Part shown: in pieces, positions 1 to 23,926 of the stretch
Numbering within the stretch: position 1 is the first letter of the stretch
Layout: every line of letters starts with the position of its first letter
From: Candidatus Eiseniibacteriota bacterium
GTDB lineage: Bacteria > Eisenbacteria > RBG-16-71-46 > JABDJR01 > JAWXBZ01
Length of the DNA: 23,926 nt
Reading direction: 5' to 3'
NCBI GenBank assembly: GCA_034440375.1
Contig: JAWXBZ010000025.1
Coordinates: forward strand, 1-23,926
The notes under the pieces: model-generated
What the model saw: only the letters and a program-made list of their open reading frames with translations
Databases searched by the model: none
What the model was told of the DNA's origin: nothing
Program-made: the position numbers and the translations under genes

Positions 1-1
1 C

Positions 2-1549
2 CTCGGCGGCCAGTGGCTCACCTGGCTGGGGATCCTGGCAATCTTCTTCGGCACGGCATTCTTCCTGGCCTATGACCTGCGTGGGAGCGCGCTGGCCGGC
101 ACCGGGCAGGTGCTGGTCGGACTCATGGTCGGCGCCCTGTTCATCGTGGGGGGGCGGACACTGGCGCCGCGGCTGGGGGCATTCCTGGCGCGGGGGCTGC
201 TCGGTGGCGGCGTTGGACTTCTGTATTTGAGCGCCTATGCCGCGCACGCATTTCATCAGCTCGTGCCGGCTCTCGTGGTCTTCCCATTTCTGCTTGGCGT
301 GGCGATTGTCGGCACGATGCTCGCGTTGGGTGAGAACTCGCTCATGGTGGCCGCACTGACGCAGACCGGCGCCCTGCTGACTCCCTATTTCCTGCCCGCG
401 GCACGCGGGCAGGATCCGACACCGCTGTTTGCGTACCTGGCGGCCGTGAATCTGGGCTCGGTGCTGGTCGCGCGGCAGAGACGGTGGCCAGTCCTGCCGT
501 TGACCGGCTTCTTTGGCACGGCGCTCCTCATCCTCTGGTGGTGGGCTCGCAGCTACACGGTGGATCTGCGCGTCATCACCGCGTTCGGTGTGGCGGTCAT
601 CTGGCTGCTCCAGGCCGTGGCGCCGCTGACGGCGGCGCAGGCAACCCGCTGGTGGGGTGTCGCCCGGGCGCTCGTCCTGGTCGCCAACGGCTTTCTATTC
701 GAACTGGCTCTGTACGATTTGCTCAGGCCCGGCTTTCATCCCCTCCGCGGGCTGGCCACGGCGCTGTTGTCGCTGCTCTACGTGGCGATGGCACGGGCCT
801 TCGCCAACAGATTGGCTGCGGGTGTGGATGACGCGGCGGTTCGCATGACGCGGCTGACGGGTCTCGGGCTGGCGGCACTGGCCATTCCGATCCAGTTTGA
901 TCTGACGGCAGTGACGCTTGGCTGGTCGATCCTGGCGCTGGTTCTGTTGTACGGCGGGTTCCGTTCGTCCGGACTCGGGGAGCGGCTCCTGGCCTATCTC
1001 GTCCTCCTGCTGGCCGTCGGTCATGCACTCTTGTGGGACAGCCTGACGGCACTGCAAGATTTGTCGACCTACCGCCCATGGCTGAACGGCAATTTTCTCG
1101 TGGGCATGGTGTCAGCGGGAGCGCTGGGGTTCGCGGCACATCTCATCTCCCGGCGGCGCGCGATGCTGACCCGCTTCGAGCGGCACCTGGTAACGCCGCT
1201 GGTCCTGGTGGCGGGCATCGTGCTGCTGGTGCGGATCACCGTCGAGACGATCGCCGGCTTCGAGATCCGCGCCAGCCTGACCCGCGGCGATCTCGACCTG
1301 GCCATGCTGCTGACACTGAGCCTCATCTGGGCGGTTTACGCCGGGCTGCTCATTCTCGGCGGGTTCGTCTTCCGCTATCGTCCCATTCGCTTCCTTGGAA
1401 TCGCCGTGCTGGCGCTCCTGATCGTCAAGGTATTCATCTTTGACTTGCAGGAGTTGGATCGCGGCTATCGCATCGCCTCGTTTGTCGGAGTGGGGCTTCT
1501 GCTGCTCATGATCTCGATCCTGTACCAGAGGGAGAGGAAAACGGCATGA
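2..1549 (+). CDS. DUF2339-family predicted polytopic membrane protein (5'-partial)
   Basis: The frame is open from base 2 (LGGQWLTWLGILAIFFGTAFFLAY...), in frame with the listed 110..1549 ORF, so the true start is outside the window. It has many hydrophobic helices and a C-terminus typical of DUF2339 (SLIWAVYA...LLIVKVFIFDL...YRIASFVGVGLLLLMISILYQR). Confidence 0.85.
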   Translation, partial: LGGQWLTWLGILAIFFGTAFFLAYDLRGSALAGTGQVLVGLMVGALFIVGGRTLAPRLGAFLARGLLGGGVGLLYLSAYAAHAFHQLVPALVVFPFLLGVAIVGTMLALGENSLMVAALTQTGALLTPYFLPAARGQDPTPLFAYLAAVNLGSVLVARQRRWPVLPLTGFFGTALLILWWWARSYTVDLRVITAFGVAVIWLLQAVAPLTAAQATRWWGVARALVLVANGFLFELALYDLLRPGFHPLRGLATALLSLLYVAMARAFANRLAAGVDDAAVRMTRLTGLGLAALAIPIQFDLTAVTLGWSILALVLLYGGFRSSGLGERLLAYLVLLLAVGHALLWDSLTALQDLSTYRPWLNGNFLVGMVSAGALGFAAHLISRRRAMLTRFERHLVTPLVLVAGIVLLVRITVETIAGFEIRASLTRGDLDLAMLLTLSLIWAVYAGLLILGGFVFRYRPIRFLGIAVLALLIVKVFIFDLQELDRGYRIASFVGVGLLLLMISILYQRERKTA

Positions 1550-2883
1550 AAAAACTCGTGGCGGCGGGCGCGATCCTGTTCGGCGCCTGGGCGATACCGG
1601 CCATGGCCGCCGTTTCGGCCGACATTCAACATCTCCCGTTCCGGCGATCGGTGAAGCTTCTCGCCGAAGGACGACCGACGCGGGCCATCGTCGAGGAGGA
1701 TTCGATCCTGGCGGCGGGGGCCGCCGCGGATTTCGCCGATGTCCGGTTGATGAACGAATCCGGCGAGGCACTGGCACTGGTTCGCGAGCCGCTCCGCCGC
1801 GTGGATGAGATATTCACCTACTGGCGATCGGTCTCGCTTCGATCTCGGGAGGGATCAACAGGCTGGCGGGAGGGATCAACAGGGGGGCGGGAGGGTTCGA
1901 ACAGCTCTCGCTGGATGGTAATCGACCTGGGCGAAAACGCCCCCCGCGAAGTCGTTCTGTCCTTCCAGGGGCCGGTGGCCAATCAATCGATCACGGTGGA
2001 AGGAAGCGCTGATTCAACCGAGTGGTCGACGCTGACGCAACGATACGATGTCAACATGCCGCCGCCGAAAGACCAACGGTTCAACAGCCAGCGAATCGCA
2101 CTGGCCGAGACGCGGCGCTGGCTCCGGATCCGGCAGGATTCCCCCTTCAACGCGCCATCGGTGGATGACCGGCTCGACCTGATGCAGCGTTTCGAGCGGT
2201 CGACGCCGCGGGTGTCGGTTGGTTATCAGGCCCACTCCGGCTACGAACGGTCCGACGGACAGCGCTGGGAGGCCATCCTGAGGCTGACCGGCCCGCCGCG
2301 CGCCGTCACCCGCATCGATCTGGTTGCGTCCGACGCGGTGCGCTCGCAGCTCGGCTTCGAGGTGATGGCCCGGCTGCCGAAGGGTGGGTGGCAATACGTC
2401 AACATCGAGAAATTTCCCGATTGGAGCGGCGGATCGCGCGATTCGGTGATGTTCCAGCCGGTCCGAACCAGCGAGCTGAAATTCGTTGTCACCGGCGGTG
2501 ATGCGCCGAACGCACCGATCGAACTTCATGCGTTGTGGGCGACGCCCGAACGCTGGATCTTCGAAACCGGCTCGGCCTCTTCCTGGTGGCTGGCCTGGGG
2601 CGACCCGTTCCTGGCGCCGGCGGAGGCCCACATCAATGAATCGGTGCCGGCCCGCCCGCCACCCCCCCCGGGCTTCAATTCACCGGGGGGCACGGGATCG
2701 GCGTCCTCGGGGGACGCAGCTCAAACTCGCCTCGGCCCGCCGGAACCCAATCCGTTCCACCGGGAGCCCGGCTTCGGCCTTGAGTGGCTTCGTCGGCGGC
2801 CGATCGTCCTGTCCGTCGCGATGATCGCGATCCTGGCGCTCGTGGCCCTGGTGGCGCGGCGGCCGTCCACCGCGCGCGGCTGA
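1546..2883 (+). CDS. Exported, C-terminally membrane-anchored protein, DUF3999-like, with discoidin/F5-8C-like beta-sandwich segments
   Basis: ATGA overlap with the upstream stop and a GGAGAGGA RBS. Sec signal MKKLVAAGAILFGAWAIPAMA; N-terminal 'DFADVRLMNESGE' motif; 'WMVIDLGE...VEGSADSTEW...RWLRIR' pattern; Pro-rich linker; C-terminal TM (IVLSVAMIAILALVALVA) followed by RR. DUF3999-type genes are commonly adjacent to DUF2339. Confidence 0.6.
   Translation: MKKLVAAGAILFGAWAIPAMAAVSADIQHLPFRRSVKLLAEGRPTRAIVEEDSILAAGAAADFADVRLMNESGEALALVREPLRRVDEIFTYWRSVSLRSREGSTGWREGSTGGREGSNSSRWMVIDLGENAPREVVLSFQGPVANQSITVEGSADSTEWSTLTQRYDVNMPPPKDQRFNSQRIALAETRRWLRIRQDSPFNAPSVDDRLDLMQRFERSTPRVSVGYQAHSGYERSDGQRWEAILRLTGPPRAVTRIDLVASDAVRSQLGFEVMARLPKGGWQYVNIEKFPDWSGGSRDSVMFQPVRTSELKFVVTGGDAPNAPIELHALWATPERWIFETGSASSWWLAWGDPFLAPAEAHINESVPARPPPPPGFNSPGGTGSASSGDAAQTRLGPPEPNPFHREPGFGLEWLRRRPIVLSVAMIAILALVALVARRPSTARG
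1846..1905 (+). repeat. In-frame 21-bp tandem repeat (about 3 copies) encoding REGSTGW/REGSTGG/REGSNS
   Basis: cgggagggatcaacaggctgg (1846-1866), cgggagggatcaacagggggg (1867-1887), and a degenerate third copy cgggagggttcgaacagc (from 1888). Confidence 0.9.
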
Positions 2884-2892
2884 CGGGACGCT

Positions 2893-2924
2893 CGGCTGAA
2901 GAGACGCGCGGCTGAAGAGACGCG
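2893..2924. repeat. Perfect 16-bp tandem duplication in a convergent intergenic gap
   Basis: cggctgaagagacgcg at 2893-2908 and 2909-2924. Confidence 0.9.
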
Positions 2925-2928
2925 AAAT

Positions 2929-3861
2929 TCAGAGGGAAACAGGCTCGGGGTCGTAACGTATGCTGCCGCAGCCTGTCGGGTCGTAACCGGGAATGCGGGC
3001 CAGCGACCGCTGAAAAGCGGCGGACTGCGTGAGATCGCAGAGGCGGACGATCAGCGGCCCACCGAGATGGTGTGCCCGCACCAGGAGGCCGTAGGACTCG
3101 GTGGCCGAGGCAACGAATCCAAGCCCCAGCCGCGACGCCCAGGCGCGTGTGGTGAAGCCGGCATCGGCGTCTCCCCGAACGATGGCTTCGACGACCAGCT
3201 GGTGCGAATCATGGCACGGAGCGCCGGCCAGGAACGACGCCGCGTCGAGCCCCGTGGCACTCAGCCACTCGAGCAGATGAATGTGGATGCCGGCGGTGGA
3301 AGGGCGCGCCGCAAATCGATTCGGTGACAGCTGCAGCAGTCGGGTCCGATCGAAACCATCACGATAGGCCAGTCCGATTTCGCGCTCCACCAGGTGGAGA
3401 CGCACCAGCCGCCCGGCTGACAGACGCGTCGGCGGCTCGGAACCGTGACAGCCGGCCGCGGCCACACGTCCCTGTTCCAGCCATTCGATTGCCGTGGCGC
3501 GATCGGCGCGCACGAATCCGACCATTTCCCGTGCGGAGGCGTTGAGCGCGGCGAGGAGGATTTCGATCACCAGGTCACCGTTGGCGGCCAGCAGTGGTGG
3601 TGGATCGGTTGGTGCGCCGGGTCGGGCCTCCCACGGTTCGAGGTTCCGCGGGAGTTGCAGGGCGGCGGGTTGGGCCGGGGGACCTGATGGCGTCGAGCGC
3701 CCGTCCATCCACGCAATGACATCGTCCGAAACGAATCGCCACCCACGGCCCAGCCGGCGAGCCGGCAGCCCCTGGCGCAGCAGGCGGTAGACCTGCTTCG
3801 GATGGACCTTCAGGAGCCCGGCTACCTCCACCGTTGTCAGGAGAGCGGATGACGTAGGCAC
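2929..3861 (-). CDS. Excisionase/MerR-like HTH (HTH_17) + periplasmic-binding-protein-like domain regulator, probably molybdate/tungstate responsive (TaoR/YvgK-like architecture)
   Basis: N-terminal 'LLTTVEVAGLLKVHPKQVYRLLRQGLPARRLGRGWRF' is an HTH_17 pattern. The C-terminal PBP-like domain has 'LVEREIGL...RPSTAG...SHQLVVEAIVRGDADAG...ESYGLLV...IPGYD'. It is divergent from modA. The GTG start at 3861 is my choice; the ORF track extends it to 3885. Confidence 0.85.
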   Translation of the reverse strand: MPTSSALLTTVEVAGLLKVHPKQVYRLLRQGLPARRLGRGWRFVSDDVIAWMDGRSTPSGPPAQPAALQLPRNLEPWEARPGAPTDPPPLLAANGDLVIEILLAALNASAREMVGFVRADRATAIEWLEQGRVAAAGCHGSEPPTRLSAGRLVRLHLVEREIGLAYRDGFDRTRLLQLSPNRFAARPSTAGIHIHLLEWLSATGLDAASFLAGAPCHDSHQLVVEAIVRGDADAGFTTRAWASRLGLGFVASATESYGLLVRAHHLGGPLIVRLCDLTQSAAFQRSLARIPGYDPTGCGSIRYDPEPVSL

Positions 3862-3915
3862 CCATGTAGGGTAACATAGGATCACTTTAAGTAACTTTAG
3901 GGAGGTTCAAGTAAC
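3861..3915. promoter_or_regulatory. AT-rich divergent promoter region with a 10-bp-periodic direct-repeat array (candidate operator) and the modA RBS
   Basis: Successive 10-mers: gtaacatagg (3871), atcactttaa (3881), gtaactttag (3891), ggaggttcaa (3901), gtaacatgaa (3911). GTAAC recurs every 20 bp, and GGAGG lies at 3901-3905. Confidence 0.6.
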
Positions 3916-4725
3916 ATGAAACCAGTGATCGCGCTCTTGTTGATCACGCTCATGGCCTTCGGATGTCAGCGGCCCGACAAGTCACCGGAGCGCCCTCTTC
4001 TGGTGATGGGCGCCGCGAGCCTGACGGAAGTTCTGCCGAAAGTGGGCGCGGCCTGGGCCGAACAGGGGCATCCCCTGCCAGGCTTCACCTTCGACGCCTC
4101 ATCGCGACTGGCCCGGCAGATCGAGGCTGGCGCACCGGCGGATCTCTTCGTGGCGGCGGATACCGCCTGGATGAACGATCTGGCCCGGAAGGGGTTGGTC
4201 GCAGAGCCGACGCGGGTCGATCTCCTTGGCAATCGACTGGTTGTGGTCGTCCCGGAAAGCAGCCGTCGATCGATCACCAACCTTGCCGACATTGCTCACC
4301 CCGCCTACCGACGACTTGCCCTCGCCGGAGAGGCCGTTCCAGCGGGTCGCTATGCGCGGTCGGCGCTTGAATCGGCGGGCGTGCTCAATACCGTCCGGGA
4401 CCGGATCATCAATGGCGATAACGTCCGTGTCGCGTTGGCCTGGGTGGCCGGCGGTGATGCCGACGCGGCCATCGTCTATGCCACCGATGCGCGCATCGAG
4501 CCCAGGATACGTGTCGCCCTGGAGATCCCAGCCGGATTGAGCCCCGAGATCATCTATCCCGCAGGCGTCATCGCTCGATCCACGGCCCGGAAGGAGGCGG
4601 AGGACTTTCTCCGGTTTTGTCGCGGCAACGAGGCCCGGACACTTTTCGAGGCCGCGGGCTTTCGTCATGCCGCATCCTTCCGCGATGCCGAGCACTTCCC
4701 CCACCGGGGAGCCACCGGGTCATGA
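3916..4725 (+). CDS. modA: Molybdate ABC transporter substrate-binding protein, predicted lipoprotein
   Basis: ModA motifs 'GAASL', 'ASSRLARQIEAGAPADLF', 'LLGNRLV', 'VPAGRYA', 'NVRVAL', 'AIVYATDA', 'IIYPAG'. Lipobox-like 'MAFG|C' and a GGAGG RBS. Confidence 0.93.
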   Translation: MKPVIALLLITLMAFGCQRPDKSPERPLLVMGAASLTEVLPKVGAAWAEQGHPLPGFTFDASSRLARQIEAGAPADLFVAADTAWMNDLARKGLVAEPTRVDLLGNRLVVVVPESSRRSITNLADIAHPAYRRLALAGEAVPAGRYARSALESAGVLNTVRDRIINGDNVRVALAWVAGGDADAAIVYATDARIEPRIRVALEIPAGLSPEIIYPAGVIARSTARKEAEDFLRFCRGNEARTLFEAAGFRHAASFRDAEHFPHRGATGS

Positions 4726-6437
4726 CGACGCTCGATCCCGGTCGCGCCATCCTGCTCTCCCTGCAGGTTGGCCTGGCCTGCATGCTGCTCGGCCTGCCGT
4801 TTGCCATTGCGTTCGGCTGGCTCCTGGCCCGACGACGCCTGCCGATGCGTTCGCTGATCAGCACCCTGTTGATGATCCCACTCGTGCTGCCGCCGGTCGT
4901 AACTGGCCTGCTCCTCTTGCGCGGTTTCGGGCGCGGATCATGGATGGGCCCGGCTCTGGAGAGCCTTGGTCTGTCGCTCACCTTCAACCTGGCGGCCGCC
5001 ATCCTGGCCGCGCTGGTTGTCGGTTTGCCGCTCTACATTCTCGTGGCCCGGGGTGCCTTCGAGGCCGTCGATCCCCGCTATGAAGAAGTTTCCCTGACGC
5101 TCGGCCATTCGCCCTTCCGAACCTTTCGCCGTGTCACGCTGCCGCTGGCGCTCCCCGGCCTCGCGGCCGGCGCCGTCCTCGTTTTCGCGCGTGCCCTGGG
5201 TGAGTTTGGGGCCACGGCTGTGGTGGCCGGAAACATCGAGGGGAAGACGCGGACCATCTCGCTGGCCGTGTACAGCCTCCTCGAGATGCCCGGCGGTGAC
5301 GCGATGGTAGGCCGCCTGGTCATGGCCAGTGTCGTTCTGTCGCTGGCCGGCCTCCTTGCCTACGAGTTCCTTCTCCGCTGGCAGCGCCGGCGGTTGGAAC
5401 TCCCGTTGCTCTTCCTCGTCCTGGGACTTTCGGTACTCCTGCCCGGCGCCAGCCTGGCCCGGCGGATCGATATCGTCGGCGTTGGGGAACTCGCCGGTGA
5501 AAATGCGCGCGTGCTCGACATGTTCGGACGCCTGAAATTGTCATCCATGGAGATCATCGCCGGCTACGCCAAGACGCCGTTGTTCATCAGCGGGCGCAAC
5601 GAGGGTGAGGATTTGACACCGATCCCCGAGCGTTCCCAGGTGGCCAATGCGCTCTGGCCCAATCGGGACCTGGGTGTCGAGCTGCGCTGGGCGCCGAAGG
5701 AATCACCAGTCGAGGGGACGCTCTGGTTCGGCAACGGCACGTCGAATTATCGGGCCAACGACAACTCGTTGCTGGCCGCCGCCGCGCGCGCCGACCTGCT
5801 CTATGGTCGCGCGAAGCCCGGCCGTGGGAAGGAGGCCATGGGCCTGCGCAGCGGCCTCTGTGCCTACCTGGCCAACGTGGCGCCACGGTCGGGTCTTTCC
5901 GGGCGCACGATTTCCGGATCGCCCTGGTATGCGGCGCCGCGCATCAACGGACAACGCCTGCTCCTCGAAACCCATCACGCGATTTACCTGAATTCGGTCT
6001 ACGTGCTGGCCGAGGCCGGCTGGGCGCGGGAGGAACGGGAGGCGATCCCGGCATCGGCGTTGGCGCCGGCGGTTCCGTCCGGCGAGTCGATCGACTCGTG
6101 GGGATACGGGATCACCGTCGCCTGGACGTTGCGCGGCGAACCACGCGGGCCGGCGCGCCCCCCGAAGGGGCCGGACACGCTCCTCCCGTGGAACTGGAGC
6201 GGCGGCGCGGTCGAACTGGCCGTGCGCTACGACGACCTGGCGCTCGGGCATGGCGCGGCTGATGTCGCCGGGGGAGGCGCACGGGGCGGCGCCATCGCGG
6301 CCACCTGGTGGCTGATCGACGAGTGGGCCCTCTCGCTGGCCGGCTACCATCTCGAATTCCGCGAACCTGTCGTCACAAGGTCAAACGATGAGGCATCGGA
6401 TGTCCTGCTGGCCCGAACGACGTATCGCTGGAAGTAG
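4722..6437 (+). CDS. modB: ModB permease (about 4722-5402) fused in frame to a signal-peptide-like segment and an OprO/OprP-like porin domain (about 5460-6437); 571 aa
   Basis: ATG at 4722 overlaps the modA stop (ATGA). ModB motifs: 'PLVLPPVVTG', 'VDPRYEEVSLTLG', 'FARALGEFGAT..VAGNIEGKTRTISLAVY'. No stop follows 'RWQRRRLEL'. The porin-like part has 'AGYAKTP', 'PERS...NRDLGV', 'GNG...NDN...AAAR', 'VELAVRYD' and ends 'LLARTTYRWK'. Confidence 0.85.
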   Translation: MTTLDPGRAILLSLQVGLACMLLGLPFAIAFGWLLARRRLPMRSLISTLLMIPLVLPPVVTGLLLLRGFGRGSWMGPALESLGLSLTFNLAAAILAALVVGLPLYILVARGAFEAVDPRYEEVSLTLGHSPFRTFRRVTLPLALPGLAAGAVLVFARALGEFGATAVVAGNIEGKTRTISLAVYSLLEMPGGDAMVGRLVMASVVLSLAGLLAYEFLLRWQRRRLELPLLFLVLGLSVLLPGASLARRIDIVGVGELAGENARVLDMFGRLKLSSMEIIAGYAKTPLFISGRNEGEDLTPIPERSQVANALWPNRDLGVELRWAPKESPVEGTLWFGNGTSNYRANDNSLLAAAARADLLYGRAKPGRGKEAMGLRSGLCAYLANVAPRSGLSGRTISGSPWYAAPRINGQRLLLETHHAIYLNSVYVLAEAGWAREEREAIPASALAPAVPSGESIDSWGYGITVAWTLRGEPRGPARPPKGPDTLLPWNWSGGAVELAVRYDDLALGHGAADVAGGGARGGAIAATWWLIDEWALSLAGYHLEFREPVVTRSNDEASDVLLARTTYRWK

Positions 6438-6439
6438 GT

Positions 6440-7108
6440 GTGCAAATCGTCGCGCCGGGTCGTTCGCCCGGCAACTCCGGTATCAATCTGTCGGTCCGCC
6501 TCCATCTCGGGCGCCTGCCGCTCGCCTTCGATCTGACTTCCACCGCCCGGCGCATCGCAATCGTCGGACCCTCCGGCTCGGGAAAGTCGACGCTGCTGCG
6601 GATCCTGGCCGGCCTCGAACGACGCGCCCGGGGGCGCCTGGCGTTCGATGGCGAGGACTGGCAGGACGACGAGCGGCGCCTCCATCGCCCGCCATGGCAA
6701 CGCCGGGTCGGCTGGGTGCCGCAGGATTCGATCCTGTTCCCTCACGCCGACGTGCGCGCCAATCTTGCCTGGACCAATCCAACCGCGGAACGGCTGCAGC
6801 ATGTGGCCGGCGTTCTCGAGATCGCGGCCCTGCTCGATCGCCGCCCCCGCAATCTCTCCGGAGGCGAGCGTCAACGGGTGGCGCTGGGACGGGCCATCCT
6901 GTCAGCGCCGAAGCTCCTGCTCCTGGACGAACCATTCGCCGCCGTCGATCGGCGACTGCGCGGTCGGCTGGCCGAGGAACTGCGCCAGCTCAGTCACGAA
7001 TCGGATCTTCCGTTCGTCCTCGTGTCGCACGACGACGGCGATGTCGCGTCACTGGCCGATGAGGTGTGGCGGATCGAGTCCGGGCGCCTGGATCGAGTGG
7101 ATTCCTGA
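6440..7108 (+). CDS. modC: Molybdate ABC transporter ATP-binding protein (short form, no C-terminal TOBE domain)
   Basis: Walker A GPSGSGKS, ModC-like 'PPWQRRVGWVPQDSILFPH', signature LSGGERQRV, Walker B LLLLDEP, H-loop VSHD; 222 aa. Confidence 0.9.
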   Translation: MQIVAPGRSPGNSGINLSVRLHLGRLPLAFDLTSTARRIAIVGPSGSGKSTLLRILAGLERRARGRLAFDGEDWQDDERRLHRPPWQRRVGWVPQDSILFPHADVRANLAWTNPTAERLQHVAGVLEIAALLDRRPRNLSGGERQRVALGRAILSAPKLLLLDEPFAAVDRRLRGRLAEELRQLSHESDLPFVLVSHDDGDVASLADEVWRIESGRLDRVDS

Positions 7109-7135
7109 GGGACGCCGGACGGCCAGGGACGCCGG
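7108..7135. repeat. 11-bp direct repeat in the modC / deaminase convergent gap
   Basis: agggacgccgg at 7108-7118 and 7125-7135. Confidence 0.7.
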
Positions 7136-7137
7136 CC

Positions 7138-7602
7138 CTACTCCCCCATCTCCACCTGCACCAGCTCCACACGGCTCGGCTCGAGCAGCCACGCCATCCG
7201 ATCGAGCTTGTACGGCTTTTCGAAACAGATGCGCTGGATTCCGGTGTTCAGGAGCACCTTGAGGCAGTGCATGCAGGGGCTGTGCGTGATGTAGATGTCC
7301 CCGCCGTCGATCGACACCCCATTCTTGGCTGCCTGGGCGATGGCGTTTATCTCGGCGTGGATCGTGCGGATGCAATTCTCTTCATCCACGCCGTCCGAAT
7401 TTCGACTGGTGACCACCAGGCACCCGATGTCGGTGCAATGGGGGTGTCCGGACGGCGACCCGTTGTAGCCGGTCGTCAGGATCATCCGATGGCGCACGAT
7501 GACCGCTCCAACCCTGGCCCGGGTGCAGGTGGACCGCTCCGCCACCACCCGGCAGATCTTGAGAAAATAGCGGTCCCATTCAAGGCGTTTTGTCTGCTTC
7601 AC
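7138..7602 (-). CDS. dCMP deaminase (ComEB/DCTD-like Zn-dependent deaminase)
   Basis: 'WDRYFL...VAERSTC.RARVGAVIV...TGYNG.PSG..HC', with Zn motifs HAE (TIHAEINAI) and PCxxC (SPCMHC). The likely GTG start at 7602 lies 1 nt after the tldE stop. Confidence 0.9.
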   Translation of the reverse strand: MKQTKRLEWDRYFLKICRVVAERSTCTRARVGAVIVRHRMILTTGYNGSPSGHPHCTDIGCLVVTSRNSDGVDEENCIRTIHAEINAIAQAAKNGVSIDGGDIYITHSPCMHCLKVLLNTGIQRICFEKPYKLDRMAWLLEPSRVELVQVEMGE

Positions 7603-7603
7603 A

Positions 7604-8977
7604 TCACCCCGCCTGCGTTCCCTCACCGGAAATCGTCATCTCGTCGATGAGGAGATGCGGTGAATTGGTACCTCCCTGGATATTCAGGTCGTTGCCGACC
7701 TTCACGATGCCGGCAAGCATCTGAAGGGTATTTCCGGCCACGGTGATGCCGTCGACGGCGTGGACGACCTGGCCGTTCTCGATCCACAGGCCGGCGGCCT
7801 GGTACGAATAGTCGCCGGTGGTCGGGGTGTAACCGAAGGCGCCCTGATCGCGCATGTAGAAGAGCGCGGGGTAGGCCTTCAGCATCTCCTCGATCGTTGA
7901 CGTGCCGTTCAGGATGTGGAGATTGCGGGTGCCGATGCCGGGCGTCGTGTCGTAGCCCCGCTGCGCGTTGCCGGTCGACCGCGTGCCGGCCTTCCGCGCG
8001 ATGTAGGCGTCGTACAGAAAGGTCTTGACGACCCCGGCGTCGAGAAGCACGTTGCGCTGCGTCGGCAGACCGTCGCCGTCGAACGGGGCGGTGGCCGGGC
8101 CGCGCTTCATGACGCCGTCATCGACGAGCGAGACGAGGTCCGATCCGATCTTCTGCCCCATTTTCTCGGTGAGATACGAGGCCTTCTTGAAGATCTGCTC
8201 ACCGTTGAAGGCACCCGAGAAGGCGCCGAGCCAGGCGGCGGCGATATCCGAGTGCATGAGAATCGGCACCTTGCGCGTGGAGATCGGGACCGGCCCGAGC
8301 ATGACCACCGCCGCCCTGGCGGCCTCGGTGCCAACCTTTTCCGGCGATTCCAGCTCCTTGAGAAATCGACGCGACGTACCGTAGCCGCCCGAACGCTGCT
8401 TGCCACCGGAGTCATCGCAGAGAGCCAGGGTAAAGAGGTTTGCCGATGTGGCGCGATATTGATCCAGGCGACCCGCGGAATTGGCCAGGGTGATGGTGGC
8501 CAGCGTGTCGGAAAATGTCGTGCCGTCGACCTGCGTCACCCGCTTGTCGTGATCACGCGCGGCGGCTTCGGCGTCCCGGGCCATTTTGAGTTTCCTGTCG
8601 GTGGCGAGGCCGGCCAGTTCGGAATCGAAAAGATCGAGTGAATCGGCCGCATTCGACGCACCGGAAGCTTCCGGGATGCCGGCGTGCGGATCCATCTCGC
8701 CAATCGTAGCCAGGGCCACGGCGCGATCGACCAGCATCGCGATGCTGTCCGGACGCAGGTCCGAACTGGATACGAAACCGGTGCGGCCGCCCACGAAGGC
8801 GCGCAGGCCAAGCCCCCGTCGGGTGGCCTGCTTGATCAGGTCGGTCTTGCCGTCCCGCACACGGCCGGTGAAAACGCGGCTGTATTCGACCAGGACGTCG
8901 GCCTGATCGGCGCCGGCTTTTCGGGCCATCTCGACGGTCTCGTGCGCGAGATCGCGAAGTTCCTTGTCGCTGATCAT
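7604..8977 (-). CDS. pmbA: TldE/PmbA family protein (non-catalytic partner of TldD)
   Basis: 'GADQADV', 'GLGLRAFVG.RTG', 'PFDGDGLPT', 'TGDYSYQAAGLWIENG', 'TVAGN', 'SPHLLIDEMTISG'; no HExxxH motif. ATG at 8977 overlaps the tldD TGA and has a GGAGG RBS. Confidence 0.9.
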   Translation of the reverse strand: MISDKELRDLAHETVEMARKAGADQADVLVEYSRVFTGRVRDGKTDLIKQATRRGLGLRAFVGGRTGFVSSSDLRPDSIAMLVDRAVALATIGEMDPHAGIPEASGASNAADSLDLFDSELAGLATDRKLKMARDAEAAARDHDKRVTQVDGTTFSDTLATITLANSAGRLDQYRATSANLFTLALCDDSGGKQRSGGYGTSRRFLKELESPEKVGTEAARAAVVMLGPVPISTRKVPILMHSDIAAAWLGAFSGAFNGEQIFKKASYLTEKMGQKIGSDLVSLVDDGVMKRGPATAPFDGDGLPTQRNVLLDAGVVKTFLYDAYIARKAGTRSTGNAQRGYDTTPGIGTRNLHILNGTSTIEEMLKAYPALFYMRDQGAFGYTPTTGDYSYQAAGLWIENGQVVHAVDGITVAGNTLQMLAGIVKVGNDLNIQGGTNSPHLLIDEMTISGEGTQAG

Positions 8978-10539
8978 GCCACACCTCCCACCGTGATCTC
9001 GGAGAACTTGAGGGTTGGCTGGCCGACGCCGACCGGCTTCCATTGCCCCTCCTTGCCGCAGTTCCCGGACACCCGGTCAATTTGCAGGTCGTTTCCGACC
9101 ATGACGATCTTCATCATCGCGTCGGTGGCGTTGCCGGTGAGGGTGGTGTTCGTGACGGCGCCCACGATCTCACCCTTCTCGAGCTGATATCCCTCGGTGA
9201 CGAAGAATGAAAAGTTGCCGCTGGCCGGATCGACCGAGCCGCCGCCCAGGTCCTTGCAATAGAGCCCGTTGGCGACCGACTTGATGATCTCCTCGGGTGT
9301 CGAGCTGCCGCCGGCGATGTACGTGTTGGTCATGCGCGGAATCGGGTAGTCACGGTAGGAGTTCCGGCGCCCGTTGCCACTCGAGTTGTTGCCGGTGAGC
9401 CGGGCGTTTAGAAAGTCCCAGAGGTACCCCCTCAAAATTCCCTTGTCGACCACGTGCGATTTCTGTGAGGAAGTGCCCTCATCGTCCACCTTGAACGATC
9501 CGCGGCCATTGGGCACGGTCGAGTCGTCGTAGATATCGACGATGGTGGCGGCCACCTGCTGGCCGAGCTGAGTGGCCCGAACCGAAGTCTTCTGGCGAAT
9601 GCCGTCCCCCTCAAGGCTGTGACCGAAACACTCGTGGGCCAGCACGCCCCCCCAGCCATTGCCGATGACGACTTCATACTTGCCGGCCCTGGCCGGTTTG
9701 GCGGCCAACTTGCCGACGGCGGCCGTCGCCGCGCGGACGCCGATCTGTTCCGGCGGGTTGGTCTCGAAAAAATTGGCCTCGACCTGGCCGCCGAGACGTC
9801 CCGTGCCCGACTGGCGGTTCGCACCGTCGAGCGCCTGCGCCTGGCAGGTCAGGCGGGAGAGATACTGTTCGTCCTCGGCCCAGGTGCCGAGGCTGTTGGC
9901 CACCAGGAATCGCTTGGCCTGATCCCCCCAGACGACTGTGACCTGCGAGATCTTTGCGTCGTGGCCCCGGGCCGCCCCATCAACCCGCCGGCAGAGCTCC
10001 AGCTTGGCCTGCTCGGCCAGGTTGACCGGAAGCGGTGACATCAGTGTAAACGGGGCCTTCGCCTTCGACACCTGGAACGGTTTCGGGGAACCACCCGCCC
10101 CCTTTTTGGCGATGGCGCCGGCCACGCGCGCCGCTTCGCGCAACTCGGTCATATCGTAACTGTCGGCGTAGGCATAGCCGACCTGTTCCCCGTCAATCAC
10201 GCGGATGCCGACGCCCGAAAGGATGTTGTAGTCGATCGACTTGACCTTCTTCTCGTCCAGCCGGATGCCGGTATTGATGGTGTACTCGGCGTATACCTCG
10301 GCGAACTCACCGCCGGCCGAAAGGGCCGCTTTCAGGATGTCGGCCACCTGGTCCCGGCTGAGGAATTTCGTCAGCTCCGGCAACTGGTTGCCGCCGGCCG
10401 CGCCGGATTCGCGCGCCGTCAGCGCATCCCAGGTGAGCCCGGCCGCCGCCGCGCCAACACCGGCCATGAGACTACGGCCAAGAAATTCGCGCCGCGAAAG
10501 GGGCCCGGAGGAAATGTCGAAGAGTGGGTCGGACAGCAT
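8974..10539 (-). CDS. tldD: TldD metalloprotease with an N-terminal twin-arginine signal
   Basis: Metal motif HECFGH, 'VDDEG', 'GNGRR.SY...PIPRMTNTYI', 'CGKEGQ..PVGVGQPT'. ATG at 10539 has a GGAGG RBS. N-terminus 'LSRREFLGRSLMAGVGAAAAG'. Confidence 0.93.
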   Translation of the reverse strand: MLSDPLFDISSGPLSRREFLGRSLMAGVGAAAAGLTWDALTARESGAAGGNQLPELTKFLSRDQVADILKAALSAGGEFAEVYAEYTINTGIRLDEKKVKSIDYNILSGVGIRVIDGEQVGYAYADSYDMTELREAARVAGAIAKKGAGGSPKPFQVSKAKAPFTLMSPLPVNLAEQAKLELCRRVDGAARGHDAKISQVTVVWGDQAKRFLVANSLGTWAEDEQYLSRLTCQAQALDGANRQSGTGRLGGQVEANFFETNPPEQIGVRAATAAVGKLAAKPARAGKYEVVIGNGWGGVLAHECFGHSLEGDGIRQKTSVRATQLGQQVAATIVDIYDDSTVPNGRGSFKVDDEGTSSQKSHVVDKGILRGYLWDFLNARLTGNNSSGNGRRNSYRDYPIPRMTNTYIAGGSSTPEEIIKSVANGLYCKDLGGGSVDPASGNFSFFVTEGYQLEKGEIVGAVTNTTLTGNATDAMMKIVMVGNDLQIDRVSGNCGKEGQWKPVGVGQPTLKFSEITVGGVA

Positions 10540-10689
10540 GACGCCTCCCAAGAAGCAGGTTGGATACCGGGCGTGACAGTTATTGCGGGGACCGAACGGT
10601 AGCCCGGGAAGAATAGCCGCCCCACCGCCCCCGGGCAAGGCAGTCGCCGTGCCCGTAGTGATAAAGTGCCCTTCGGATCCGCATGATTC

Positions 10690-10715
10690 TTGACAGAGTT
10701 CGATGCCGGCATCGA
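10690..10715 (+). promoter_or_regulatory. TTGACA hexamer followed by a perfect 16-bp palindrome upstream of mscL
   Basis: TTGACA at 10690-10695 and TCGATGCCGGCATCGA at 10700-10715. No convincing -10 element was found. Confidence 0.35.
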
Positions 10716-10743
10716 CATGGCCGGCGACCGATTGGAGGAGTCA

Positions 10744-11145
10744 ATGCTCAAGGAATTCAAGGAATTTGCGTTGAAAGGAAACGTGCTCGATCTCGCCATC
10801 GGCGTCATCATCGGCGGGGCCTTCGGGGCGGTGATCAGTTCGTTGGTCAACAACGTGATGATGCCCCCGATCGGGGTTCTGACGGGCGGCGTCGATTTCT
10901 CCCAGATGGGGATAACCCTGAAACCAGCCGCCGGTGACCAGCCGGCCAGCATCCTCCAGTACGGTGTCTTCATCAATTCGCTGATCACGTTTCTGATCAC
11001 CGCGTTGTCGGTCTTCCTGCTGGTTAAGAACCTCAACCGCTTCCGGAAACAGGAGGCTGCGGCCCCCGTTCCCCCGCCTTTGCCCACGGCCGACGTCAGG
11101 CTCCTGACCGAGATCCGCGACATTCTGAAGATGGGGCGTGCGTGA
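10744..11145 (+). CDS. mscL: Large-conductance mechanosensitive channel
   Basis: '[40 protein letters not shown]', '[13 protein letters not shown]', 'LLTEIRDIL'; GGAGGAG RBS before ATG 10744. Confidence 0.97.
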
Positions 11146-11843
11146 TGGGCCGGTTGCGATTTCGCGGGGTGACCCTGCTCCTGGCCACGGCCTTCCTGCT
11201 TGGGGCGACACCCGACGCCCGGGCCCGGGATGGGGCGGTGCCGCCGGCCATCGGACTCCCCGGCACATCGGAATTCATCCCGTTGGCCGAAGAGGCGGAG
11301 TTGCGGGCTGAGGCGGATGCCGCCCGGGCGCTGGAACTGCAGACAAAGGATGCGCTGGTGGTGCAGCGCGACCTGGAGGGGGATGCCAAATCACGCCTCT
11401 CGGCTCGAAAGGCCATTCTGGATGCCCTGAAAAAACAGATCGACCTGGCGAGCAAGGACAAGCGGGAGGCCGACAAGAAGTCGCTGGAGGCGGAGCGGAA
11501 GAACGAAGAGGCGGCCCGAAATTTCTTCGAGCGCCTCCTGGCCCTCCGGGAGGCCGAGTCGGAGTACTTGAGCGTCATGATGGAAACTCATCGCTCCAGG
11601 GCCGTCGCCTGTGACCGGGGCCTGGAACTCGTCGCTCGCCGACAGAAGACCAGCGACACGAAATCGGTCACATCGAGCGCCCAGCTCTCGTCACTGGACA
11701 GCAACCTGGCCTCGGCCGAAAAGCAGTACCTCGAAGCCACGCGCACCTGGATGGAGCGGGCCGCGAATGCTGCCGACAAGAACAAGACGGTGGCTGAGCG
11801 GCGGTTGCAGACCTGGGAGACGTTGCGAATTGTGCGGCGGTAG
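11142..11843 (+). CDS. Hypothetical exported coiled-coil protein
   Basis: GTGA overlap with the mscL stop. Signal-like N-terminus ([18 protein letters not shown]...ARA). The remainder is A/E/K/R/L-rich, essentially Pro-free and helical in character. Confidence 0.75.
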
Positions 11844-11875
11844 ATCCGGCGCGGGGCCGAGGTGACCCCGGTGGC

Positions 11876-12175
11876 CTACTTGCCCGGGTAGGGCAGCATG
11901 CCGCGGGTCAGGTAATCCTGAAGGATGAACGTGAAGAGGATCAGCAGCCAGACGACGCTGGCCAGGATGGTCAGCTTGGTGAGCTGTGACGAATGCCGGG
12001 CATGCATGAAGAACATGACGACCAGGGTGGCCTTCGTCACGGCGATGCCAAGCATCACCAGATTGTTCAGGATGCCCAGATCCTGGAATGCCACGTAGAC
12101 GGTGACGGCCGTCCCGACCATCAGCGCCAGGAAGATGCTGAAGTAGACGCTCTTCTTTTCGATATGTTCGGACAT
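11876..12175 (-). CDS. ctaF: Cytochrome c oxidase subunit IV (caa3-type)
   Basis: 99 aa with 3 TMs and 'IAVTKATLVVMFFMH'; GAGGA RBS; last gene of the cox cluster. Confidence 0.9.
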   Translation of the reverse strand: MSEHIEKKSVYFSIFLALMVGTAVTVYVAFQDLGILNNLVMLGIAVTKATLVVMFFMHARHSSQLTKLTILASVVWLLILFTFILQDYLTRGMLPYPGK

Positions 12176-12184
12176 GTTGTCCTC

Positions 12185-12913
12185 TTAACCGCCGTGGTAG
12201 TGGCGGCCGATGAGATAGAGCAGCGGAAACAGGAAAATCCAGACGATATCCACGAAGTGCCAGTAAAGGCCCATCGTTTCCACGCGCCCCTTGAAACGGG
12301 CCGGGAACGTTGTCCTCCGCCCCTGAATCAGGATGACCGTCAGCAGTCCAAGCCCGATGACCATGTGGATGGCATGAAGGCCGGTCATCATGAAATAGAG
12401 AGAGAAGAACTGTTCGGCGCCATGCGCCTGGCCCAGATTCGCCCACTGAAACTTCGGACCCGGCACCAGGTGGTGCGTGAACTTCTCGGAGTACTCGAAG
12501 TACTTCACGACAAGAAAGCCGGTGCCGAGGATCATCGTCATGATCAGATTCAGGAGGTAGCCACGGCGATCCTTGAGAGCCGCCTGCCGCACGGCAAAGG
12601 CCATCGTCAGCGAACTGACGATGAGTAGAATCGTGTTGAGGCCGCCCAGCGTCAGATCCAGGTGATGGCTGGCCGCCGCGAACGGCACCGGCGCCTTCAT
12701 CCGGTAAATCATGTAGGCGGTGAGGACCCCGCCGAAGAACATGATTTCCGTGGCCAGAAAGACCCACATGCCAAGCTGGGTGGCCTCGGTCTGCTGCTCC
12801 TCCGAATCAAAGTGATGGGCCAGGTGCGGGTTGTCGTGATGCCCGTCCGGGTCCGTTCCCACAGGACCGCCGTGCCCGGCGTGCGTCACCGCACCAACGG
12901 TATCAGCGGACAA
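12185..12913 (-). CDS. ctaE: Cytochrome c oxidase subunit III (short, about 5-TM form)
   Basis: '[16 protein letters not shown]', 'NTILLIVSS', '[12 protein letters not shown]', '[19 protein letters not shown]'. The start is set at TTG 12913 behind AAGGAGG, overlapping the subunit I end; the listed 13141 start is an over-extension. Confidence 0.92.
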
Positions 12914-14534
12914 CGGCCACCTCCTTCTCCGGCAACGAATAATCGAAGGTGTCATCGTCCACCACCGGAGTAACGGTGAAATTCTCGGTGATCGGCGGTG
13001 AATCAATCTGCCATTCCAGGCCGCGCGCTCCGAACGGATTCTTCGGGGCATCCGGGCCGTACTTGAGCGACCAGAGCAGGTAGAAACCCGGCAGGAGATA
13101 GCCCAGCGCCAGGATCGAGGCGCCCGCCGTCGACAGGACATTCAGCACCTGGAATTCCGGCGGGTAGGCGTGATACCGACGCGGCATCCCCAGGTAGCCG
13201 AGGATGAACTGCGGGAAGAAGGTCAGGTTGAATCCGGCAAATACCAGGATGGCTGACATCCGTGCCCACGCTTCCGGGTACATCTTGCCGGAGATCTTCG
13301 GCCACCAGAAATGCAGGCCTCCCAGGTAGGACATCATCGCGCCGCCCACCATGATGTAGTGGAAATGGGCCACGATGAAATAGGTGTCATGGACGTGGAT
13401 ATCGAACCCGAGCGTTGCGAGGAAGAGCCCGGTCAGCCCGCCGATGGTGAAGAGGCCGAGGAAACCAAGGGCGTACAGCATCGGTGTCTCGAACGACACC
13501 GACCCCTTGTACATGGTCGAGGCCCAGTTGAACGTCTTGATTGCCGATGGAATCCCCACCAGGAAGGTGATGATCGAGAATGCCATCCCGGCGTAGACCG
13601 ACTGGCTGGTGGTAAACATGTGGTGGCCCCAGACCAGGAAGCCGAGAACGGCAATGGCGATCGAGGAGGCCGCCACGAAGTTGTAGCCGAAGATGTTCTT
13701 GCGGGAAAAGCAGGCGATGATCTCGGAGATCACGCCCATGCCCGGCAGGATCATGATGTAGACGGCCGGATGACTGTAGAACCAGAAAAGATGCTGGAAC
13801 AGGACCGGATCGCCGCCGAGCTTGGGATCGAAGATGCCGAGGCCAAAGGCCCGCTCGGCGCCGACAAGCAGAATGGTGATGGCGATGACCGGCGTGCCCA
13901 GGATCATGATCAGGCTGGTGGCATAGTGCGCCCATACGAACAGCGGCAGCCGGCTCCAGGTCAGGCCCGGCGCCCGCATCCGGTGAATCGTCACGATGAA
14001 GTTGAGGCCGGTCAGGATCGAACTGAATCCACTGATGAAGATGCCGAGGGCCGCGGCCATTACCTTGGTATTTGAGTAGACCGTGCTGTAGGGCGTGTAG
14101 AAGGTCCAGCCGGTGTCGACGCCGCCGGTAACGATCGCCCAGAGGGTGAAGCCACCGCCGACGACATAGATATACCAGGAGAGCAGGTTGATCCGCGGGA
14201 AGGCCAGATCCTTGGCCCCGACCATGATCGGTATCAAAAAGTTTCCCAGCACCGCCGGGATCGAGGGGATCAGGAAGAAAAAGACCATCAGGATGCCATG
14301 CATCGTGAAGACCTTGTTGTAGGTCTCGGACTGAAGCAGGTCTCCCGCCGGGGTCAGCAGCTCATAGCGGATCAGAATCGCCATGATGCCACCGAGGATG
14401 AAGAAGAACGTGATCGAGAGGAGGTAAAGCAGGGCGATCCGCTTGTGATCCTTGGTCAACAGCCACGACATCAGGCCATAACCATTGTTCAGGTAGTTTT
14501 TCTGGCCCGGAGCGGGTACGGCGTGATACGACAT
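12903..14534 (-). CDS. ctaD: Cytochrome c oxidase subunit I, heme-copper oxidase type A2
   Basis: His ligands in 'TMHG', '[10 protein letters not shown]', 'WGHHM' and 'HDTY..VAHFH'. YSHPxVY in place of GHPEVY is the established A2 signature. D-channel 'KDLAFPR' and K-channel 'PSAIK' residues are present. ATG 14534 chosen as start. Confidence 0.97.
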
Positions 14535-14536
14535 GG

Positions 14537-15538
14537 TCAATGACCCTTGCTTTCCGCTGCCGGAGCCGCCGGTGCGGCAGCCGGTGCGACGACGTTGTCC
14601 GGCGTGACGGGCAGCGCCTTGATGTAAGTGATGAGCGCCTGAAGCGCTTCCTCGGTAACCAGTCCCTGAAATACCGGCATGATCGGGTCGTAACCGGCCT
14701 TGACCCGGGCCGTCGGATTCAGAATCGACTCACGGAGATAATTGTCGTCGGCGACCGCCGAGCCCCCGCCCGCCAGTTGAACCGGCTTCCCGGCCAGCCC
14801 CGCCAGCGCCGGGCCTCGCTGGGTCGGGCCCGCCTGATGGCAGGTCACGCAGGCCAGCTCCGTGAAAAGCTTTTCTCCCTGGCTGGCCAGATCCCCCTTT
14901 GGTCCGCCGGCCAGCCACTCCTGGTAATCGGCCGGCTCCATGACGACAATCTCGCCGCGCATGCCGGAGTGCTTGGTGCCGCAGTATTCGGCGCAGAACA
15001 GGTGATATCGGCCCGGTTTGGTGGCCTCGAACCACATGGTCGTATACCGTCCGGGAACGACGTCCATCTTGACCCGGAAGGCCGGAACGTAGAACGAATG
15101 GATGACGTCCTCGGTGGCCAGCGTCAGCCGAATCGGGCGGCCCACGGGCACGTGCAGCTCATTGATCTCCCGGACCCCTTCCAGGTGCTGGGCTTTCCAC
15201 ATCCACTGCTTGCCGACGATCCAGATATCCATGGTGTTGTCGGGGGGACGGGAGAGCTCGAAGTAGACCTTGGCACCCCAGTAAAAGGTGACCAGCGACA
15301 GCAGCAGCGGAATGACTGTCCAGACGAGTTCCAGCTGGAGATTCCCGTGGATCCTGGGGGGGCGATCATCCGGCGAACGCCGACGATACTTGACGGCAAA
15401 AACAACGACCATGGCCGCCACGAGCAGCGTGAAGAATGCCGCCAGCGCCAGAAGAAAAAAGTAGAGCTCGTCGACCATGGCCGCATTGGTCGAAGCCTGC
15501 TCGGGAAACAGCGGAAGGGTCTTGTTGCTTGCGCTCAT
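14537..15538 (-). CDS. ctaC: Cytochrome c oxidase subunit II with fused cytochrome c (caa3)
   Basis: Two TMs, 'QWMW', CuA ligands 'DVIHSF...[12 protein letters not shown]', C-terminal heme motif CVTCH with distal Met in 'PIMP'. Confidence 0.96.
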
Positions 15539-16473
15539 CGTCCACCAACCGGCCGCGCCAGGAGATCCGAGGCGCGGTGCCCCCGCTCACGACGCAGCAG
15601 GATGAAAAGGAGGCCGGCCAACCCCAGGATCGTGAGGAGAGCGGCCAGCCGGAGAATGTTCATGATCGCGGCGCCGTACTGTCCGGTCGCCGGATCGTAG
15701 TGAAAGCAGAACAGGAGCACCTGGTCGACCACGTTGCCGATCTTGTTGTCGGAGGCCTCGATCAGGGCCAGCTTGAGATCGCGCGGAGCGAACTCCATGC
15801 CGAAGAGATAGCGGGAAACAAGTCCTTCCGGCGTCAGGACCATGATGGCGCTGGCGTGGGCGAACTGCTTTGTCTCATCATCCCACTCATATCGAAAGCC
15901 GACGGCGTCGGTCAGCGCTGCGATGGGCGCTCCCTTGCCGGTCAGAAAATGCCAGGTCTTCTCGATGCCGGGACGGTCGACCAGCTCCACATAGTTGGCC
16001 CGCTTGGCGGCGGCCAACGCGGTCGTCTCGGTGGAATCGAAACTGACGGTAATCATCTCAAAATCGGTGCCCGGAACCAGACCGACTCCCTTGAGACTCG
16101 ACGCCAGTCCGTTGAGGACCTGGGTGCAGAGCATCGGACAACTGTAGTACGCCAGCGACAGGATCACGGGCTTGCCCTGTGTCATGTAGTCCCGGAGGGT
16201 CACGGCGGCGCCGGTCTCGTCAGTGAACTCAAGATCAAGCGGCACCGGGTTGTTCAGACGCTGATCGATGCCAACCCCGACGAGCGCGGCCGGGCGACCA
16301 TCGTTGTAGGACGGCTCCGTATCGTCCTTCGGTGTGCCGCCACCGTGGAGCGCTCCCGAGAATCCGGGGAAGCCGGAGCGCTGCGCCATGGCTGAAGGCA
16401 GGAAAGCCAACATGGTCAACAGGAGGCCCGACAGGGCGATTGCGCCTGTGCGGCTAAAACCGTCGCGTCTCAG
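15535..16473 (-). CDS. SCO1/SenC family copper chaperone (probable CTG start at 16473)
   Basis: CxxxC (YYSCPMLC), 'WHFLTG', 'FAHAS', 'LFCFHYDP..G.Y' and a C-terminal TM. A complete signal peptide is obtained only from CTG 16473, which lies 6 nt after GGAGG. The canonical alternatives are TTG 16419 and ATG 16413. Confidence 0.9.
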   Translation of the reverse strand: MRRDGFSRTGAIALSGLLLTMLAFLPSAMAQRSGFPGFSGALHGGGTPKDDTEPSYNDGRPAALVGVGIDQRLNNPVPLDLEFTDETGAAVTLRDYMTQGKPVILSLAYYSCPMLCTQVLNGLASSLKGVGLVPGTDFEMITVSFDSTETTALAAAKRANYVELVDRPGIEKTWHFLTGKGAPIAALTDAVGFRYEWDDETKQFAHASAIMVLTPEGLVSRYLFGMEFAPRDLKLALIEASDNKIGNVVDQVLLFCFHYDPATGQYGAAIMNILRLAALLTILGLAGLLFILLRRERGHRASDLLARPVGGR

Positions 16474-17024
16474 CGGTGGCCTCCCCCATCGGTGCCATGT
16501 ACCGGTTCCGTGGTGCTTGGTGGCGGCTTCATCTGCATTCCGCCCGGGGGAGCCATGCGTCCGCCAACTTCCGACGACGGATCCAGGTCACCTGCCGGGG
16601 GCGGTGGCATCACACCGGGACGCTGCGGCAGCCCCCGCTCCAGAACGATCTCCATGGCCCGGCCGATCGGCAGCCGGACAATGAGGCTCTCCTTGTCGAC
16701 CCAGCTGTAGTGTTCCAGGAGCCGGTCCTGATTCATCTTGTAGGCGTCCCAGTCACCCCACGCGTCCGTCTGGAGCCGGGGTTCGGGTGCCTGACGCGTG
16801 GCGCCTGCCGCGATCATCGGACTTGGGCGTGCGCTCTTCCGGCTGGCATCACCGGCCAGGAACTTGAAGAGCACGACCACGATCACGAACGAGAGGGCTG
16901 AAAACAGGATGATCCCGACCAGAAAAGTGATGATCGGCTTCGGATGAACCTCGCTGACCTCGTGTCCGGCCGACAGGGACTCGCGCGAGGCCGGGGGGCC
17001 CGAATCGTGCTGGCTATCCGACAT
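16470..17024 (-). CDS. actG: Alternative complex III ActG-like single-TM subunit
   Basis: 'GHEVSEV', one TM, 'PEPRLQ.D', 'YSWVDK...VRLPI.RAME...RGLP'; located between actF and sco. ATG at 17024 follows GAGGGGAAGG. Confidence 0.7.
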   Translation of the reverse strand: MSDSQHDSGPPASRESLSAGHEVSEVHPKPIITFLVGIILFSALSFVIVVVLFKFLAGDASRKSARPSPMIAAGATRQAPEPRLQTDAWGDWDAYKMNQDRLLEHYSWVDKESLIVRLPIGRAMEIVLERGLPQRPGVMPPPPAGDLDPSSEVGGRMAPPGGMQMKPPPSTTEPVHGTDGGGHR

Positions 17025-18243
17025 GCGGCGCCTTCCCCTCGAGGAGATGACTGGTGGTTCGGAGATTGAGATGACTGTTGACGGACAATCCGAGGTGGTT
17101 GATTCCGGGCACATGCCCCCGCCCCTTCAGCTGGTGCAGGAACGCGGCCAGCCAGAGACCGCCGAGTCCGATCGGGGCGGTCAGATCGAGCCAGTGCACG
17201 GAAAATGGCACCATCTCGTGGTGGGCCGGCGCCACGGTGAAAAAAATCTCGACGAGGCGCATGACAAGGATCAGGAGCGCCACCCGCGAGAGGGTTACTG
17301 GATTCCGCTTGACGTATCGGTTGATCAACATCAGGAACGGCACCACGAAGTGGAACAGGATGATGCCGATGCCAAGCACCCCCCACCCGTCGTGGAAACG
17401 TCTCACAAAGTATGGAATTTCCTCGGGAAGATTGCCGGCCCAGATGATCAGCAGCTGGGAAAAGGCCAGATAGGCCCAGAACATCGTGAATGCCAGGAGG
17501 AGGTTGCCAAGGTCGTAGACCGACTGCTTCGTTTCGGCGTCCTGCACCACCCTGTCGCCACCGAGCCAGACCACGACACTGATCAGGAAAGCCATCGTGG
17601 CCAGATTCTGTCCGGCCAGGGAGAGCATCCCGAAAATCGTCGAGTACCAGTGCGGCTCAAGCGACATGATCCAATCGAACGAAGAAAAGGTGACCATCAG
17701 GACATGGACGATGATCAGCGGCCCGCACAGGCGGCGGAGCCGGCGGCCGAGAGGGCCGTCGTTGTTCGTATCCTGTGCCAGCGACATCTTCGTGACGACA
17801 AAGGCCATCAGGCTCCAGAGGCCGAAAAAGACCACCGTCCGCACGACGAGGAACGGGACGTTCAGATAGGGCGCCTTGTGCTGGAGCAGGAGATCACCGG
17901 CGACGACCTCCGGCCGCGCCCACAGGTACAGATCGTGCATGCCGAAGATGAGCGGAATGAAGAGGAGGCCGACCATCGGTATCGTGCGGGCGCCCGATTC
18001 AAGCAGGCGACGGACCGTGACGCCCCAGTTGCCCCCGACGACTGAGTGCAGGAGCAGGATGCCCAGGCTGCCGATGCCGAACCCGGCCACGTAGAAGAAG
18101 GCGGTCAGATAGGACCGGAAGAACTGTTCGCGCGCCAGAAACAAGCCGGCGGCACTGGCCAGAATGCCGATGATGCCGACGATCATGGACCGCTGCGAGA
18201 GACTGGCCAGGCGCTGGCTGTCGGGAAAGAGCGTTGCGGCCAT
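17014..18243 (-). CDS. actF: Alternative complex III subunit ActF (quinol:cytochrome c oxidoreductase membrane subunit)
   Basis: About 10 TMs; 'HKAPYLN', 'DWIMSLEPHWYSTIFG', 'DLGNLLLAF..FWAY..FSQ..IIW.GNLPEE'. Confidence 0.92.
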   Translation of the reverse strand: MAATLFPDSQRLASLSQRSMIVGIIGILASAAGLFLAREQFFRSYLTAFFYVAGFGIGSLGILLLHSVVGGNWGVTVRRLLESGARTIPMVGLLFIPLIFGMHDLYLWARPEVVAGDLLLQHKAPYLNVPFLVVRTVVFFGLWSLMAFVVTKMSLAQDTNNDGPLGRRLRRLCGPLIIVHVLMVTFSSFDWIMSLEPHWYSTIFGMLSLAGQNLATMAFLISVVVWLGGDRVVQDAETKQSVYDLGNLLLAFTMFWAYLAFSQLLIIWAGNLPEEIPYFVRRFHDGWGVLGIGIILFHFVVPFLMLINRYVKRNPVTLSRVALLILVMRLVEIFFTVAPAHHEMVPFSVHWLDLTAPIGLGGLWLAAFLHQLKGRGHVPGINHLGLSVNSHLNLRTTSHLLEGKAPHVG

Positions 18244-18932
18244 CAGTGACCCGTCACTTTACGTTCGCCGGCAGCGCCCTGGCCCGAAGGGGCGCCGGCC
18301 GCCTGATCCAGCCCGGCCCGTTCGGCAGGCGGCACATTGGACAGCGAGCCTCGACCGGCGGTTTGAAGTGTGCGAACCCATGCCACGACGGCCCACCGAT
18401 CCTCCGGCCTAATCTGATACGAGTAGTCGTACATGTTGCCGAATCCGTTCGTGATGACGTCAAAGAAATAGCCGGCCGGCGCTTCGCGCAGCCGCTGAAT
18501 GTGGAAGGACGGCGGCACCTTGTGGCCGCGCTGGACGATCATGCCGTTTCCCGAGCCGGTGAAATCGTGGCAGGGGGAACAGTAGATGTTGAAGCGATTC
18601 CGACCCCGTTCGAGGACTGTCTTGTCGATGGTGAACGGAAACATGTCGGCTGGCTTCCCCGCGATCTTGCCCGTGTAGAACAGCGTGTCCGATCGAAGGT
18701 AGCCGACTGGAATCGTCCCCGGGACTGCCGGACGGACTGATCGCCCGTCAGCGAAGAAGCTGGATTCCCGGAAGCCACGGTATTTGTGCTGGTCCCGCAT
18801 GTCGCGGTGGCAGGCGGTCAGAGATAACAGGGCCAGCAGGCTGGTTCCGAACAGGAGCGTTCGGGTCAGCCGGGCGCTGAAATTCTTGTCGCCGCCGCAA
18901 TCGGCAGCGACGGCATTAGTGCGCAACTTCAT
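18243..18932 (-). CDS. actE: Alternative complex III ActE, monoheme cytochrome c lipoprotein
   Basis: Lipobox LTA|C, 'DMRDQ.KY....ES.FFADG', single CSPCH heme motif, 'GFGNM', 'DRWAVVAWVR.LQ'. The start overlaps the actD end. Confidence 0.92.
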   Translation of the reverse strand: MKLRTNAVAADCGGDKNFSARLTRTLLFGTSLLALLSLTACHRDMRDQHKYRGFRESSFFADGRSVRPAVPGTIPVGYLRSDTLFYTGKIAGKPADMFPFTIDKTVLERGRNRFNIYCSPCHDFTGSGNGMIVQRGHKVPPSFHIQRLREAPAGYFFDVITNGFGNMYDYSYQIRPEDRWAVVAWVRTLQTAGRGSLSNVPPAERAGLDQAAGAPSGQGAAGERKVTGH

Positions 18933-19452
18933 GCACCTCGGTCGGCTTCAAGCCCTGGAGAAACCTGGCCGTGCCTTCGCGATCGAAGCGGGCGTCGCGT
19001 GCCTCGATGCACAGGAAGAACCCGTCCTGTGTGGCTCTTTTGAACTCCGGGACGTTGAAAAGCGGATGGTACGGCATCGGCAGACCGTTCAGGGCCAGCA
19101 TGCCGAAAACCGCCGCGAAGGCGGCCAGCAGAATCGTCAGCTCGAACGTGATCGGAATGTTCATCGGCCAGCTGTGAGTCGGCTTGCCGGCCACGTTCAT
19201 CGGGTAGTCGATGACCGCCGCGAAAACCTGCATGCCGTAACCCGTTAACGCGCCGGCGCACCCACCAAGAAAGACCAGCCAGGCCACCTTGGAATCGTGC
19301 TGGTGCAGCGCCTCGATGACTTCCTCCATCGGATAGGGGGTGTAGGCATCCACCTTGTGGAAGCCCGCCTCATGAACCTTGTAGGCGGCATCGACCAGCG
19401 CCTGCGGCGAGTCGAACTGGGCCAGGAGCCCGTAGATCGGCGGACGATTCAT
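18916..19452 (-). CDS. actD: Alternative complex III ActD (DUF3341)
   Basis: 'YGLLAQF', 'DAYTPYP', 'YPMNVAGKP', 'PITFELTIL', 'NGLP..YHPLF'. The real start is ATG 19452 (TGATG overlap with actC); the 553-aa listed ORF is an upstream over-extension. Confidence 0.93.
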   Translation of the reverse strand: MNRPPIYGLLAQFDSPQALVDAAYKVHEAGFHKVDAYTPYPMEEVIEALHQHDSKVAWLVFLGGCAGALTGYGMQVFAAVIDYPMNVAGKPTHSWPMNIPITFELTILLAAFAAVFGMLALNGLPMPYHPLFNVPEFKRATQDGFFLCIEARDARFDREGTARFLQGLKPTEVHEVAH

Positions 19453-20840
19453 CAGTGGCCGCCCCCCTTCCCCTTCACCGCTTCCGCCTCCGGCAGGATC
19501 ATTCTCATTTCCGAGATGGAAATCATGGGGAGGAACTTGATGAAGGAGAACATCAGGAACAGGAAGAGCCCGATCGTCCCGAAGAACGTGGCGAAATCCC
19601 AGATGGTCGGGTAGTACATGCCCCAGGACGACGGCAGGAAATCGCGATGCAGCGAGGTCACGATGATCACGAAGCGTTCCAGCCACATGCCGACGTTGAC
19701 GAACATGCAGACGGCGAAGAGCAGCCGCATGTCGGTGCGGAACGGCTTGAACCAGAGCATCTGCGGTGCCGCCAGGTTGCAAAGCAGCAGCATCCAGTAC
19801 GACCAGGCGTATGGCCCGAACATGCGGTTCTTCATCATGAACATTTCGTAGATGTTGCCGCTGTACCAGGCGAAAAAAAGCTCCATGGCGTATCCGTAAC
19901 AGACCATCATGCCGGTGGCCAGCATGACCCAGGCCATGTTTTGGATATGGCGCAGGGTGATGAAATCTTCCAGTCGGAAGGCCTTTCGGATCGGAATGGC
20001 CAGCGTCAACACCATGGCGAAACCGGCATAGATGGCCCCGGCCACGAAGTAGGGCGGAAAGAGCGTGGCGTGCCAGCCCGGAATGATGCCAATGGAAAAG
20101 TCGAACGAAACGACCGTGTGCACCGACAGGACCAGCGGCGTGGAGAGGCCGGCCAGGAGAAGGTAGGCCGCCTCGTAGCGAGCCCAGTGCTGGGTGGAAC
20201 CGCGCCAGCCCATGGCCAGCAAGCCGTAGATCCGGGCCGCGATCGGGTTCTTCGCCCGGTCGCGCAGCGTGGCCAGATCGGGAATCAGCCCGACGAACCA
20301 GAAGAGCAGAGACACGGTGGCGTAGGTCGTTACGGCGAACACGTCCCACATGAGCGGGCTCTTGAACTGGGGCCACAGGCCGAAGGTCGTGGGGTAAGGC
20401 AGCAGCCAGTAGAAGAGCCAGGGTCGGCCCATATGGATCAGCGGGAAGAGGCCGGCGCAGGCCACGGCGAAGAGCGTCATGGCCTCGGCGAATCGGTTGA
20501 TCGAAGTACGCCATTTCTGGCGCAGGAGCAGCAGGATTGCCGAAATGAGCGTGCCGGCGTGACCGATACCGATCCACCAGACAAAGTTGATGATGTCGAA
20601 GGCCCAGCCGACCGGGATGTTGTTTCCCCAGATCCCGACACCCTTGTAGAACAGGTAGCCGATGGACACCAGGAGAACGTTCACCAGGATGAAGGCGATG
20701 GTGAACATGATCAGCCAGAAGAGCGGCGGCTTTTCGGTCAGCACCACCGCGCTGATCTTGTCGGTGACCGAGGCGAAGGTATGCCCGGGCGCGACGAGGT
20801 GGCGGCTGTCTGGATTCTCCTGGACCGGGCGTCCGCTCAT
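19452..20840 (-). CDS. actC: Alternative complex III ActC (NrfD/PsrC-family quinol-binding subunit)
   Basis: 'WAFDIINFVWWIGIGHAGTLISAIL', 'INRFAEAMT', 'HMGRPW', 'SPLMWDVFAV', 'PLVLSVHTVVSFDF', 'GMWLERFVII'. Confidence 0.96.
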   Translation of the reverse strand: MSGRPVQENPDSRHLVAPGHTFASVTDKISAVVLTEKPPLFWLIMFTIAFILVNVLLVSIGYLFYKGVGIWGNNIPVGWAFDIINFVWWIGIGHAGTLISAILLLLRQKWRTSINRFAEAMTLFAVACAGLFPLIHMGRPWLFYWLLPYPTTFGLWPQFKSPLMWDVFAVTTYATVSLLFWFVGLIPDLATLRDRAKNPIAARIYGLLAMGWRGSTQHWARYEAAYLLLAGLSTPLVLSVHTVVSFDFSIGIIPGWHATLFPPYFVAGAIYAGFAMVLTLAIPIRKAFRLEDFITLRHIQNMAWVMLATGMMVCYGYAMELFFAWYSGNIYEMFMMKNRMFGPYAWSYWMLLLCNLAAPQMLWFKPFRTDMRLLFAVCMFVNVGMWLERFVIIVTSLHRDFLPSSWGMYYPTIWDFATFFGTIGLFLFLMFSFIKFLPMISISEMRMILPEAEAVKGKGGGH

Positions 20841-20864
20841 CGAGCCGTCATCCTTGCCATCTCC

Positions 20865-23800
20865 TTAGACCTTTCCCATATCGGGGTTCGGGTTCTCGAG
20901 GCGGGCCAGGTAGGTGGTCCGGGGCCGGGTGTTGAGGTCGGTCAGGAGGCCATAATTCCGCGTATCGGCCTTCAATTTCGCCACGCGGCTGTTCGGGTCG
21001 TTGATATCGCCAAAAACGATGGCCTCGGCCGGGCAGGCCTGCTGGCAGGCCGTGACGATCTCGCCATCCCGAATCGGCCGGTTGGCCTTGCGCGACTCGA
21101 TTCGCACCGTGTTGATACGCTGGACGCAGTAGGTGCATTTCTCCATGACGCCGCGCGTCCGGACGGTGACATCCGGGTTGTTCAGGAGTTTCATCGAGGG
21201 TGTCTTGAGATCGGTGTACTGCATGAAATTAAAGCGCCGCACCTTGTACGGGCAATTGTTCGAGCAGTAGCGGGTTCCGACGCAGCGGTTGTAGGCCATG
21301 TCGTTCAAACCTTCGCTGTTGTGAACCGTTGCCGCGACCGGGCAGACGGTCTCACACGGCGCGTTCTCGCACTGCATGCACATGACCGGCTGGTAGTGCA
21401 GGGCCGGGTCATCCAGATCCCCCTCGAAATAGCGGTCGATGCGCAGCCAGGCCATCTCGCGACCACGCCAGACCTGCGACTTGCCGACCACCGGGATGTT
21501 GTTCTCCGCCTGGCAGGCGATGACGCAGGCGTTGCAGCCGACACAGGACGTCAGATCAATGGCCAGGCCCCAGGCATTTCCGTTGTACGGATAGTCCTTG
21601 TAAAGCGTCAGGTCCCTCGGCGGCTCATGCGTGCCGACTTCGTGCGCCCAGTGAGGGTTCTTCTGGTGCTCGGACAGCGAAGCCGAGCGAACCAGGTGGC
21701 GCCCTTCCATCGACTGGTGATCCTGCGTGCAGGCCAACTTCACCTTCTTGCCGGTTTTCTTGATCGTCACACCGCCAGTCCAGTGGAACGAGGAGGCGCT
21801 CCGCAGCTTGTTGGCGTCGAAACCGACGCCGGTGCCCACCCGCCCGGCGCGTGTCCGGCCAAAGCCCAGGTGCACGGTGATCACCTCGGCCGGCTGGCCG
21901 GGCAGGATCCAGACAGGCGCCTTCGTCGTGGCGCCGCCGGCGCCAAGTTCAACCACATGCCCGTTCATGAGGCCAAGGCTCTGAGCCATGACCGGCGAGA
22001 TGAGAGCGACGTTTTCCCATGTCAGCCGTGTCAGCGGCTTCGACAACTCCTGTAACCAGCCGTTGTTGGCATGGCGACCGTCGCCAATGCTCGGATCTGG
22101 GCGAAATGCCAGCACCGGGCCGGTTGAGACAGTGGCCGTTGAAACACCTGCCGGGGCGAACGTCCCCGCATCCCGTATCAGGGCCTGCGAGTGGATGGCG
22201 GCACTCCCGGTCAGGAAACCATCGTGAACGGTTTCGCTCCAGATCGCTTCGAAGTTCGCGCCGCCGGTGGCCGCCTTCCAGGCCTCGCGCACGAGTTCGT
22301 ACCCGGACCGGGCGGTCTCGCCGGTCAGGACGGCCAGAAATTCGTGTACCGACTTCCCCTCGTACAACGGGGCGATCAGCGGCTGGACGATGCTCATCGT
22401 GCCGTCATAGGCGCGGGCGTCGCTCCACGCCTCGAGCGGGTGCGTCTCCGGCACATGCCAGTGGCACAACTCGGAGGTCTCATCCTCGTACAGTCCGAGA
22501 TGAACCCGGAAACCGACCTTGCCGAGCCGGTCGGCGAATTCCATTTCGGCCGGCGCCGTGTAGATCGGGTTGCCGCCCAGGATCAGCAACAGCTGGACGC
22601 GCCCCGCATCCATGTCAGCCACCAGCGTGCGGATCGATTCGAGCTGGTTTTCCGGGCGGGCGGCAATGGGAGCCGTATGAACAACGGGGCCGCCCACGTT
22701 TCCGAGTGCCGCGTTGATGGCATGGACCAGCGCATGAACAGCGGCCGGCTGATGATCGCCCACGAGCACCGCACCCGCACCCGCGTTACTTCGCAAGTCG
22801 GCCGTGAGGCCGGCCACGAAGCGCTGGGTGTTTGCATCCAGAGACCCGCCGGCCAGGGCGCCCGTCACGCCCACCTGGCGGGCGATTTCGCGGACGATCG
22901 GTTCGATCATGTCGGGGCGGACGGCCAGCCGGTGATCGGCGCGGGCCCCGGTGTTCGTGAAGGCGCTTTCGGCCACGTACAGGCGGCTCATCGTGCCCGA
23001 AGGCGCATCGTGATGGGCCGCCGGTTCGTGTCCGTTGTCCGCACCGTGTGCCGCTTTGCCCGGCGTGACGACCCGGCGTCCCCGGGCAAAGTCGCGCACG
23101 TACCGAAGGTGTCCCGGGCCCTCGAACAGAAAATCGCGGTCAAGAGATACGATGACCCGGGCCTCGAGCAGATTGAAATGCGTGTCGACCGCTTCGCCGA
23201 ATGCCATGCGGGCCCCGTCGACAACGTTATCCCGGTTGACCGGCTCGTACTGATGCCAGCGTGCCCCGGGGTAGTCGGCCAGGATTTTCTGCAACTGGGC
23301 GGCCGTGGTCGGTGAGTTGACCGTCTCGGTCAGGATGCGAAGTCCCGAGCCGCCGACCGCCTTCTGGGCGGCCAGGGCCTGCGTCATGGCCTGGACGAAA
23401 CTGTTCCACGGCCGGACCTCCTCCAGGCTCGTGACCACCTGTGAACGATCAGGGTCGTACATCGTGAGGATCGAGGCCTGCATCACCGCGCTGGTGGCGC
23501 CGAGGCTGGCCGGGTGGCGAACATTTCCCTCGATCTTGGTCGGACGCCCCATGTGACTTTCCACGAGGACCCCGGTGGCGGCGCCCCCGTCGAGCAGCGT
23601 CGAGGCGTAATAAAGCGGTTTGCCGGGGATGAACCCCTCGGGCGCCTTCACGTAAGGGAGTATCTTTTCGGCCGGATTTCGCGGCCCGCAACCGGCCAGA
23701 CCGGCCAGTGCCAGCGAGGCGGCCATGACATGCAGGAACTCCCGTCGACTGACGGCATCCGTCCACTCGGAGGCCTGCCGCGGGAATTCGCGATGGAGCA

Positions 23801-23909
23801 GATCGGTGAATTCGGGGGCCTCGGCCAGCTCCTCGAGGCTCCGCCAGTAGACGCGCCCCGTCTTGCCGGCCAGCCGCTCACGAACGGTATCGAGGCTCAG
23901 GCCGGACAT
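20865..23909 (-). CDS. actB: Alternative complex III ActB (molybdopterin-oxidoreductase-like fold + Fe-S domain; Tat lipoprotein)
   Basis: 'YWRSLEEL' leader, Tat motif SRREFL, lipobox LAG|C, '[13 protein letters not shown]', 'YDPDRS'. Fe-S motifs [37 protein letters not shown] and KCTYC...ACQQACP. Confidence 0.96.
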
Positions 23910-23926
23910 GGCCGCGCCCGCGGGCG

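Follow-up and report, generated by a model that had tools for sequence, protein, structure and literature searches.

How does a molybdate permease gene come to end in an outer-membrane porin, and can the single chain that it encodes give rise to proteins of both membranes? The question is raised by a 571-residue open reading frame (ORF) on the forward strand of the window, the whole stretch of 23,926 nucleotides that was analyzed, from an uncultured bacterium of mat samples, as seen in its ORF list and translation. The ORF (4722–6437) lies between modA and modC and is composed of a ModB permease, a signal-peptide-like segment and a predicted β-barrel with the OprP fold. Its ATG start at 4722 overlaps the modA stop codon (ATGA), its first stop is the TAG at 6435–6437, and the encoded protein terminates in LLARTTYRWK. 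The GC content of third codon positions stays between 0.74 and 0.90 in one frame over the whole ORF, and the codon-position GC indicates no change of frame at the junction. The first-pass annotation had proposed that no stop separates the ModB and porin parts; the limits of the ORF, the position of the hydrophobic segment at 5403–5459 and the C-terminal sequence all proved right.

The neighboring genes encode the other components of the transporter. The molybdate-binding protein is the product of modA (3916–4725, + strand; TIGR01256, 140.5 bits for a cut-off of 62.5; SBP_bac_11, 9.2e-51), and a Shine-Dalgarno-like GGGAGG is found 8–13 nt upstream of its ATG. Read off the letters, the N terminus of ModA (..LMAFGC) looks like a lipoprotein signal, with a putative lipobox. 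Head-to-head with modA lies a regulator gene (2929–3885, − strand) carrying a DNA-binding and a ligand-binding domain (Pfam HTH_17, 5.3e-12, and PBP_like, 1.4e-19). The ATPase gene modC (6440–7108, + strand) begins with a GTG codon 2 nt past the stop of the fusion ORF and matches TIGR02142 (7.6e-60, profile positions 2–211 of 353) and ABC_tran (1.4e-32). It is a short form devoid of the TOBE domain, which explains why its 203 bits fall under the TIGR02142 cut-off of 285. In a scan of 3700–7400, no site resembled a promoter and two resembled terminators, a number within that expected from shuffled sequences; neither of the two lies at the junction.

The first 227 residues (4722–5402, + strand) form a ModB domain that is complete to its Arg-rich cytoplasmic tail, RWQRRRLEL. 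Residues 12–217 of the fusion protein reach 207.2 bits with the TIGR02141 equivalog model (cut-off 182.6), and NF006939 gives 223.6 on this half, under its own cut-off of 262. The match to ModB spans residues 8–225 (BPD_transp_1, 8.8e-18), in agreement with the earlier proposal of a full-length ModB at the N terminus. Among the solved structures, the ModB chains 2onk_C (1.5e-21) and 3d31_C match this half. ModB-type permeases have five or six membrane helices and carry a cytoplasmic coupling loop with an EAA-type motif; five hydropathy peaks precede residue 220 of the fusion protein, and its coupling loop, EAVDPRYEEVSLTLGHSPFRTFRRVTLP, aligns with that of 2onk_C. The domain is 65% identical to the stand-alone 231-residue ModB of the sister genus G001, which ends in RLEVLRDR directly before a stop codon, and it occupies the usual operon position, with modA overlapping upstream and modC downstream.

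A sixth hydrophobic, signal-peptide-like segment of 19 residues follows (5403–5459, + strand; PLLFLVLGLSVLLPGASLA), the codon of its first residue, Pro228, beginning at 5403. The junction reads, in order, RRR-LE, a 12-residue core (LLFLVLGLSVLL), P-G, A-S-L-A and then RR, and the Kyte-Doolittle hydropathy peaks at 2.19 over residues 227–245. Cleavage by signal peptidase I follows a −3/−1 rule, and the junction sequence offers Ser and Ala at these positions. The segment combines the positive n-region, the core of 10–15 residues, the helix breaker and the small −3/−1 residues of a Sec signal peptide; the basic stretch, the hydrophobic core and the small-X-Ala site to which the first-pass annotation had drawn attention are all present. 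It begins at residue 228, behind the five-helix ModB, and hence not at the N terminus of the precursor; in full-length members of the porin family, the corresponding position is taken by a conventional N-terminal signal peptide. In the AF2 model, the segment has a pLDDT below 50 and lies outside the modeled barrel. The C terminus of ModB is cytoplasmic in type I ABC importers. By analogy, the segment would cross the membrane N-in/C-out, fitting the topology of a polyprotein. The only nearby in-frame start codon is a TTG at 5394, 9 nt ahead of the hydrophobic segment; an SD-like sequence was looked for upstream of it and not found, in contrast to the GGGAGG of modA. MAFFT placed the segment on strand 2 of the porin family, but its reading as a remnant of that strand was rejected: it is uniformly hydrophobic, carries P-G-A-S-L-A and is unstructured in the model, and a diverged strain described below (runs X6 and X7) has 39 extra residues before strand 3.

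The remaining part, of ~325 residues (5460–6434, + strand), is predicted to form a barrel of the OprP/OprO fold with 14 strands that correspond to strands 3–16 of the family, as modeled by AF2 with a pLDDT of 89.7 and a pTM of 0.88. In the VIA comparison, the predicted barrel matched OprP with a Z-score of 30.8 and OprO with 30.7 (r.m.s. deviation of 2.7 Å, 314 residues aligned), other porins scoring ~21, i.e. about 9 Z units lower; Foldseek gave an E-value of 1e-9 and a TM-score of 0.74 for the match to OprP/OprO. The OprO/OprP-like identity that had been suggested from the sequence is thus clear at the level of predicted structure. The Porin_O_P profile (PF07396, cut-off 20.9) yields 22.2 bits for the C-terminal part alone and 20.0 for the whole protein, over profile positions 259–370 only. 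OprP has 16 strands, and 16 are also found in the model of the family member P0015, vs 14 in the model here; the alignment to OprO starts at residue 56 for the present barrel and at residue 7 for the full-length P0015. The missing strands 1 and 2, the first hairpin, include family-conserved D/R/R/R positions; the family consensus of this hairpin reads LxPxxxxExDxR ... GFxLxRxRLG. OprP-type porins are trimers in the outer membrane and owe their phosphate selectivity to an arginine ladder and a lysine cluster. Many strand arginines are conserved across the porin family in the family-level alignment, and the copy here matches 38 of the 47 family-conserved columns, the third lowest value among 42 rows. 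The last strand had been described as aromatic-terminated, but its final residue is Lys, with Trp at −2 and Tyr at −4, and the family mostly ends in Arg.

In at least five mat samples, the ORF shows no difference in sequence. Contigs of runs X6 and X7, obtained in a different study, represent a diverged strain in which the junction is conserved, with one listed synonymous change (5435 A>T). In this strain, 117 extra in-frame bases are found at 5463–5471 (+ strand; the 9-nt CGGATCGAT), just where the first hairpin is lacking in the present allele. Positions 1–114 of the X6/X7 contig align with 5358–5471 and those from 223 onward with 5463 onward; the 108 letters between them are unaligned and, by their position and length, would represent the missing hairpin. 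The same strain lacks 6009–6119 (+ strand; 111 nt, residues 430–466), as seen in one contig each from X6 and X7. The absent residues comprise the end of strand 11 (family numbering), a loop and the start of strand 12, and include the family-conserved Glu431, Glu437 and Arg439. The lengths of the two large indels are each divisible by three, for which the chance is 1 in 9 under neutrality. Five of the seven listed base differences between the strains in the porin part are synonymous (pN/pS 0.14, P = 0.017), and at both non-synonymous ones, H510R and H543Y, it is the X6/X7 strain that has the family-like residue. The 344 codons of the porin half with the segment contain neither stops nor frameshifts.

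The ModB-porin fusion was found in no other genome searched. HMMER retrieved 65 representatives related to the porin part (best 1.1e-68), all stand-alone and several of them fragments, and none of these 65 matches exceeds 485 residues; the search covered cluster representatives, the 571-residue query itself not being among those listed, and fused forms could hide in clusters that another protein represents. The porin part was found in none of 40 related genomes, modB is directly followed by modC with no porin in the sister genus G001, the Atlas contains no fused ModB-porin cluster, and a word-based protein search with residues 228–571 recovered only the query among 8000 scored candidates. The two-domain architecture that the first-pass annotation proposed to look for in related genomes is therefore, over this range, species-specific, and a full-text literature search found no ModB-porin fusion described. 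A search for shorter proteins returned one stand-alone fragment of the family, P0082, which is not a strain variant. A 602-codon open frame around modB in the genome G053 was considered as a second fusion and rejected, the locus being a plain modA-modB-modC. The closest relatives of the porin part in sequenced genomes occur at five Myxococcota loci (L040–L044), located by a three-row alignment search, P0004 alone as query giving no locus. None has mod genes within ~6 kb, and the porin gene follows an NHL/SGL propeller gene in all four loci scanned. Within the phylum, the closest homologue (in G085) is a stand-alone porin beside an unrelated gene.

A separate porin gene of the OprP family adjoins the mod operon in 8 of the 44 other ModB-bearing genomes of the phylum (L057–L064), which span two families and five genera. 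In these eight genomes, a short Porin_O_P gene is divergent from an operon composed of an HTH_17-TOBE regulator, modA, modB and modC; the porin genes are orthologous, and their mature products have ~290–300 residues. In one further relative, a sulfate ABC operon starts with a Porin_O_P gene. Given its occurrence in 8 of 44 genomes, the pairing of a porin with ModABC is a habit of the lineage, and it is a new observation for the phylum. The passage of molybdate through the outer membrane is usually ascribed to general porins, and our full-text search found no dedicated molybdate outer-membrane channel described. The recurrent pairing, irrespective of the fusion, points to the existence of such channels. 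The earlier suggestion that the porin here is dedicated to ModABC gains comparative support from these genomes, but the closest relatives of this particular porin are those next to the propeller gene in Myxococcota.

We favor the view that the ORF is a genuine species-specific fusion, translated as one precursor that signal peptidase I would cut after ASLA, and we give this reading, with its presumed cleavage and topology, an even chance. The fusion most likely originated, as in one of the alternatives given by the first-pass annotation, from a deletion joining two neighboring genes. A porin gene placed between modB and modC would have lost the stop and start separating it from modB, and the ribosome would therefore make ModB, the signal peptide of the porin and the barrel as one chain. 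ModB would be inserted via SecYEG/YidC with its C terminus in the cytoplasm, and the short hydrophobic segment (RRR-LE-LPLLFLVLGLSVLL-PGASLA) would then enter the membrane N-in/C-out, in the manner of a signal peptide. The 325-residue β-rich part would be exported, and cleavage after ASLA by signal peptidase I would free the porin precursor for BAM, while a further 20 residues would stay on ModB as a membrane tail. The host genome has a signal peptidase I gene (178.9 bits) and six matches above the cut-off to Omp85/BamA-type proteins. The porin may let molybdate or tungstate through the outer membrane, or may have done so until recently. The stronger version, in which signal peptidase I separates the permease from an oxyanion channel of the outer membrane, the two provide a one-to-one, co-regulated route and the 14-stranded barrel is a natural, working hairpin-deletion variant of a 16-stranded OprP-type porin, seems possible but doubtful. 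From the polyprotein originally proposed, the domain identities, the topology, the junction and the freedom from assembly error are retained; the 14 strands instead of 16, the restriction to one species and the non-aromatic end speak against it, as do the absence of residues 430–466 from the other strain, the low share of conserved columns (38 of 47) and the Myxococcota relatives without nearby mod genes.

The explanations that dispense with a cleaved precursor can be weighed against the same evidence. The host genome, binned from a metagenome, comprises 264 contigs and has a local depth of ~3–6x, which could suggest an artefact of assembly or sequencing at the junction; that the X4 contigs do not bridge 5328–5407 is a gap in coverage and carries no weight as evidence. 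However, L038 and L039, contigs from separately assembled metagenomes, carry the 1716-nt ORF letter for letter, a 970-nt contig from run X5 covers 5264–6233 with no difference, contigs from X6 and X7 also bridge the junction, and the coding periodicity is continuous. These contigs exclude an assembly error, and an artefact of any kind has almost no probability left. If the chain stayed uncleaved, the segment would be a permanent sixth transmembrane helix, with the β-rich part tethered in the periplasm, inert or in a non-porin role. A hydropathy of 2.19 over 19 residues is sufficient for a helix, but the core measures only ~12 residues and runs into P-G and a small-X-small site of the canonical type, which resembles a signal peptide and not an anchor, there is no linker by which a tethered barrel could extend to the outer membrane, and this part has a full porin fold, which is not soluble; we judge this outcome improbable. 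The porin could also be translated separately from the in-frame TTG at 5394 (MELPLLF...), 9 nt ahead of the segment, the read-through of modB being a by-product. GTG and TTG serve as start codons in the organism, as illustrated by the GTG of modC; this TTG lacks an upstream SD-like sequence, the n-region of the resulting signal peptide would be negative, without any positive charge, and without a modB stop the porin would remain attached to all ModB chains, all of which makes internal initiation quite improbable.

The main competitor of the cleaved precursor is a recent accident in the course of decay: a small deletion would have fused a neighboring, probably horizontally acquired porin gene to modB, leaving a functional ModB and an incompetent barrel that is either removed and broken down or simply tolerated, in a frame kept open by chance or as an aid to modC translation. 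The confinement of the fusion to one species is consistent with this account, as are the alteration of 9 of the 47 conserved columns, the family-like residues of the other strain at H510R and H543Y, and the large deletion that hits conserved structure in each of the two known alleles (strands 1–2 in one, residues 430–466 in the other). The modC start lies 2 nt past the stop, so that maintenance of the frame could serve translational coupling. A pN/pS of 0.14 with five of seven changes synonymous argues against decay, together with the in-frame nature of both indels (1 in 9 if neutral), the identity of the ORF in at least five mat samples and the 344 codons free of stops and frameshifts. Moreover, selection retains a porin at the mod loci of relatives, and barrel size is naturally variable in the superfamily, the mod-linked porins being of ~290–300 residues when mature. 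Taken with all its parts, the decay scenario appears to us somewhat unlikely.

Should the precursor be cleaved and each half be functional, the locus would offer a natural instance of one chain giving rise to an inner- and an outer-membrane protein, of which we know of no described case. It would then be a test object for the processing of internal signal peptides and for the minimum strand number of an OprP-type barrel, and a polyprotein would provide a one-to-one, co-regulated route for molybdate or tungstate across the whole envelope.

Residues 1–227 correspond in full to the usual ModABC permease, also in their position between modA and modC, whereas the copy here has no stop codon and is extended by the sixth hydrophobic segment and the 325-residue barrel. 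ModA-ModB fusions exist (an Atlas cluster with PF00528 and PF13531), and no porin fusion is among those found. The barrel shares its fold with OprP and OprO of Pseudomonas aeruginosa (2o4v and 4rjw; PF07396) but differs from them by a sequence identity of 13–15%, with a marginal Pfam match over the last third only, by 14 strands instead of 16, by an internal instead of an N-terminal signal peptide, and by its location in a molybdate and not a phosphate-starvation locus. It is closer to the unnamed OprP-like family of the 65 representatives (e.g. P0002–P0023), with 28–43% identity over strands 3–16 and the common motifs AGYxKTPLF and ALWPGRDLG; the members of this family available in full length begin with a signal peptide of their own and have two more strands, and none is fused. 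The short mod-linked porins of the phylum align with this family over the N-terminal half (hhalign probability 96.6%, E 6e-10), but are separate divergent genes and belong to a different, shorter clade ending in ...QVRF. The nearest parallel to the proposed processing is the cytochrome b-c1 precursor FbcH from Bradyrhizobium japonicum, which is split at an internal signal peptide. The logic would be the same, a polytopic inner-membrane protein preceding, in one chain, a signal peptide and an exported partner, with signal peptidase separating the two proteins; both products of FbcH act in one complex at the inner membrane, whereas the second product here would reach the outer membrane.

The window spans the entire contig C25 of a metagenome-assembled genome (264 contigs, 93.7% complete). 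The fused ORF extends on its forward strand from the ATG at 4722 to the TAG at 6435–6437 (4722–6437, 571 codons). Its ATG overlaps the stop codon of modA (ATGA; modA 3916–4725, +, TIGR01256, ribosome site GGGAGG), and a short modC (6440–7108, +) starts 2 nt past its own stop. A regulator with HTH_17 and PBP_like domain matches (2929–3885, −) is divergent from modA, and the 30-nt gap between them (3886–3915) contains a direct repeat, AAGTAAC, around GGGAGG, which may be an operator. The locus is flanked upstream by DUF2339 and DUF3999 membrane proteins (110–2883) and downstream by a dCMP/cytidine deaminase and a TldD/PmbA metallopeptidase pair (7138–10638, −). As the first-pass annotation stated, the ORF has no stop past RWQRRRLEL, continues into PLLFLVLGLSVLLPGASLA (5403–5459, the P228 codon beginning at 5403), and ends in LLARTTYRWK. 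The G+C content at the third codon position is 0.74–0.90 from end to end in a single frame, so that the ModB and porin halves are coding in the same frame.

Residues 8–225 form a complete ModB, with matches to TIGR02141 (207.2 bits, cut-off 182.6), to BPD_transp_1 (8.8e-18), and to the solved ModB chains 2onk_C (1.5e-21) and 3d31_C (3.7e-20). The C-terminal part matches no NCBIfam model, and Pfam Porin_O_P recognizes it at 22.2 bits, barely over the cut-off of 20.9 and matching only the profile's last third. Searched exhaustively with HMMER, 1.84 billion representatives yielded 65 relatives of 90–485 aa (best 1.1e-68, 43% identity), annotated at source, where an annotation is present, as phosphate-selective porin OprO/OprP. 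Residues 222–571 are predicted by AlphaFold2 (42-row alignment) to form a β-barrel, with a pLDDT of 89.7 and a pTM of 0.88. Foldseek places OprP (2o4v; E 1e-9, TM 0.74) and then OprO (4rjw) closest to this model, and VIA-align gives Z scores of 30.8 and 30.7, respectively (r.m.s. deviation of 2.7 Å, 314 aligned residues), versus about 21 for the next best porins. The ModB and OprO/OprP-like identities proposed from sequence were thus right, mainly on structural grounds. The source genome also has two other, stand-alone Porin_O_P genes, whose products both begin with a normal signal peptide and have an aromatic end.

The predicted barrel of the window copy is one hairpin short when compared with its family. 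Full-length members carry an ordinary signal peptide followed by about 40 residues forming two strands (LxPxxxxExDxR ... GFxLxRxRLG), and the family strand after this hairpin aligns with RRIDIVGVGE of the fused ORF. The model of P0015, a stand-alone full-length member (pLDDT 92.7), is composed of a signal helix and 16 strands, versus 14 predicted strands in the window copy, equivalent to family strands 3–16. The alignment to OprO begins at residue 7 for P0015 (346 residues) and at residue 56 for the window copy, with low-confidence ends trimmed. As strands 1 and 2 are absent, their four conserved charged positions are gone; 38 of the 47 remaining family-conserved columns are kept, the third lowest of 42 rows.

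The ModB-porin fusion is real. Its 1716 nt are letter-identical in two separately assembled metagenome contigs (L038 and L039), a 970-nt contig from sequencing run X5 covers 5264–6233 with zero differences, and contigs from X6 and X7, sediment runs from a separate study, begin at 5358 inside modB and continue through the junction with a single listed difference there, synonymous (5435 A>T). No indel or stop at 5380–5480 is reported across these bridging contigs; the assembly error raised earlier as an alternative is not borne out, and the chance that the junction is an artefact is close to negligible. Positions 1–114 of the X6/X7 contigs map on 5358–5471 and positions 223 onward on 5463 onward, which reveals a strain with an in-frame addition of 117 bases (39 codons) between copies of the 9-nt repeat CGGATCGAT. 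The insert lies exactly where the window allele lacks the hairpin (5463–5471) and has the hairpin's length. From its place and length, we infer that the window allele derives by slippage deletion from a fused gene still encoding 16 strands; given such an ancestor, the upstream hydrophobic segment would be the porin's original signal peptide. The X6/X7 contigs, for their part, lack 6009–6119 (37 codons, in frame), that is residues 430–466, including the conserved E431, E437, and R439. In the shared porin part, five of the seven listed base differences are synonymous, and at the two others (H510R and H543Y) the X6/X7 strain has the family-like residue. With these counts and a pN/pS of 0.14 (P = 0.017 under neutrality), the frame and protein sequence of the porin part look constrained; despite this apparent constraint, each of the two alleles has lost one piece of conserved structure. 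That the fusion is recent and its porin half in decay seems to us rather unlikely, though a serious contender.

The junction segment displays RRR, a 12-residue hydrophobic core, P-G, and A-S-L-A. The C terminus of type I ABC importer permeases is cytoplasmic, so the extra segment would span the membrane in the N-in/C-out orientation, just as a signal peptide does. It would then offer ASLA to signal peptidase I, and cleavage would free a porin precursor and leave ModB carrying a membrane tail of 20 residues; the source genome encodes a signal peptidase I (178.9 bits) and six Omp85 proteins over the cut-off. We give about an even chance to such a cleaved precursor, its porin serving molybdate entry now or until recently, and consider it improbable that the fusion stays uncleaved. 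Internal initiation of the porin is quite improbable: the only nearby in-frame start, TTG 5394, lacks an SD-like sequence, and the n-region it would produce is acidic.

The two-domain architecture, sought in relatives as the first-pass annotation advised, appears confined to this species within the material covered. A search with the porin part as the query detected it in none of 40 related genomes, and the porin family profile gave only weak partial matches, in 17 of the phylum's 205 other genomes. No in-frame porin follows ModB among the 44 other ModB matches of the phylum, so far as examined, and the long open frames examined around them are ordinary modB-modC. The Atlas holds separate porin, ModB, and ModA-ModB clusters and no ModB-porin cluster. 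The sister genus genome G001 has modA, a 231-aa modB ending in RLEVLRDR and a stop, and modC directly after. Its modA-holding ORF (contig C23, 2175–3527, −; 450 codons) has the SBP domain only from residue 226, with an internal lipoprotein-like signal ahead of it, and is either N-terminally extended or two genes in one frame. In five Myxococcota loci carrying the porin's own family (L040–L044), modA, modB, and modC are absent from the fetched flanks. An NHL/SGL (SMP-30-like) β-propeller gene directly precedes the porin, abutting or overlapping it, in all four loci scanned (L040, 4256–6873; L042, 4264–6629; L043, 4545–6984; L044, 3643–5669), which suggests a two-gene unit.

Porins at mod loci of the phylum were located by crossing the positions of ModB and Porin_O_P matches. 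ModB is present in 45 of 206 genomes, window genome included, and Porin_O_P in 85 of 206; the latter tally includes the unpublished genome G081, on which no other result depends. In 8 of the 44 other ModB-bearing genomes (G024, G045, G092, G093, G103, G104, G111, and G125; loci L057–L064), a Porin_O_P gene lies within about 2.5 kb of modB; these genomes are kin, from two families and five genera, and therefore do not represent eight independent events. All eight share by tblastn a five-gene layout, with the porin on one strand, divergent from an HTH_17-TOBE regulator, modA, modB, and modC-TOBE on the other; a Pfam check of four confirmed the porin and regulator, and the mod genes partly. The window ModC is a 222-aa short form without the C-terminal TOBE present in these eight loci. 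The window regulator, HTH_17 with PBP_like, shares the DNA-binding head of the relatives' HTH_17-TOBE regulators, with a different putative oxyanion sensor. The mod-linked porins (326–363 codons, about 290–300 aa mature, mutual identity 45–55%) end in QVRF, and their match to the fused porin's family (hhalign probability 96.6%, E 6e-10) is limited to the N-terminal half. A ninth genome (G018, contig C143, 2998–8282) carries, 2.5 kb downstream of modB-modC, a sulfate ABC operon (sbp-cysT-cysW-cysA) with a full-length Porin_O_P gene (112 bits) immediately at its head. Together with the eight mod-linked loci, this indicates a lineage habit of coupling oxyanion ABC importers to an OprP-type porin, normally with separate genes.

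A full-text literature search, which took in the retrieved portions of PMC11672702, found neither a ModB-porin fusion nor a molybdate-dedicated OprP-type porin. The putative porins of PMC545781 are Fur-linked and the porin of PMC2996986 lies near a two-component system, with no tie to mod genes in the portions retrieved of either. The five-gene porin-mod locus likewise has no description in the literature searched. For the internal signal peptide itself, FbcH provides a precedent.
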